Below, one piece after another: positions 1 to 64,000 of a stretch of 64,000 bases of DNA. The translations under genes were made by a program, and so were the position numbers. This DNA is from Deltaproteobacteria bacterium (GTDB lineage: Bacteria; Myxococcota; Kuafuiibacteriia; Kuafuiibacteriales; Kuafuiibacteriaceae), in assembly GCA_040218735.1 (NCBI GenBank), contig JAVJQW010000067.1, positions 32,001-96,000 of the forward strand, read 5' to 3'. The notes beneath the pieces are model-generated. The model searched no databases, was not told where the DNA came from, and saw only the letters and a program-made list of their open reading frames with translations. Each line of letters starts with the position of its first letter. Positions within the stretch are counted from its first letter, which is position 1.

Positions 1-1
1 C

Positions 2-370
2 CGCGAAGCCATCGCCTACGGCAACGAGCGCAAGGCGTTCGGTCGCCCGCTGATGAAGTTCCAGGTGTGGAAGCACAAACTCGTCGAGCACCTCACCGCG
101 ATCGAAGCGGCGCGGCGGCTGACGTACTTCGCCGTCGACAAGTTCAACAAGGACTCGTCCTCGGCGCAGCGTGAGATCACGATGGCGAAGCTGTTCGCCG
201 GCGACCTCGCCCAGAAGGTGCTCTACGACTGCATGCAGATGCACGGTGGGTTCGGCTACACGACGGAGTACCCGATCGGCCGCGCGTGGGCCGACGTCCG
301 CCTGATCACGATCGGCGGCGGCACCTCCGAGATCATGAAAGAGATCCTCACGAAGATGGAGGGGATGTGA
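2..370 (+). CDS. Acyl-CoA dehydrogenase, C-terminal part (truncated by the window edge)
   Basis: Frame is open from position 2: [17 protein letters not shown]...QMHGGFGY...[12 protein letters not shown], typical ACAD C-terminal motifs. Confidence 0.92.
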
Positions 371-1146
371 TGGGCACCGACGTTCGCACCGAGCTCGAAG
401 ACGGCGTCTTCACCGTCACGCTCGACCGCCCGCAGAAGAAGAACGCGCTCACGCTCGCGATGTACGAGGGCCTCGTCGACGCCTACACGAAGGCGTCCGA
501 GGACCCGGCGGTGCGTGTGGTCCTCCTTCGCGGCGAGGGCGGGACGTTCACGGCGGGCAACGACCTCATGGACTTCATGCAGGACCCGCCGAAGGACGAC
601 GACTCCCCGGTCGCGCGCTTCTTGAAGGTGCTCGTGTCGTTCGCGAAGCCGGCGGTCGCCGCGGTGGAGGGCCACGCGATCGGGCTCGGCTCGACGCTGC
701 TGCTCCACACGGACCTCGTCTACGCCGCGGCCGACGCGAAGTTCCGGCTGCCCTTCGTGAACCTCGGCCTCGTGCCGGAGGGCGCGTCGAGTTACCTCCT
801 CCCCCGCACCGCCGGGTGGCGCCTGACGGCGGAGCTGGTCTACTTCGGCGAGCCCTTCGACGCCGAGACCGCGCAGCGCGCCGGGCTGGTGAACCGGATC
901 GTCGCGCCGGGTGAGGTGGTCGCGGTCGCGACGGAGCGCGCGCAGGCGCTCGCGAAGAAGCCGATCGGCGCGCTGATGGACGCGAAGCGTTTGCTGCTCG
1001 CCGGCCAGCGCGACGCGACCGAGGGCGCCCTTCGCCGCGAGGGCGAGATCTTCACCTCGCGCCTCACCAGCCCGGAGGCGATGGAGGCGTTCACGGCGTT
1101 CTTCGAGCGCCGTGAACCGGACTTCACGAAGTTCCCAGCCGGCTGA
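370..1146 (+). CDS. Enoyl-CoA hydratase/isomerase (crotonase family)
   Basis: ATG at 370 overlaps the upstream TGA; motifs KKNAL, FTAGNDL, AVEGHAIGLG, PFVNLGLVPEG. Confidence 0.92.
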   Translation: MGTDVRTELEDGVFTVTLDRPQKKNALTLAMYEGLVDAYTKASEDPAVRVVLLRGEGGTFTAGNDLMDFMQDPPKDDDSPVARFLKVLVSFAKPAVAAVEGHAIGLGSTLLLHTDLVYAAADAKFRLPFVNLGLVPEGASSYLLPRTAGWRLTAELVYFGEPFDAETAQRAGLVNRIVAPGEVVAVATERAQALAKKPIGALMDAKRLLLAGQRDATEGALRREGEIFTSRLTSPEAMEAFTAFFERREPDFTKFPAG

Positions 1147-1277
1147 GGCACCCTCCGCCACCGCCTCTGCCGACCTATCACCCCCGCGCACAAACGACGC
1201 CGCGGCGACGGGCCGGGTTGCGACGGCGATTCGGTCCCGGCGACGGGCCGCGTTTGGGGCTTCCGTCTGTCGTCGCC

Positions 1278-3599
1278 TCAGCGGCGGCGTCGCAACCACA
1301 CCGCCGCGAACACCACCGCGATCCACGCGGGCGCCCGGCCGGGCGCCGTCGTGCACGACGCCGGCTCCGACGCCACGATCGGCGACGACGCCTGCAGCTC
1401 TACCTCCGCGACGCGCCCCGCTTCGTCCTCGGCGCGCACGACCAAGCGGCCCGGCGCGACGGACCACGCCACGAAGCCGTCCGCGTCCGGAACGACCTCG
1501 ACGACGCGCGTTTCATCTTCCACGAACACCCGAACTCGGTCGCGGCTGATGCGGTCCCGCGCGGCGATCGACAGACCGCCGTCCACGATCTCCGCGTTCA
1601 GCACCGGCGGTTCCGAGTCGATGTTCACGTGCAGCTTCACCCCGGAAGGGTCGAGCGTCGCCGACGCCCCCGGCACGCGCGAGCGCACCTCGATCGTGTG
1701 CCTGCCCTGGAGCAGGAACGCGGGCTCCGACACCACGCGCGTGGCGCCGCGTGTGAACGTCGACCACCAACCGCCGTCGACGCGGACCTGGTGCTCGTAC
1801 GCTTCGTCGAGCGCGAGCGTCACGCGCGGGAGCTGCGGGCCCTCCGCGTTCGTCACGGCGAACGCCGCGGTCTCGGGGATCGCGACGTCGACGATCGACG
1901 CCGTCGTGTGCGCCCGCTCCGCGAGGTTGCCCGTCCCCGGGGGCGCCAGCGCCGCGTAGACCATGACGTTCTCGTAGACCCCCGCGGCCTCCTCGGAGCG
2001 AATGCCCAGGATCTCGGTGTCGAGCCCCGGGACGCTCGGGAGGGCGATCGGGTCCTGCGGTCCCAGGATCTCGAATAACCCCAGCTGCACCAGCGTGGGG
2101 ATCGCCGACGCGATCGACGCGGGCGGATCCGTCAGCAGCTCCGAGTTCGTTACGCGCACGTTCGAGATCAGGTCCGCGAAGCCCGACCCGATCACCGGCA
2201 CCAGCTCCTGGTCCGGCGTCACCGTGACGCCGAGACCCAGGCTCACGTCCAACGCGATCGTCGCGACGCGCACGAAGCGCTCCTCGACCAGCACGTTGAG
2301 CTCGATCGTCAGGTCCCGCAGCGTGAGGACCACGAGGTTGTCCTCGGGGAGCATCGGCGCGCCGACGTCCGCGACCTTGCCGCTCCCGAGCGCCACCTCC
2401 GGCTCCGACGCCAGCCAGATCGACAGCCGCGCCGGCTTCTCCGACCACGGGAACAGGTGCCCGCGCGTGAGGAAACGGAGCGACGGGATGATCAGCTCCA
2501 GCGTCCCCGTGTTGAGGTCCGAGATGTCGCGCTCCGTCACCCGACCGCAGATGACGCCGGTCTGGTAGGTGCTCCACACGAGCTGATCGAGGTGCGCGCG
2601 CGACAACCCGAGCGCGATGTCGAACTCCGTCTCGCGGGTGCCGTCGAAGTCGAGGTCCGCGGTGTCTTCGCTCGGCAGCGCCGGCGGCGTCACGAAGGAC
2701 GCGCGCGTCCGCGGGCTCGGGGTCGGCGCCGCACAGCGCGCGTTCGCCGACACGGGACGCGCCGCCGCCTGGACGCCGAGCGTCACGCCGTTGGGATCCG
2801 CGTCGGATGCGCCGCCCACGCCGATCCAGGTGTCGACGTTCGTCGCGGCGCTCGTGCCGTACCCCGCGCTCGCGAACAGGGACGGCAGCTCGATGCGCTG
2901 GTCGAAGGTCAGCGGGTCGAGCAATACACGTTCCCCCGCGACGCAGTAGTGATTGTCGCGGCACGTCGCGCCCGACGCGCAGTCCGCGTCGACGTCACAG
3001 ACCTGCCCGAGGAGCCGCCCCACCGCCGTCCGTCCGAACGCGAGCGCGGGCGCCGCCGCCGCGTCGCCAATCGCCGTCGCGAGCGCCGCCGTCGAAGCGG
3101 AGCACGTGTCCTCCAGCGTCACCGTCGAGGCCGGGACGACCACGGAGGCCGCGACCACGTCCAACGCGAGCTGCGCCTCGGAGGCGGAACGTGGTGCGAG
3201 CTGCGCGTCGAACACCAGCTCCGCGGGCCCCGCCACGGACACGAGGCAGGCCACGTTCGGCGAGACGTCCACCGCGATCGGCGGGGACGTCAGCTGCGTG
3301 CCCATCGTGATGCGCACGCCGTCGGCGGTCGGCGCGAGCGCGAGCGTGTCGAACGCGCCGGCGATCGTGCAGCCGGGGCAGACGTCGACCGAGAAGGTCG
3401 GTGTCTCGCGGCGCACCTCAGCTTCGAGGAGCGCGGCCACTGTCGCGAGGCCGCGGTCGGTCGCGCGGACCTGCGCGGCGCGGTCGATGAGCTCGTTGTC
3501 GGCGAAGCCTCCCGGCACGCCGCCCACGCCCTGCACACACGCGCCGTCACACGCGCTCAGGAACAAACAGCCGACCAGCGCTCGCTTCCACCCCGCCAT
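1278..3599 (-). CDS. Large surface protein with N-terminal lipobox and C-terminal MYXO-CTERM-like sorting signal
   Basis: N-term FLSAC; C-term SCTTAPGRAPAWIAVVFAAVWLRRRR (Cys, hydrophobic helix, Arg tail); Cys-rich segment CDVDADCASGATC; Ig-like C-terminal region. Confidence 0.75.
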   Translation of the reverse strand: MAGWKRALVGCLFLSACDGACVQGVGGVPGGFADNELIDRAAQVRATDRGLATVAALLEAEVRRETPTFSVDVCPGCTIAGAFDTLALAPTADGVRITMGTQLTSPPIAVDVSPNVACLVSVAGPAELVFDAQLAPRSASEAQLALDVVAASVVVPASTVTLEDTCSASTAALATAIGDAAAAPALAFGRTAVGRLLGQVCDVDADCASGATCRDNHYCVAGERVLLDPLTFDQRIELPSLFASAGYGTSAATNVDTWIGVGGASDADPNGVTLGVQAAARPVSANARCAAPTPSPRTRASFVTPPALPSEDTADLDFDGTRETEFDIALGLSRAHLDQLVWSTYQTGVICGRVTERDISDLNTGTLELIIPSLRFLTRGHLFPWSEKPARLSIWLASEPEVALGSGKVADVGAPMLPEDNLVVLTLRDLTIELNVLVEERFVRVATIALDVSLGLGVTVTPDQELVPVIGSGFADLISNVRVTNSELLTDPPASIASAIPTLVQLGLFEILGPQDPIALPSVPGLDTEILGIRSEEAAGVYENVMVYAALAPPGTGNLAERAHTTASIVDVAIPETAAFAVTNAEGPQLPRVTLALDEAYEHQVRVDGGWWSTFTRGATRVVSEPAFLLQGRHTIEVRSRVPGASATLDPSGVKLHVNIDSEPPVLNAEIVDGGLSIAARDRISRDRVRVFVEDETRVVEVVPDADGFVAWSVAPGRLVVRAEDEAGRVAEVELQASSPIVASEPASCTTAPGRAPAWIAVVFAAVWLRRRR

Positions 3600-3655
3600 G
3601 CGCCACCAGTCTCGGCAGCGGCGAAAGGACCGTCAACCGGACCGATGTCGGCGGG

Positions 3656-5911
3656 TTACGGGCAACCCATCCCGGGCAGGATCACCTGGTTCGAGCCGCT
3701 CGACTCGTCGCACTCGTTGTGGTCGCCCGAGTTCGTGCCGCTGCCGTCGTCGTCGACGAGGATGTAGACGTCGCGCGGCGACATCGGCGGCGCCGGCCAG
3801 GTGGCGATGACGAATTCCCCCTCCCCGGGCGCCAGCGCCACCGACGTGGACCCCACCGCGAACGCGGGGTTCGAGGGGGCCGGCGCGCCGTCGTAGAACG
3901 CGACGCTCGTGAGCGGCGGAAGCTGAAGCGCGCCCCGGTTCTCGACCCACACGCCGAGCTGGTTGTTCGCGGGGCACTGCTTGATCGCGAGGGGCCCGTC
4001 CGCCACAGCGTCAGGCGCGGCGAGCGCGACGGAGCCACCGGTGCCCTGCAGGTTCGTGCGGTAGGTGTTGTAGATCAGCCAGCTCGACAGCTGCGGGTAC
4101 GGGACCGTGCCGGCGAGGTCGATGTTGGTGATGTGGTACGCGTGCTGGTTCCAGATCGTGCGCGTGGGCACCCAGTTGTCCTGCACGTCGCCGAAGACCC
4201 GCAGCCCGTTCCCCACCACGCTGCGCCCGAAGTTGTTCGCGCCGACGATGATCTCCGCGTTGCCGTCCCGGTCGACGTCCGCGATCACCGGGTACTCGTG
4301 CGCGGTCAGCGTCGGGTTCGGCGTGGACCACACCACCGCGGCGCTCGCCGTGCCGACGTACGAGTACACGAACAGGGTGTTCTCGTCGTTGTAGACGATC
4401 TCGGCCTGCCCATCGCCGTCGAAGTCGAACACCGACGAACCCGTGCGTGACGACGAGAACTCCTGGATCTCGTTCGACCACACCATCGCGCCGTTCGAGG
4501 CGTCGTACACCGTGTAACGCGTGCGCCCTGCGACACCGATCTCCGGCTCCGGATCCGCGTCGAAGTTCGCGACCGTCGGCGGACCGCCGGCGCCACCGCC
4601 CCGCACCGGGACGCGCCAAAGCTCGTCGCCGTTGGTGTCGATGCCGAAGACCTCACCCTGGGCGACCATCACGAACTCGGGCCGCAGGTCGGCGTCGATC
4701 TGAATCGCCGCCGTGAAGCCGTCCGGGCGCGAGGGGACGTCCCAGAAGATCGTGCCGTTCGCACGGTAGGCCGTCCGCCCCGCGACGACCTCGAGGGTGT
4801 TGTTGCCGTCGATGTCGACCGCAATCGACAGGCCACCGACCCCGTTGCTCCCGTGCCCTTGCGCCGCCGTCCCGCAGAAGCGCACGGCGCCGCTCGTCCC
4901 CTCCAGGACACAGCCGCCGCGGAGCACCTCGGGCCCGCCGCCGTCGAGGTCGGCGATCGCGACGCCGCCCCACAACGACTGGATCGGCCGGCACTCGGCC
5001 GTCGTGCACGCCCAGTACAGCGTGCCGTCGGAGCGCAGCGCGATGACGCCGCCGGTCCAGGCCTCCGTGACGATCTCCACGCGACCGTCACCGTCGAGGT
5101 CCGCCGCCGCGAGGTTGCCCGCGGGCGCGACGCGGCGCGCGACGCCGTCGGCGCTCCACAGCAGCGCGCCGTTGGCACCCGAGACCGCGCGGACGATCCC
5201 CGCCTGCAACTGGTGTTGCAGCGGCTGGCCCGCCGGGCCTGTGGTGTCGAAGCTGATGAAGACGACATCCGGGATGTCGTTGTCGTCCACGAGGTTGTCG
5301 CCGTTATCGTCCGTGAGGTTCACGACGATCGGCGTGCTCATCACCTGATCCTTGTTCGGTTCGACGGAGCCGGCGTTGGTCGTCCACGTCCACTCCGTCG
5401 TCGGCGAGAAGACCCGCGGCGGCGGCGTGTACGTGCAGTTCGGATCGCTGGGGCCGCCGCTGCGCGTGGTGGTCGGCGGGTCGCAGGCGTCGCCCATCCC
5501 GTCGAGGTCGCGGTCGAGCTGGTTCGGGTTCGCGACGTCGATGCAGTTGTCCTCGTCGTCGGGCACGCCGTCGCCGTCGCGATCGTTGTTGCCTGCGTCG
5601 CGGTCGCCGCCGTCGCGCATCATCATCGCGCCACCGTCGCGGTCACCGCCGTCGCGCATCGTGGTGTCGCCGCCGTCGCGCGGGCCGCCGTCGCGGATGA
5701 CGGAGCCGCCGTCGCGTGTGCCCGCGTCGGGGGTCCCGCCGTCGGGGGCTGCGCTCGGGTCGTAGCAGTCCCCGGAGACGCAGACGTTTTCACCGGGGCA
5801 GTCGCTGTCGACCTGGCAGGGGCCGGCGGGGGCTTCGCCGCAGTCGCAGCCGGCGAGCGCCCACACGAGCAGCACCGAGAAGGTACGCACACGTCTCATG
5901 TTTCTGCCCAT
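3656..5911 (-). CDS. FG-GAP/VCBS beta-propeller lipoprotein with thrombospondin type-3 Ca-binding repeat and CARDB-like tail
   Basis: Lipobox LAGC; DRDGDGVPDDEDNC...DGMGDACD; repeated ADLDGDG / FDFDGDG / ADVDRDG motifs; start could be ATG at 5899. Confidence 0.8.
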   Translation of the reverse strand: MGRNMRRVRTFSVLLVWALAGCDCGEAPAGPCQVDSDCPGENVCVSGDCYDPSAAPDGGTPDAGTRDGGSVIRDGGPRDGGDTTMRDGGDRDGGAMMMRDGGDRDAGNNDRDGDGVPDDEDNCIDVANPNQLDRDLDGMGDACDPPTTTRSGGPSDPNCTYTPPPRVFSPTTEWTWTTNAGSVEPNKDQVMSTPIVVNLTDDNGDNLVDDNDIPDVVFISFDTTGPAGQPLQHQLQAGIVRAVSGANGALLWSADGVARRVAPAGNLAAADLDGDGRVEIVTEAWTGGVIALRSDGTLYWACTTAECRPIQSLWGGVAIADLDGGGPEVLRGGCVLEGTSGAVRFCGTAAQGHGSNGVGGLSIAVDIDGNNTLEVVAGRTAYRANGTIFWDVPSRPDGFTAAIQIDADLRPEFVMVAQGEVFGIDTNGDELWRVPVRGGGAGGPPTVANFDADPEPEIGVAGRTRYTVYDASNGAMVWSNEIQEFSSSRTGSSVFDFDGDGQAEIVYNDENTLFVYSYVGTASAAVVWSTPNPTLTAHEYPVIADVDRDGNAEIIVGANNFGRSVVGNGLRVFGDVQDNWVPTRTIWNQHAYHITNIDLAGTVPYPQLSSWLIYNTYRTNLQGTGGSVALAAPDAVADGPLAIKQCPANNQLGVWVENRGALQLPPLTSVAFYDGAPAPSNPAFAVGSTSVALAPGEGEFVIATWPAPPMSPRDVYILVDDDGSGTNSGDHNECDESSGSNQVILPGMGCP
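5575..5748 (-). repeat. Coding low-complexity (R/P)DGG / DAG repeats forming a linker
   Basis: PDGG.PDAG.RDGG...RDGG.RDGG...RDGGDRDGG...RDGGDRDAG in the translation. Confidence 0.75.
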
Positions 5912-5960
5912 ACACGACCTGAGCGTCCCTGACAGCGGTCGATGAACCGACGAACGCGGC

Positions 5961-7652
5961 TCAGGTGTGGCGGGAGGGGCCTCCGAGGACCGGCTGGAGG
6001 ATGGCCGATATCCCCATGACCGCCCCGCAGCCGATCACGTTGTACCAGAGGAACCCGAGGGACGACCCGAGGAACAGCCCCACGACGATGACCTGGGCGA
6101 TGAGGGCCGCGACGAACACCGGGGTCGCGGTGACACGCTTCAGGAAGAACGCGACGAGGAACAGCCCGAGCACGGTCCCATAGAAGATCGACCCCAGGAT
6201 GTTCACGGCCTCGATCAGGTTGTCGAGGAGCGACGCAAAACTCGCGAAGGCGAGCGCGACCCCGCCCCACATCATCGTAAACAGCTTCGACGCCCGCAGC
6301 GCGTGGGCGTCGGACGCGTCGCGCTTGAAGATGCGTCGGTAGAGATCGATCGTCGTCGTCGACCCGAGCGCGTTGAGCTCGCTCGCCGTGCTGCTCATCG
6401 CCGCGGAGAGGATCACCGCCACCAGCAGCCCGACCAGCCCGACCGGCAGGTACTCGAGGACGAACGCGATGAACACGTAGTCGGCGTCCTTCGTCTCGGC
6501 TTCGGGGAGCGCCTCCGCCACGACCCGCTTCGCTTCGGCGCGCACCTCGGACAGCTCGGCACCGGCGGCGGCGAGCGCGGCCTTCTTGTCATCGACCGGG
6601 CCGCCCTCGTCGAGCGCCGCGACGTACCGCTCGGCGGCGACGCGCTGCACCTCGAAGGCGGCGTCGTACCGGGACTGGACGGTGGCCATCTGCTCCGCCC
6701 GCTCCGTCTCGTACACCGCCGCGAGCGTGGGCTCGTTGAAGAACACGGGCGGCTTCACGAAGACGTAGAACACGAACACGAGCACACCCGTGAACAGGAT
6801 CAGCGCCTGCATCGGGATCTTGAACATCCCGTTGAACAGGAGCCCGAGGCGGCTCTCCGTCACCGATCGCCCCGTGAGGTAGCGCTGCACCTGCGACTGG
6901 TCCGTGCCGAAGTACGACAGCGCGAGGAAGAAGCCGCCCGTGATCCCCGACCAGAAGCTGTAGCGATTCTCGAAGTCGAAGGAGAAGTCGACGACGTTCA
7001 TGCGCCCGAGCGCACCGGCGACCTTGACCGCGTTGGGCAGCGAGACGGTGTCCGAGAGGCGATGCCCGATCACGATTGCGGCGATCACCATGCCCGTCAT
7101 CATGACGACCATCTGGTGCTTCTGGGTCTGGCTGACCATCTTGGTCCCGCCCGACACCGTGTAGACGATCACCACGAGGCCGATCCCGAGGATCGTGAGC
7201 CGCAGCGACCATCCGAGGATCGAGCTCAGGATGATCGCCGGCGCGTAGATCGTGATCCCCGCGGCGAGCCCGCGCTGCACGAGGAACAGGATCGCGCCGA
7301 GGTAGCGGACCTTCGCGTCGAAGCGCCGCTCCAGGTACTCGTACGCGGTGTAGACCTTCAGCCTGTAGTAGATCGGGATGAAGACCGCGCTGATGACGAT
7401 CATCGCGAGCGGCAGCCCGAAGTAGAACTGCACGAAGCGCATCCCGTCTTCGTAGGCCTGGCCCGGCGTCGACAGGAACGTAATCGCGCTCGCCTGCGTC
7501 GCCATCACCGACAGCCCGATCGTCGGCCACGTCAGCGAGTTGCCGCCCTTCAGGTACCCGTCGATGTCCTTCGTGCCGCGGGTGCGCCACGCGCCGTAGC
7601 CGAGGATCGCGAGGATCGTCCCCACCAGCACACACCAGTCGAGCGTCGTCAC
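5961..7652 (-). CDS. Sodium:solute symporter (SSS/SLC5 family)
   Basis: GTG at 7652 overlaps the upstream TGA; many TM helices; SVMATQASAITF, GTDQSQVQRYL, AAMSSTASELNAL. Confidence 0.92.
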   Translation of the reverse strand: MTTLDWCVLVGTILAILGYGAWRTRGTKDIDGYLKGGNSLTWPTIGLSVMATQASAITFLSTPGQAYEDGMRFVQFYFGLPLAMIVISAVFIPIYYRLKVYTAYEYLERRFDAKVRYLGAILFLVQRGLAAGITIYAPAIILSSILGWSLRLTILGIGLVVIVYTVSGGTKMVSQTQKHQMVVMMTGMVIAAIVIGHRLSDTVSLPNAVKVAGALGRMNVVDFSFDFENRYSFWSGITGGFFLALSYFGTDQSQVQRYLTGRSVTESRLGLLFNGMFKIPMQALILFTGVLVFVFYVFVKPPVFFNEPTLAAVYETERAEQMATVQSRYDAAFEVQRVAAERYVAALDEGGPVDDKKAALAAAGAELSEVRAEAKRVVAEALPEAETKDADYVFIAFVLEYLPVGLVGLLVAVILSAAMSSTASELNALGSTTTIDLYRRIFKRDASDAHALRASKLFTMMWGGVALAFASFASLLDNLIEAVNILGSIFYGTVLGLFLVAFFLKRVTATPVFVAALIAQVIVVGLFLGSSLGFLWYNVIGCGAVMGISAILQPVLGGPSRHT

Positions 7653-7807
7653 GAGGCCCACCACGTGACGACCGCGAACCCGGCGACGAGGAGCGCGAGC
7701 TGCAGGACGAGGACGAGGTACACGTTCCGCCAGCGCCCGAGGATGGGCGGCGGCGCCTCGGGCGCGTCCTGTTCGCCCGGACCGCTCTGGGGATCGGCCT
7801 CCGTCAC
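7649..7807 (-). CDS. Small (52 aa) membrane protein, probable SSS-transporter accessory subunit
   Basis: MTEADPQSGPGEQDAPEAPPPILGRWRNVYLVLVLQLALLVAGFAVVTWWAS; GTGA overlaps with both neighbours. Confidence 0.7.
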   Translation of the reverse strand: MTEADPQSGPGEQDAPEAPPPILGRWRNVYLVLVLQLALLVAGFAVVTWWAS

Positions 7808-10290
7808 GGCGCGCCGAGCCCCACGAGGTTCACGAGCAGCCGGTACGCGCCGGGCACCCCCGCCGGGAGCTGCCGGAAGAACGAGACACCCGTGTACACA
7901 AACGTGCCCTTGCCGTGCTTCGCGACGAGGAGCGCCCCTCGTAGCGGCGCCTCGCCCGCGTCGTTCATCTCGAGGAGCGGCCGATAACGTTCGTCCCAGG
8001 TCTTGGCGAAGTACAGCCCACGCTCCTGAACCCAGCCCGTGAAGTCGGCGGCGGTGATCACGTTCGGGCTCGAGAAGAGGCGGTGCGCGGGGTCGACCAG
8101 CGTGACGGGCGCGTTCTCGTCCGTCACACGCTCGCGATCGATCTGGAACGGGAACGGCCCGACCGGGTCCGTGAGCGTCGTCCACCGGTTGCTCGTGTTG
8201 TACTGCGCGACGAGTGTTCCGCCCGCGGCGACCCACTTCATCAGCGCGTCGTGCGCGGGCGCCAGATCCCTGCGGACGTTGAACGCCCGGACGCCGATCA
8301 CGATCGCACCGTACCGCTCCAGCGCGCCGCGCCGGAGGGACTCTGCGTCGATCTCCTCGACCTCCAGGCCTACGCTCCTCAGGTCATCCGCGACGGTGTC
8401 CCCCGAACCCGGCAGGTAACCGACGCGGACCGACGGGAGCCGCAGCTGCAGCGGCACCAGCCGAAGCTCGGCGACCTGCAAGACAGCTTGCACCGGGATG
8501 TGGTTGTGGTCGATCAGGTCGTAGCGGATCGACGAAGCGCGTCCGGCGACCGTCGCCGTCGGCCGAACCACCGTCGGCTCGGCCCCCTTCGGCGCCGTCA
8601 CCGAGAAGGCCAGCACCTGCTCCGCCCCGGCCTTCACGAACCGCACCTCGTGGGCGGCGGGTGTGACCTTCCACCCCTTCGGAACGGGGAGCGCGATCCG
8701 CGCCGCGACACCGTCCACCGCGGCGCGCGCGGTGATGCGGACGGTGCGCGCCTCCCCGTTCGGGAGCATCGCGTGCGCAGCGAGCGGCGTGACGGTGACC
8801 GGGGGGAGGATCAGGAATCGACGCTCGCGTTCGCCGAGGACCCGATCCGTCGTCACGTGCACCACGGGCCGCGTCAGCGCGAACCGCGAGGCGCCGCTCG
8901 ACAACACGATCCGTACGGTGCGCGCGGGCGGGCCTTCGGGTTCGCCGACCCGCTCGGGGGCCGCCTCGTAGCGGCCGCTCCCGGGGGGCGCGGTGAGCCA
9001 ATACGGGGACGACGGTGCCGCGTCGGTCGGAATGCGCAGCGTCTTCTCGAGCCTCTGCACTGCGTTGGTCTCGAGCACCTTCTTGTCGGGCTCGGGGGAG
9101 TCGCCCCAGTCGATCGATTCGAGCGCGATCTTCGCGGGGCGTCGCTTCACGATTTCGATTTCGACGGCGACCGAGGAGCCCGGCGTCGCCTCCGCACGCT
9201 CGGCGACGGCGCGGACGTACAACCCGGCGGCGTCGGCGATCATCTCCGCGGTCCGGTCGCGTGCGTCGAGCACCCGCGGCACCGGCTGCTTCGCCGCGAG
9301 CCGGTCGAGCGCCGCGAAGGCGGCGAGGAGGCCCGGGAGTGCATCTTCCGGGCGGTCCGAGCGGTACGCCCGACGCGCGCGTTCGAGCGAGGTCCGCACT
9401 TTCGTCGCTCCGCGAATGCGACGCCAGCTCGTGTCGATCCCTTCGAAGAGGTCCTTGTCGGGGCGACGCCCCGCGATCGGTTCGAAGTACTCCCAGATCG
9501 GACCACGCACCCCGGCCGACCCAAAGCCCTGGCTCTTGTGCATGCTTCGGCTCGCCGCCGCGAGCTCTCCGTAGGACTGACCGAGGCGCGGGTCGTACGC
9601 GCCAACGTCGAGCGCGAGGTAGGCGTCGAGCCCGTCGTCGTCGTCGCGTCCCCAGCGCGGGACGTTCAGGAGCAACCGCTGGGCGCGCCACGTCTGGCCC
9701 CCACGTTCGAGCTGCTCCGGGAATCGCTTCGGATCCGCGGCCGCCTCGAAGGCCTCGTGCGCGAGGATCGCCGACGCGGTGTGGTGTCCGTGGTTGGGCG
9801 GAGACTCGGTGAAGCGCGTGATGACGACGTCGGGTCTAAACGACCGGATGACCCACACGACGTCCGCGAGGATCGCGTCGTGGCCCCATGTCGCGAACGT
9901 CTCCTCGGCGGTCTTGGAGTAGCCGAAGTCGCGCGCACGTGTGAAGCGCTGTTCGGCGCCGTCGATCCGCCGCGCCGCGAGCAGCTCCTGCGTTCGGATG
10001 ACACCGAGCAGCGCGGCCTGCTCCGACCCGATCAGGTTCTGACCGCCGCCCCCGCGCGTCATGGACAGGTAGGCGACCTGGAGGTGCTTCGCGTTGGCGA
10101 GGTATCCGAGGAGGCGCGTGTTCTCGTCGTCGGGGTGCGCCGCGACGTAGAGGACACGCCCCGTGTTCAAGAGCCGCTCGATCGCGACCTGCTGAGCCCC
10201 CGTGTGCATGACCTCCGCGCCCTCCGCTTCGTGCACGACCGCTCCGAACACGAGGCTCGAAGTCATCGATAGCGTCCACCAGCCCTTCAT
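7804..10290 (-). CDS. LmbE/PIG-L family Zn deacetylase/amidase with Ig-like (NEW3-type) and C-terminal GATase-like domains, probably exported
   Basis: AAHPDDE, R.QELLAARRIDG, DFGYSK, NHGHH; hydrophobic N-terminus resembling a signal peptide. Confidence 0.88.
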   Translation of the reverse strand: MKGWWTLSMTSSLVFGAVVHEAEGAEVMHTGAQQVAIERLLNTGRVLYVAAHPDDENTRLLGYLANAKHLQVAYLSMTRGGGGQNLIGSEQAALLGVIRTQELLAARRIDGAEQRFTRARDFGYSKTAEETFATWGHDAILADVVWVIRSFRPDVVITRFTESPPNHGHHTASAILAHEAFEAAADPKRFPEQLERGGQTWRAQRLLLNVPRWGRDDDDGLDAYLALDVGAYDPRLGQSYGELAAASRSMHKSQGFGSAGVRGPIWEYFEPIAGRRPDKDLFEGIDTSWRRIRGATKVRTSLERARRAYRSDRPEDALPGLLAAFAALDRLAAKQPVPRVLDARDRTAEMIADAAGLYVRAVAERAEATPGSSVAVEIEIVKRRPAKIALESIDWGDSPEPDKKVLETNAVQRLEKTLRIPTDAAPSSPYWLTAPPGSGRYEAAPERVGEPEGPPARTVRIVLSSGASRFALTRPVVHVTTDRVLGERERRFLILPPVTVTPLAAHAMLPNGEARTVRITARAAVDGVAARIALPVPKGWKVTPAAHEVRFVKAGAEQVLAFSVTAPKGAEPTVVRPTATVAGRASSIRYDLIDHNHIPVQAVLQVAELRLVPLQLRLPSVRVGYLPGSGDTVADDLRSVGLEVEEIDAESLRRGALERYGAIVIGVRAFNVRRDLAPAHDALMKWVAAGGTLVAQYNTSNRWTTLTDPVGPFPFQIDRERVTDENAPVTLVDPAHRLFSSPNVITAADFTGWVQERGLYFAKTWDERYRPLLEMNDAGEAPLRGALLVAKHGKGTFVYTGVSFFRQLPAGVPGAYRLLVNLVGLGAP

Positions 10291-11450
10291 GCGCCTCCCT
10301 CCGCCGCCACGACCCGCGCGTAGTAGCGCTCGTAGCGATCGACCGCCGGCCCCACGCCGTAACGGGCTTCGACGTGTCTGCGCGCCGCGGCGCCCATCGC
10401 GATGCGGCGCCTATCGTCCGCGAGCAGCTCGTCCGCGGCGTCCGCGAGCGCCTCGACGTCGCGGTTTTCGATCAACACGCCGGTCTCTTGGTGCTGTACG
10501 ACCTCGGGGAGCCCCCCGACGGCGTACGCCAGGACCGGCAGGCCGCAGCTCGCCGCCTCGAGCGCCGCGAGCCCGAAGCTCTCCATCTCGCTCGTCAGCA
10601 GGAACAGATCGGCGTGCGCGAGGTAGCCGGCGACGTCCTCGCTCGCGCCGACGAACGCGACGTTCGCCCCGAGGCCGTGCGCCCGGACCGCCTCTTCGAC
10701 GGCGGGCCGGTCCGGGCCGTCACCGACCAGGAGCAATCGCGCGCGGCGCCGCTCCCTCAGCCGGGCGAGCACGGCGACGAGGTCCGCGGTGCGCTTCACG
10801 GGCCGAAAGTTCGAGATGTGCACGAGGACCGGCGCGCCGACGTCCGCGCCCGGCCCGAAACACACGTCGAGCTTCGAGCGGTCACGTTCGAACGGGGGCC
10901 GAAAGGCCGCGGTGTCGACGAAGTTCTCGATCACCTCCACGTGCGGAGCGTCGAGCGCGAAGGCCTCGCACGCGGCCTGCTGGAGATAACGCGACGGCGT
11001 CGTCACCCCCGCCGCGGCGCGGATCGCAAAGCCGTTCACGACGCGATCCGGCGGCGTGTTCCCGACCCGCGTGACGTCGGTGCCATGCAAAGTGATGATG
11101 ACCTTCGGCGCTCGTGCGCCGAGGACCTGCTGCGCCAGATAGGCGCTGACGGCGTGCGGCACCGCGTAGTGAGCGTGGACGAGATCGAGGCCCCTGCTCT
11201 GCGCGAGCTCGACGAGCTTCGAGGTGACCGCCAGGCCGTACAGCGGCTGCTCGAACAGCGGGTAGGCGGCCGGCGACAGCGTGTGCAGCTCGACACCCGA
11301 CTCTCGGCCGAGGCGGTGCGGCGCCTCGCTCGCGACGACGTGAACCTCGTGCCCGCGGGCCGCCATGCTCCGCGCGAGCTCGGTGGCGACGACGCCGCTG
11401 CCCCCGTACGACGAGAAGCAGACGTAGGCGATGCGCAGTCGCCGGGTCAC
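10287..11450 (-). CDS. bshA: N-acetyl-alpha-D-glucosaminyl L-malate synthase (GT4)
   Basis: YGGSGVVATELA, HAHYAVPHA, TLHGTD, HISNFRPVKR, ESFGLAALEA; GTG at 11450 overlaps the bshB1 stop. Confidence 0.93.
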   Translation of the reverse strand: MTRRLRIAYVCFSSYGGSGVVATELARSMAARGHEVHVVASEAPHRLGRESGVELHTLSPAAYPLFEQPLYGLAVTSKLVELAQSRGLDLVHAHYAVPHAVSAYLAQQVLGARAPKVIITLHGTDVTRVGNTPPDRVVNGFAIRAAAGVTTPSRYLQQAACEAFALDAPHVEVIENFVDTAAFRPPFERDRSKLDVCFGPGADVGAPVLVHISNFRPVKRTADLVAVLARLRERRRARLLLVGDGPDRPAVEEAVRAHGLGANVAFVGASEDVAGYLAHADLFLLTSEMESFGLAALEAASCGLPVLAYAVGGLPEVVQHQETGVLIENRDVEALADAADELLADDRRRIAMGAAARRHVEARYGVGPAVDRYERYYARVVAAEGGA

Positions 11451-12244
11451 CGACGCCCCTCGATCACAAACGCGTGCGGATAGTCGTGGCGCCGAAAGTG
11501 CGCGACCGGGTCGTCGATCCCGAGCACCTCGACGACGCGGAGGGGCTCGCCGTGGGCGACGCCGATCATGCTCCCGAAGTAGCGGTCCCGCGCGTCGAGC
11601 GCGTCGAGCGCACCGGGGGCGCCCACCAGCGTCGGCGTCGCGGGGCGTGCGACCTGACTCGCGTAGCACGCGATCGCCTCGCGTTTGCGCTCCGCCGCCT
11701 CGGTCGTGTCGACCACGAACGTCGGCGACATCGTGTGCCGCTGCGCGTAGTACAAGACCCGACGCACGCGGTGCGGCGCGAGCGCGGCGGGAGTCTCGAA
11801 CCGCGCGACGTGGGCGAAGAACAGCGCCTTGGTGAGGAGCTCACTGGCCGCGGAGTGGTCCGGGTGTCGAGCCTCGCTCCAGGGGATGAGGACGAGCTCC
11901 GGCTTCAGGCGGCGGATCGCCTCCACGACGCGCACGACCTGCGACCGGGCGAGGCGAGCGGGCGCTTCGAGGTCGTGTCCGGACCACGGCGACAGCCACG
12001 TGTCGGGGAGGCCGAGGTTTTCGCGCACGGAGAGCCCGAGCACCTTCGCCGCCGCTGCGGCCTCGGCGCGTCGGGTGGCGACGTCGCCGTTGGACGCGCG
12101 CTCGCCCTCCGTGAGATCGAGGACCGCGGTGGTGTGCCCGAGGTCCGCCATGCGGATGAGGATGCCGCCGCAGAACAGCTCGACGTCGTCCGGGTGGGGT
12201 CCGATCGCGAGGAGATCGACGCCGCCGTCCGTCCTCGAGGTCAC
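11447..12244 (-). CDS. bshB1: Bacillithiol biosynthesis deacetylase (GlcNAc-Mal deacetylase)
   Basis: DLLAIGPHPDDVELFCGG, DLTEGE, RENLGLPD, RHPDH, YASQ; located between bshC and bshA. Confidence 0.9.
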   Translation of the reverse strand: MTSRTDGGVDLLAIGPHPDDVELFCGGILIRMADLGHTTAVLDLTEGERASNGDVATRRAEAAAAAKVLGLSVRENLGLPDTWLSPWSGHDLEAPARLARSQVVRVVEAIRRLKPELVLIPWSEARHPDHSAASELLTKALFFAHVARFETPAALAPHRVRRVLYYAQRHTMSPTFVVDTTEAAERKREAIACYASQVARPATPTLVGAPGALDALDARDRYFGSMIGVAHGEPLRVVEVLGIDDPVAHFRRHDYPHAFVIEGRR

Positions 12245-13824
12245 CACGTGATCTCCTGGAGCGCGCCTTCGAAGGGGCGACAGCGCGCGAGGACATCTTC
12301 GACCACACGCTCCGCGGAGTAACGCGCGGCGAAGTAAGGCAGGCCGAAGACCCGCTCCTGCGGCGCGTCGTTCGGCTGGAGCGCCCACCGAATCCGTCGC
12401 GCGCGATCGACGCGGTCTTCGTCCTCGTGCAGGACCGCTCGCTCGTACTTGTCGGTGAAGCGTTGGATGGTCCCTTCGATCGTCGCTGCGGTCTTGGCGT
12501 GCGCGCGTTCGAGTCCGCCGAGGCCGCGCCACGCAGGCGCCGCTTCGTCGAGCGCGCTCTTCATGCGCGCGACGAGCTCGGCCTCGAGCGCTGCACGGCC
12601 CCGCCGCGTCGCACCGCCCGACGCCTTCTTCAGGAGCTCGTCCAGCGGCGCCGCGGCGTCGTCCGCCGTCAGGTTCAACGACTGGAGTGTGCGGGCGGTG
12701 CGCGTCTCGACGATCGTGAAGCGCGCGCGCGGCACGATCACCGGCATGGGGAGGTCGAACGCCTCGTAGACCGGGCCCATCTGCGCGAAGTAGTCGATCT
12801 CTCCCGGCCCGCCGACATACGCGGCTGTCGGGAACCACGTGTCCTGAAGGATGGGCCTCAGGAGCGCGCTCGTGCTGAAGGCACGCGGGTTCGACTCCAG
12901 CTCTGCGAGCAGCGTCGACGCCGTCGAACGCCCCTCCCCGCCGACGACCGTGTACACGTCCCCGTCGCGGTCGAGGCGGTGCCGCGGCCCCTCTGGGCCA
13001 TCCGGGTGGAAGAACGACAGCGGCGCTCCGGGGCGGACGTAGACCTGAGTGTCGAAGCCGAGCTCCGTGAGCCGGGCACAACGCTCGTCGAGCCCGCGCG
13101 CGATGACGTCCGCGGACGCGATCGCGCGGCGATGCACCGGCGCGGCCGCCGCGGCGAGCCCTCGGTCGCGGGGGTCGATCACCAAGAGCCCCGACGGCCC
13201 GAACAGCTCGCGGAGCCACCCCGCGAACGCATCGGGCCACGTCGCGCCGACGTGGTAGTGACGCCGGATCACATCGAGGGTGGCGGCCGCGTGCGGCAGG
13301 TTGCCGATCGTCGCCTCGAGCTCCGCGATGACCTCGTCGATCGCCGGATCGAAGCGACGGTGCGCCATCGAGATCGGCGAAGCGTCCGGCGCCTCGACGC
13401 GGAGCGGACGAGGTTCGGCGGCGCCCTGCGGGATCCACGTGGTCGCGACCTCGTCGAAGTCGTGATCCTCGGTCTGCAGCCAGAAGATCGGGACGACGGG
13501 GACGCCGCAGGCAGACTGGAGCGCGCGGGCCGCGACCACCGCCGAGGCCGCCTTGTACACGGTGTACAGCGGGCCGAGGAACAGCCCGACCTGCTGCCCC
13601 GTGAGCACCGCCGCCGCGCCGCCGCGCGCGAGCACATCGAGGTGCGCGCGGCAGGCGTCGCCGGTCGCGCTGTGGCGCTCGAGCGCCGCGAGGACGGCGT
13701 CCGGAACGCGACGTGTGGCGGCGTCCCGGACAGCGGCTTCACGATCGCTGGCCGCCCTCGCCTGGCGCTTCAGGAGGTGACCGCACCGTTCGTCGCCCGA
13801 CGTGTAAGCTTGCGAGAATCGCAT
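12241..13824 (-). CDS. bshC: Bacillithiol biosynthesis cysteine-adding enzyme
   Basis: TGQQVGLFLGPLYTVYK, FWLQTEDHDFDE, LLRPILQD, YVGGPGEIDYFAQ, PQER. Confidence 0.93.
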   Translation of the reverse strand: MRFSQAYTSGDERCGHLLKRQARAASDREAAVRDAATRRVPDAVLAALERHSATGDACRAHLDVLARGGAAAVLTGQQVGLFLGPLYTVYKAASAVVAARALQSACGVPVVPIFWLQTEDHDFDEVATTWIPQGAAEPRPLRVEAPDASPISMAHRRFDPAIDEVIAELEATIGNLPHAAATLDVIRRHYHVGATWPDAFAGWLRELFGPSGLLVIDPRDRGLAAAAAPVHRRAIASADVIARGLDERCARLTELGFDTQVYVRPGAPLSFFHPDGPEGPRHRLDRDGDVYTVVGGEGRSTASTLLAELESNPRAFSTSALLRPILQDTWFPTAAYVGGPGEIDYFAQMGPVYEAFDLPMPVIVPRARFTIVETRTARTLQSLNLTADDAAAPLDELLKKASGGATRRGRAALEAELVARMKSALDEAAPAWRGLGGLERAHAKTAATIEGTIQRFTDKYERAVLHEDEDRVDRARRIRWALQPNDAPQERVFGLPYFAARYSAERVVEDVLARCRPFEGALQEITW

Positions 13825-13852
13825 CGTCGGCTCGGGAGCGTCCTCGACGACC

Positions 13853-14695
13853 CTACTTCCAGGTCTTCGCGGCCTCTTCGATGCGCGGCTTGTAGAAGGC
13901 GAAGGCACCGCTCTTGTCGCCCTTCTTCAGGGCGCTCGCGGCGAGGGCTCCCGCCTCCTTCTTCTTGCCCATCTTCTCGAGGATCTGCGCCTTCACCCAC
14001 TCGTTGCGCCACGTGGCCTGGATGCGAATGGACGTGTCGATGTACTCGAGCGCCTTCTTGGTGTCGCCGTGCTCGAGGAGGTACTGGGCCGAACGCAGGT
14101 GCGGCAGCGGCGCGCCGTTCACGGCCGACTCGATGTTGGCGAGGACCTGGGCGTGGGTGTCGACCTGAATCGGGATCGAGACGCGCTGGTCGGCCCACTC
14201 CAGATCGAGCCGCGTCGCGTCGTCGGTCGTGTCGGAGAACAAAAACGTTAGCCGCTCACGCGCGGAAGAGCGCGCCGGCTTCACGGTCACCCGTGCGGCG
14301 TCCTTCTTCTTGTCGTAATTCGAGCTGCCCCACAGCTCCGTCTCGCGGTTCAGGATGACGGTCCACTGCTTGGCGGTCGGGATCGTGAAGACGGAGTAGT
14401 CGCCCTTCGGCACGGCCTTGCCGCCGAACTTCACGTCGCGCGAAAACGAGATCTTCGTGGCCTTGTTGGCGCCGGTTCGCCAGACCTCACCGTAGGGGAC
14501 GAGCCCCCCGAAGATCTTCCGGCCCTTCACGCCGGGGCTGCTGTAGGTGATCGCGACGTCGGTCAGGCCGACGCGTTGATGCACCTCGGCCGCGGGGCTG
14601 GCGGCCGGTGTCTCCGGGCCCGCCTGGGCGATCGCGAGGGAAGGTGTGGCCAGCGCAAACGCCAGTGCGAAGTGAGGGGCAGAAAGTCGATACAT
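13853..14695 (-). CDS. DUF2911 family exported protein with C-terminal TPR-like helices
   Basis: Signal peptide; SP.A.V.Q.VGLTDV.ITYSSPGVKGRKIFGGLVPYGEVWRTGAN. Confidence 0.85.
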   Translation of the reverse strand: MYRLSAPHFALAFALATPSLAIAQAGPETPAASPAAEVHQRVGLTDVAITYSSPGVKGRKIFGGLVPYGEVWRTGANKATKISFSRDVKFGGKAVPKGDYSVFTIPTAKQWTVILNRETELWGSSNYDKKKDAARVTVKPARSSARERLTFLFSDTTDDATRLDLEWADQRVSIPIQVDTHAQVLANIESAVNGAPLPHLRSAQYLLEHGDTKKALEYIDTSIRIQATWRNEWVKAQILEKMGKKKEAGALAASALKKGDKSGAFAFYKPRIEEAAKTWK

Positions 14696-14803
14696 CGTAG
14701 GGAATCCTCATGCGACCGAACGTCGCGGACAGGTGCGCCGAAGTAATGGGCGACTGGGTGCCCTTATTCCCATTCGGGGGAGAAAGCCAAGCGAAGGAGC
14801 GCG

Positions 14804-16285
14804 TCAGAAGACACGCAAGCGGTCCGCGACAGCGGCGCCCGAGAGGACGGCGCGGGCCTGCTCGGCGCGCCGATCGATCACCTTCTGGATGAAGGCCATC
14901 GCCTGCGGACGCGCGCGCACGATGGTGAGGAAGTCGTCGCGTGGGAGCTCGATGGCGAAGCACTTCGTGGTCGCGCGGACGCTCCCCATCGCGGGTTTGT
15001 CGGTCAGGATCGACATCTCTCCGACCACGTCGGAGGGGCCGAGCATCCCGACGCGCACGGGCTTGCCGTCCCGCTCGACCAGCGCCTCGGCGGTGCCGGC
15101 GAGGAGGACGAGGAGGCTGCTGGCGGGGGTGCCGGACCGAACGAGGAGCGCGCCGGGCTCGACTTCGAGGAACGAGAACCGGCGCCCGAGCGCCATTTTG
15201 TCGTTGTCGGAGAGGCCCTGGAACAGCGGGTTCTCCGCGAGGAGGCGCTCGACGCTGCGGTTTCGGAAGAACCGCAGCAGCACGGTGAGCACGCCGGGGT
15301 CGTCCTCGATGAGCTCGTGGATCATCCCGCGGTCGATCGCGATGACCTGCGCGTCCGTCAGCGCGAGGATCGTCGCGCTGCGGGGTTGGTCGGTGAGGAG
15401 CGCGATCTCGCCGAAGAAGTCGCCCTCCTTCAGCTTGGAGATCCCGCGCCGCGGCGGGCCCTCGTCGATGACGCCGACGGTGCCCTCCGCGATCACGTAG
15501 AGCTGATCACCCGGCTCGCCCTGACGAAACAGCGTCTGCTCCTTCGCGAGGTTCACGATGCTCGCCGCCATCAACAGCTGCCCGAAGCTCGACTCCGGCA
15601 GCTGCGCGAACAGCGAAGTCTCGGAGAGCGCCTTGTTCGTTTGCTCGGCGAGGCGGAACTCCTCCTCGACCGCGAGCACCGCGGCGTCCTCCACCGCGAA
15701 GCCGCGGTTTTGTTCGGTCACCGCGTCGGGGTTGGCCGCCGCGAACAGCGGCGTCGTGGCGGTGACACCGGGGCCCTCCTCGACGATGTCCTCCAGCGGG
15801 ATGGTGTAGATGCTCGCCTCGTCGTCGCTGCGCGTCAGGTCGCGCGTGGCGCCCGGGACGGCGTCCTTCAGCGTGACACTCGACAGCGCCGAGCCGCGCT
15901 CCCACTCGCCCGTGATCGCCTTGGGCGGCGGGCGTTGCCGAACGGTGGTGGATCCGGGGCGCTGGCGGTGCGCGTTCCGGAGCTTCTCGATCCGCGCGAG
16001 GGTCTCGGGGTGCCGCGGCGCGATCTCGAGCAGCTGCTTCGAGACGGTCGCGGACTTCAGGTAGTCGCCGGTCTTTTCGTACAGACGCGCGGCGCGGTTG
16101 AGGGCGTCGACCTCTTCCTTCGGGCGGTTCAGTCGGCGGTAGAGCTTCGCGGTGCGGCGCGGCCAACCCGGGTCGTGGGGGTCGGCGGCTTCGAGCTGCA
16201 GGCTCAGACGCAGCGCCTCTTCGAGACGCCCCGCCTTCACGGCAGCGACGGCGGCGTCGCTGAGCGCCTTCAGCTTCTCGCTCAT
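14804..16285 (-). CDS. TPR plus tandem cyclic-nucleotide-binding domain protein
   Basis: N-terminal TPR-like helices; LFRQGEPGDQLYVI..G...FFGEIALL...PRSATI; second, more degenerate copy VGEMSIL...PAMGSV. Confidence 0.85.
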   Translation of the reverse strand: MSEKLKALSDAAVAAVKAGRLEEALRLSLQLEAADPHDPGWPRRTAKLYRRLNRPKEEVDALNRAARLYEKTGDYLKSATVSKQLLEIAPRHPETLARIEKLRNAHRQRPGSTTVRQRPPPKAITGEWERGSALSSVTLKDAVPGATRDLTRSDDEASIYTIPLEDIVEEGPGVTATTPLFAAANPDAVTEQNRGFAVEDAAVLAVEEEFRLAEQTNKALSETSLFAQLPESSFGQLLMAASIVNLAKEQTLFRQGEPGDQLYVIAEGTVGVIDEGPPRRGISKLKEGDFFGEIALLTDQPRSATILALTDAQVIAIDRGMIHELIEDDPGVLTVLLRFFRNRSVERLLAENPLFQGLSDNDKMALGRRFSFLEVEPGALLVRSGTPASSLLVLLAGTAEALVERDGKPVRVGMLGPSDVVGEMSILTDKPAMGSVRATTKCFAIELPRDDFLTIVRARPQAMAFIQKVIDRRAEQARAVLSGAAVADRLRVF

Positions 16286-16320
16286 GGCCGGCGGATTCTA
16301 CCCAATCTTCTCGCGCGCCG

Positions 16321-18114
16321 TCAGCGCTTGCGGGGGCGCGGGAGATCGTACTTCTCGATCTTCTTCACCAGCGTCTGCCGGGAGATGCCGAGCGCGCGGG
16401 CGGCGCGGGTCTGGTTCTGGGCGTGGGCCTCCAGCGCGCGAACGACCCGCTCGCGCTCCTCGGCCTCGCGCGGGGTCAACGGCCGCCCACCCGGCCCCAC
16501 CGGGACCACCGTCATCGCGTGCACGCTCGCGTCCGAGGTCTTGGGGAGCGGCGGGCTCGCGGCCTGCGGCGGTGCGAGCCAGGTCGCGGACATCTTCTCC
16601 ACCGGGAGGTGCGCGCGACCGATGCGGCCGTCCGTCGACAGGAGCACGGCGCGCTCCATGGCGTTCTTCAGCTCGCGCAGATTCCCCGGCCAGTCGTAGC
16701 GCTCGAGGATCGCCTGGGCCTCCGGCTCGATCTTCGGCGGCGCGGTGTTCGCGTCTTCGGCGGCGCGCTCCAGGAACGCGCGCGCGAAGGTCATCAGCTC
16801 GCCCTTGCGCTCGCGCAGCGGCGGGATCGTGAGGGAGACGCCGCACAGCCGGAAGTACAGATCCTCACGGAAGGTGTTCTCGCGGATGCCCTTCTCCAGG
16901 TCACGGTTGGTGGCGGAGACGTAGCGGACGTCGATCGCCTTCGGCGTCAGCGCGCCGAGGCGCTGCACTTCGCCCTGCTCCAGGACCCGGAGCAACTTCA
17001 CTTGCAACGGCAGCGGGAGCTCGCCGAGCTCGTCGAGGAACACCGTGCCGCCGTGGGCGTGTTCGAGGAGGCCCGGCTTGGGCTGGTCGGCGCCGGTGAA
17101 GGCGCCCTTTTCGTACCCGAACAGCTCGCTCTCCAGGAGGTTGGGCGAGAACGCGCCGCAGTTCAGTCGAACGAACGGTTTGCTCGCGCGCGGGGAGCGT
17201 CGGTGGATCTCGGCCGCGAGGACCTCCTTGCCGACACCCGTCTCGCCGAGGATGAGGACGCCGATCTTCCCGCGCGCGACACGTTCGGCGACGCGGAACA
17301 GGTCGACCATCGCGTGGTCCTCGACGATCGGGCGATCCTCGAAGATCGAGTGGTTCGAGCTATCCGCAACCGAGGTTGCGCCGCGCGCGCGTTGGCGGGC
17401 GGCGGCGATCAAGGCGTCGGGGGTGCGGCCGTCCTTGGGGAACTGCGCGACGCCGACGCGCGCCGGGGTGTCGTACCCGTCGAGGTGGGCGATCAGGTCC
17501 GCGGTGAGGCGAGAGGCGCGGTCCCCGCCCCCGAAGAGCAGCACCTCGTACTGGCCCTCCGCGTAGCGACCGATCAGGTCGGTCGGTTCGGCGAGGAGCG
17601 AGAGTGTGCCTTCGACGGCTTCGCGGTCCGCGCCGGTGGGGGCGTCGAGCCAGAGGACGGCGAGCCCGAGCGCGCCGCGTCCTTCCAGGCCGCAGCTCTC
17701 CTCCAGGCGCATCTCGAAGTAGCCCTGCGGCCAGAGGCGACGCGCGCGCGGGCGGTTCGTCTGGCGCTGGACGACGAGCAGAGTCCCGGCGATTTCGACG
17801 ACCTGCCCGGGTTCGAGCAGCGTGCGCTCACCCCCGTTCAGCTCGCGCCCGCTCACGAAGGTGCCGTTGGTACCACCGAGGTCCTCGATGTAGACGTCGT
17901 CGTCGACCTCGATGCGCGCGTGCTGCCGCGACACGAGGGGGTCGTCGATGAAGACGTCGGCGGAGTCGAGGCGGCCGATGGTCAGCGCGCCCGAGTCCGG
18001 GAGTGGGTAGGTCGCGACCGAACCGTCGCCGATGACGGCGAGGAACAGACGTTCGTCGTCGGTGCCGAGCACCGGCAGCGACTCGACGGTGGTGCCGTAA
18101 ACTGTCTCCTCCAA
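16321..18114 (-). CDS. FHA-domain sigma54-dependent transcriptional activator (FHA, GGDEF-like, AAA+, Fis HTH)
   Basis: FHA IGR...VSRQHA...GTNGT; Walker A GETGVGKE, GAFTGA, FLDELGEL, WPGNLREL; NQTRAARALGISR. Confidence 0.93.
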   Translation of the reverse strand: MEETVYGTTVESLPVLGTDDERLFLAVIGDGSVATYPLPDSGALTIGRLDSADVFIDDPLVSRQHARIEVDDDVYIEDLGGTNGTFVSGRELNGGERTLLEPGQVVEIAGTLLVVQRQTNRPRARRLWPQGYFEMRLEESCGLEGRGALGLAVLWLDAPTGADREAVEGTLSLLAEPTDLIGRYAEGQYEVLLFGGGDRASRLTADLIAHLDGYDTPARVGVAQFPKDGRTPDALIAAARQRARGATSVADSSNHSIFEDRPIVEDHAMVDLFRVAERVARGKIGVLILGETGVGKEVLAAEIHRRSPRASKPFVRLNCGAFSPNLLESELFGYEKGAFTGADQPKPGLLEHAHGGTVFLDELGELPLPLQVKLLRVLEQGEVQRLGALTPKAIDVRYVSATNRDLEKGIRENTFREDLYFRLCGVSLTIPPLRERKGELMTFARAFLERAAEDANTAPPKIEPEAQAILERYDWPGNLRELKNAMERAVLLSTDGRIGRAHLPVEKMSATWLAPPQAASPPLPKTSDASVHAMTVVPVGPGGRPLTPREAEERERVVRALEAHAQNQTRAARALGISRQTLVKKIEKYDLPRPRKR

Positions 18115-18215
18115 GGTCTCGCTCGCGCCGCGGATGGTAATGCCGTGACGCGCGCGCCCGCAACGGCTGTGCTAAGTTGGCGCCCGCGCCTCGGCGCAGT
18201 CGAGGGACGATCCGA

Positions 18216-20528
18216 GTGCCGAGCGCCCGACGCCTCTGCCCGCTCTGCGAGAGCGAGATGCCGGACCTGCAGTGTCCCACGCACGACGTGCCGACCATCG
18301 CCGTCGGCGACAGCCAGGGCCCCGCCGCGAAGCTCGAGATCGGCTCCGTCCTCAACGACCGCTACGTGATCGACGGCCTGCTGAGCCAGGGCGGGATGGG
18401 TGCGCTCCTGAGGGCGCGGCGGCTGCCGGAGGGCACGGTGGTCGTGGTGAAGGTGCTGCGCGGGCAGCGGGTCTCCGAGATCCAGAACGTGCGGCGCTTC
18501 TATCAGGAGGCGCGGGTCGCGAGCGCGCTGCACCACCCAAACATCGTCCGCATCATCGAGTTCGGCGTAGACGAAGCGACGCGCGCGCCGTTCATCGCGA
18601 TGGAGTACGTCGACGGGCGAACGCTCAAGGCGCTGATCGGGGAAGCCGGAGCGCTCGACGAGAAGCGCACGGCGGCGCTGTTCGTCCAGATCGCGCGGGC
18701 GCTCCTCGCTGCGCACGACCACGGGATCCTGCATCGCGATCTCAAGCCGTCGAACATCATGGTGAGCCCGCTCTCCGACGGTGAGGAGCACGTGAAGGTG
18801 CTCGACTTCGGACTCGCGAAGATCCTCTCGCCGGATCCGGAGATGTCGCCACTGACCCAGCCCGGAAAGACGGTCGGCACGCCGGCGTACATGAGCCCGG
18901 AGCAGGTGACGCAGCGACCGCAGGACTTCCGCTCGGACCTCTACGGGCTGGGGTGCATGCTGCACGCGGCGCTGACGGGTGGCCCGCCGTTCACGGGCGA
19001 CGATCTGATCGCGGTGATGCGCAAGCAGATGCGCGACCCGCCCCCGCCGCTCCCGGACCGGCTGTTCGACGGGCGCACGCCGACGTTCGGGCTGGTGCAG
19101 CTGCACCGGCAGCTGCTGAAGAAGAGCAAGAACGAGCGGCCCGCGAGCACCGAGGAGGTGGTGCGGACGTTCGAGTCGCTGCTGTCGCGGGACTCACGAT
19201 TGCTGACGACGAGCCCGAAGGAGAAGGCGCACGGGCTGTCGATCATGCCGCTCGGGTTGGGGGAGACGAGCGAGGATCGCGGCGCGATCCAGACGCTCGC
19301 CGCGCAGACGCGCAACGAGCGCGGCTCGGACCGAAGCATCCCCAACGTCGACACCGACCTCGACTCGGTGGAGTCGCTCGAGTCGCAGACCGTCCTGACG
19401 CCCAACTACACGGCGCGTTCGGAGTCGGCGACGCAGCTCGGCGGGATTCCGCCGGCGCTCACGTTCCGCGAGTCGATCGATCCGGCCACGGCGAAGCCGT
19501 TCGCTCCGCGGGATCCGGCGGACGCGGATCTGTCGGACGTGTTTGCGTCGAGTGGGGCCTATCCGGAGGCGACGGATCCCGAGAACGCGGCGTACGATTC
19601 GAACACTTCGAGCGGCGCGACGTTCGGGGACGAAGGGACGGAGGCGACGAACGAGGAGCTGGGGGCGCGGACCGGCAGTGTGTCGTGGAGCGCATTGGCG
19701 CCGACGCCGGCCGACGGGCTCCCGGCGAGCCCTTTGGCGCCTTCGAACGCGACGGAGCCGACGCGCACGAGCGGCGCGACGGACGCTGCGCTGCTCGCGA
19801 CCGGCCCCGCCGACGACTCCGCGTCGGGGCTCGCGACGATGCGGGGTTCGATCTCGGACCTGAGTCAGGTCTCGGAGGACGTGCTGACGACGATCGTGCC
19901 GTCGGATCTCGACGGGTCGGAGATGGTCGATGCGGGGACGCCGATCGTCGACGACGACTTCGAGAACCACACGGACGCGCTGGAGTCGACGCGCCCGATC
20001 GACAAGGAGTCGACGTGGGGGATGGAGCCTTCTCCGCCGGCGCCGGTCGTTCCGGCGCGCGCGCGTGGGTCGCTCGGGCCGGCGACCGAGGATCCCGCGG
20101 CGAGCTTTAGGCCGCTGGAGGAGCTGCCCCCAGCGAAGCCGAGGACCGACGCACGTCGGGGGCGCGGGGTGTTGCTGGTGTTGGCGGGTGCGGTGGTCTG
20201 CGTGTCGGTGGCAGTGGTGGTGTGGTTGGCGCCGGCGCCGCGCGGGACGTCGTCCCAGCGTGCGGCGGCGAACGCGAAGGTGGTCGAGGAGGCGGACGAC
20301 ACGCCGCGGATCGTGCCGCGCGCGCGCCAGGTCTCGGTCGAGTCTCGCCCCAAGGGCGCGGTGGTGTTCCGGGGCGACGAGCGTCTGGGGCGAACGCCGG
20401 TGACGATCGATGCGCCGATGACGACGCAGATCCTCCGGTTCGAGAAGCGCGGGTTCGATCCGGCGCTGGTGGAGATTCGGCCAGACGTGGGTGAGGTGCT
20501 CGAGGTCCAGCTGCGGCGCCGACCCTGA
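18216..20528 (+). CDS. Membrane Ser/Thr protein kinase with N-terminal zinc ribbon, TM helix and PEGA domain
   Basis: CPLC...CPTH; GGMG, VKVL, HRDLKPSN, DFG, GTPAYMSPEQ; ESRPKGA...LGRTP; GAGGGA RBS before GTG at 18216. Confidence 0.9.
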   Translation: MPSARRLCPLCESEMPDLQCPTHDVPTIAVGDSQGPAAKLEIGSVLNDRYVIDGLLSQGGMGALLRARRLPEGTVVVVKVLRGQRVSEIQNVRRFYQEARVASALHHPNIVRIIEFGVDEATRAPFIAMEYVDGRTLKALIGEAGALDEKRTAALFVQIARALLAAHDHGILHRDLKPSNIMVSPLSDGEEHVKVLDFGLAKILSPDPEMSPLTQPGKTVGTPAYMSPEQVTQRPQDFRSDLYGLGCMLHAALTGGPPFTGDDLIAVMRKQMRDPPPPLPDRLFDGRTPTFGLVQLHRQLLKKSKNERPASTEEVVRTFESLLSRDSRLLTTSPKEKAHGLSIMPLGLGETSEDRGAIQTLAAQTRNERGSDRSIPNVDTDLDSVESLESQTVLTPNYTARSESATQLGGIPPALTFRESIDPATAKPFAPRDPADADLSDVFASSGAYPEATDPENAAYDSNTSSGATFGDEGTEATNEELGARTGSVSWSALAPTPADGLPASPLAPSNATEPTRTSGATDAALLATGPADDSASGLATMRGSISDLSQVSEDVLTTIVPSDLDGSEMVDAGTPIVDDDFENHTDALESTRPIDKESTWGMEPSPPAPVVPARARGSLGPATEDPAASFRPLEELPPAKPRTDARRGRGVLLVLAGAVVCVSVAVVVWLAPAPRGTSSQRAAANAKVVEEADDTPRIVPRARQVSVESRPKGAVVFRGDERLGRTPVTIDAPMTTQILRFEKRGFDPALVEIRPDVGEVLEVQLRRRP

Positions 20529-20529
20529 C

Positions 20530-21054
20530 CTACTTGTGGCGGGTGTTGTACTTGCGGATGACCTCGTTGGTGAGGTCGAGGTGCGGCTTGGCGAACAGGA
20601 GGCGGTTCTCCTGTACTTCGAGGATGAGGCTGTATTTCCCCGACTTCCCGATCTCCGCGATGATCTTCTTCATCTTCGTCTGAATCTTGGCGACCTCTTC
20701 GGCCTGCGCCTTCTGGAGCGCTTGGGACTCGCCGACAAAAACCTCCTGGAGCGCCTTGTACTTCTTCTCGAACTCGAGGATGCGCGCGCGGACCTTCGGG
20801 TCGTCCTTGTTGGTCTCCTTCTCGAGGGAGTCCTTGAGGGCCTTCAGCTCGTTCTCGCGCTTGGTGAGATCGGCCTGCTTGACCTTGAACGTCTTCTCCA
20901 GGGCCGAGCGGGCGCGCTTGCCCTCCTCGACCTCCATGATGGCGCGGGCCATGTTGACGTACCCGATGTTGGTGTCATCAGCGCGGGCGACGTCGACCCG
21001 GGCGAGCGTGGCGGCGGCCACTGCGGCCGCGAGCGCGTAACGGAACGTGGACAT
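20530..21054 (-). CDS. skp: OmpH/Skp periplasmic chaperone
   Basis: Signal peptide, IGYVNM, coiled coil, DLTNEVIRKYN. Confidence 0.85.
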   Translation of the reverse strand: MSTFRYALAAAVAAATLARVDVARADDTNIGYVNMARAIMEVEEGKRARSALEKTFKVKQADLTKRENELKALKDSLEKETNKDDPKVRARILEFEKKYKALQEVFVGESQALQKAQAEEVAKIQTKMKKIIAEIGKSGKYSLILEVQENRLLFAKPHLDLTNEVIRKYNTRHK

Positions 21055-21087
21055 AGGACTCCCTCTGACTAAACGCGGCTCCATCCG

Positions 21088-21777
21088 TCAAGGCGAACCG
21101 CCATCCTCTTCTTCGACGGGGGCAGCGGACGGATGTTCACCGGGTGCGGATGCGGCGATGCGCGACGCGTAGACCATCGAGATCACGAGGGCGAGCACCG
21201 ACGGCGCGATGGCGACGGCGATGAGCGTGGGGCCTTCGAAGAGTAATCCGAGGAGCCCGACGGCGCCGGCGAGCATGAACAGCTTCCCGGCGAGGCGGTG
21301 GGTGCGGAGCCAGACGTCGGGGTCGTCGAGCGTCGCGCGGGTCCGGATCCCCATGGCGCTGCCGGGTTCGAGGGCCATGAGGACGGGGCCCATACCGAAC
21401 ATGAGGAGGCCGGTCGCGGCGGGGATCGCGCGGTCGAGGCTGTCGATCATGCCGATGGCGACGGCGAGCACGGAGGCATGCACGGCGAACAGGAACGCGG
21501 TGATCCACAGGACGAGGACGTCGCTGTGGCGGGACGTGGTCTGTTTGACGCGACCGATCGCGCGCAGGACGAGGAGGATGACGAGCGCAAACGCGGGGAC
21601 GACCGCGAAGGTCACGAGCATGCGAGTGCCGCCGGCTTCGCGGGCCGCTTCGGAGACGCGGTTCGTGTAGACCCACGCAGAGAGGAGCACCGAGGCCCAG
21701 ATCATGAGCATCGGGAGGTACCAGCGCGTCGTGGGCGTGGAGGGGAGCGGGACGTCGGCGGGCGCGGGGTCGGTCAC
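21088..21777 (-). CDS. SdpI/YhfL-like membrane protein
   Basis: About 6 TM helices; GIRTRATLDDPDVWLRTHRLAGKLF; GTG at 21777 overlaps the upstream stop. Confidence 0.75.
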   Translation of the reverse strand: MTDPAPADVPLPSTPTTRWYLPMLMIWASVLLSAWVYTNRVSEAAREAGGTRMLVTFAVVPAFALVILLVLRAIGRVKQTTSRHSDVLVLWITAFLFAVHASVLAVAIGMIDSLDRAIPAATGLLMFGMGPVLMALEPGSAMGIRTRATLDDPDVWLRTHRLAGKLFMLAGAVGLLGLLFEGPTLIAVAIAPSVLALVISMVYASRIAASAPGEHPSAAPVEEEDGGSP

Positions 21778-22763
21778 GAGACGATCCCGGAGCTGCGCAG
21801 GACGGTCTTGAAGCGGTCGGCCTCTTCGTTGCCGACCTCCTCGAAGGGGGGGCGGACGTGTGGCTTCACCGGGTGGCCCTGCATCTGGAGGCCCTTCTTG
21901 ATGAGGCGGAACGGGACCGTGGGGCGCAGGAGGAGACCGTCGAGGGGGCGCTGGGCGAGGCGGTTGGCGAGGCGCTTCACGCCGCCCTCCTCGCCCGGGG
22001 GCCGCGGTGGGCCGAGGACTTCGATGCCGGGTTTCAGCTTCTTCTCGAGGCGGCGGATCATGTCGACGTCGCCGCGTTCGACGGCGCCCATCATGCGGGT
22101 GGATTGTTCGGTGGCGAGCATCGCGACGCCGCAGATCACGGCGTTGGCGCCGGCCCGGGCGGATTCGGGGAACGTGAGCGCGCAGCCGGCGAAGACGGTC
22201 CCTTCCTTGGCCTTCATGCGCTTCGCCCACGCGCGGGTCTTCTCGGCGGGTGCGTCGGGCACGAAGACCCCGGCGAGGCGCTCGTGCTGGCCGAGCGTCG
22301 CGAGCTCCTCGGGCGTGAGGCAGTCGGCGGCGTTGTCGGAGCGCAGCGAGAGGTAGGTCGGGACGGTGACGGCGCGGCTGACGCGGTCGAGGTGGCGGTA
22401 CAGCTCGCGGTAACCGAGGCCGGGGATGCGGTGGAGGGCGAGGAGGATGCCGTGGGTGCCGCACTGCTCGGCGTGGCGTGCGAGGTCGACGGCTTCGCGG
22501 GTGGAGACCGCGGAGATGGAGACGATGGTGCTCTTCTTCTCGGCGAGGCGTTTGTGGACGCGCTCGACGATCTTGGTTCGCTCCTCGGCGGTCAGCACGG
22601 CGTCTTCGGCGGCTTCGGTGAGCAGCGCGATCCCGGCGACGTCACGTCGAGCGAGGTAGTCGGTGATGTGGATGAGCGCGGCGTCGTCCACGGCGCCGCC
22701 GTCGTCGAACGGGGTCGGCGCGGCGACAAAGACGCTCGCAAACGGAATGGCGCTTTCGCTCAT
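21774..22763 (-). CDS. DapA/NAL-family TIM-barrel protein with eroded active site
   Basis: PTPFDDGGAVD, L.AEER, STREAVDLARHAE..G, IKKGL..QG....HVRPP; GTTGE, Tyr and Schiff-base Lys motifs are missing. Confidence 0.75.
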   Translation of the reverse strand: MSESAIPFASVFVAAPTPFDDGGAVDDAALIHITDYLARRDVAGIALLTEAAEDAVLTAEERTKIVERVHKRLAEKKSTIVSISAVSTREAVDLARHAEQCGTHGILLALHRIPGLGYRELYRHLDRVSRAVTVPTYLSLRSDNAADCLTPEELATLGQHERLAGVFVPDAPAEKTRAWAKRMKAKEGTVFAGCALTFPESARAGANAVICGVAMLATEQSTRMMGAVERGDVDMIRRLEKKLKPGIEVLGPPRPPGEEGGVKRLANRLAQRPLDGLLLRPTVPFRLIKKGLQMQGHPVKPHVRPPFEEVGNEEADRFKTVLRSSGIVS

Positions 22764-24196
22764 GCGACGCCGAGCTTCTCCAAGAAGAGCTCCCTCAGCT
22801 CCATCGTCTCACGATCTCTGCTTCGAACGCCCGAAATTGCCTCGACGAGCTGGTCGTTGACGCGAACGCGTCCGCGGTCGTCGAGCTCGAGGAGCTCCTC
22901 GAGCGCGAGCTTGGCGAGCTTGGGATCGCCGAGCCCGACGACCTTCACGAGGAGGTTCTGGTCGGGCGGCAACGCGGACTGCCGTCGCCCGGGCGCGTTG
23001 GCGAGGCGCTCGACGAGCTCGTGCGCGATCTTCTTGGCCTTCTTCTTGTCCTCGGACATCCGCAGGGCCGTGGTGAGCGAGTCGATCTCGTTCACGCGGA
23101 CCTCGAAGTCCCCCTGCCCGGCGCGCGCCGCGGCGGCGGGCGCGGTCGGCGTGGACGGCGCGGTCGGCTCGCTCGGCGTGGGCGCGACGCCCTGTGCGGT
23201 CCAGTTGGGCGCCACCTTCTGGAAAGCCGCCTCCGCCTGCGCGCGCTTCTTGGCGGCGACGGTCATCTTCTTCGGCGCATCGGCGGCCCCCGCCGGGCCC
23301 GCGGCGCCGTTCGATGGGGTGGACGCGGCGGTCCGCACGGCCTCGTTGGTCTCGGACTTCGGTGCGGCGGATTTCTTTGGGGCCGCCTTGGGCGCCGCGG
23401 ATTTCCTTGCGGCCGCCTTCGGGACCGAGACCGTCTTCCCGGTCTTCGTCGGAGCGACGGCCTTGGCTGCTCCGGCCTTCGTCGTCTTCCGCGCTGCGGA
23501 TTTCGTTGCGGTCGTCTTCCGCGCTGCGAATTTCGTTGCGGCGGTCTTCCGCGCTGCGGATTTCGTTGCGGCGGTCTTCCGCGCTGCGGATTTCGTTGCG
23601 GTGGTCTTGGACGCTGCGGATTTCTTTGCGGTCGTCTTCCGCGCCGCGGATTTCTTTGCGGTCGTCTTCCGCGCCGCGGATTTCTTTGCGGTCGTCTTCG
23701 TTGCGGTGGCGTTCCGCGCCGCCGCCTTCTTCGCAGCGGTCTTCTTGGGCGCCGTCTTCCGCGCCGCGGATTTCTTTGCGGTCGCCTTGGACGCTGCGGA
23801 TTTCTTTGCGGTCGTCTTCGTTGCGGTGGCGTTCCTTGCGGCCGTCTTCCGCGCTGCGGATTTCTTTGCGGCCGTCTTCCGCACCGTGGATTTCTTTGCG
23901 GCCGTCTTCCGCGCCACGGATTTCTTTGCGTCCGTCTTCCGCGCCACGGATTTCTTTGCGCCCGTCTTCCGCGCCGCGGATTTCTTTGCGGCCGTCTTCC
24001 CGGCTGCGGATTTCTTTGCGGCCGTCTTCCCGGTTGCCGCCTTCTTCGCGCTCGCCTTCCGCGTCGTCGTCTTCTTCGCCGGCGCCTTCTTCTTCGCCGC
24101 CTTCGACTTCGTCCGCCGCGGCGTTCGCACCAGGCTCTTCTTGGACGCCGTGGTCGCGCTCTTCTTCGTCGCCTTCTTCTTCACGCGCTTCGCCAT
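22760..24196 (-). CDS. Histone H1/Hc2-like Lys/Ala-rich protein with helical C-terminal domain
   Basis: MAKRVKKKATKK..., 19 decapeptide repeats, ~115-aa helical C-terminus; stop overlaps the next gene's ATG. Confidence 0.75.
   Translation of the reverse strand: MAKRVKKKATKKSATTASKKSLVRTPRRTKSKAAKKKAPAKKTTTRKASAKKAATGKTAAKKSAAGKTAAKKSAARKTGAKKSVARKTDAKKSVARKTAAKKSTVRKTAAKKSAARKTAARNATATKTTAKKSAASKATAKKSAARKTAPKKTAAKKAAARNATATKTTAKKSAARKTTAKKSAARKTTAKKSAASKTTATKSAARKTAATKSAARKTAATKFAARKTTATKSAARKTTKAGAAKAVAPTKTGKTVSVPKAAARKSAAPKAAPKKSAAPKSETNEAVRTAASTPSNGAAGPAGAADAPKKMTVAAKKRAQAEAAFQKVAPNWTAQGVAPTPSEPTAPSTPTAPAAAARAGQGDFEVRVNEIDSLTTALRMSEDKKKAKKIAHELVERLANAPGRRQSALPPDQNLLVKVVGLGDPKLAKLALEELLELDDRGRVRVNDQLVEAISGVRSRDRETMELRELFLEKLGVA
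23477..24046 (-). repeat. Coding tandem repeat, 19 x 30 bp (consensus KKSAARKT[AT]A)
   Basis: Unit gcggccgtcttccgcgctgcggatttcttt recurs every 30 nt on the + strand. Confidence 0.92.
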
Positions 24197-24224
24197 TCGA
24201 ACTGTCTCCTTCGTTCGGGCTCGA

Positions 24225-26432
24225 CTAGAAGCCCAGGCCACCCTCGTAGGCGGCCGTCAGGTCGGCCAGCGCCACGTCCAGGTGCCCATCGATCTTGAAT
24301 TGGTCGCCCCCGACCACGCCCACGCGCTCACACGGCGCGCCGGCATCCGCCGCGATGCGGGCGAGCTCGTCCGCCGACGACGGCGCCACGGACACGAGGA
24401 TCATCGAGGGCCCTTCGCCGAAGAGCCGAAGTGCCTCGGCCGCGCTCCCCGGCAAGCGCGCCTGCACGCCGCGCCCGCCGCGGATCGCGCTCTCCGCGAG
24501 CGCGACGGCGAACCCGCCCTCCGAGAGGTCGTGCGCGCTCCGCGCGACACCGCCCCGCACCGCCGCCAGACAGGCCGCGTGCACCGCGCGCGCCCGGTCC
24601 AGGTTCGGCTCCGGCGGCCGGCCGGACAGCTTGCCTTGCTCCATCAGCTGCAGCTCGCTGCCTGCGAACGACACGTCGTCCAGCGTCCCCAGCAGGAACA
24701 CCAGATCCCCGTCGTCCACGAAGCCCGCGCCCGTCGCGCGCGCCACGTCATCGACCACGCCGACCATCGCGATCGTCGGCGTCGGCAGGATCGCCCGCCC
24801 CTCCGTCTCGTTGTAGAGCGACACGTTCCCGGAGACGATCGGCGCCGACACCGCGCGGCAGCCCTCGCCCATCCCGCGGATCGCCTCCACGAAGGTCCAC
24901 ATGACCTCCGGCTTCTCCGGATTCCCGAAGTTCAGGCAGTCGGTCGAGGCTTTCGGCTCCGCCCCCACGCACACCAAGTTGCGCGCCGCCTCCAGCACCC
25001 CGAGCAACGTCCCGCGGTACGGATCCAGCCACACGTAGCGCCCGTTCATGTCCGACGTCATCGCGACCCCGCGCGACGTCGAAGTCGTCGGCGCGAGGTC
25101 CGCGTCCGGCAGCCGAATCACCGCCGCGTCACCCCCGCCCGGCCCGATGACCGTCGAGGCGCGCACGCTCGAGTCGTACTGCTCCCAAATCCACTTCTTC
25201 GAAGCGATCGTCGGCTGCGCCAGCAGCGCCAGCAACCGCGCGTCCGCCGCACCCGAGCCGATCGGCGCCTCCTGCCAACGCACGTCGAGGTCCGCCGGTG
25301 GCGCGTACGGCCGGTCGTAGTTCGGCGCGTCCTCCACGATCAGCGGCACCGGCAGATTCACGACGACCTCGTCGCCGTCCTTCACCACCACGTGCCGCGT
25401 ATCGGTCACGACGCCGACCACCGACGAATCGAGCCCCCACTTGTCGAAGATCCGCGAGACCACATCCGTGCGGTCCGGCTTCACCACCATGAGCATCCGC
25501 TCCTGGCTCTCCGACAGCAGCACCTCGTACGGCGTCATCCCCGTCTCGCGCCGCGGCACCTTCGCCACGTCGATCTCGATCCCGAGGCCGCCCTTCGAAG
25601 CCATCTCACACGACGAGCTCGTCAGCCCCGCCGCACCCATGTCCTGGATCGCGACGATCGCGTCTTCCTTCATCAGCTCGAGGCACGCCTCGAGGAGCTT
25701 CTTCTCCGTGAAGGGGTCACCGACCTGCACCCGCGGGCGCTTCGCCTCGCTGCCCTCGCCGAACTCCTCCGACGCCATCGTCGCGCCGTGAATCCCGTCG
25801 CGCCCGGTCTTGCTCCCGACGTACATCACGGTCCCGCCCACGCCGGGCGGCGCCGAACGGAAGATCCGATCCGCACGCAGCACCCCGAGCGTGAACGCAT
25901 TCACCAGGATGTTCCCGTCGTAGCTCGCGTCGAACGCGACCTCGCCGCCGACCGTCGGCACGCCCATGCAATTGCCGTAACCGCCGATCCCCGCGACCAC
26001 GCCCTCCACGAGGAAACGCATCCGCGGCGCATCGAGGCGACCGAACCGCAGCGAGTTCAGCGAAGCCACCGGCCGCGCGCCCATCGTGAAGACGTCGCGC
26101 ATGATCCCACCGACGCCGGTCGCCGCACCCTGGTACGGCTCGATGAACGACGGGTGATTGTGTGACTCCATCTTGAAGCACACCGCGAGCCCGTCCCCGA
26201 CGTCGATCACACCCGCGTTCTCACCGGGCCCCTGCAGCACCCACTCCGCCTCCGTCGGCAGCGTCTTGAGGTGCCGCCGCGAAGACTTGTACGAGCAGTG
26301 CTCGCTCCACATCACGGAGAGGACACCGAGCTCCTCCCACGTCGGGTCGCGCCCCAGACGATCCAGGATCAGCTCCCACTCGTCCTGCGTGAGCCCGTGC
26401 TCCTTCGCGACCTTCGCGTTGACCTCACTCAC
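24225..26432 (-). CDS. purL: Phosphoribosylformylglycinamidine synthase subunit PurL
   Basis: [48 protein letters not shown]; GTG at 26432 overlaps the purQ stop. Confidence 0.97.
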
Positions 26433-27109
26433 GCCGAGGCCTCCCCGTCGATCGCCGCCTGAATCGAACGGAACACCCCGAGCCCATCCGTGAGCCGCAG
26501 CGCGTCCTCCGCCGCCCGCTCCGGGTGCGGCATCATTCCGAGCACGTTGCGCTCGGGGTTCACGATCCCCGCGATGTCCGCGGCCGATCCGTTCGGGTTG
26601 TCGCCTGCATACCGGAACACGACTCGTCCTTCGCGCTCGAGCGCGGCCACCGTGTCGGGTGGTGCGAAGTATCGCCCTTCGTGGTGCGCCACGGGGATCC
26701 GAATCGTGTCCCCCACGGCGTAGGCCGAAGAAAACGGCGTCGAAGCCTCCACGCGGAGCGACACCACCCGGCACACGAACTTGTGTGATGCGTTCTCCAG
26801 CATCGCGCCGGGCAACAGGTTCGCCTCGAGCAGCACCTGGAATCCGTTGCAGATCCCCAAGACGTAACCCCCGCGATCCGCGAAGGCCTTCACCGCCCCC
26901 ATGATCCGCGAGAACCGCGCCAGCGCGCCGCTGCGCAGCGCGTCACCGTACGAGAAGCCGCCGGGGAGCACCACGAGGTCCGTGCCCGCCGGGAGCTCGC
27001 TGGTCTCGTGCCAGACGAGCTCGGCGTGCGCACCGAGGACGTTCCGCACGACGTGCACGGCGTCCTCGTCACAGTTGGAGCCGGGGAACGTGACGACCGA
27101 GACTCTCAA
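26429..27109 (-). CDS. purQ: FGAM synthase glutaminase subunit PurQ
   Basis: [28 protein letters not shown]. Confidence 0.97.
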
Positions 27110-27117
27110 GACAACCT

Positions 27118-27354
27118 CTAGAACTCGACTTCGAAGTCTTCGATGACCGTGTTGGCGAGGAGCTGCCGGCCCATCTCTTCGAGGTGCTTGCGCGCCTCGT
27201 CCTCGGGCATGTCGTCGAGCTCGACCTCGAGGACCTTCCCGATCCGGACACCCTTCACTTGGGAGAAACCGAGCTGGTTGAGACTGGTGGCCACCGCCTG
27301 CCCCGCGGGGTCGAGGACCCCCTGGCGCAGCGTCACGAGGACTTTGGCGTGCAT
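27118..27354 (-). CDS. purS: FGAM synthase subunit PurS
   Basis: VLDPAGQA, VRIGK, LLANTVIEDF; directly upstream of purQ. Confidence 0.95.
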   Translation of the reverse strand: MHAKVLVTLRQGVLDPAGQAVATSLNQLGFSQVKGVRIGKVLEVELDDMPEDEARKHLEEMGRQLLANTVIEDFEVEF

Positions 27355-27397
27355 GATCGACGCGCGGTTAGCAATCCCCGCCTAGAACAGTCAACTA

Positions 27398-28741
27398 TCA
27401 CCGGCCGAACGGGAGCCTTCCCGCGTGCCAACCGGCACGGTGACGCTGGTTTCGACCGAGCCAGTCGACGAGCCCGTGGAAGAGCGCCGAGCGGCCGCGC
27501 GCACCGGCGTGGGGGCTCATGCGGGCGCGGACGTGGTCGCGCGTCGACTCGGGAGGGACTGCACCGTCGAGGAGACGACCGTTGTGCACGACGTTCCGCC
27601 CGTCGACCCACACGCTCTTCACCAGATCCGATCCGCCGTGCTCGACGATCCGGCGCGCGACCTCCTCGTGCCCTTCGCCCTCCTCCGCCGTCACGTCCAC
27701 CAACAACAGATCCGCGCGGTGCCCGACCTCGATGCTCCCCACCCCGAGCCCCAACGCCTTGCCTCCGCCACGCGTCGCGATCTCCAACGCACGCGACGCC
27801 GGACGATCCGCCCGCCCCACGAGCAGCCGCCGCAACAGGCGCACCTCACGGAACAGATCGAACCCGCACCGCGTCGCTCCCGTCTCCGCGCCGAGCGCGA
27901 GGTTCACCTCCGCCGCCAGCAACGTCTCCAGCGGGGGCGACGGCGCGCCCGAGAGGATGTCGAACGACGGTGTCAGCACCACCGACGCCTCCGCCGACGC
28001 CAGGCGCTCCGCGTCGCGCTTCGCGGCGATCGCCGCGCCGTTCGCGTGCGCCAACACCACCCGCGTGTCGAACGCGTCCAACCGCTCGATCCGACGCACA
28101 CCGCCCCGATCCTGCGGGAGCATCCCGAGGTGCATCATCAGCGGCACCCGCGTGTGGTGCGCGGCGTCGACCGCGAGTCGAATCCCGCGACGCGTCGTGC
28201 GCTCCGCGTCGCCGCCCCACACCGCCGGCGCGAGGAACGTCCGCGCCTCGGCCTTGGCCTGCTCCTCCAACACGGCGATCTCCGCGCCCGCGTGCTGCGC
28301 CATGCCGTCGATCCCCAACACCAAGCGCGCCCCGAGGCGACTCGCCGCCTTGGTCAGGCTCGGTCCCGCCGACCCGTGGCCCGCCTGCGCGAACGTCGTG
28401 GTCCCGCTCATCAGCCCGAGGCCGAACGCGACGGACGCGCTCACGTCGAGCGCGTCGGCGTCCAACGCGGCTCGCCAGGCTGCGACCTGCGCGTGGTGAT
28501 AGACGTGCGGATCGAGATCCGGGACGAAGTGTTTGTCGAGCAGCGCCTGCTCGACGTGCACGTGGGCATCGACGAGGCCGGGCATGAGCACACCTTCGAC
28601 GTCGAAGATCTGCGTCTCCTGCGTGTCGAGCGTACCGCCCGCGGCGGCGATGACGCCGTCGTCGATCAGTACGTCGCTCTTCTTCAGCGTGCGCCGACCG
28701 TCGAGCGCCATGACGGTCGCGCCGCGCAAGATCACGCGCAC
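27398..28741 (-). CDS. Amidohydrolase superfamily protein (MtaD/GuaD/AtzA-like deaminase), divergent
   Basis: MPGLVDAHVH, SGTTT, LAHAN, ATRGGGKALG, GSIEVGHRADL, VWVDG; GTG start at 28741. Confidence 0.8.
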   Translation of the reverse strand: MRVILRGATVMALDGRRTLKKSDVLIDDGVIAAAGGTLDTQETQIFDVEGVLMPGLVDAHVHVEQALLDKHFVPDLDPHVYHHAQVAAWRAALDADALDVSASVAFGLGLMSGTTTFAQAGHGSAGPSLTKAASRLGARLVLGIDGMAQHAGAEIAVLEEQAKAEARTFLAPAVWGGDAERTTRRGIRLAVDAAHHTRVPLMMHLGMLPQDRGGVRRIERLDAFDTRVVLAHANGAAIAAKRDAERLASAEASVVLTPSFDILSGAPSPPLETLLAAEVNLALGAETGATRCGFDLFREVRLLRRLLVGRADRPASRALEIATRGGGKALGLGVGSIEVGHRADLLLVDVTAEEGEGHEEVARRIVEHGGSDLVKSVWVDGRNVVHNGRLLDGAVPPESTRDHVRARMSPHAGARGRSALFHGLVDWLGRNQRHRAGWHAGRLPFGR

Positions 28742-28752
28742 GGCACCGGGTT

Positions 28753-29736
28753 CTACCCCGAGCGTGGGCTCGAATACCAACGGCGAAGCACGTCCGCCGC
28801 CGGCTTCTTCCGTGGGGTGTAGTTGGTGTCCTCGGGGCCCCCGAACCCGAACCAGTTCCAAAAGTACGTGCCCTGTAGCGCCTCGACCCCGCTCCAGGCG
28901 CGGACGAAGGCCTCGTAGGCGCGTCGCTGCTCGTCGAGGTCCACGGGGGCCTTGCGCGTCTCGTTCCACGGCCAGGACGCTCCGCCGTCGAGGGACGGAT
29001 AACCCACTTCCGTGAACACGAACCGCCGACCGGTGCGCCGCGACCAATCCAGGAGCGCCGGTCGAATCGCGCTCCACGCGAAGACCAAATCGTTCACGGA
29101 CGGATCCGGATCCTTCGTGAGCTCCCAGTACGCGGTGAGCCCGACGACGTCGACCGCGTCCCAGAAACTCACCGGCTGGAAGTGATCCCAGTTCGCGCTG
29201 TAGAGCAGCTCGAGGTCCGGCGCGCGCATCCGCACGCGCTCGATCAGCTCCAGCCACCGCACGCGCATCGGCTCGCGGGTGAGCAGCTCGCTGCCGATGC
29301 AGAGCCGGTCCGCGCCCGCCTGTTTGGCGAGGGACAGCGCGTGGATCATGAACGCCGTGTAGCTCGACCACCACGCGTCCTCGTTCGTCGGCCGGATGCG
29401 GCCGCGCCACTCGTTGGCCTCGGACTTCACCAGGCGCACGATCGGGAACGCGGTGACGTGCAGCCCCGCGGCCTTCGCGCGTTTCAGGGTGTCGAGGATC
29501 TGTTCGTCGGTCGCGCTCCATCCGGCGACGCGGTGGATGTCGTTCGCGCGCACGTCGTCCTGCCACCACACCCAGGTGATCGACACGTGCGTCGCCCCGG
29601 TCTCGACGATCTCTTCGAGCAGCTCAGTGTAGCGGTAGTCGGGGTCCGCCGAGAACAAGCCGAGCGCGACGCCCTTTTCGGCCGGGGCTCCGGTCGACGC
29701 CAGCAGCGCGGCAGTGATGGCGACGGCGACGCTCAC
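28753..29736 (-). CDS. Glycoside hydrolase family 113-like secreted TIM-barrel protein
   Basis: WRGRI, IGSEL, YSANWD, FWDAVD.VG..AY, FTEVGYPS; GTG at 29736 overlaps the upstream stop. Confidence 0.8.
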   Translation of the reverse strand: MSVAVAITAALLASTGAPAEKGVALGLFSADPDYRYTELLEEIVETGATHVSITWVWWQDDVRANDIHRVAGWSATDEQILDTLKRAKAAGLHVTAFPIVRLVKSEANEWRGRIRPTNEDAWWSSYTAFMIHALSLAKQAGADRLCIGSELLTREPMRVRWLELIERVRMRAPDLELLYSANWDHFQPVSFWDAVDVVGLTAYWELTKDPDPSVNDLVFAWSAIRPALLDWSRRTGRRFVFTEVGYPSLDGGASWPWNETRKAPVDLDEQRRAYEAFVRAWSGVEALQGTYFWNWFGFGGPEDTNYTPRKKPAADVLRRWYSSPRSG

Positions 29737-31199
29737 GGTGCGAACAGGTGCACGTCCGAGACGCTCTTGAGCCAGGCGGTCGGCCCCTTCTTCGAGAGCG
29801 AGCGGCGAAACGACAGCAGCAGGGACGGCAGGTCGTACAGGCGGAGGTCGTCGAGCTCGCCGTCGAGGTCGCGGCCGACGAGCACGCCGACGCCGAATGG
29901 TCTGGCCTTCTCCAGCGCGGTCTTGGTCTCGGCGTCGAGGGGGCACGCCTTCGGGGTGCGTCGATCGGCGAGGATCGCGGTGATGCAGGGCATCGCGAAC
30001 GTATCGCGCTGGGCGTCGATGCGGCGCGTCGCGGTGACGCCCGCGAGCTCGAACATCCGGGTGACGAGGCGGCTCGCGCGCGGCGTCGAGGTGCGATCGA
30101 CGATGATGATGCGGGGCTTCGTCTTGGCGATCTTTCGCAGGATGTCCGACGCCGGGCGGACCCACTCGAGGAGCTCCGACTCGTCACCGCGCGCGACCCA
30201 CAGGACGACGGCGCCCTTGTCGAGCTCGGCGAGCGTCGAGGTCATCGATGTCAGGCCGGCGAGGCGCTTCGTGTCGAAGCCGGGATCGAGGGTGACGTCC
30301 GCCTTGTTGGCGGCGCCGAGGTTCTGCGTCTCGCGCGCCGCGCGGGCGCAGGCGTCTGAGGTGGGGATGCGGTCGGCGTCGTAGCAGAGGTTGTCGAGCG
30401 CGCGGTTGCGGATGGCCGCGATGAACGGCGCGACGGAGAGCCGTTGGTAGAGGCCGGCGGCTTCGAGGAGGGTCTTCTTCTGCGTGTCGCCCGACTCCCA
30501 GACGGCGCGCTCGCCGAGGAGGCGGGCGTGGGTGGCGAGTACGGCGGTCAGATCGATCACCGCCCACTTCGAGCTCGGCTCGACGGAGACGGTCTCGATC
30601 GCGTCGGCGAGCATCCCGGGGGTGTAGCCGTCGCTCGCGGCGCGGGCGCGCTGGGCCTGGATGTTGGCGGTCAGGGCGATGGCGTGGACCGAGCCGCCCT
30701 CCAGCGCGCGGCGCGCCGCCTTCTCCGCTTCGGCGAAGTCTTCGCGGGCGGCGAGGAGGCGTGCGCGGATCACGTCGAGGCGCGGCGACTGCACAAACGC
30801 CTCGGCGCCGGTGAGGAGCGCCAGCGCACCCTCGGGATCGCTGCGGAAGCAGGCGGTGGCGACGTGCTCGATCGTGTCGATCGCGAGCTGCGTCGGCAGG
30901 TAGTTCTCCTCGCTCGAAAACGAGGTCGACCACTTCGCGACCTCCAGGAACTCGTCGCGTTCCTTGGCGTCGACGCAGACCGGCCGGACGAGCGGGTAGA
31001 GCTTCGTCGCGCGGTTCGTCGACTCCGGCGGCTCCCTCAGGAGGTTCCGAATCTTGATGAACCGCGTGTCGTCGCGGGTCGGAGGGAGGTCGTAGCCGAT
31101 GATCCGCACCCCCGCGTCCGGCGCACCGCCCACGGGCGGCACCGGATCGGCCTTACACGCCACCGAGGCGACAAGGAGTGTGCCGAGGGCCCACTTCAT
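29733..31199 (-). CDS. Hypothetical lipoprotein, helical/TPR-like
   Basis: MKWALGTLLVASVAC lipobox; long ORF with GC-rich third positions; coupled to the GH113 gene. Confidence 0.65.
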   Translation of the reverse strand: MKWALGTLLVASVACKADPVPPVGGAPDAGVRIIGYDLPPTRDDTRFIKIRNLLREPPESTNRATKLYPLVRPVCVDAKERDEFLEVAKWSTSFSSEENYLPTQLAIDTIEHVATACFRSDPEGALALLTGAEAFVQSPRLDVIRARLLAAREDFAEAEKAARRALEGGSVHAIALTANIQAQRARAASDGYTPGMLADAIETVSVEPSSKWAVIDLTAVLATHARLLGERAVWESGDTQKKTLLEAAGLYQRLSVAPFIAAIRNRALDNLCYDADRIPTSDACARAARETQNLGAANKADVTLDPGFDTKRLAGLTSMTSTLAELDKGAVVLWVARGDESELLEWVRPASDILRKIAKTKPRIIIVDRTSTPRASRLVTRMFELAGVTATRRIDAQRDTFAMPCITAILADRRTPKACPLDAETKTALEKARPFGVGVLVGRDLDGELDDLRLYDLPSLLLSFRRSLSKKGPTAWLKSVSDVHLFAP

Positions 31200-31264
31200 C
31201 CCCCGAGCACACCCCGGTTCACGCCAGCGGGGCAACGCCTTTCAGCCCGCCCAAGGGCCGCGCC

Positions 31265-32008
31265 AGCAGAGGGCGCAGCCCGAAGCGCGCAGCGCGGCGC
31301 AGCCGCGCGAAGGGCCGCACGCGGTCGCCGTCAGCGCACGCAAGCGAAGGGCGAAGCCCGTAGCGCGCAGCGAGCCGAAGGCGACCATAACGCACCGCCG
31401 CTTCGCGGCCGTGCTTGGCACGGGCCTCGGACCGACCGCTTCGCGCTCGGCCTCACCCCCAGAGCGAAGAACTCCGGGCGGAGGCCGTCAGCAACTCCCG
31501 CAAGCGAAGGGCGCAGCCCGAAGCGCGCACCGCGGCGCAGCCGCGCGAAGGGCCGCAGGCCGACTTGTCGGCCAATAACGGCCAAGCCCGGGCAAGCGAA
31601 GCGCGCAGCGCGCCGAAGAACCGCAGGCGGTCGCCGTCAGCGCACCCGCAAGCGAAGGGCGAAGCCCGTAGCGCGCAGCGCGGCGCAGCCGCGCGAAGGG
31701 CCGCAGGCCGACTTGTCGGCCGATAACGGCCAAGTCCGGGCAAGCGAAGGGCGCAGCTCGAAGCGGGCAGCGCGGCGCAGCCGCGCGAAGGGCCGCAGGC
31801 CGACTTGTCGGCCGATAACGGCCAAGTCCGGGCAAGCGAAGGGCGAAGCCCGAAGCGCGCAGCGCGGCGCAGCCGCGCGAAGGGCCGCAGGCCAACTTGT
31901 TGGCCGATAACGGCCAAGTCCGGGCAAGCGAAGGGCGAAGCCCGAGCGCGCAGCGAGCCGAAGGCGAGCGAAGAGCCGCAGGACCAACTTGTTGGCCGTT
32001 AACGGCTA
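31265..32008. repeat. Non-coding 92-bp tandem array of palindromic REP/BIME-like units
   Basis: GCAAGCGAAG-led units start at 31500, 31648, 31740, 31832 and 31924, with partial copies near 31270, 31340 and 31592; each unit holds several hairpins. Confidence 0.9.
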
Positions 32009-32434
32009 GGTACGGACGACGTGGGGGACGAGGTCGGTCCGCCCGGCGCCGAGATCTTTCATCCCTCGCGCCGAACCTCCACTGCTACCTCTCTCCAGAG
32101 CGATGGACGGCGAGACCCGCCGTGCTGTTCGCTCTGGTCTTTGGCAACCATCGCAGCGCCCTCCCGAGCGCACGTTTTGCGGCACCAGGCCCGCGTCGGA
32201 GGTCCGCCTGCGGCCGCTGGGTTGTCCCGGAGGGCCCCGGGACAATCTGGCCGTCGCCGGCGTGCCTCGTCTCGCGTCCGTTCGTCACCACCACGTCGTC
32301 CGCACGGACAACCTCCGATCCGCCTAGACCCCGATCAAGGGCGTTTTTCGCGCAGCGATTTCGACGTTCTGCAAACGTTCGACAACGCTCGGGATCCGCG
32401 GCGTCCGTCGATTGTCCGTCGTCCTCCGTCCCCA

Positions 32435-32455
32435 GGATTCACAGATTCATCCACA
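32435..32455 (+). promoter_or_regulatory. Two adjacent DnaA-box-like sequences
   Basis: GGATTCACA (32435) and TCATCCACA (32447) versus consensus TTWTNCACA; also TGGTCCACA at 32608. Confidence 0.35.
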
Positions 32456-32499
32456 GGCGGTTCAGGCTCGCGCCCACCACGATCCCCAGCGGCCGGCCC

Positions 32500-32723
32500 G
32501 CAACACGTTGGCGCGCAAGCGATCCCCGCCGCCGCCGCCCGGAACACAACGCCATGACTCGGTTTGCGCGACACGCGGTCTGCAACACGTTGCTGCGCAG
32601 TGGGGTTTGGTCCACATGTCGCGCAACACGTTGGGCCGCAACGAAATCCAGATCCCAGGTTTCGCGAACCCTTGCGGCGCAACCTGAAGCGCTCCGCGTC
32701 GTGCGGAATTCGTTGCGCCCCAC
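32500..32723. promoter_or_regulatory. Phased array of GCAACACGTTG-N4-GCAA motifs with a 41-bp period
   Basis: Copies start at 32500, 32541 (degenerate), 32582, 32623, 32664 and 32705; three carry the exact GCAACACGTTG. Confidence 0.65.
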
Positions 32724-32798
32724 CAAGTTGTCGGTGCGAGTCGCACTCGTTTCGCAAAGCGGTTCATGGGGCTCGAAACATCCGCTAGATTCGGCCCG

Positions 32799-33629
32799 AT
32801 GGGACAAGCCGCCACCCAAGATCCCCCGGCACCGGTGACCTGCGCCGAGTGTTCGACGGAGAACCGATCCGGCGCGCGCTTCTGTAAAGCGTGCGGCGGA
32901 TCCATCGCGCCACCGCCCGCCTGCCCGAAGTGTCAGGCGGAGATCGTCGCCGACGCGAAGTTTTGTTCGGAGTGCGGCGCGAAGCTCGTCGGCGCGCGCC
33001 CCGCGCCGAAGCCGAGCGCGCCGCCCGCCGCTGCGCCGAAGCCCAAACCCAAGGCGTCGAAAGCGCCTCCCCCGCCACCGAAGAAGGTCACGCCGTCGTC
33101 GAACATCACGACGAACCTCCTCTTCTTCGCGGCGATCCTGATGGCGTTGGTCGTGGTCATCTACGTGATGAACAAGGACGAGCCCAAGACGATCAGCCCG
33201 TTCCAGGGCGGCCCCGCGCCGGGCGCCGCCACGAAGCCGCCGGACGCCACGCCGCCGCCGTCCACCGCAGCGGCCGCGCCGGCCGCTGCGCCGGTGAAAG
33301 GCCGTATTCAGCTGTCGGAAGCGCTCAAGAATGAGGGCGTAGGGACGATCTACCTGATCGTGCGGAACCAGGGCATGCCGAACCGCGGCCCGCCGATCGC
33401 GGTGCGCAAGATCGACGCGAGCGCGCTCCCCGTGGAGTTCACCGTCGGACCGCAAGACGTGATGATGCCGAACATGCCCTTCACCGGCCCCTTCGATCTG
33501 TACGCGCGCCTCGATCGCGACGGCAACGCGATGACGAAGGAGCCCGGCGACGTCATCAACGAACAACCCACGTCGGGCGTGAAGCCGGGCGACGCCAACG
33601 TCGAGATCGTCCTCGACAAACGTCTGTGA
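32799..33629 (+). CDS. Double zinc-ribbon, TM, CcmI/CycH C-terminal-like domain protein
   Basis: CAEC..ARFCKACG..CPKC..AKFCSECG; TM helix; PPIAVRK...LPVEF...DVMMP...ARLDRDGNA...PGD. Confidence 0.7.
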   Translation: MGQAATQDPPAPVTCAECSTENRSGARFCKACGGSIAPPPACPKCQAEIVADAKFCSECGAKLVGARPAPKPSAPPAAAPKPKPKASKAPPPPPKKVTPSSNITTNLLFFAAILMALVVVIYVMNKDEPKTISPFQGGPAPGAATKPPDATPPPSTAAAAPAAAPVKGRIQLSEALKNEGVGTIYLIVRNQGMPNRGPPIAVRKIDASALPVEFTVGPQDVMMPNMPFTGPFDLYARLDRDGNAMTKEPGDVINEQPTSGVKPGDANVEIVLDKRL

Positions 33630-33639
33630 GAGGAGCCGC

Positions 33640-35040
33640 TTGACCCAGCCCGATCCCGAAAAGCCGATCGAGACCGGAGACCTCGAGGCGCTGTCCGAGG
33701 ACGACCGGCACCTGATCGTGGAGCTGCTCCCGGACGGTCGCATGCGTGCGCCCGAGCAGGCGACGCGCGACATCCTGCGCGACCGCCTCCGCCGCGCGGA
33801 GGTGCTCCCCACGGGTCACGGCTGGGCGGTGCTCCGCGCGCTCGCGCCGTCGGAGGTGAGTGACACGCAGGCCCGCCGCGAAGTCGTCGCGGCCGGGACG
33901 ATGGACGAGTCCGGGCTGTCGGTGATCGACTTCATCGGCTTCCTCGCGTCGGGGTACCAAACCGGCGTGCTCGCGGTGTCGAACCACGAGACCGAGCGGG
34001 CGATCTACTTTCACAACGGGGACGTCGTGTGGGCCTCGTCCAGCTCGCCGGAGGATCGCCTCGGCGAGCTGCTCGTCACGCGCGGCAAGATCACGCGTGC
34101 GCAGCTCGACCAGGTGACCGAAGGCGGCGCACGGCGCATCGGCCAACGCCTCGTCGAGCTGGACTTCATCGCGGCCCACGACCTGTGGACGATGGTCCAA
34201 GCGCAGCTGCGCGAGATCTTCGATCGTCTCCTCGCGATGGACTCGGGCGTGTGGTCCTTCGCGCGCGTCTCCGAGGAGGTCCTCGCGGAGTCGCAGATCC
34301 ACATGTCCACGCAGGGCCTGTTGGTCGACGCGCTCCGGCGCCTCGACGAGCTGCAGGTCTATCGGCAGCGCGTCCGCTCGTGGGACGTCGTCATCGAGCG
34401 CAAGACGGTGGCGAGCGCGGCGGACGCCGGCGACACCAAGGAGAACCTCGAGCGCGTGACGAAGGAGCTGCGCACGGACGGCGCCGCGCTGTTGGCGCAC
34501 CTGCCTGCGAGCGCGTCGATTCGCACGCTGATGCGGCTCCTCGGCAAGAGTGAATTCGAAGTCACGCGCACGGTCTATCACCTGCTCCGCGCGAACCTCG
34601 TCGCGATCGTCGAGCACGAGACTGGCCCCATCCCCCGCCGCAACCCGGTCACGAGCAAGCAGGCGGCGGAGATCGTCGAGATCTACTCGATGGCGCTGCG
34701 CGAGATGTTCGAGGAGGTCGCTCGCATCCACCGCGCGGCGCTCCTGCACAAGACGGCGACGGAGTTCTTGCGGGACGAAGCGTCGGGCACCGAGTTCACG
34801 GCGTTCTACAAGACCGTGCAGCTCGGGACGGACGGGACGATCGACGCCGAGCGGATCCTCGAAGGCCTCGACGACGCCGACCTCGCGCCGCAGCAGCTCT
34901 CGGACGCACTCTCGGAGATGATGTTCTTCGTCCTGTTCCAGACCACCGAGGTCCTCGGGCGCCGCCGCGGTGACGACCTCGCGCGCCGCGTCAAGATGAT
35001 CCACGGCATGCTCACGAACGGACTGAGCGAAGCCGAATGA
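33640..35040 (+). CDS. DUF4388 (PATAN-like) domain protein
   Basis: AGTMDE..L..DFIGFL....TGVLAV, IYFHNGDVVWASS, DRLGELLV..GKIT, GVWSF, LLVDALRRLDE. Confidence 0.8.
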   Translation: MTQPDPEKPIETGDLEALSEDDRHLIVELLPDGRMRAPEQATRDILRDRLRRAEVLPTGHGWAVLRALAPSEVSDTQARREVVAAGTMDESGLSVIDFIGFLASGYQTGVLAVSNHETERAIYFHNGDVVWASSSSPEDRLGELLVTRGKITRAQLDQVTEGGARRIGQRLVELDFIAAHDLWTMVQAQLREIFDRLLAMDSGVWSFARVSEEVLAESQIHMSTQGLLVDALRRLDELQVYRQRVRSWDVVIERKTVASAADAGDTKENLERVTKELRTDGAALLAHLPASASIRTLMRLLGKSEFEVTRTVYHLLRANLVAIVEHETGPIPRRNPVTSKQAAEIVEIYSMALREMFEEVARIHRAALLHKTATEFLRDEASGTEFTAFYKTVQLGTDGTIDAERILEGLDDADLAPQQLSDALSEMMFFVLFQTTEVLGRRRGDDLARRVKMIHGMLTNGLSEAE

Positions 35041-35663
35041 ACCGACGCACGGCGACGCTCGCCCTCGCCCTCCTGGCCGTCGCCTGCAAGGAGGAGGCGA
35101 AGGCCCCCGAAACCGAACGCGACGCCGGCGCGCAGATCACCGCGCTCGACGCCCCGGACCTCGGCGTCCGTGTGCCACTGCTGTCGAGCTGGCGCGCTGT
35201 GACGACACCGGCGAGCGACGAGGAAGGCGCGAGGACCGTCGCGGCCGCGCGCCGCCTCCCCGAGAAGAAGCCTTTCCTCGCCGTCCCCCGCCTCGTGCTC
35301 ACGGTGCAGGAGACGGTGATGCAGGAGCCCGAGCCGGTCTTCCGGGACACCCTGCAGGAGCTGAAGTCGATCGGCACGCGCACGAACGTGCAGGTCATAC
35401 GGACGGCGTTGTCCAGCCGCCCGATCGCGGGCGGCACCATCGGGGACATCGAGATGGTCTACACGCTCCTGGGTCCGAAGCAGACCGCCAAGACGATCGT
35501 CCACCGATCGATCGTCGCTTTACGTACTCGCTCGGACGAAAGCCGTGCCATCGTCTCGGCCACGGCCACCTACCTCCAGAACGACCGCGAGTTGGTCGGG
35601 GCGGAGGTGCAGGTGATGTTGGACGGCTTCGAGCTGTACCCGCCGCAGAAGACGACACCATGA
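35037..35663 (+). CDS. Hypothetical lipoprotein
   Basis: Lipobox LAVAC; ATGA overlaps on both sides. Confidence 0.65.
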   Translation: MNRRTATLALALLAVACKEEAKAPETERDAGAQITALDAPDLGVRVPLLSSWRAVTTPASDEEGARTVAAARRLPEKKPFLAVPRLVLTVQETVMQEPEPVFRDTLQELKSIGTRTNVQVIRTALSSRPIAGGTIGDIEMVYTLLGPKQTAKTIVHRSIVALRTRSDESRAIVSATATYLQNDRELVGAEVQVMLDGFELYPPQKTTP

Positions 35664-36733
35664 CGGAAGACAACCTGACCGAGCTCGTCCCGCCGCTCCG
35701 CGACGTGGACCGCAAACCGATCGCCGGCCTCCCCGACGAACTGATCGAGCTGCACCTGCACGCCGGCGGCGCAGTAGCGCCCCACATCCTCTACGCGATG
35801 GCCCACGAGCAGGGCTTCAAGCTGCCCGTGAAGACGTACTTCGAGTTCGTCGACCTCGTGTCGTCGAACCCGAACAAGGTGAAGAGCCTCGACGACTATC
35901 TGAAGATCCTCCACGAGTGGACGGAGAAGATTCAGTCGAGCCCGCACGCGATCGAACGCGCCGTCTACGAGATCCTCGCGAAGGAGTACCGCGGCTCACG
36001 TGTCAGCACGATGGAGCTGCGCTTCAACCCGATGAAGCGCAACCTCGGCGGCGAGCGGGACGTCGACCACATCATCCACGCGGCGCTGCGCGGGCTGGAC
36101 CGCGCGTGCCTCGAGTACGGCATCAACGCCGGGCTGATCTTCTGCCTCGCGCGGGAGTTCTCGGCCGACCTCAACGACATCATCATCGAGAAGGCGATCA
36201 AGTACCGGCACCGCGGCGTGGTCGGGATCGACCTCGCGGGCACCGAGAAGAACAACCTGGAGCTTCAGAAGGAGAGCGTCGAGCGCTTCGCCTCCATGTT
36301 CCAGCGCGCCCGCGAAGCCGGCCTCAAGACGACCGTCCACACCGGCGAGACCCCGCACACCAACGCCGACGGCGTCATCGCCACCGTGCGCCGCCTGAAG
36401 GTGAACCGGATCGGCCACGGCATCCGCGCCGCCTACAGCGAAGAGGCGATGAAGATCCTCCGCGAGGAAGGCGTGACGCTGGAGATCTGCCCGACGTCGA
36501 ACCTGCACACCCGCGCGGTCGCCGACCTCGACGAGCTGAAGTTCGTCCTCCACACGTTCCTCGACCACGGCGTGAAGTTCACGATCAACACGGACGCGAC
36601 CTACATGCTGAACACGGATCTGAGGCGCGAGGTCGAGCTCCTCGCCACGGCGAACATCTTGAACGCCGACCAGATCGCGCAGTGCTTCGCCAACGCCCAC
36701 GCCGCCAGCTTCCTGGAGGGCGGCGGTGCCTGA
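35660..36733 (+). CDS. add: Adenosine deaminase family protein
   Basis: ELHLH, ELRFNP, VVGIDLAG, VHTGE, RIGHG, EICPTSN, INTD. Confidence 0.85.
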   Translation: MTEDNLTELVPPLRDVDRKPIAGLPDELIELHLHAGGAVAPHILYAMAHEQGFKLPVKTYFEFVDLVSSNPNKVKSLDDYLKILHEWTEKIQSSPHAIERAVYEILAKEYRGSRVSTMELRFNPMKRNLGGERDVDHIIHAALRGLDRACLEYGINAGLIFCLAREFSADLNDIIIEKAIKYRHRGVVGIDLAGTEKNNLELQKESVERFASMFQRAREAGLKTTVHTGETPHTNADGVIATVRRLKVNRIGHGIRAAYSEEAMKILREEGVTLEICPTSNLHTRAVADLDELKFVLHTFLDHGVKFTINTDATYMLNTDLRREVELLATANILNADQIAQCFANAHAASFLEGGGA

Positions 36734-36874
36734 CATCGTCAGGCATCGTCCGACCGACGTGCCCAGGCGGCGACCATCGGTCGGCTCCGTGAAGGGCCTG
36801 GAGGGCGGCGGTGCCTGACATCGTCAGGCATCCCAGGCGGCGACCATCGGTCGGCTCCGTGAAGGGCCTCGAGG
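36712..36874. repeat. Tandem duplication (85 bp + 70 bp) of the add 3' end, containing hairpins, between convergent genes
   Basis: CCTGGAGGGCGGCGGTGCCTGACATCGTCAGGCAT...GAAGGG at 36712 and 36797; the second copy lacks 15 bp; stem TGCCTGAC-atc-GTCAGGCA. Confidence 0.88.
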
Positions 36875-36880
36875 CCTGAG

Positions 36881-39800
36881 CTACTGCTTCTTCTTCAGCG
36901 GCGTGTTCCAGATCAGCGGGCGCGTGCGCGGCAGCGTCACCGTGTCGGACTCCACGGCCTCGTAGCCTTCCATCTCCAGTCGCACGCGATACGGCACGTT
37001 CGCCTGCAGGCCGTCGATCGTGACCGGGGTCTTCTTCGCGTGCCGCTCGCCGTTGATGAAGACCGTCGCCCCCGGCGGCGTCGACTGCAGGACGAGCTGC
37101 GGCTTGCCGGGGAGGATCATCGGGATCGCGAGGAACGCGACGCCGCAGAGGAGCACGACGGCGACCGCGACCAGACCGACGATCAGCGCGCGTTTCTTGG
37201 TCGAGGGCCCACCGGGCGCGGCCATCGCCGGGATGTTCTGCATCTCCAGCGGGGGCCCCAACGGCGCGGTGTCCGTGGCCGGGTTCATCGGCGTGAGGTT
37301 CTGCGGCGTGAAGTGCAACGCGGAGCCGGTCGCCTTCGGCGGTGCGTCCTCGGGGCGAACGACCTCCCGGATGCGGCGCCCCAGCATCGACGCGGAGCGG
37401 CCCGGCACGGAGACGTCCCGCGCCGCCGGCTGACTCGGTGAGCTCAGACGCGCGTCCGCGGGGTTCGACAGCACCGCGGACAGCGACAGGTTCGACGGGG
37501 GCACGTTGGTGCTCCCGATCCGCCCCGCGTTCGGGTTCGGCGCGTTGAGCGGCTTGGGCACCTCCGGCGCGATGAGCGCCGAGTACTCCTCGCCCGCGAT
37601 GCTGGGGACGTTCGCCGGCTCGTCGCTGTCATCGAGCGGGCTCGGCTGCACCGGCGGCGCGTCGTCGTCGTCGTCGATCGCAAACTCGAAGTCGAGGCCG
37701 CCCAGCTCGGGGAGGCTCGGCTCCGGCTCACCGGCCGGCGCGTGGAGCTCGGAGGGGTGCACCCCCGTCGACGTACGCTCCTCGCCGCCGTCCTGCGTCT
37801 CGTCGTGATCCGCGGCGACGCGGTTGAGGCGAATCGCGCCGAGCGCCTCCTGGCCTCGCTTGGGTTTCGGGCTCGGAGGTTTGGTCTCGGCTTCGAACGA
37901 CGGCGCCTCCGTCGGCATCTCGGGCTGCTTGGTCGGGTCGTAGCTCCCGCCGACCGGGACGTCGACGCCGGCCGACAGGTAGTCGGACGTCACGCCGGCG
38001 ACGGTGCGTCCGTCTTCGTCCCCGCGGTCGACGAACGGGACGGGCAGCTCGGGCTCCTCGTCCATCGCGCGGACCGTCTCGGAGTGCTCCTGACCCATCG
38101 CGCCGATGTCGGGCATCGCGCCGAGGTCGTCGTCGTCGTCGTCGTGCAGCGCGGCGAGCATGTCGACGGACGGCCCGCCGGCGATCGTTGCGTCGCTCGA
38201 CCACGCGGTGCTGTCCGGCCGCGACGCGGACTCGGGCAACATGCCCTCTGCGAACTCGCGGGTCTTGTCGTCGTCGTACTCGACGCGCACACCACCGTCG
38301 CCGATGTCCGAGTCGTAGCGGTTGGCGGCGATCGTCGCGTCGCCCTCGAAGTCGACGGCGGCGCGCTCCGCCATCTCGACCGTGACCTTCGACACCGCGA
38401 TCGTGGCATCGTTCGTCGAGTCGACCCGGATGGCCGCGCCGGTCGCGATCGTCCGGTCGATCACCGGCTCCGCGTCCATCAGGTCGAGGTCCACGTCGTC
38501 GTCGTCGTAGACGACGATCGGCTCGTGATCCGCGACGGGCTGCGGGTCGAGCGAGAACTCGCCGGTCGCCGCGTACGCGTCACGCGACGCCGTCTCGTCG
38601 TCCCAGATGGCGGGGTCGCCGGCGATCGTCGCGTCGCCCTCGAAGTTGTCGGACAGCTCGCCCCACGCGTCCGGGTCGTCCTCGAACACGTCGTCCATCG
38701 AGTCGACCGCGTCCGCGAGCATCTCGCCCGTGGTGGGGCCGACGCTCGCCTCCGACGCGCTCGCCGTGTCGTTCGGGTCCAGCGCGACGATCTCCGAGGA
38801 GTCGACGGCCGGGACGTCCGAGCCGAGCAGCTCCTCCACCGGCGGCGCGCCATCGGGGTAGCCGACCGTCGCCTCGTCCCACGGGTCGTCCGAGAAGAAC
38901 GCGTCGTCGTCGCCGCCGTCCTCGAGGGGACCGAGGAGCGACTCACCGACGTCCATCGCGAGCACCTCGGACGGTGTGTCGACCTTGGGCCGGTCCGGGA
39001 GCGTCCCCGGTCGTATCTCGTCCGGGTTGAGCGTCACCGACTCGGACAGCAGCGACACCTCGTCGGTGCGCGGCCGCGGCGGAGGCTCGGCGGCCTCCGG
39101 CGGGGGTTGGTGCGGCGGCGCGAACTCGGTCTTGTCGTCGTCGTAGGGTGTCTTCTTCCGCGGGACCGTCTCGTCGCGCGGGCTCCCCGGGATCGCGTCG
39201 AGGCCGTGGACCGTCGCGTCCTCGTCCCAAGGATCCTCGTCGTCGTCGTCACCTTCCGGACGCTCGATGACGCCCTCCTCCAGCATCACGCCGCGGGAGT
39301 CGTCGAGCGGCTGGACCATCGAGTTCGACGGCGCCGGGATCGGCGGCCGCGGGTCGACGCTCCCGCCCCCTCGCCCGCGGCGGAGCGGCACGAGCTCCTC
39401 GGACGGCTCGGGCGCTTCGAGCGCGGCGTCGCTCGCCTCCTCGACGTCGATGTCGTCGTCACTCGCCTCCTCGCCGTCGAAGTCCGGGAGGATGACCTCG
39501 CCGACGCCCTGGAACACGACGGTGCCGCCGCGTTCGCGCGACAGCTCCTCTTCGAAGAGGTCCGACACCCACTTGCTGATCGTGATGTTGTTGACGCGCT
39601 CGCCGCTCCCGTTGACGAAGTCTTCCAGGGCGACCTGCAGCTCCTGAGCGTTTGCGTAACGCTCGTTCGGATCCTTGGTGAGCGCGTTGTCGATGATCTC
39701 GGCGAGGGTGTCCGGGATGTCGGGGTTGAGCTTGCGGCAGTCGACGTGCGGGTCCTGCACGATCGACTTGAGCGTCTGGATCGAGTTCTCCTTCTCGAAC

Positions 39801-40495
39801 GGGCGCCGCCCGCACAGCAGCTCGTACAGGACGATGCCGGCGGCGAAGAGGTCGGACCGCGCGTCGGTCTCCTCGCCGCGGATCTGCTCCGGCGACATGT
39901 ACGCGTACTTGCCCTTGAGGACACCGGCGCGGGTGTGGGCGATCTTGGTCGCGGCCTTCGCGATCCCGAAGTCGACGAGCTTCACCGTCCCGGAGAAGGA
40001 CACGATGATGTTCTGCGGAGAGACGTCGCGGTGGACGATCTTGAGCGGTCGCCCGTCGATGTCCTTGCGCGTATGCGCGTAGTACAGACCTTCGCAGGCC
40101 TGCGCGAGGCAGCGCGCGATGTACGTCGGAGGGAGCTTCTGTCCGAGCCCGCGCGCCTTCTTCGCGACCGAGGACAGGTTGCGGCCCGGGATGTACTCCA
40201 TCGCGATGAAGTAGGTCTCGTCGGACTTCCCGAGGTCGTAGATCTGGACGATGTTGGGGTGCGAGAGCTTCGCGACGATCCGGGCTTCGTCCCGGAACAT
40301 GTTGATGAACTCTTCGTCGTAGGCGAGGTGCGCGAGGATGCGTTTGATCGCGACGACCTTCTCGAAGCCCTCCATCCCGACCATCTTGGCGAGGAACAGC
40401 TCCGCCATTCCGCCGGTCGCGATCTTACGGAGGACCTCGTATCGCCCGATGCGTTCGTGGGCACCGGATGAGTGACTGGCCAGCACCGGTTCCAA
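36881..40495 (-). CDS. Ser/Thr protein kinase with long acidic disordered linker, TM helix and PEGA domain
   Basis: IATGGMAE, VAIKRIL, HRDVSPQN, DFGIAKA, GKYAYMSPEQ; C-term QSTPPGATVFING...TP. Confidence 0.92.
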   Translation of the reverse strand: MEPVLASHSSGAHERIGRYEVLRKIATGGMAELFLAKMVGMEGFEKVVAIKRILAHLAYDEEFINMFRDEARIVAKLSHPNIVQIYDLGKSDETYFIAMEYIPGRNLSSVAKKARGLGQKLPPTYIARCLAQACEGLYYAHTRKDIDGRPLKIVHRDVSPQNIIVSFSGTVKLVDFGIAKAATKIAHTRAGVLKGKYAYMSPEQIRGEETDARSDLFAAGIVLYELLCGRRPFEKENSIQTLKSIVQDPHVDCRKLNPDIPDTLAEIIDNALTKDPNERYANAQELQVALEDFVNGSGERVNNITISKWVSDLFEEELSRERGGTVVFQGVGEVILPDFDGEEASDDDIDVEEASDAALEAPEPSEELVPLRRGRGGGSVDPRPPIPAPSNSMVQPLDDSRGVMLEEGVIERPEGDDDDEDPWDEDATVHGLDAIPGSPRDETVPRKKTPYDDDKTEFAPPHQPPPEAAEPPPRPRTDEVSLLSESVTLNPDEIRPGTLPDRPKVDTPSEVLAMDVGESLLGPLEDGGDDDAFFSDDPWDEATVGYPDGAPPVEELLGSDVPAVDSSEIVALDPNDTASASEASVGPTTGEMLADAVDSMDDVFEDDPDAWGELSDNFEGDATIAGDPAIWDDETASRDAYAATGEFSLDPQPVADHEPIVVYDDDDVDLDLMDAEPVIDRTIATGAAIRVDSTNDATIAVSKVTVEMAERAAVDFEGDATIAANRYDSDIGDGGVRVEYDDDKTREFAEGMLPESASRPDSTAWSSDATIAGGPSVDMLAALHDDDDDDLGAMPDIGAMGQEHSETVRAMDEEPELPVPFVDRGDEDGRTVAGVTSDYLSAGVDVPVGGSYDPTKQPEMPTEAPSFEAETKPPSPKPKRGQEALGAIRLNRVAADHDETQDGGEERTSTGVHPSELHAPAGEPEPSLPELGGLDFEFAIDDDDDAPPVQPSPLDDSDEPANVPSIAGEEYSALIAPEVPKPLNAPNPNAGRIGSTNVPPSNLSLSAVLSNPADARLSSPSQPAARDVSVPGRSASMLGRRIREVVRPEDAPPKATGSALHFTPQNLTPMNPATDTAPLGPPLEMQNIPAMAAPGGPSTKKRALIVGLVAVAVVLLCGVAFLAIPMILPGKPQLVLQSTPPGATVFINGERHAKKTPVTIDGLQANVPYRVRLEMEGYEAVESDTVTLPRTRPLIWNTPLKKKQ

Positions 40496-40579
40496 AGTTG
40501 CTAGGGGGCCTCGAACCCCTCGTGAAGCCTACGGTAGCCCGAAATCGGCGTCAAACACGCTCCGGGCCGCTGGGGGCGC

Positions 40580-41350
40580 TCATTTCGGGGTGAATTCTGC
40601 GGAGATCAGCGCCCAGGCGTGCACCACGGCGCCATCGCGACCGTCGTTGTACACCGCAGCGCGTCGCGGGAGCACGAAGCCGCCCAGCTCGACCCGCCCG
40701 TCCCATTCGACGCGGGCCACGATGAACGGGGCGATGTCGCGGCCCGTGGTGTCCATCCGCACCACCTGTCCTCCCTCGTGCCACACGACGATCTGGTCGT
40801 AGGCCGACGTCGCCGTCGGCGGATCGCCCCAGGTGAAGAAGGCGCGGCGCCGGCCCGCCACTGAGGGCAGACCGCGACGGTACGGAACGGACGCGGCAAC
40901 GAACGGGAGCTCGAAGAGGTGGCGGACCGAATCGAGCACCAGCCCGGTCGCGTCTCGGTCTTGGCGCGTGTCGACGCGCCCCCGCCGCGTCTGGTCCCCG
41001 TCCTGCAGCGTGTAGTCGTAGACGCCGTGGACCCCCGGCTCGAAGCGGAGGGTGAGCAGCACGTCGGACTCCTCGAGCCCGAACGCGAGGCGCGCCGGCG
41101 TGAACGGGACCGAGCCGCGCAGCTTCATCTCGATCGCCGGCTGCGACGCCCAGCGCTCGGGGGCGCCGTGAAAGGCGCCGACCTCATCGAGGAAGTGCTG
41201 CGCGTCGGCCTCGCTCCCGAGGGGCCCCACGTCGAGCGACGCGAGCAGCAAGTCGGTCCGGAACACGACGAGCGCCGCCACCCCGAGGAGCAGCACCAGG
41301 GCACACAAGAACCCGAGCGCACGCAGCACCCCGCGTCGTATCGGCGTCAC
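40580..41350 (-). CDS. Hypothetical membrane-anchored protein
   Basis: N-terminal TM helix; divergent from the TetR gene. Confidence 0.55.
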   Translation of the reverse strand: MTPIRRGVLRALGFLCALVLLLGVAALVVFRTDLLLASLDVGPLGSEADAQHFLDEVGAFHGAPERWASQPAIEMKLRGSVPFTPARLAFGLEESDVLLTLRFEPGVHGVYDYTLQDGDQTRRGRVDTRQDRDATGLVLDSVRHLFELPFVAASVPYRRGLPSVAGRRRAFFTWGDPPTATSAYDQIVVWHEGGQVVRMDTTGRDIAPFIVARVEWDGRVELGGFVLPRRAAVYNDGRDGAVVHAWALISAEFTPK

Positions 41351-41371
41351 GATCCCAGGCTAAGCGTGGTT

Positions 41372-41402
41372 GTTATTTTTATTCAATCCAGTACAAAAAT
41401 AT
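41372..41402. promoter_or_regulatory. AT-rich imperfect inverted repeat, likely TetR operator within divergent promoters
   Basis: TATTTTTATTCAATCCAGTACAAAAATA in the 56-bp gap between divergent genes, in an otherwise GC-rich window. Confidence 0.55.
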
Positions 41403-41406
41403 CGAC

Positions 41407-42003
41407 ATGGCGGAACGACGCGGACGCCCCCGGGCGTACGATCCCGAAGAAGCCCTGGACGCAGCGATGGCGGTCTTCCGCGCACGCGGTTACGGCGGGA
41501 CGACGCTGGACGCATTGAGTGAGGCGACGGGGATGCAGCGCCCGAGCCTTTACGCGGCCTTCGGCGACAAACGCGCGCTCTTCGATCGGACGATCGAGCG
41601 CTTCGCGCGACGAATGGACGAGGCGACGACGGCGGCCCTTCAGGCGCCGAAGCTGGCCGAAGCACTCGTCACCGCGTTGTTCGCCGTCGTGGATCTCTAC
41701 GCGCCGGTGAACGGTCGTGGCGAAGGCTGTCTGGTGTTCGGGGTGGCCTCGGTCGAGGCGGTCGAAGCGCCCGAGCTCGCGGCGCTCCTCGACGGCGCGA
41801 TCCGCCGCGTCGACGTGAAGTTCGAGCGCCGCCTCGCCGCCGCCGTCGAAGCCGGCGAGCTGTCCGAGGCCACGGACGTCGCTACGCTCGCACGCCTCCT
41901 GACGGCCGTCGTGCACACGCTCTCGTTGCGCGCCCGCGCCGGCACTACGCGCCGAGCGCTACGCGCCCTCGCCCGCCGAAGCGTCGCGCTCCTCGTCGAG
42001 TAG
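41407..42003 (+). CDS. TetR/AcrR family transcriptional regulator
   Basis: RGRPRAYD, F..RGY.GTT, PSLYAAFGDKRALF, GCL. Confidence 0.92.
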   Translation: MAERRGRPRAYDPEEALDAAMAVFRARGYGGTTLDALSEATGMQRPSLYAAFGDKRALFDRTIERFARRMDEATTAALQAPKLAEALVTALFAVVDLYAPVNGRGEGCLVFGVASVEAVEAPELAALLDGAIRRVDVKFERRLAAAVEAGELSEATDVATLARLLTAVVHTLSLRARAGTTRRALRALARRSVALLVE

Positions 42004-42025
42004 GTGTCGTGAGGCGGCCTTCGGC

Positions 42026-42670
42026 CTAGAACGGGAGGGACTTCACTTCTTCGAACATGCGGCCGTAGAGGCGGTCCGCGTAGTCCTCGATCCGCTTCTC
42101 CTGGATCCGGCTCATGCTCGTCGCGCTGATCTTCGCGGACCAGACGCTCTTCGTGCTCGTCTTCGGCGCCTTGGGGTGGATGGCGGAGATCGACAGCGTG
42201 CTGATCAGCGGCGCCTTCTTCGCGACCACCGCAGCGATCTGCGAAGCGTCCTTCACGACCTCGGCGCTCTTCGTGCCCTGGAAGCGGATGTAGACGACGA
42301 CGTGCTTCGGCTCCTCGTCGTTGATCAACACGTCGAGGACGCGCCCGTCGACACGCGTGCCCTTGAAGCCGGACTCGATCGCCTTCTTGGCGAGGTCCGT
42401 GGCGTTGCCGGCGAGGCTGTCGACCTTGTCGATCGCCTTGGTCAGCTTCTTCTTGTTCCACCCGATGTCGCGCGCGACCATCTTGATCTGCCGCGCCCGC
42501 GACTTCTGCTTCGCGATCTTCGGGTGCTCCAAGGCGGTCTCGAAGTACTTCGCGCCGTAGTAGTCGTCGGCGGAGATCTCGCCGATCTCCGCGGCGGACG
42601 CCGCACCGGCGAAGAGGAAGGTGAGAGCGGCGGCCGAAGCCGCGAGGAATCGAACGTTCATGGGATGCAT
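42026..42670 (-). CDS. Hypothetical secreted basic protein
   Basis: Signal peptide ending AASA-AE; start at 42670 or 42661. Confidence 0.65.
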   Translation of the reverse strand: MHPMNVRFLAASAAALTFLFAGAASAAEIGEISADDYYGAKYFETALEHPKIAKQKSRARQIKMVARDIGWNKKKLTKAIDKVDSLAGNATDLAKKAIESGFKGTRVDGRVLDVLINDEEPKHVVVYIRFQGTKSAEVVKDASQIAAVVAKKAPLISTLSISAIHPKAPKTSTKSVWSAKISATSMSRIQEKRIEDYADRLYGRMFEEVKSLPF

Positions 42671-42758
42671 GTCTCTTCGGTTGGGGGTCTGATAGCCGAG
42701 GTGCACTCCGAACCTCATCGGTCATCCGACGAGACCGGAATCGCCCCTATTCATCGCG

Positions 42759-44363
42759 TCATCGACGGTTCTTCTTGCGCGCCTTCGCGGCCTGCTTCTT
42801 CTTCTTCTTGAGCTTGCTCTTGTCGATCTTCTTCTTGGGCGGCGGCTTCGCCATCGTCGCGAAGTACTCCCGCTGGCCCTGCGCCTTCTCCGGCTTCGCG
42901 CTGTAGTCGAACGGCTCTTCTTCGGGTTCTTCCTCAGGCAGCTCGAACGCGTCTCCGAACAGCTCGGCGAGGTCGAGGCCGCGCAGCTTCCGCACCTGCG
43001 CGAGCTGATCGAAGCCCGGGATCTTCGTCAGCAGCGACGGCTGATCCCCGAGCGCGATCATCATCCGGCGCATCGTGTCGTATTTCGTGAGGACCTCGAG
43101 GATCTGCTTCTCCTCGCGGCCCGTCCCCGTACACACGCGCTTCATCCGGCTCGGGTCGCGCAGCAGCGCCGGCCGGCGCCGCTCGAGTGGCGTCATCGAG
43201 TCGTGCACCGCGATGATCTTCGTGAACTCGCGCTCGTCGGGGCGGAACCCCTCCGGCATCCCCTCCTGGAACATCGGCATCTTGTCGAAGAGGTCCTTGA
43301 GCGACCCCATCTTCTGCAGCACGCCGATCTGCTCGACGAAGTCGCCCATGTCGAACTGGCCGCGGAACATCCGCTCCGCGTCCTCCTCGGCCTTGTCGCT
43401 GTCGACGTGGCGCTCGAACTCCTGCACGAGCCCCACGACGTCGCCCATCCCGAGGATCCGCGACGCCAACCCGTCCGGGCGGAACTCCTCGAGGGCGTCG
43501 GTCGTCTCGCCCATGCCGAGGAACTTGATGGGTTTGTTCGTGATCTCCTTGATCGACAGCGCCGCGCCGCCACGCGCGTCACCGTCGAGTTTCGTCATCA
43601 CGAACCCGGTGATCCCCAGAGCGTCGTCGAAGGCCTTCGCCGTCCGCACCGCGTCCTGACCGATCATCGCGTCGACCACCAGGAGGATCTCCTGGGGCTT
43701 CGTGCGGTCCTTGATGCGCTTCAGCTCGTCCATCAGCGCTTCGTCGACCGCGAGGCGACCCGCGGTGTCGAAGATGACGACGTCCTTCTTGGTCTTGCCC
43801 GCCTTCGCGAGCGCGTCCCCGCACAGCTGCAGCGGATCCCCGCCGCGCTGCGAGAACACCGGCGCGTCGATCTGCTCGCCGAGCGTCTCCAGCTGGTCGA
43901 TCGCCGCCGGGCGCTGCACGTCCGCCGCTACGAGCATCGGCTTCTTGTCGTGCCGCTGCGCGAGGTGGCGCGCGAGCTTCGCGGAGGTCGTCGTCTTACC
44001 AGAGCCCTGCAGGCCGACCATCATGATCGCCGTGACGCCCATCGGCGCGAACGTGAGCGGCTCGGTGCCCGGCCCCATCAGGTTCTCGAGCTCTTCCTGA
44101 CAAATCGCGACGAAGCGGTGGTACGGCCCGATCTGCTCGGTCTTGCCGTCCCGCGACATCGTCGCGACGCCCTCGACCAGCTCCTCCTTCGCCCGCGCCT
44201 TCACACGTTCGAGGAAACGCTTGGCGACGTTCAGATCGACGTCGGCCTCCAGCAGTGACAGCCGGATGTCCCGCAGCGCCTCGTCGACGGAGGCGCTCGA
44301 CACGACGTCCCCGCGGAGGCGGTCCTTGGCGGCTTTGAACCCTTTCGCGACGGTTTCGAGCAT
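42759..44363 (-). CDS. ffh: Signal recognition particle protein Ffh (SRP54)
   Basis: LLEADV, GLQGSGKTT, DTAGR, TKLDGDARGG, RILGMGD, M-domain SMT..ER. Confidence 0.92.
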   Translation of the reverse strand: MLETVAKGFKAAKDRLRGDVVSSASVDEALRDIRLSLLEADVDLNVAKRFLERVKARAKEELVEGVATMSRDGKTEQIGPYHRFVAICQEELENLMGPGTEPLTFAPMGVTAIMMVGLQGSGKTTTSAKLARHLAQRHDKKPMLVAADVQRPAAIDQLETLGEQIDAPVFSQRGGDPLQLCGDALAKAGKTKKDVVIFDTAGRLAVDEALMDELKRIKDRTKPQEILLVVDAMIGQDAVRTAKAFDDALGITGFVMTKLDGDARGGAALSIKEITNKPIKFLGMGETTDALEEFRPDGLASRILGMGDVVGLVQEFERHVDSDKAEEDAERMFRGQFDMGDFVEQIGVLQKMGSLKDLFDKMPMFQEGMPEGFRPDEREFTKIIAVHDSMTPLERRRPALLRDPSRMKRVCTGTGREEKQILEVLTKYDTMRRMMIALGDQPSLLTKIPGFDQLAQVRKLRGLDLAELFGDAFELPEEEPEEEPFDYSAKPEKAQGQREYFATMAKPPPKKKIDKSKLKKKKKQAAKARKKNRR

Positions 44364-44493
44364 GGGCCGGGGTGGGGCAGGAGCTAACACGCCCGTCACG
44401 GTTCTTGAAACAAGTTTGCCGACCCCCTGGGGCCCGCCCGGGGCACTTTGTCGTTTACATCGGGGGGCGCCCCCCACTACATCCGGACCCCGC

Positions 44494-47445
44494 GTGGCCA
44501 AGAAGAAGAAGAGCGACAAGGCCGACCCGTCGCAGACGCCCGAAGGCACGGCCGCGCCGGCCGAGGCCGACGCCGATCTGGATCCGATCTGCGAGACCTC
44601 CCTCGAACGCTTCATGACGTTCGGCGCGATCCTCACCGTCGGGCTGGTGGCGATGCTCTTCCTGCTGGTCGTCAACCGAGTCTTCGACGTCCCGAAGGCC
44701 GTCGCCCTCAAGGTCGGCGGCGGCGGACTCCTGTTGGTCTGGCTCCTCGTCGGCCTCTTCGGCCGCGGGTTCGCGTGGACCAGCGTGCGGGTGTTCCTCG
44801 CCCCGGTCATCGCGCTCGCCGCGGCGGTGACGCTCTCGACCCTCTTCTCCCTGGACGTCGCGACCAGCGTCTACGGCGTCTACGAACGGCAGTTCGGCCT
44901 GCAGGGCTTCCTCGGCTGCGTCGGTCTCTTCATCGTGACCGCCACGTGCCTGAGGAGCAAACGCGGCGCCGTATTCGGCCTCGCGTGCCTCGCGATGTTC
45001 GGCGGCGCGATCGGCACCTACGCCCTCCTCCAGGCCACCGGGCACGACCCCTACCCGTTCTTCCCGAAGCCCCACAACAAGGTCTACGCCTACCTCGGCA
45101 ACGCGACCTTCGCGGGCAACGCCCTCGCCCTCATCGCGCCGATCTCCACGCTCGTCGCGATCGTCGCGGCCGTGAAGACGATCCGCACCGGCAAGGCCGA
45201 CGAGGACGTCGGCACCAGCATCGTCGGCGTGGTCCTCGCCTCCACCGCCGTCATCCTCGCCCTACAGATCGCCCCGGCCTGGTTCGCGGAGGGCAAGGCG
45301 GGGGTGTCCGAGGCGACGCAGCAGTCCTACTTCAAGTTCGGCGTCGCAGCGTCCTTCGCGCTGACGCTCCTCTTCGGCGCGCTCGGGAGCTGGGGCCCGA
45401 AGTCGATGCGCATGGCTACCGCGTCCACCCGGCACATGCTGGACGGAGCCGCGGCCGGCGCGCTCATCGCCGCCGCGATCGGGATCGGTATGGGGCTATT
45501 GTTCACGCGCACGCGCGGCGCGTGGGTCGGCACGACCTGCGCCGTCGTCGGCGGCCTCGTGCTCCTCCCCGGTCTATTCAAACGAACGCGCTTCTACGGC
45601 GCCGTGCGCGGTGCGTGCTGGGGCTCGCTCGCGTTCGCGACGATCTTCATGACCACCTACGTGCTGAAGGCGGAGTCGTTCTGCTCCGACCCCAAGTCTC
45701 GGTGCATGCTCATCGCCAACACGATTCGCTCGATCCCCGCCGCGTTCGATCCGAACCGCACCGACTTCGGCAAGGGCCAGGGGACCCGGCGCTATCTGTG
45801 GATGGAGAGCCCGCGTGTCCTCGTCGATAACGCCGACACCCTCGACCGCATCTTCGACGACGAGGCCTACGCCGCGCAGTTCGCGCCGGCGATGGAGGCC
45901 CTCGACATGGACCTCGACCTCCCGAAGGCCCCCAGCGAGGAGGACCGCGCGTCCGAGAAGACGTGGCGCAGCATCCTCGTGTGGCCGTTCGGGATCGGCA
46001 TCGAGACCTACCGCTACGCCTTCATGAGCCACAAGTCGAAGCGCCTCGAAGCGCTCGACCCGATGACGAACCACGACAACCCGCACAACAACTACCTGTA
46101 CGTGCTGGCCTCGTTCGGCATCGTCGGCCTCGCCGCGTACCTGTGGGTGCTCTACCGGCTCCTCACCGTGAGCTTCTCGCGCTTCTGGCGCACGCCGCGC
46201 CGCGCGCTGGTCGAGACCGGCAGCGGTCACGAGCCCGACCTCGTGACGAAGTGGACCTTCGAGGAGTCGGCCGACCCGCCGCGCCTCGTCCTCGAGACGG
46301 CCGACCCCAAGCGCATCAAGGCGTCGCTGGAGGCGGCCAACATCGACGCTTCGTTCCGCATCGAAAACGACAAGCTCGTCGTCACCAAGTTCGACGCAAA
46401 GACGAGCCTCGACGCGATCGCCAACGCGCCGATCGAGGGGGAGCCGACGATCGCCGACCGCGCGATCGCGTTCGGCGTCGTGACCTCGTTCTTCAGCTAC
46501 TCGGTGTACTCCATCGCGGGGTTCGACTCGGTGGCGTGCTCGGTGTTCCTGTACTTCCTCCTCGGCTGCGCGGCGGTGTTCTTCGAGCCGAGCGTCGGGG
46601 AGCGCATCCGCCCGATCGGCGTGAACATCAAACGCCAGTGGGCGACCTTCCGCGGTCGTGATCCGGACGAGGTCGACAACACCTCCCCCATCCCGCTGTC
46701 CGTCGCGCTCGCGTTGATCGGTGTGCTCCTCCTCGGCCCCTTCCCGGGCGGCGCCATCCAGGGCGCGAAGATGACCTGGGACGCCGAGGTCGCGTTCGTC
46801 AACGCTCGGCGCGCCTCGCGCGACGGCATCAAGGCCAAGCTCGACGCCCTCGCGGAGGCCGTGCGCATCCACCCCTACGAGAGCTACTACAAGCAGGAGC
46901 TCGGACGCTCCTACGCCGAGGCCGCGCGTGCGTACGTGCGGCAGTCGATGGCCCTCGCCCGCAAGGGGAAGAACGAGGAGGCCCGGGCTTTCCGTCAGCA
47001 GGGGGAGACGTTCGCGCGCAACGCGACCGCGATCCTGTACGCCGCCCTCGACCACGCCTGGGCGCCCGAGAACATCTTCATCACCGCGTTCCAGATGCAC
47101 TACGCGATCGGCGAAGTGCAGCAGGCCGAAGCCGCGCTGGAGCGCGCGCTCGTGCACAGCCCCCACCTCGGCGCGGTCCGCGGTAACCTCGCGGTGCTGA
47201 AGGTCGAGCGCGGCGCGTTCGAAGAGGCGAAGAAGGACGCCGAGTGGGTCCTGGAGGTCGATCCGCGCAGCGCGATCGCGCACCGGGTGATGGGCCAGTA
47301 CTACACCGAGAAGAAGGACTGGAAGAAGGCCAAGGCGCACCTCGACAAAGCCAAACGCTACGGTCGCGGCGACCGCGCCATCGACCGCGCGATTCAGCTC
47401 TACGAGCAGGCCAAGAAGGCCGCCGAGACCTCCACCACGGGCTGA
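44494..47445 (+). CDS. O-antigen ligase/oligosaccharyltransferase-like (Wzy_C) membrane protein with C-terminal TPRs
   Basis: Many TM helices; LGNATF, TRTRGAWVG, R.YLW, PFGIGIETY, NPHNNYL...GIVGL; TPR tail; GTG start at 44494. Confidence 0.8.
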   Translation: MAKKKKSDKADPSQTPEGTAAPAEADADLDPICETSLERFMTFGAILTVGLVAMLFLLVVNRVFDVPKAVALKVGGGGLLLVWLLVGLFGRGFAWTSVRVFLAPVIALAAAVTLSTLFSLDVATSVYGVYERQFGLQGFLGCVGLFIVTATCLRSKRGAVFGLACLAMFGGAIGTYALLQATGHDPYPFFPKPHNKVYAYLGNATFAGNALALIAPISTLVAIVAAVKTIRTGKADEDVGTSIVGVVLASTAVILALQIAPAWFAEGKAGVSEATQQSYFKFGVAASFALTLLFGALGSWGPKSMRMATASTRHMLDGAAAGALIAAAIGIGMGLLFTRTRGAWVGTTCAVVGGLVLLPGLFKRTRFYGAVRGACWGSLAFATIFMTTYVLKAESFCSDPKSRCMLIANTIRSIPAAFDPNRTDFGKGQGTRRYLWMESPRVLVDNADTLDRIFDDEAYAAQFAPAMEALDMDLDLPKAPSEEDRASEKTWRSILVWPFGIGIETYRYAFMSHKSKRLEALDPMTNHDNPHNNYLYVLASFGIVGLAAYLWVLYRLLTVSFSRFWRTPRRALVETGSGHEPDLVTKWTFEESADPPRLVLETADPKRIKASLEAANIDASFRIENDKLVVTKFDAKTSLDAIANAPIEGEPTIADRAIAFGVVTSFFSYSVYSIAGFDSVACSVFLYFLLGCAAVFFEPSVGERIRPIGVNIKRQWATFRGRDPDEVDNTSPIPLSVALALIGVLLLGPFPGGAIQGAKMTWDAEVAFVNARRASRDGIKAKLDALAEAVRIHPYESYYKQELGRSYAEAARAYVRQSMALARKGKNEEARAFRQQGETFARNATAILYAALDHAWAPENIFITAFQMHYAIGEVQQAEAALERALVHSPHLGAVRGNLAVLKVERGAFEEAKKDAEWVLEVDPRSAIAHRVMGQYYTEKKDWKKAKAHLDKAKRYGRGDRAIDRAIQLYEQAKKAAETSTTG

Positions 47446-47449
47446 GGCG

Positions 47450-48655
47450 TCAGTCCGCCGTCCCGGGGCCGAGGGACGGCGTCGCCTGCTGCCCCGACAC
47501 CGAAGAGACGAACCGCACCTGGCCGCTCTTCAGCTCGACGACCACCGCGCGCCCGTCGACGTCACCGCGATCGTCGAACCCCAGTGAGCCGGTGACCCCG
47601 TCGACGGCGGGGCCGGATCGCAGCGCTTCGTGGATCCGCTCGCGGTCGTCGGATCCGGCGCGACCGATCGCGAGCAGCGCGACACGCGCGGCGTCGTACC
47701 CCAGCGCGGAGAGTGCGTTCGGCGCCTCGTTCATCTTTGCGACGAACCGCTCCGAGAACGCGGTCACCGTGGCGCGTGGCTCGTCGGAGGCGAAGTGTGT
47801 GGTGAACCGCGCCCCCTCCAGCGCGTCGCTCGCGCGCCGGACTTCTTCGGTGTCCCAGCCGTCCGCGCCGAGGAAGCGCCCCTCGAACCCGAGCGCCCGC
47901 GCGGTGCGGACGATGCGCAGCACCTCGCGCTCGTAGCCGGGGATGTAGATGGCCTCGGGGTCCGGCGCGAGCAGATCCTGGAGCATGGGCCGCACGTCTT
48001 CGTCGCGCGCTTCGAACGTGGCGCTCGCGACGACCTCGCCGCCGCGCGCCTCGAAGGTCTTCGTCATCGCGTCCGCGAGCCGTACGGAGTACGTGCTCCC
48101 GACGTCGCGGAGCACCGCGATGCGTTTCAGCTTCAGGCTGTCGCGCGCGTGCAGGGCCATCGCGGTGCCCTGAAACGGATCCGTGAAGCAGATCCTGAAC
48201 ACGTAGCTACCGGACGCCGTGAGCTCGCGCGCGGTCGCCGACGGGCTGATCATCGGCGTCTTCGCGCGCTCGGCGACCGCTGCTATCCCCATCGCGGAGT
48301 CCGACGAGACGCCACCGATCAACAGCTTCGCGCCGTGCTGGACGATCGCGTCTTCGGCGGCCTTCTTCGCGCGGTCCTTGTTGCCGCGCGCGTCGACGTA
48401 ACGAACGCGCACCGGCTTGCCGAGGACGCCGCCGCTGTCGTTCGCCTCCAGCACCGCGAGGTCGATCCCGGACTTCACCGCGACGCCGTAGCTCGCGCGC
48501 GGGCCGGTGAGCGGGAGGACGGCGCCGATGACCACGCCCTCGTCGCGCGCGCGCTTCACGAGGTGCTTCCGCCCGTCGGCCGGGCAGCCGAGCAGTCCGA
48601 GGCTCACGGCGAGGGCCGCGAGCGACGCGAGGGGCGCGGCGGGGGAGCGGCTCAA
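47450..48655 (-). CDS. LivJ/LivK-type ABC substrate-binding lipoprotein (no permease nearby)
   Basis: IGAVLPLTG, N.SGGVLGK, MISPSAT, FRICFTDPFQG, GADGWD, GYDA; TTG start overlaps the upstream stop. Confidence 0.88.
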   Translation of the reverse strand: MSRSPAAPLASLAALAVSLGLLGCPADGRKHLVKRARDEGVVIGAVLPLTGPRASYGVAVKSGIDLAVLEANDSGGVLGKPVRVRYVDARGNKDRAKKAAEDAIVQHGAKLLIGGVSSDSAMGIAAVAERAKTPMISPSATARELTASGSYVFRICFTDPFQGTAMALHARDSLKLKRIAVLRDVGSTYSVRLADAMTKTFEARGGEVVASATFEARDEDVRPMLQDLLAPDPEAIYIPGYEREVLRIVRTARALGFEGRFLGADGWDTEEVRRASDALEGARFTTHFASDEPRATVTAFSERFVAKMNEAPNALSALGYDAARVALLAIGRAGSDDRERIHEALRSGPAVDGVTGSLGFDDRGDVDGRAVVVELKSGQVRFVSSVSGQQATPSLGPGTAD

Positions 48656-50520
48656 GAGATCAGCGTTCCGACGACCCACAGGATCAACACCATCAGCACG
48701 AACAGCCCGAGCGCGACCTTCCACATCGTCGGCATCCCGCCCTCGTCCTTCTCGGCGTCGGCCTTCTTGAAGGCGTAGAACCCGAGGATGGTGCCGACCT
48801 GGTTGAGGTACTTCTGGATGCGCTCGTCTTCGGGGTTGGCGTTCTTCAGCTCGCGATAGCAGCGGACCGCGAACTCGATCTGCTTGGCCTCCAGGCACGA
48901 CTTGATGAAGACCTGGTGCGCCTCGTCGTCGTCGAGGCGGCCGCGGACCTGCGTCCAGTGCTCCTGCAGCGAGCGGTTGCCCTCGAGGCTGTCGCCGCGG
49001 GGCGGAGCGACGAGCGCGCGTATCAACACCTGCGCGATCGCGGGGGTCGTGATGTCGCGCGCCTCATCGACGAAGAGGCGGATGGGATCCACGTCCAGCT
49101 CTTGCAACTTGAGTTGCAGAGACGAAGTGCTCCCCTCGACGCCGACCACCCGTCCGGGCACCTCGACCTCGCGCCCCTGCGTCGTCGTGAAACGCGCCGA
49201 GACCTTCGTCCCGAGCGCGAGCGGCTCACGGCTGTCGAGCACGACCTCGCCGTCGTAGGACATGGCGCGGATGCGGCCGCGCGTGACCTGGCCTTCGCCG
49301 AGCGTCACCTGGGCGCGGACCATGTTGACGTTGAGGTCGAAGCGGCCCTTCGCGACGACGGCGTCACGCGCGATCTCCGCGTCCTCGCGCGCCTCTTCGA
49401 TCGCGAGGACCAGCTGCTCCATCTCGAACGGCTTCTCGATCGAAGCGCGCACCTGCGCGCGCGTATCGAGGGTCTCGATCGCGAGCGGAATCCCGCAGAG
49501 CGTCACGATCGGGCCCGCGAACCGCTCGAGCGGCGCGAGGGCTTCCTGCCCTCCATCGCGATGCGCCTGACCGTCGGCGATCTCCAGGACGGCGGCATCG
49601 AACGGCTGCTGATCGATCGCCGCGAGCATGCCTTCCACGTCCACGACGCGGCAGGTGTACCCGCGCTCCATCAGCTTCGCTGCGGTCTGCGCGGCGACGC
49701 GCAGGTCCGGCGCCGCGACGAGCAGGCTGCACGGCAGACGAATCTCTCGGGTCGCGGTGGCGGACGCCTCGTCGATCGGGAGCGCGTGGATCCCGTGCGC
49801 CTGCAGCGAGGTGTACTCGGTCGACGACGGCTCGGTCGGGCCGAGCCCCGTCGGCAGGGGCACCCGGCGCGCGCGCTGCGCGCCCTCCCCCGGCGTAGGG
49901 AGGGTCGGTGACACGGGGGCTTCGGCGCCCGCTCCGGGCGTCGGCATCGCCAGCCCGACCGGCGGCACAGCCTGCCCGCCCGGCGCCGGTATCTCGGGGT
50001 ACGACGGCGCCGGTTCCGCCCCGCTCGGCGCCGGCATGCGCGGATAGGAGGGCGCCGCCTCCGCCCCGCTCGGCGCCGGCATGCGCGGGTAAGACGGCGC
50101 GGACGCTTCACCGCTCGGCGGCGACGTTCGGGCGGGCGGCTCCGCGGGCGTCGGGAGGCGTGGGAAGGACGGCTCGGGTGAAGGCGTCCACGTGTTGGGC
50201 GTCGGGGACGCAGGCTCACCGACCGGCGAGCGGTCCAGGCTCGGCATCGTGTCGGCCGGCGGCGGGATGCTCGGCGCGCGCGGCGCCTCGGCCGGATCCA
50301 CGATCGCGCGCGGCACCGGCGAGAAGGGGTCGAGGTCGATGCGCTCCGTCGGGAGGCCCGGCTCGGACGAGGGCCGCGATGAGAACGCGCTGGGATCGAG
50401 CGGCGCCTCACCCTCCGGCGAGCTCGCCGACTCGACCTCCGTGCGCAGGTCTCCCTCCGCCGACAGGATCAGGTCCGCCGCCAACTTGGACGGACCGCCT
50501 TGCTTGTTCTGCTCGCTCAT
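48652..50520 (-). CDS. Pro-rich protein with pseudo-receiver and PilZ-like domains and a C-terminal TM helix
   Basis: REC-like LLVAAPD...GY...FDAAVLE...KPF; PilZ-like GRIRAMSYDG...L.LGTKV...GRVV; terminal hydrophobic helix. Confidence 0.6.
   Translation of the reverse strand: MSEQNKQGGPSKLAADLILSAEGDLRTEVESASSPEGEAPLDPSAFSSRPSSEPGLPTERIDLDPFSPVPRAIVDPAEAPRAPSIPPPADTMPSLDRSPVGEPASPTPNTWTPSPEPSFPRLPTPAEPPARTSPPSGEASAPSYPRMPAPSGAEAAPSYPRMPAPSGAEPAPSYPEIPAPGGQAVPPVGLAMPTPGAGAEAPVSPTLPTPGEGAQRARRVPLPTGLGPTEPSSTEYTSLQAHGIHALPIDEASATATREIRLPCSLLVAAPDLRVAAQTAAKLMERGYTCRVVDVEGMLAAIDQQPFDAAVLEIADGQAHRDGGQEALAPLERFAGPIVTLCGIPLAIETLDTRAQVRASIEKPFEMEQLVLAIEEAREDAEIARDAVVAKGRFDLNVNMVRAQVTLGEGQVTRGRIRAMSYDGEVVLDSREPLALGTKVSARFTTTQGREVEVPGRVVGVEGSTSSLQLKLQELDVDPIRLFVDEARDITTPAIAQVLIRALVAPPRGDSLEGNRSLQEHWTQVRGRLDDDEAHQVFIKSCLEAKQIEFAVRCYRELKNANPEDERIQKYLNQVGTILGFYAFKKADAEKDEGGMPTMWKVALGLFVLMVLILWVVGTLIS
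49978..50120 (-). repeat. Coding repeat, about 3 x 45 bp (APSYPRMPAPSGAE)
   Basis: ccgctcggcg recurs at 50021, 50066 and 50111. Confidence 0.8.
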
Positions 50521-50568
50521 CGCGAACGCGTCCGACGTCCCCCGCCCGCGGGGGGCACCGGCCAGAGG

Positions 50569-50781
50569 TTACTCCATCACGGCGATGATATCGCCCTCCG
50601 AGATGGGCTGACCTTCTTCGACCTTGATCTCCTTGATGGTGCCGTCGTCGTCGGCCTCCACCGGCATCTCCATCTTCATCGACTCGAGGATCGCGATCGT
50701 GTCGCCCTCCTCGACCTCGTCGCCGACCTTCACCTCGATCTTCCAGACCGTGCCCGTGATGTGCGCCTTGACCTCTGCCAT
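50569..50781 (-). CDS. Stand-alone biotin carboxyl carrier domain protein
   Basis: GTVWKI...ILESMKMEMPV biotinylation motif; 70 aa. Confidence 0.9.
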   Translation of the reverse strand: MAEVKAHITGTVWKIEVKVGDEVEEGDTIAILESMKMEMPVEADDDGTIKEIKVEEGQPISEGDIIAVME

Positions 50782-50861
50782 CGGTGCTTTCAGCCTTTCC
50801 GCCTCATCGGACTCGACGTCAAGGGTGATCGAGGCTATGCGTTGGGAGCCCCTACGACACG

Positions 50862-52721
50862 ATGGGAGTCTTCTCCACCTGCGCCCTCGCGCTCGCCCTC
50901 GTCACCCAGACCCCGGTGCCGGATGTCCCCTTCGAGGGGGGCTTCCCGGTCACGCGCTCCGATCGCATCTTCGAGCTGACGGACGTCGAGCGCGGGATGC
51001 GCGGCGTGGGATACACCGTATTCGCGGCCGACGTCCCCGAGCGCTTCGAGTTCGAGGTCCTCGGCATCATGCAATCGATGCTCGGACCGGGCCGCGACGT
51101 CATCCTGGTCAAGCTGATCGGCGAGAAGATCGAGTTCACCGGGGTCATCTCCGGCATGAGCGGCAGCCCGACCTACCTCGACGGCAAGCTGCTCGGCGCC
51201 GTCGCGTACCGGTTCGGCGCCTTCTCGCGCGAGCCGATCGCCGGCATCACCCCGATCCGGAGCATGCTCGACATCGACCAGGGCAAGGAGGTCGGCCCGA
51301 TGGCCCGCCTCGGTGGCCTGCCGCTGCACCGCACGGTCGAGGTCTCCGACTTCCGCGCACGGGACCTCCCGCCCATACCCTTGCCGGACCGACCCGCGAC
51401 CGCCACGCGTGACCTCGTCCCCATTGCGGCCCCGCTGTCGATCTCCGGCCTCGACCCGGACAACGCTCAGGCCCTCGCGACGCGCCTCGAAGGCGCCGGG
51501 TTCGTGACCATCGCGGGCGCGGGCGCCCCCGTGGGCGGCGTCCAGGACAACGGCCCGGCGATGGCCGGCGCGGTGAAGGCGGCGCCGATCGCGCCCGCCT
51601 CACCGATCGCCGCGCTGCTCGTGCGCGGGGACATCAACCTCGCCGCCGTCGGCACGGTGACGATGGTCGAGAAGAACCGCGTCTACGGGTTCGGACACCC
51701 GTTCATGGGCTACGGCCACGTCGCGTTCCCGATGGCGACGGCGGCGGTGATCAACACCCTCGCCTCCCCGGCCGGCTCCTACAAACAGGCTGCGCCGGCC
51801 CGCACGGTCGGTTCGATCTCCCACGATCGGCTCACGGCGATCGCGGGCAACCTCGGCGACGAGGCCCCGATGATCCCGGTGCGGGTCCTCGTCCAGGACG
51901 CGCGCAAGTCCCGCGCGACGCCCGGGTTCGAGTCCAACTTCGAAGTCGTGGACAGCCCGATCTGGTTGCCGGTCATGCTCGACAACGTCGTCGCCTCCGC
52001 CGGCGGTCGTCGGCTCGGGTACGAGGCGGGCGGCACCGTCGACTACGAGGCGCACTACCAGATCGGCGAGTACACGCTGTCGATCGAGGACACGATCTCC
52101 GCGCCTTCGCCGCTCCGGGTCACGTCGTTCGCGTCGCGCGACGTCGCGACGCTCGCGACGATCATCGAGCGCAACGACTTCGAGGGGCCGAAGATCACGA
52201 AGATCGACGTCCGGATGCGCACGCGCCCCGACGTGCTCCTGGAGGAGATCGTCGCGGTGACGCCGAGTGAGCTCGACGCGAAGCCCGGCGAGACGGTCCG
52301 CGTGGTCGCCGAGCTGCGTCCGTTCCGGAAGAAGACCGAGAAGGTCGCGCTGGAGATCACCGTGCCGAAGGACGCCTCCGGGACGATCGATCTCTACGTC
52401 GGCGGTGGCCTCGAGCTCGACCGTCGCGACGGCAACGCGCGCGGACCGATCACCCCCGAGTCGCTGGAGGACCTGCTGGGTCTGCTCGCGAACCGGCGCC
52501 CGGCGCGGGCGCTCTACGCACGAATCTACGAGCCGGCCCTCGGTTACCGCGACGGCACGGCGTTGTATCTGGACCTGCCGGTCTCGCAGCGTGCGGCGCT
52601 CGCCGCGGAGCTGAAGTCCGGCCAGGGCAAGACCGAGGAGACGATGGGCCCCGAAGTACACATCACTCGCCCCTACGTGGTGACGGGCGGACGTTCGGTG
52701 AAGGTGACGGTGCGGCGATGA
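50862..52721 (+). CDS. SpoIVB-like peptidase S55 domain protein, secreted
   Basis: GMRGVGYTVF, GVISGMSGSP, GKLLGAVAY, FGHPF. Confidence 0.85.
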   Translation: MGVFSTCALALALVTQTPVPDVPFEGGFPVTRSDRIFELTDVERGMRGVGYTVFAADVPERFEFEVLGIMQSMLGPGRDVILVKLIGEKIEFTGVISGMSGSPTYLDGKLLGAVAYRFGAFSREPIAGITPIRSMLDIDQGKEVGPMARLGGLPLHRTVEVSDFRARDLPPIPLPDRPATATRDLVPIAAPLSISGLDPDNAQALATRLEGAGFVTIAGAGAPVGGVQDNGPAMAGAVKAAPIAPASPIAALLVRGDINLAAVGTVTMVEKNRVYGFGHPFMGYGHVAFPMATAAVINTLASPAGSYKQAAPARTVGSISHDRLTAIAGNLGDEAPMIPVRVLVQDARKSRATPGFESNFEVVDSPIWLPVMLDNVVASAGGRRLGYEAGGTVDYEAHYQIGEYTLSIEDTISAPSPLRVTSFASRDVATLATIIERNDFEGPKITKIDVRMRTRPDVLLEEIVAVTPSELDAKPGETVRVVAELRPFRKKTEKVALEITVPKDASGTIDLYVGGGLELDRRDGNARGPITPESLEDLLGLLANRRPARALYARIYEPALGYRDGTALYLDLPVSQRAALAAELKSGQGKTEETMGPEVHITRPYVVTGGRSVKVTVRR

Positions 52722-54889
52722 GCCGATGGATTGCGATGGTGGCGGGCCTGCTCGTGGCCGGCACGGCGTACGCCGAGCCGACGCTCGAGCTGAGCGTGAG
52801 CGGGCCGAAGGAAGTGTTCGAGGGCGACCCGGCGTCGACGAGCCTCGACGCGCAGGGGCAGATCCACATGGGCCCCACGCTCGTCGATCTCACGAAGGGC
52901 ACGGACCACCCGATCGTCACGATGCACCCCGGCGCCAGCGGCGGCGCCTACGCCGGGACCGCCGGTGGCGGACTGCTGTCCGTGAGCGCGGGTGGCAAGG
53001 TGACGACGCTGTTCGAAGCGTCGAAGGAGAGCGTCTCGGCGATCGCGGTGCTCGGTCGCAAGATCTACGCGGCGACGATCCCCGACGGGAGCATCGTGCG
53101 CGTGGACGGCGGCAAGAAGACCACGCCGGTTCTGAAGTCGGAGGCGAAATACGTCTGGGCGCTGCACCCCGACGGCAAGGATCTGATCGCGGCGACCGGT
53201 GATCCCGGGCAGGTGCTCCGCGTGCGGATGAACGGCACGACGGAGGTGCTGTTCGACCCCGACGAAAAACATGTGCGCGCGCTGGTGAACCACGACAAAC
53301 GCGGGTGGATCGCGGGCGGCGGCGACAAGGGCATCGTCTACCAGCTCACGAAGGACAAGAAGGCGGTCGCGCTCTACGACTCGACGATGGAGGAGGTCAC
53401 GGCGTTCGCGGTGGACCCGAAGTCGGGGGACCTGTTTGCGTCGTTCGTCAGCGAGTCGAAGGCGGGGACGCTCCTGCCGAACCAGTGGATCGGCCCCGTG
53501 AAGGGCGACACGAGCGACGACAGCTCGCCGATCAAGGGCAGTGAGATCGTCCGCATCTCGAGCGACGGACACGTCGAGAAGCTGTGGTCGTCGAAGACCG
53601 AGGGCGCGATGGACCTGCACTTCGACGCGAAGGCTCAGCGGCTGGTGTTCGTCACCGCCGCGTCGAAGAAGGGGCGCGCGCGTGTGTACGCGGTCGACAC
53701 CGCGGATCGAAACCGCCTGCTCCTGCTGACGAGCCTGGAGGCGCCGATCGCCACCTCGATCCTCGCGGCGCCGACGGGCGGCGCGTACTTCGTCGGCACC
53801 GCGCCGAGCGGGCAGATCAATCGCGTGGGTCCGGGGCTCCGCACGAAGTCGGAGTACATCTCGAAGGAGCAGGACCTCCGCCGGTCGTCGAAGATCGGTC
53901 GCCTGTGGTTCGACGCCGACGTCCCGAAGGGCGCGAAGGTCACGCTCGCGATTCGCGGCGGCAACACCAAGGAGCACGACGACACGTGGACCGACTGGAC
54001 GGGCGCGGTGACCTCCGCGGACGGCGGGCCTGTCGACCTCCCCCGCACGCGCTACGTGCAGATCCGCGCCGAGCTGTCGGGCGGCACGAACGCGGCGCCC
54101 ATCGTGAAGTCGCTCCACGCGTCGGTGGTGCGCCAGAACATCGCGCCGAAGGTGACCGAGGTCTTCATGCTCCGCCGCGGGGTCTACATGGCGTCGCTGC
54201 CGAAGGAGGACGACAAGGAGAAGACCGTCACGCTGTCGAGCAACGTCATCCGCGATCTTCGAAAGCCCGAGCGCAACAACGATCGTACGCGCGCGCGCCA
54301 GGGATCGCGGCCGGGGATGATGACCGTGGCGTGGACGTCGACGGACCCGAACAGCGACGACCTCCTCTACCGTGTCGAGATGACGCGGCTCGATCCCCCG
54401 GCGATGGACTGGAACACGGTCGCGGACGGGCTGACGGATCAGTACTGGTCGTTCGACTCGCGCGCCTACCCGGACGGGCGCTACCGGTTCCGCGTCACGG
54501 CGTCGGACCGCCCTGCGAACCCGCCGGACGCGGCGCTGACGGATCGGTTCGAGTCGGAGCCGTTCGTCGTCGACAACGGCGCGCCGAAGATCCGCAAGGT
54601 CGCCGCGCGCAGCACCCGCGCCGGGCGCGTTCGCATCGAAGCGGTCGCCGAGGACGACACGTCCGCGATCGGCGTGGCAGAGTTCGCGGTGGGCGGCGGG
54701 CCCTGGCTCATGCTCCCCGCGAAGGACGGCCTCGTGGACGCGAAGTCGGAGGCGCTGGAGGTGGACGTGACGGACTCCGACGAGGTCGGCGCGGTGAAGC
54801 TCGGTAAGGGCAAGCGGACGGTCCTCATCCGCGTCGAAGACGACGCCGGAAACGAAGCGACCGCGTCGACGACGGTAGACGTCCGCTGA
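52718..54889 (+). CDS. Secreted beta-propeller plus FN3/Ig-like protein coupled to the S55 peptidase
   Basis: Signal peptide; repeated propeller blades (Y.GT, YVWAL, ATGDPG); W...DPN.D.L.Y, DSRAYPDGRYRFRVTASD, VDNGAP; ATGA overlap. Confidence 0.75.
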   Translation: MSRWIAMVAGLLVAGTAYAEPTLELSVSGPKEVFEGDPASTSLDAQGQIHMGPTLVDLTKGTDHPIVTMHPGASGGAYAGTAGGGLLSVSAGGKVTTLFEASKESVSAIAVLGRKIYAATIPDGSIVRVDGGKKTTPVLKSEAKYVWALHPDGKDLIAATGDPGQVLRVRMNGTTEVLFDPDEKHVRALVNHDKRGWIAGGGDKGIVYQLTKDKKAVALYDSTMEEVTAFAVDPKSGDLFASFVSESKAGTLLPNQWIGPVKGDTSDDSSPIKGSEIVRISSDGHVEKLWSSKTEGAMDLHFDAKAQRLVFVTAASKKGRARVYAVDTADRNRLLLLTSLEAPIATSILAAPTGGAYFVGTAPSGQINRVGPGLRTKSEYISKEQDLRRSSKIGRLWFDADVPKGAKVTLAIRGGNTKEHDDTWTDWTGAVTSADGGPVDLPRTRYVQIRAELSGGTNAAPIVKSLHASVVRQNIAPKVTEVFMLRRGVYMASLPKEDDKEKTVTLSSNVIRDLRKPERNNDRTRARQGSRPGMMTVAWTSTDPNSDDLLYRVEMTRLDPPAMDWNTVADGLTDQYWSFDSRAYPDGRYRFRVTASDRPANPPDAALTDRFESEPFVVDNGAPKIRKVAARSTRAGRVRIEAVAEDDTSAIGVAEFAVGGGPWLMLPAKDGLVDAKSEALEVDVTDSDEVGAVKLGKGKRTVLIRVEDDAGNEATASTTVDVR

Positions 54890-54910
54890 CGCGTGCCCAT
54901 CTAAGCTGCC

Positions 54911-55168
54911 ATGACGGAAAGCAAGTTCTCTCAGGGTTTCGAACGCATGAAGGCGGACCTGCTCCGCGCCCGCGATGAGCTGAAGGTGCAGATGCACCTC
55001 GCCTCGATGGACGCCAAGGACGCCTGGACGAAGCTGGAGCCGAGGGTCCGCGCCTTCGAAGAGCAGGCGCAGCAGGTCGCGGTCGACACCGCGGACGAGC
55101 TGGAGAAGGTCGCTGGCGACCTCGCCGAAGAGCTCGAGAAGATCCAAGAGAAGATCCGCAAGCCCTGA
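54911..55168 (+). CDS. Small coiled-coil hypothetical protein
   Basis: RDELKVQMHLASMDAKDAW; helical, 85 aa. Confidence 0.7.
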   Translation: MTESKFSQGFERMKADLLRARDELKVQMHLASMDAKDAWTKLEPRVRAFEEQAQQVAVDTADELEKVAGDLAEELEKIQEKIRKP

Positions 55169-55177
55169 CGGGCGCGG

Positions 55178-57190
55178 TCAGCCGCCGATTCGGAACGGCA
55201 AGAGCGCTTGCGCCGGCTCCGCGGCGGCGCGGGAACGCACGCGCGCCCACTTCGCGGCGCGCTTCGACGCGGGGTCGTCGCGTTTTTCGAGGAGCCTCGC
55301 GCGCAGCTGCTCGGCCTCCTTCACGCGGCCGGCGGAGGTCATCGCGACCCACGTCGCCACCGCGAGCGCGCCCGCGTCGTCCTTCTCGTGTTCGAGGAGG
55401 TTCGCGAGCGCGACCATCCCGTCGACGTCGCGCAGACGGCTCTGCTCGATCGGGATCTCGGCGAGCGAGAACAGCCCCTCGCTCGTCACGACGATCGGCC
55501 CGGGCGCCTCGGGGTGCCCGCGCTCCACGCCGATGATCCGCCCGGCGACGTGGGCGCGGTCGAGGAGCTTTCCGTCGCGGTCGTAGAAGATGACGTCGCC
55601 GCTCTCGAACGCGAGGGCCACACCGTCCGCCGTCGTGTCACACGCGACCGGCTTCGCGGGGCCGCGGATGGTCGCCGTCTTCTCACCCGCGACGATGTCG
55701 ATGACCTCCACCGAGCCATCCTCGTACCCGACGCAGCCGTACCGCCGCGCCGCGCCGAGGAGCCGCGGCGACGGCCCGAGCGGGATCGGTGCCTTGACCG
55801 GCTTTCCGTTGTACGTCCGCAGGAGCACGAGGCCCTCCGGCGTCACGATGACGACGATGTCGCGCGTCATCAGCACGTCCGTCGGCTCCTCGAGCGGCGT
55901 CCGCCACGCGGGCGTGCGTTTGCCGGGGCGCAGGAGCGCGACTTCGAGCGTGTCACCGCTGCCCTTCGGCCGTGCGAGAACCACGACGCCGCCCGCGCTC
56001 GACGCGAGCGGTACAACCTCCAACGCGAGCTGCCCCACCTTGCCGAAGCTGACCTCGAGCCACACCACGGCGTCGTCGCCCTTCACGCCGACGAGCCCGC
56101 TCGTGAGCTCGATGCGCTCCGGCCCCGCGTCCTTCGGGAGCTGGAGCGGGAGCTTCACGGACCACCGGGGCCTCAGGTCTTCGTCGAGGCGCGCCATGCG
56201 GCCGCGGTCGAGTGTGATGAGCTGATCACTCGCCGCCGCTACGAGGCCCCGCACCGGCGGCCCACGGTCCACGATCGTCCCGGTCCGCGGATCGAAGGTC
56301 CACCGTTCCCCGACACCGCGGCGGGCCTGCACGACCCACCCCTTCTTCCGACCGACGACGACCGGCCGCTCGCCGAGCGGGAGCTGGAGCGCCCAGCGCT
56401 TCGCGCGCGCACGTGTGTAGCGGAGGAAGGACATCCAGCCCTCCTTGGCCTCGTCGTAGCGACCGCGCTGCCCGTCGACCTCCGCGCGCTCCGCTGCGGA
56501 CGCCGCGAGCGACGAACGGTCGGAGCTCGACTGCCCCGTCGCGAGCAGCGCCCCCTCGGCGCGCGCGCGTCCGAAGATCGCCTCGGGGATGAACACCTCG
56601 CGCCGGTAGGTCCGCGCGCGATCGAACATGACGGCGGCCTGGCGGTAGCGACCGCGCTGGTAGCGCAGCTCCGCGAGCCCCAGGAAGCGGTGTACGGCGA
56701 AGACGTGACCGACCTGCTCGAGGAGCGCGTCGACGCCGGCCGGTCGGTCGAGCCCGGCCTGCTCCGCGGCGAAGAGCGCGGCGCGGATGGTGTGCGCCTC
56801 CAGCTCGCGCGCGACGCCGGCGATCCGCACGCGCTTCGTACCGGCCTTCGTCTGCACCTCGAGATCGATCGTGAGCTGGTCGTCGTCCGAATCGACGGGT
56901 GTAACCCGGCCGCGCACCACGGCGTCGAGCTTCGCCGCCGCGAGATCCTTCGTGTCGACGACGAAGGGCCGACTCCGCACCGTTGCCCCGAGCCGCTCCA
57001 GGTGCAGCGCGACGACGTCGGAGACCCGCAGCGCGGCCCAGGTGGCGTCGCTGCCCGCCTCGGCCCCGGGCGACGCGAACTCGACCACCGCCACCGTCGG
57101 CGGCGGGCCTTTCTGCTGCTCGAGCTGGGCCGGCGTCGGCCACCACGCGAGCCGCAGGACCTCGGCGAGGAGCGCCGCGAACAGGAACAC
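55178..57190 (-). CDS. TPR plus PQQ-like beta-propeller protein
   Basis: Helical middle region; blades ending W...L and D.RTG / TYNGK; GAGGT RBS before GTG at 57190 (start uncertain). Confidence 0.55.
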   Translation of the reverse strand: MFLFAALLAEVLRLAWWPTPAQLEQQKGPPPTVAVVEFASPGAEAGSDATWAALRVSDVVALHLERLGATVRSRPFVVDTKDLAAAKLDAVVRGRVTPVDSDDDQLTIDLEVQTKAGTKRVRIAGVARELEAHTIRAALFAAEQAGLDRPAGVDALLEQVGHVFAVHRFLGLAELRYQRGRYRQAAVMFDRARTYRREVFIPEAIFGRARAEGALLATGQSSSDRSSLAASAAERAEVDGQRGRYDEAKEGWMSFLRYTRARAKRWALQLPLGERPVVVGRKKGWVVQARRGVGERWTFDPRTGTIVDRGPPVRGLVAAASDQLITLDRGRMARLDEDLRPRWSVKLPLQLPKDAGPERIELTSGLVGVKGDDAVVWLEVSFGKVGQLALEVVPLASSAGGVVVLARPKGSGDTLEVALLRPGKRTPAWRTPLEEPTDVLMTRDIVVIVTPEGLVLLRTYNGKPVKAPIPLGPSPRLLGAARRYGCVGYEDGSVEVIDIVAGEKTATIRGPAKPVACDTTADGVALAFESGDVIFYDRDGKLLDRAHVAGRIIGVERGHPEAPGPIVVTSEGLFSLAEIPIEQSRLRDVDGMVALANLLEHEKDDAGALAVATWVAMTSAGRVKEAEQLRARLLEKRDDPASKRAAKWARVRSRAAAEPAQALLPFRIGG

Positions 57191-57299
57191 CCCACCTCGG
57201 TCGCCAAGATCCGAACCTACGTCAAGAGGCCCGGGGGGTTCCGCCCGGACGAGGGCCAAGGGACGGCGGGGCCCAGGAGGGGTGTTATGTTCCGCGAGC

Positions 57300-57836
57300 A
57301 TGTCCTCGAAGACGTTCCTCGTGGCAGGCGGCAGCCTGATCGTGGGCGCCGGGCTCGGCGCCTTCGTGATGCAGACGATCTACGGCGGCCCCGCCGAGCG
57401 CGTGGATCCCTCCCCCGAGCGCAAGCTCGTGTGCCCCGAGCCGAAGGCGTGCATCTGCCCGCCGCCGGTCGACTGCGGCGACAACGGGATCGTGCCCGAC
57501 GGCGCCGAGCCGGTCGGCGACATCGCGGCGATCGAGGTCCCGGACACCACACGACCTGGCCTCCCCGCCTCGGCGCTCAAGCTCGCCACGACGGCGGTGC
57601 GCGACGCGATCGCGCCCTGCCTCGTCGACACCGAGGGGCTCGGCGGCCACGTCCTCCTCCGCCTCACGGTCACGTCCACGGGCGGCCAGGGTTTCATCCG
57701 CGAGGCCGAGGTCGAGAAGACCAGCGGCGAGGTGGCGGACGTGCCGGAGTGTGTCGCGGCCTACGCCCGACGCGCGAAGTTCGACTTCGAACCCGAGGGC
57801 GAGACCGAGCTGAAGCTCCCGCTCCGAGTCCCCTGA
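57300..57836 (+). CDS. Membrane-anchored protein with AgmX/PglI (TonB C-terminal-like) domain
   Basis: N-terminal TM; CPEPKACICPPPVDC; IAPC....GHVLLRLTV...ECV.....F.F...LKLPL. Confidence 0.55.
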   Translation: MSSKTFLVAGGSLIVGAGLGAFVMQTIYGGPAERVDPSPERKLVCPEPKACICPPPVDCGDNGIVPDGAEPVGDIAAIEVPDTTRPGLPASALKLATTAVRDAIAPCLVDTEGLGGHVLLRLTVTSTGGQGFIREAEVEKTSGEVADVPECVAAYARRAKFDFEPEGETELKLPLRVP

Positions 57837-57864
57837 CCGGTTCCCCGAACCGGGTCCTTCGACC
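57837..57864. terminator. Paired hairpins between convergent genes
   Basis: CCGGTTC-ccc-GAACCGG and GGTC-cttc-GACC; no U-tract. Confidence 0.35.
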
Positions 57865-57867
57865 GGA

Positions 57868-58614
57868 CTACTGGCCCTCGCCGCGCAGCATCGTCAGCGG
57901 CGTCTTGAAGATGATCTCCAGGTCCGTCTTCAGCGCTTCCAGCGGGCTCTCCAAGATCGCCGAGTACGACAGATCGAACAGGAGTTTGTTCGCGAACATC
58001 TTCGTGTCGCCGACGCCCTCCGGGAGCTGGATCGACCCCAGGAAGTCCTGCAGCGCCTTCGACTCCTCCTTGCCGCCGAACGAGCCGTCGTAGTTCAGCC
58101 GGATCTGCGCGAGCCCGGTGATGCCGGGTTTGATGAGGCGCATCCGCTCCTGGAAGAACGGCACGCTCGACTCGATCTTCTCGAGCAGCTCCGGCCGTTC
58201 CGGGCGCGGTCCCACCAGGCTCATCTCGCCGCGAAGCACGTGCAGCAGCTGCGGCAGCTCGTCGAGGCGCGACTTGCGCAAGAAGCCCCCGATCGGCGTC
58301 AGGCGCGGATCGTTCTTCTGCGCGAGGACCGCCCCGGTCATCTTCTCCGCGTCCGTCCGCATCGTCCGGAACTTGTACATCTGGAAGGTGTGGTACCCGG
58401 TGCGGCGGCGCCGCTCCGTGTGCGGGGGCCGGCTCGGCGCGATGTCCGAGCGCCGCTCCGCCGCGACGCGGGTCTGGCTATAGAAGACCGGCCCCTTGCT
58501 CGTGAGCTTCACGGCCGCCGCGACCACCGGGAAGAGCGGAGCCGTCATCGCGAGGCCGATCGAAGCGCCCGCCACGTCGATGGCGCGCTTCGCGATCCGC
58601 GTCTTCCAGTCCAT
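57868..58614 (-). CDS. Polyprenyl-phosphate phosphoglycosyl transferase (Bac_transf sugar transferase)
   Basis: [61 protein letters not shown]. Confidence 0.93.
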
Positions 58615-58711
58615 GGGGAGGCCCCTGGATCGGTAGCCCCTGCTCGGACCGCGGTCAACCGACGCTCCGCCTTGCGGCCGGCTCCCGATTGGAGGTATTC
58701 GCAAACACAGG

Positions 58712-59158
58712 GTGTCGAACGACGTCGAGCAGTTCCGCTTCGTGGTGCCCGGTCGGCTGGAGTACCGCGACGCCGCGCGCGCGTTCCTCGCGTACGTGTG
58801 CGACCGGCTCGCCGGGCGCGGCCGCCTCCCGGCGGACCTCGGTCACCGGGTCATCTCGGCGTTCGTCGAGGCGTTCAACAACGCCGTCATCCACGCCTAC
58901 GCGGGCGAGGCGACGGGCTCCGTCGAGGTCGAGATGGAGGTGCACCCCTCGCACCTGTCCGTCCGCATCCTCGACGCAGGCCGCACGTTCGTCCCCGAGC
59001 AGGTCCCGGAGCCGGACCTCGACGCGCTCCCCGAGGGCGGCCTCGGGCTCTTCATCATTCGCAACTTCATGGACCGCGTCGACTACGGCCGGCAGGGGGA
59101 CAAAAACGTCCTCACCATGGAAAAAGATCTCCAAACTTCGACCGAACGAGAAAGCTGA
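58712..59158 (+). CDS. RsbW-like anti-sigma factor / Ser kinase (HATPase_c_2)
   Basis: EAFNNAVIHAY, DAG..F, EGGLGLFIIRNFMD. Confidence 0.88.
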   Translation: MSNDVEQFRFVVPGRLEYRDAARAFLAYVCDRLAGRGRLPADLGHRVISAFVEAFNNAVIHAYAGEATGSVEVEMEVHPSHLSVRILDAGRTFVPEQVPEPDLDALPEGGLGLFIIRNFMDRVDYGRQGDKNVLTMEKDLQTSTERES

Positions 59159-59165
59159 ACAAGGG

Positions 59166-59507
59166 ATGCTGGACTACGACAAAACCGAACGCGGCGACGT
59201 CACCGTCTTTTCGCTCAAGGGGAACCTCGACGCGCTGACTTCGCCCTCCCTGAAGAAGGAGATCGAGGCGCTCCTCGCCGCGCGGAAGATCAACGTGGTG
59301 TTCGACCTCGCCGGGTTGGAGCTGATCGACAGCTCCGGCGTCGGCGCGATCGTCTCCCTCTTCAAACGCGTGCGCACGCTCCAGGGCGACGTGAAGATCG
59401 CGCGCCTCGCGGGGCAGCCGTCGGAGATCTTCAAGCTCCTTCGACTCGTGCGGGTGTTCGACATCTTCGACACCGTCGACGAAGCCGTCGCGAGGTTCGG
59501 CGCTTAG
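59166..59507 (+). CDS. STAS-domain anti-anti-sigma factor (RsbV/SpoIIAA-like)
   Basis: LKGNLDA, FDL..LELIDSSGVG with the phosphoacceptor Ser. Confidence 0.92.
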   Translation: MLDYDKTERGDVTVFSLKGNLDALTSPSLKKEIEALLAARKINVVFDLAGLELIDSSGVGAIVSLFKRVRTLQGDVKIARLAGQPSEIFKLLRLVRVFDIFDTVDEAVARFGA

Positions 59508-59514
59508 AGGTCCG

Positions 59515-61302
59515 ATGGGTCCCTTCACCGGACGCCTCCGCGAGCTGGAGGGCCCCAACCAAGGGGCGGTCTACGAGCTCAAGGACGTCTGCGTGCTCGG
59601 GCGGGCCCTGGACTGCCAAGTCCACATCCGGGACCTCACGGTCTCGCGTCGACACGCTCGCATCACGCGCGTCGATGGTCGCTTCCTGGTCGAGGACCTC
59701 GGGTCCGGCAACGGCACCCTCGTCAACGACCAGGCGGTCACGCGGCACTTCCTCGAAAACCGCGACATCATCCAGGTCTGCAGCGCGAAGTTCGAGTTCC
59801 TCGAGTCGAAGAAGCCGCAGATCATGACCGACGCCGTGACGATGGTCGGCACGGTCCAGAAGAGCGCGCACATCGTCGGCACCGTCGACGCCGCGCAGCC
59901 GATCATCCACCAGGACGCCAACGCGCTCACGAACGTCACGAGCCCGCAGGAGCTGGTGCGCATGGCGTCGCGCCTCAAGACCATCTACGCCGTCTCGGAC
60001 GCCATCACGAGCATCCTGGATCTCGACGAGCTCCTCCCCGAGATCCTCAACCGCCTCTTCGAGATCTTCCCGCGAGCGGAGCGCGCCGTCGTCATGCTGG
60101 CGGACGAGGAGACGGACTCGCTGATCCCCAAGGCGATCAAACGCCGCCGTGAAAACGATCGCGGCGAGCTCACGCTTTCCCGTACCATCCTCCACGAGGT
60201 CATGGAGAAGCGCCGCGCGGTCCTCTCGCACGACGCGATGGAGGACCAGCGCTTCAAGAGCGGGCGCAGCGTCGCGAACTTCGGCATCCGCGCCATGGCC
60301 GCGGCGCCGCTGTTGTGGCGCGGCGAGACGCTCGGCGTGGTGTACCTGGACAGCGCGGGCATCGCGGCGTTCTCGCAGGCCGACCTCGAGCTGCTGACCG
60401 GCATCGCGCATCAGGCCGCGGGCGCGCTCGGCAACGCGCGGCTGCACGAAGAGCTACTGAAGCGTCAGCGCCTCGAACAGGACCTGCACCTCGCCGAGCG
60501 CATCCAGCAGAGCTTCCTCCCCAAGCGCATCCCGGAGGTCGGCGGGTACACGTTCTCGGCACGTTACGATCCCGCGTACGAGGTCGGCGGTGACTTCTAC
60601 GACTTCGTGAAGCTGCCGAACGAGCAGCTCGGGATCGTCGTCGGCGACGTCTCGGGGAAAGGCGTCTCCGCCGCGCTGTACATGGCGCGCCTGACGCGCG
60701 ACCTGAGGTATTTCGCGCTCGCGGAGAGTGATCCCGCGAAGGTGCTGCAGTGGATGAACCGCGCTGTCCACGACAGCGGCCAGGACCACATCTTCGTGAC
60801 GCTCGTGTACATGGTGCTCGCGCCGAAACAAAAGCGCGTCACGATGGTGAACGCGGGGCACATGCCTCCGCTGTTCCGCCGCCGCGCCGAGGGCCGCATC
60901 ACCAGCCTGGAGCGTACGTCCGGTCTCCCGTTGGGGGTGTTGCCCGACACCGAGTACGAAGCCGAAGAGTTCGCGCTCGAGCCCGGCGACAGCATGATGA
61001 TGTACACCGATGGCCTGGTAGAGGCGATGAATCCTCACCAGGAGATGTTCGGCATGGAGCGTCTCACCGAGACCCTGTCGCGGGGACCGTCCGGGGCCAA
61101 TACCCTCCTCGTGCGGGCGGTGCAGGCCTGCCAAGCGCACGTCGTCGATGCACCGCAGTTCGATGACACGACAATCGTGTGCTTCGGACTCGACGTAGAT
61201 GCAGCGACTCAGGACATCGTGATCCCGAACGAGACGACCGGTACGATGGACCGGGCCCGGCAAGCCGCGATGCGCCGCATCCGCGGTCTTGACATCGACT
61301 GA
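59515..61302 (+). CDS. FHA-GAF-SpoIIE (PP2C) phosphatase, RsbU-like
   Basis: LGR...VSRRHA...SGNGT; GAF with AAPL...GVVYLD; VGGDFYD, GDVSGKG, NAGH, YTDGL.EA, DDTT. Confidence 0.93.
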   Translation: MGPFTGRLRELEGPNQGAVYELKDVCVLGRALDCQVHIRDLTVSRRHARITRVDGRFLVEDLGSGNGTLVNDQAVTRHFLENRDIIQVCSAKFEFLESKKPQIMTDAVTMVGTVQKSAHIVGTVDAAQPIIHQDANALTNVTSPQELVRMASRLKTIYAVSDAITSILDLDELLPEILNRLFEIFPRAERAVVMLADEETDSLIPKAIKRRRENDRGELTLSRTILHEVMEKRRAVLSHDAMEDQRFKSGRSVANFGIRAMAAAPLLWRGETLGVVYLDSAGIAAFSQADLELLTGIAHQAAGALGNARLHEELLKRQRLEQDLHLAERIQQSFLPKRIPEVGGYTFSARYDPAYEVGGDFYDFVKLPNEQLGIVVGDVSGKGVSAALYMARLTRDLRYFALAESDPAKVLQWMNRAVHDSGQDHIFVTLVYMVLAPKQKRVTMVNAGHMPPLFRRRAEGRITSLERTSGLPLGVLPDTEYEAEEFALEPGDSMMMYTDGLVEAMNPHQEMFGMERLTETLSRGPSGANTLLVRAVQACQAHVVDAPQFDDTTIVCFGLDVDAATQDIVIPNETTGTMDRARQAAMRRIRGLDID

Positions 61303-61381
61303 CGTCACCCCGCGTTTACGCGCAAGTCACCTTGCAGCGACTTGATCGCACCACCCGACGTCCGCTACTGCGGGCGATAAG

Positions 61382-63280
61382 ATGAACTTCACGCGAGCGC
61401 TCAGCGCCCTCTCTCTTTCGACTCTCCTCATCACTGGGTGCGGCGGCACCAACGGTGAAAACGGTGCTCAGGGCCCGGCGGGTCCGGCCGGCCAAGCGGG
61501 CCCCGCGGGACCGCAAGGCCCCTCGGGCATGGACGGTATGGATGGCATGGACGCGGAGGTCCCGCGCGCGGGTGTCTTCCGCCTCACGATCCTCCACAAC
61601 AACGACGGTGAGTCCGACCTCATCAACGCCGGCGGTGACCTCTCGGAGTACGGCGGCGTCGCTCGCTTCAAGGCCGTCGTCGATCGCGCTCGCGCCGAGG
61701 CGGACGAAGACAGTGACGGCTCGATCCTCGTGTCCTCCGGCGACAACTTCCTCGCCGGCCCCGAGTTCCGCGCCAGCCAAAACGACCGAACCTTCTACGA
61801 CGCGACCGCGCTCGAAGCGCTCGGCTACGACGCCATCTGCCTCGGCAACCACGACTTCGACTTCGGCCCCGACCTCCTGGCGGAGTTCATCGCGCAGTTC
61901 TCCGAGGTGCAGTACCTCTCGAGCAACCTCGACTTCTCCGCCGAGCCCGCGCTCGCCGCGCACGTGACGAACGGCCGAATCGCCGCGAGCGTCACCGCGA
62001 CCGTCGGCGGAGAGCTGATCGGCATCATCGGCGCCACCACCGAGGCGCTGCGCAGCATCTCCAGCCCGCGCAACGTCGTCATCGGCAGCGTCGTCGATGC
62101 GGTGCAGGCGGAGGTCGACACGCTCGAAGCGGCCGGCATCAACAAGATCATCCTCATCAGCCACCTGCAGTCGCTGACCGAGGACGTCGCGCTCGCGCCG
62201 CAGCTCTCGGGCGTCGATGTCATGGTCGCCGGCGGCGGCGACGAGCTCCTCGCGCAGCCCTACAACCCGCTCATCCCCGGCTCGACCGAGGTCGGCCCCT
62301 ACCCGACCATCGCGCGCGGCGCGGACGGGCGCTCGACGTACGTCGTCACCACCGAGGGCGGCTATCGCTACCTCGGCCGCCTGATCGTCGACTTCGACGA
62401 GGACGGGCACATCGTCGAGGTCGACCGCAGCAGCGGACCGATCCGGGTCTCGGGCAACGCCGACGACGACGACGCCGTCACGCCGGACGCGGGGCTCGTG
62501 ACGAGCGTCGTGGAACCGGTCGAGATGTTCCTCGATTCCCTCGATTCGAACGTCGTCGCGACGAGTGAGGTCGGCCTCGACGGCCGCCGCCCCGAGATTC
62601 GCATCGAAGAGACCAACCTCGGCAACCTCGTCGGCGACGCGTTCCTCTGGGAGGCCCAGCGCGTCGCGGCGGACTTCGGCGTCGACGCACCGCAGGTCGC
62701 GCTCGCGAACGGCGGCGGCATCCGCAACGCCAACGTCATCCCGGCCGGCAACATCACCGAGCTCGACACCTTCGACATCCTGCCCTTCGGCAACTTCCTC
62801 TCCGTCGTCGAGGACGTCCCGGTCTCGCAGTTCGTCGAGATCCTCGAGAACTGCGTGTCCGGCATCGAGAGCGTGAGCGGCCGCTTCGCGCAGATCGGCG
62901 GGTTCGAGTTCTCCTACGATCTCGCCGGCACGCCGCAGGTCGTCGACGACGACGGCAACGTGCTCACCGTGGGCTCTCGCATCGTCGACGTCACGCTCGT
63001 CGACGGCGCAGGCACGCGCACGAGCCTGGTCACGAACGGCGTCATCGTCGACACCAACGCGACGGTCGACATCGCGACCTCCGCGTTCCTGGTGCGCGGC
63101 GGCGACCAGTATCCGTTCCGCGGCGCGCAGCGCGTGGAGCTCAACACCCTCGGCGTGACCGACCAGCAGACGCTGCTCGACTACATCACGGCGGAGACGA
63201 TGGACGGCGGCCTAGGCGGCACGATCTCGATGACGGACTACCCCGAGGGTGGCACCGGCCGCATCGTCGAGCTCCCCTGA
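61382..63280 (+). CDS. 5'-nucleotidase/UDP-sugar hydrolase family lipoprotein with collagen-like stalk
   Basis: Lipobox LITGC; 12 G-X-Y triplets; ILHNND, SGDNF, LGNHDFD, ETNLGNLVGDA, NGGGIR, LPFGN, GGDQY. Confidence 0.9.
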   Translation: MNFTRALSALSLSTLLITGCGGTNGENGAQGPAGPAGQAGPAGPQGPSGMDGMDGMDAEVPRAGVFRLTILHNNDGESDLINAGGDLSEYGGVARFKAVVDRARAEADEDSDGSILVSSGDNFLAGPEFRASQNDRTFYDATALEALGYDAICLGNHDFDFGPDLLAEFIAQFSEVQYLSSNLDFSAEPALAAHVTNGRIAASVTATVGGELIGIIGATTEALRSISSPRNVVIGSVVDAVQAEVDTLEAAGINKIILISHLQSLTEDVALAPQLSGVDVMVAGGGDELLAQPYNPLIPGSTEVGPYPTIARGADGRSTYVVTTEGGYRYLGRLIVDFDEDGHIVEVDRSSGPIRVSGNADDDDAVTPDAGLVTSVVEPVEMFLDSLDSNVVATSEVGLDGRRPEIRIEETNLGNLVGDAFLWEAQRVAADFGVDAPQVALANGGGIRNANVIPAGNITELDTFDILPFGNFLSVVEDVPVSQFVEILENCVSGIESVSGRFAQIGGFEFSYDLAGTPQVVDDDGNVLTVGSRIVDVTLVDGAGTRTSLVTNGVIVDTNATVDIATSAFLVRGGDQYPFRGAQRVELNTLGVTDQQTLLDYITAETMDGGLGGTISMTDYPEGGTGRIVELP

Positions 63281-63350
63281 TGTTGCGCCTCGTCCACACC
63301 GGCGAGCCGCGGATATCACTCGTCGCCGATGTCTCCGATCTTACGTCGCG

Positions 63351-64000
63351 ATGCGACGCGCGATCGGGATCGGCGGCCTCCTCCTCGCCCTGGGTTGTGT
63401 CCCAGACGGTGTGGTGGATGGCTCGCCGGCGTTGGACCTCGCCGTCGAGGACGGGGACACGACGTTACCGCCCGCGACGACCCACGGGCCCGACGCGGTC
63501 GCCATTCCGCCGGAGCTGATCCCCGTCCCCCTCGCCTTCGACGGCGTCGATGCACGCGCGCCGCTCGCGGTCTTCCTGAACCGCAGCGGCGGCACCTTCC
63601 AAAGCGGCGGCAACGACTCCAGCACCAACGCCTCGTTCATCGTCCAGGGCGGCGCCCGCACCGTGCCGGCGTACAGCGGCTCTTCCGCGCAGTGGACGCA
63701 GATCGTCGACTGCGTGCGCGGACGCTTCGCCGGGTTCAACGTCGCGGTGACCACGACCGAGCCCGCGGAGGGTGCGTACGTCGAGGTCGTCGTCGGCGGG
63801 GAGCCGAGTGACATCGGCTACGACGAAAACGCCTCGGGCGTCGCGCCCGTCGACAGCGAGACGTGTGTGGTGCTGCGCTCCTCCGTCGCGTTTGTCTTCG
63901 CGGACAAGATCGGCAGCCACCGCACGGAGCGCATCTGCGAGAGCATCGCGCACGAAGTCGGCCACACGGCCTCCCTCGACCACGCCTTCCTGTGCGAGGA
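63351..64000 (+). CDS. Zinc metalloprotease (metzincin-like) lipoprotein, truncated by the window edge and absent from the ORF track
   Basis: MRRAIGIGGLLLALGC lipobox; VFLNRSGG; frame open to the edge, ending AHEVGHTASLDHAFLCE. Confidence 0.75.
   Translation, partial: MRRAIGIGGLLLALGCVPDGVVDGSPALDLAVEDGDTTLPPATTHGPDAVAIPPELIPVPLAFDGVDARAPLAVFLNRSGGTFQSGGNDSSTNASFIVQGGARTVPAYSGSSAQWTQIVDCVRGRFAGFNVAVTTTEPAEGAYVEVVVGGEPSDIGYDENASGVAPVDSETCVVLRSSVAFVFADKIGSHRTERICESIAHEVGHTASLDHAFLCE

Follow-up and report, generated by a model that had tools for sequence, protein, structure and literature searches.

Periplasmic glutathione is degraded by gamma-glutamyltranspeptidase, and the resulting pieces are then re-imported. 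Carriers of the sodium:solute symporter (SSS) family can be accompanied by a small membrane partner encoded upstream, as in ActP/YjcH, PanF/YhdT, and the VC_2705-type carriers with a DUF4212 protein. In PIG-L/LmbE hydrolases, A-H-P-D-D and a later H-x-x-H form the metal-binding and catalytic motif, and the roles of its residues come from work on MshB and BshB.

In the available sections of a 2018 review, the PIG-L enzymes of thiol pathways are described as both deacetylases and S-conjugate amidases that yield GlcN-malate (GlcN-Mal) for recycling, His12, Asp15, and His113 are named for BshB, and it is considered unclear whether there is any import or export of bacillithiol (BSH) or its disulfide (PMC5790435). 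Bacillithiol-type thiols are argued, in the available part of another paper, to be the most widespread low-molecular-weight thiols of bacteria (PMC6282198). The present analysis concerns a BSH gene cluster in a 64,000-nucleotide stretch of DNA (hereafter, the window). The reading favored here, with belief and doubt in about equal measure, is that in this cluster a BSH operon is fused with a conserved envelope module of four genes, which has a turnover or salvage role outside the cytoplasm. As predicted from sequence, this module consists of an exported PIG-L hydrolase, a microprotein, an SSS symporter, and an exported DUF2911-TPR protein.

Layout of the locus

According to the open reading frames of the window, seven genes, every one on the minus strand, lie within positions 5961-14695 (Table 1). 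The first-pass annotation described six of them as chained by 4-nt stop/start overlaps, and all five overlaps can be read directly in the sequence: GTGA at 12244-12241 between bshC and bshB1 (the latter starting with GTG), GTGA at 11450-11447 between bshB1 and bshA, ATGA at 10290-10287 between bshA and the hydrolase gene, GTGA at 7807-7804 between the hydrolase and microprotein genes, and GTGA at 7652-7649 between the microprotein and symporter genes. The DUF2911 gene ends with a TAG stop codon at 13855-13853 and the ATG of bshC is found at 13824, which leaves the 28-nt gap that had been reported upstream of bshC. The genes flanking the module are unrelated and encode an FG-GAP protein, a cNMP-binding protein, and a sigma-54 activator. 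Scans of the stretch against a shuffle background returned 0 promoters, none rising above it, and 4 terminator-like sites against 3.2 expected, which is likewise not above background.

The proposed identities of bshA, bshB1, and bshC hold, as all three products score above the curated NCBIfam equivalog cut-offs; BshC additionally matches the Pfam families Rossmann-like_BshC and CC_BshC. BshB1 and the 828-residue hydrolase encoded in the same operon share no significant pairwise similarity (best BLASTP E = 0.085).

Table 1. Genes of the bacillithiol cluster in the window, with the family scores or other evidence for each
Feature	Position	Strand	Evidence (cut-off)
DUF2911 protein, 280 aa, exported-type	13853..14695	-	PF11138, 185.6 bits (gathering cut-off 27), residues 33-176
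bshC, bacillithiol cysteine-adding enzyme, 527 aa	12241..13824	-	TIGR03998, 421.5 bits (NCBIfam, 265.8)
bshB1, GlcNAc-malate deacetylase, 265 aa	11447..12244	-	TIGR04001, 247.2 bits (NCBIfam, 182.5)
bshA, GlcNAc-malate synthase, 387 aa	10287..11450	-	TIGR03999, 405.9 bits (NCBIfam, 273.7)
Multidomain PIG-L hydrolase, 828 aa, exported-type	7804..10290	-	PF02585, 59 bits (Pfam gathering cut-off 28.2), residues 47-180
Single-helix microprotein, 52 aa	7649..7807	-	Conserved position and predicted symporter binding
Sodium:solute symporter (SSS), 563 aa	5961..7652	-	TIGR00813, 234.4 bits (superfamily cut-off 184); PF00474, 139.2 bits (22.8)

Proteins of the envelope module

The 828-residue protein is a member of the PIG-L/LmbE zinc hydrolases by domain score, motif, and fold. 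In its predicted structure (pLDDT 89.5, pTM 0.88), a disordered, signal-peptide-like segment (residues 1-27) precedes the PIG-L/LmbE zinc-hydrolase fold (41-288), which is followed by helices (290-355), beta-sandwiches (357-614), and a ThuA-like, i.e., class I glutamine-amidotransferase-like, domain (619-828). H52, P53, D54, D55, E56, H167, and H170 are invariant among 52 aligned homologues. The C-terminal domain resembles STM3548 (2gk3, Z 17.5), the ThuA-like 1t0b (Z 16.0), and 4jqs (Z 15.0); it matches no Pfam family, even at E <= 10, and there is no cysteine among its invariant columns in the same alignment. The PIG-L domain scores far below the NCBIfam equivalog cut-offs of the thiol enzymes (Mca, 51.7 vs 277.15; MshB, 32.3 vs 224.35; BshB1, 24.2 vs 182.5; BshB2, 22.2 vs 195.25), so the substrate cannot be read from homology. 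When the sequence was aligned with solved chains, LnmX and a BC1534 fragment were the only ones recovered, which gave no BshB-based reading of specificity. More than 8000 database relatives were scored for the ~830-residue "PIG-L family deacetylase".

Structural comparison of residues 41-288 placed MshB (4ewl) at Z 20.8 (rmsd 3.1, 230 residues) and B. subtilis BshB (6p2t) at Z 17.9 (rmsd 2.8, 198 residues); diacetylchitobiose deacetylases, at Z 19.1-19.6, are about level with MshB. This near equality, together with the position of the domain under every thiol-pathway cut-off, would suit a module that handles some other N-acetylglucosamine compound, such as chitobiose or amino sugars derived from the cell wall, and that is tied to the bsh genes merely through precursor supply (UDP-GlcNAc) or co-regulation. 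Such a role is considered very unlikely on account of the genomic distribution presented below, and the symporter speaks weakly against it as well, being closer to carboxylate and anion carriers than to glucose carriers.

The hydrolase had been described as apparently exported, and the N-termini of the window protein and its homologues do look signal-peptide-like. A hydrophobic stretch preceding the mature domain, with a threshold of 7 hydrophobic residues in 10, is present in 40 of 48 full-length homologues, and inspection by eye of the N-termini from 22 loci, including Bacteroidota, revealed the same pattern. Judged by the N-terminal sequence alone, the hydrolase is thus probably located outside the cytoplasm. 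A methionine at the start of the mature domain in many homologues had suggested an internal start giving a cytoplasmic isoform; this idea was dropped, as neither the Bacteroidota sequences nor those of three genomes in which the hydrolase is the sole PIG-L protein (G022, G169, and G070) have this methionine.

The symporter scores below the cut-offs of every named SSS equivalog (PutP, PanF, PRK10484). Among solved chains, NIS, SMVT, and SMCT1 come closest to it (E 1e-44 to 1e-46), followed by SiaT (1e-39). The symporter gene adjoins the hydrolase gene in every one of the 20 loci of the window's phylum. Of the 20 genomes of the window's family, the 13 that encode the hydrolase, and no others, contain the symporter clade; the clade is restricted to this module. 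The microprotein matches no family in Pfam or NCBIfam. Nevertheless, a one-helix open reading frame is found at the equivalent site in 35 of 37 related loci, which span three phyla, and in 24 of 30 loci its stop codon shares 4 nt with the start of the symporter gene. Among 29 sequences, W26 is invariant and Y30 is conserved in at least 90%. A model of the microprotein-symporter complex scored 0.82, compared with 0.00 for the best control, with a partner pLDDT of 71-72 and at least 80% of contacts in agreement between runs; the mark applied to such models is attained by 58 of 80 solved complexes and by 2 of 110 mismatched pairs. The microprotein is therefore predicted, on the basis of this model, to be an accessory subunit of the symporter.

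The DUF2911 protein had been placed correctly upstream of bshC in the first-pass annotation, but its position outside the module cannot be maintained. Of the 20 loci of the window's phylum, 18 have a homologue within the cluster, and in the window's family such a gene is found in 12 of 13 genomes with the module and in 0 of 7 others; moreover, in Bacteroidota loci the homologue adjoins the symporter. DUF2911 is thus the fourth member of the module and not a bystander. The protein (model pLDDT 90.8) has a signal-peptide-like N-terminus, a beta domain at approx. 34-177, and three TPR-like repeats at 180-280. The repeats have structural matches with Z 11-13.7 over residues 184-280, and the beta domain has no match among solved structures at E <= 0.001 (Foldseek). 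In a wide structure search with the whole model, the matches listed fell on the TPR part.

Linkage to bshA and bshC and the question of BshB1

The distribution of the hydrolase was surveyed in 301 genomes of the window's phylum, 251 of Bacteroidota, and 151 of Acidobacteriota (77 carriers and 74 non-carriers); these samples include relatives and hence do not consist of independent data points. A related-locus search of genome contigs yielded 8 loci, and the surveys were instead carried out by genome-wide search. In the window's phylum, the hydrolase and BshC are each encoded in 103 genomes, both in 101, and neither in 196. The discordant genomes comprise two with BshC and no hydrolase and two with the hydrolase and no BshC, the latter being contig-edge cases that carry BshA. 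At the family level, occurrence is patchy yet matched: hydrolase and BshC are each found in 2 of 40 genomes of f14, 1 of 8 of f26, 1 of 7 of f30, and 4 of 5 of f22. In Acidobacteriota, where 93 of 151 genomes encode BshC, the protein is present in 69 of 77 hydrolase carriers vs 24 of 74 non-carriers. All 70 carriers among the Bacteroidota also have BshC, a figure that says nothing about association given a base rate of 241 of 251 (96%). Over the three samples, 240 of 250 carriers have BshC, and 8 of the 10 without a BshC match have BshA above the cut-off. The remaining two, which carry neither protein, are Acidobacteriota with distant relatives of the hydrolase (31-33% identity); the trio of hydrolase, microprotein, and symporter is thus not common in the sampled genomes lacking bshA and bshC.

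The neighborhoods point in the same direction. Hydrolase, symporter, and bshA occur together in 20 of 20 loci from different genera of the window's phylum, of which 19 also contain bshC; 10 of these loci are collinear and 10 divergent. In Acidobacteriota, 6 of 16 loci also contain bshA or bshC, three of them belonging to a distant subfamily. Taken across the three phyla, the hydrolase is strongly tied to bshA/bshC, and the genomic link of the module to bacillithiol is strong. A module devoted to other amino sugars would fit the Bacteroidota, in which it does not adjoin bsh genes; against this role stand its absence from the 196 BshC-less genomes of the window's phylum, save for the two contig-edge cases, and the linkage itself, which is seen in both gene arrangements and again in a distant subfamily.

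The same survey bears on whether the module might instead capture BSH-type compounds of foreign origin, shed by other bacteria or, in the case of predatory myxobacteria, by their prey. The enzyme would then trim these compounds, and GlcN-malate or cysteine-bearing pieces would feed the cell's own BSH pathway or its sulfur and carbon supply. An exported hydrolase with beta-sandwiches and a ThuA-like domain resembles secreted carbohydrate-active proteins and is here paired with an importer, BSH producers are common in soil phyla (as the Bacteroidota and Acidobacteriota counts given above indicate), the cluster includes no dedicated exporter, and the module is optional in Bacteroidota (70 of 251 genomes). 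However, nutrient uptake alone would require no bshA and bshC of the cell's own, yet just 2 of 250 carriers lack both, and fusion to biosynthetic genes in one operon suggests an intermediate common to both. Scavenging is accordingly regarded as quite unlikely.

A biosynthetic role for the hydrolase has more in its favor. It had been assumed that BshB1 already covers the deacetylation step; this is true of the window, in which a full BshB1 is encoded, but not in general. Of the 20 clusters of the window's phylum, 11 have no bshB1 gene, and in the genomes of 5 of 5 such clusters TIGR04001 was not found at E <= 1e-10. Moreover, in 16 of the 103 hydrolase genomes (90-99% complete) PF02585 matches only once, which fits synthesis at least as well as salvage, and in the three genomes checked (G022, G105, and G169) this sole match is, by position, the hydrolase itself. 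Because of these gaps and sole-PIG-L genomes, a biosynthetic role stays in play, and the exported hydrolase may itself supply GlcN-malate. It would in that case stand in for BshB as the deacetylase of GlcNAc-malate, and BSH synthesis, in lineages without BshB1 at any rate, would take a route through the periplasm: GlcNAc-Mal made by BshA would exit and be deacetylated outside, and GlcN-Mal would re-enter via the symporter and reach BshC. Clusters devoid of bshB1 pack DUF2911, bshC, bshA, hydrolase, microprotein, and symporter and nothing else, and nearly every BshC genome of the phylum (101 of 103) has the hydrolase, both of which count in favor of this proposal. A single enzyme with deacetylase and amidase activity is on record in the available sections of PMC5790435. 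Synthesis and salvage would be compatible if one enzyme performed both, as does the single BshB of S. aureus. On the other hand, the enzymes of sole-PIG-L genomes also possess signal-peptide-like N-termini, a GlcNAc-Mal exporter is not conserved nearby, and the hydrolase is missing from 171 of 241 Bacteroidota genomes with BshC and is thus not generally needed. The window retains its BshB1, and elsewhere the gap could be filled by a deacetylase of another family. To our knowledge, a periplasmic detour in the synthesis of a thiol cofactor is without precedent, which also counts against the proposal; on balance, it is held to be unlikely.

A candidate salvage arm and its relation to described systems

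For the favored reading of turnover and salvage, we infer the substrate, the transported solute, the direction of flux, salvage itself, and any role of the DUF2911 protein. Outside the cytoplasm, the hydrolase would strip the N-acyl group off the glucosamine of GlcN-malate-based compounds; with BSH as the source, this group could be cysteine, a cysteine S-conjugate, or a disulfide, and with GlcNAc-malate it could be acetyl. The symporter would re-import the product, most simply GlcN-malate, and BshC would re-load it with cysteine, such that the module would serve the BSH pathway as a branch for turnover and salvage. A broader version, possible though doubtful, is a Gram-negative BSH cycle across the inner membrane, with periplasmic cleavage, return of GlcN-malate, and recharging with cysteine by BshC. 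Its input would be BSH, its disulfide, or conjugates reaching the periplasm, and in sole-PIG-L lineages BSH biosynthesis itself would proceed via the periplasm. In the neighborhoods examined, there is no conserved gene for the export of BSH or its conjugates, which leaves the origin of the external substrate unexplained. Because the source organism also encodes a glutathione synthetase and no recognizable Bdr/YtxJ partners were found in it, BSH may here be a specialized envelope thiol or cysteine carrier and not the main cytoplasmic buffer.

The first-pass annotation regarded BSH salvage of this type as undescribed, and no description was found in open papers. Searches of the open literature for bacillithiol with DUF2911 or with a symporter and LmbE, for a PIG-L deacetylase with a solute symporter, for LmbE with ThuA, and for DUF2911 alone returned nothing relevant; those for bacillithiol in Myxococcus returned incidental mentions only, and no relevant open paper was found on a BshB structure with a substrate analogue. 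The module is a concrete candidate for the missing transport part of BSH metabolism in Gram-negative phyla. If the proposal is true, it would provide a role for four uncharacterized families (the ~830-residue PIG-L protein, the symporter clade, the new microprotein, and DUF2911), and the broader cycle would represent the first system of BSH transport and turnover, analogous to the gamma-glutamyl cycle. A further question posed by the module is the route of BSH synthesis where bshA and bshC are present but a cytoplasmic PIG-L deacetylase is lacking.

Among described systems, the module resembles the pairs of the ActP/YjcH type: its one-helix protein is encoded immediately upstream of the carrier, with a stop/start overlap, and is predicted to pack on it. 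It differs in that the microprotein belongs to no Pfam or NCBIfam family and the carrier scores below the cut-offs of the named SSS equivalogs. With periplasmic glutathione breakdown the module would share, by analogy, its logic: an extracytoplasmic hydrolase cleaves the cell's own thiol and a transporter recovers the parts, although the two systems have nothing in common in enzyme fold or substrates. BshB1 of the same operon has PF02585 and the pathway neighborhood in common with the hydrolase; however, it has neither a signal peptide nor added domains and is dispensable in more than half of the related clusters (11 of 20). Close parallels are also Bca/BshB2 and Mca, which have the same zinc-hydrolase fold, the H-P-D-D-E and H-x-x-H motifs, and a genomic tie to a glucosamine-based thiol. 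The expected chemistry is also alike, namely N-acyl cleavage from GlcN to give reusable GlcN-Mal, as far as the available sections of the review describe it (PMC5790435). Nevertheless, these enzymes are cytoplasmic, single-domain proteins of ~220-290 residues, whereas the hydrolase of the module has 828 residues, a signal-peptide-like N-terminus, and extra domains and, unlike Bca and Mca, is always accompanied by the symporter and the microprotein and usually by DUF2911.

Gene content and conservation of the cluster

Seven minus-strand genes lie within positions 5961-14695 of the window: the bacillithiol (BSH; Cys-GlcN-malate) biosynthesis genes bshA, bshB1 and bshC, and those for an 828-aa PIG-L/LmbE protein (hereafter, the hydrolase), a 52-aa microprotein, an SSS symporter and a DUF2911 protein. 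The first-pass annotation had described a BSH operon extended into a candidate salvage system by an exported LmbE amidase, the microprotein and a Na+ symporter, and the details that it cited, five 4-nt stop/start overlaps and a 28-nt gap between the DUF2911 gene and bshC, were all confirmed in the window sequence. The flanks are unrelated (FG-GAP protein, cNMP-binding protein, sigma-54 activator), the genome carrying the window measures 11.6 Mb, and the closest matches among database proteins carry names of the Myxococcota type. The upstream flank (14804-18114, same strand) encodes a protein carrying two cNMP-binding domains and an FHA-containing sigma-54 activator, neither of which was conserved in related loci when the frames of 44 loci were clustered; clustering all of these frames revealed no further conserved neighbour and, in particular, no exporter.

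Features of the cluster (window positions) and of the hydrolase (residues)
Feature	Position	Strand	Evidence
DUF2911 protein	13853-14695	-	
bshC	12241-13824	-	over NCBIfam equivalog cut-off
bshB1	11447-12244	-	over NCBIfam equivalog cut-off
bshA	10287-11450	-	over NCBIfam equivalog cut-off
Hydrolase, 828-aa PIG-L protein	7804-10290	-	PIG-L domain, residues 47-180
Microprotein, 52-aa ORF	7649-7807	-	
SSS symporter	5961-7652	-	over SSS superfamily cut-off
Hydrolase, disordered	residues 1-27		structure model
Hydrolase, PIG-L fold	residues 41-288		MshB Z 20.8; diacetylchitobiose deacetylases Z ~19; B. subtilis BshB Z 17.9
Hydrolase, beta-sandwiches	residues 357-614		structure model
Hydrolase, ThuA-like fold	residues 619-828		Z 17.5, 16.0, 15.0

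Linkage was followed by placing the seven proteins with tblastn in 20 loci of the window's phylum, Myxococcota, which were chosen one per genus to spread over families and are not a random sample. The symporter adjoins the hydrolase in all 20 loci, and bshA is likewise present in 20/20; bshC is found in 19 (the exception being a 10.7-kb contig), DUF2911 in 18 and bshB1 in only nine. Ten loci are collinear with the window, and in the other ten bshC-(bshB1)-bshA is divergent from hydrolase-microprotein-symporter. Hydrolase, symporter and DUF2911 also occur together in six of seven Bacteroidota loci (the seventh is a short contig) and in one Acidobacteriota locus, with no bsh gene less than 10 kb from the module in those six loci or in the Acidobacteriota one. 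Such loci, taken by themselves, could be read as a module for an unrelated amino sugar, a reading considered improbable. BshC was present elsewhere in the genome in all four genomes tested in which the module lies away from bsh genes (once below cut-off).

Among 16 Acidobacteriota loci, the symporter adjoins the hydrolase in 13, and bshA or bshC falls inside the stretch in six, three of which belong to a distant subfamily. This subfamily (L074-L079, from the Acidobacteriota genomes G570, G702, G690, G598, G636 and G648) comprises hydrolases of ~900 aa that are 31-37% identical, form a separate clade in a quick tree and lie near bshC or bshA at 3/6 loci. One locus of the Acidobacteriota sample, L070 (G555:C8:62000-81999), carries the full cluster in the exact gene order of the window; its hydrolase nests inside the Myxococcota clade in the quick tree, suggesting that the whole cluster moved between phyla or that the binning is in error.

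Co-occurrence with bacillithiol genes

The same genome samples were surveyed for the hydrolase at E <= 1e-50 and for the BshC family at E <= 1e-20, and the results are given as counts without statistics, since relatives do not make independent samples. Unpublished genomes are counted in, namely G195 (among the 101 Myxococcota genomes with both) and G603 and G578 (among the 69 from Acidobacteriota).

Genomes with hydrolase and BshC in three phylum samples
Sample	Genomes	Both	Hydrolase only	BshC only	Neither
Myxococcota	301	101	2	2	196
Bacteroidota	251	70	0	171	10
Acidobacteriota	151	69	8	24	50

In Myxococcota, hydrolase and BshC are patchy inside families, yet matched: they occur, respectively, in 2/40 and 2/40 genomes of family f14, 1/8 and 1/8 of f26, and 1/7 and 1/7 of f30. 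Both hydrolase-only genomes of this phylum (G088, G286) encode BshA over cut-off directly adjoining the hydrolase, at a contig edge. The agreement in Bacteroidota is consistent but uninformative, because BshC occurs in 241/251 genomes. Six of the eight Acidobacteriota carriers without BshC have BshA over cut-off (G657, G669, G693, G704, G671, G592); neither BshA nor BshC was found in G636 and G648, whose hydrolase relatives are only 31-33% identical. BshC and/or BshA thus accompanies the hydrolase in 248 of the 250 carriers, and the trio of hydrolase, microprotein and symporter is not common in genomes lacking bshA and bshC, whereas the first-pass annotation had said that a common occurrence there would refute its proposal. 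The genomic link between the module and BSH can be regarded as firm, with high confidence.

Very divergent BshC-like open frames of 490-640 aa were noted at G657:C59:103412-104179, G669:C2:3250970-3252052 and G693:C1:1780656-1781780. They match the BshC model in two or three collinear stretches, though very weakly (E 1e-7 to 1e-10), in genomes with strong BshA matches, and may represent a highly divergent BshC lineage missed by standard models.

The hydrolase and its putative partners

The hydrolase falls well short of the Mca, MshB, BshB1 and BshB2 cut-offs, and databases name it only "PIG-L family deacetylase" or "LmbE family". In its confident structure model (pLDDT 89.5, pTM 0.88), the PIG-L fold contains the catalytic-type positions H52, D54, D55, H167 and H170, which are invariant across 52 homologues. 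The ThuA-like C-terminal domain (window 7807-8430) has no Pfam match and holds many polar residues that are likewise invariant in these homologues: D631, R668, N671, Q696, Y697, R721, E725, D749, W753, Q755, E756, R757, D777, E780 and R806. This conservation suggests that the domain may be a second functional site, catalytic or ligand-binding.

A hydrophobic N-terminal stretch precedes the mature domain in 40 of 48 full-length homologues, and the N-termini were read by eye as signal peptides in 22 loci, Bacteroidota included; on the strength of these N-termini, the hydrolase is predicted to be exported. Many homologues have a Met exactly at the start of the mature domain (M28, window 10207-10209; consensus E-x-x-M-x-A-G), and six database entries start at this column; Bacteroidota sequences lack the Met, as do three genomes with the hydrolase as their sole PIG-L match. 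M28 could be an internal start yielding a cytoplasmic form.

A recent origin of the hydrolase as a copy of the operon's BshB1, the GlcNAc-malate deacetylase, was ruled out by comparing the two. BshB1 was not found in any of five genomes whose cluster is without bshB1, and a single PF02585 match occurs in 16 of 103 Myxococcota carrier genomes (the unpublished G195 among them); this match is the hydrolase itself by position in G022, G105 and G169, and follows from the count alone in the other 13. Such genomes would fit an exported hydrolase acting as the pathway's own deacetylase, a periplasmic BshB; this reading is considered rather unlikely.

In 35 of 37 loci, spanning three phyla, the hydrolase and symporter genes have a one-helix ORF between them; its stop and the start of the symporter gene share 4 nt in 24/30 loci. 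In the alignment (n=29), W26 is invariant and Y30 at least 90% conserved; both sit in the motif P-P-x-L-G-x-W-x-x-x-Y, followed by the helix. Models of the microprotein-symporter complex scored 0.81, 0.82 and 0.82 versus 0.00 for the best control, with a partner pLDDT of 71-72 and at least 80% of contacts shared between runs; 58/80 solved complexes and 2/110 mismatched pairs attained this mark, a calibration only roughly valid here because the author's own alignments were used. The modelling supports binding of the microprotein to the symporter.

Within the window's family, 13 of 20 genomes contain the symporter clade, precisely those that have the hydrolase. The symporter is more closely related to carriers of carboxylates and anions than to those of glucose, a kinship that weakly fits an acidic solute. 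An Ala/Glu-rich insert of ~100 residues (window 6450-6750; residues ~300-400), without counterpart in ordinary SSS carriers, separates the two stretches matched by both SSS models. DUF2911 is found in 12 of the same 13 genomes and in none of the seven others; the protein has a signal-peptide-like N-terminus, three TPR-like repeats and a beta domain without significant match among solved structures. The module is thus made up of four parts: hydrolase, microprotein, symporter and DUF2911 protein.

A possible role in bacillithiol salvage and its known relatives

Salvage and turnover of BSH is given about an even chance of being the module's function. An exported PIG-L enzyme could work only beyond the cytoplasm, with an N-acyl-glucosamine compound as its substrate; the locking of the symporter to the hydrolase implies that the product would be taken up, and the connection with bshC suggests that GlcN-malate is the intermediate that module and BSH pathway would have in common. 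Salvage is compatible with a periplasmic BshB, because one PIG-L enzyme can have deacetylase as well as amidase activity (PMC5790435). The same enzyme and carrier might instead scavenge foreign BSH-type compounds; in carriers that nearly all encode BshC and/or BshA, this is rated quite unlikely, and it is, like the unrelated amino sugar, less well supported than salvage or a periplasmic BshB.

The window's genome also encodes a glutathione synthetase over cut-off (404.4 versus 299 bits; C67:283713-284636), and it may be that glutathione is made here as well as bacillithiol. No Bdr/YpdA match over cut-off (best 163 versus 340 bits) and no YtxJ match were found in this genome; together with the synthetase, this suggests that BSH may have a specialised role here.

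A full-text search of the open literature found no paper linking the module genes. The distribution of bsh genes is a subject of PMC6282198, and PMC5790435 deals with recycling by Bca and treats BSH transport as an unsettled matter. Among known systems, the module would be a variant of the PIG-L hydrolases of thiol pathways and of the salvage of thiols in the periplasm.
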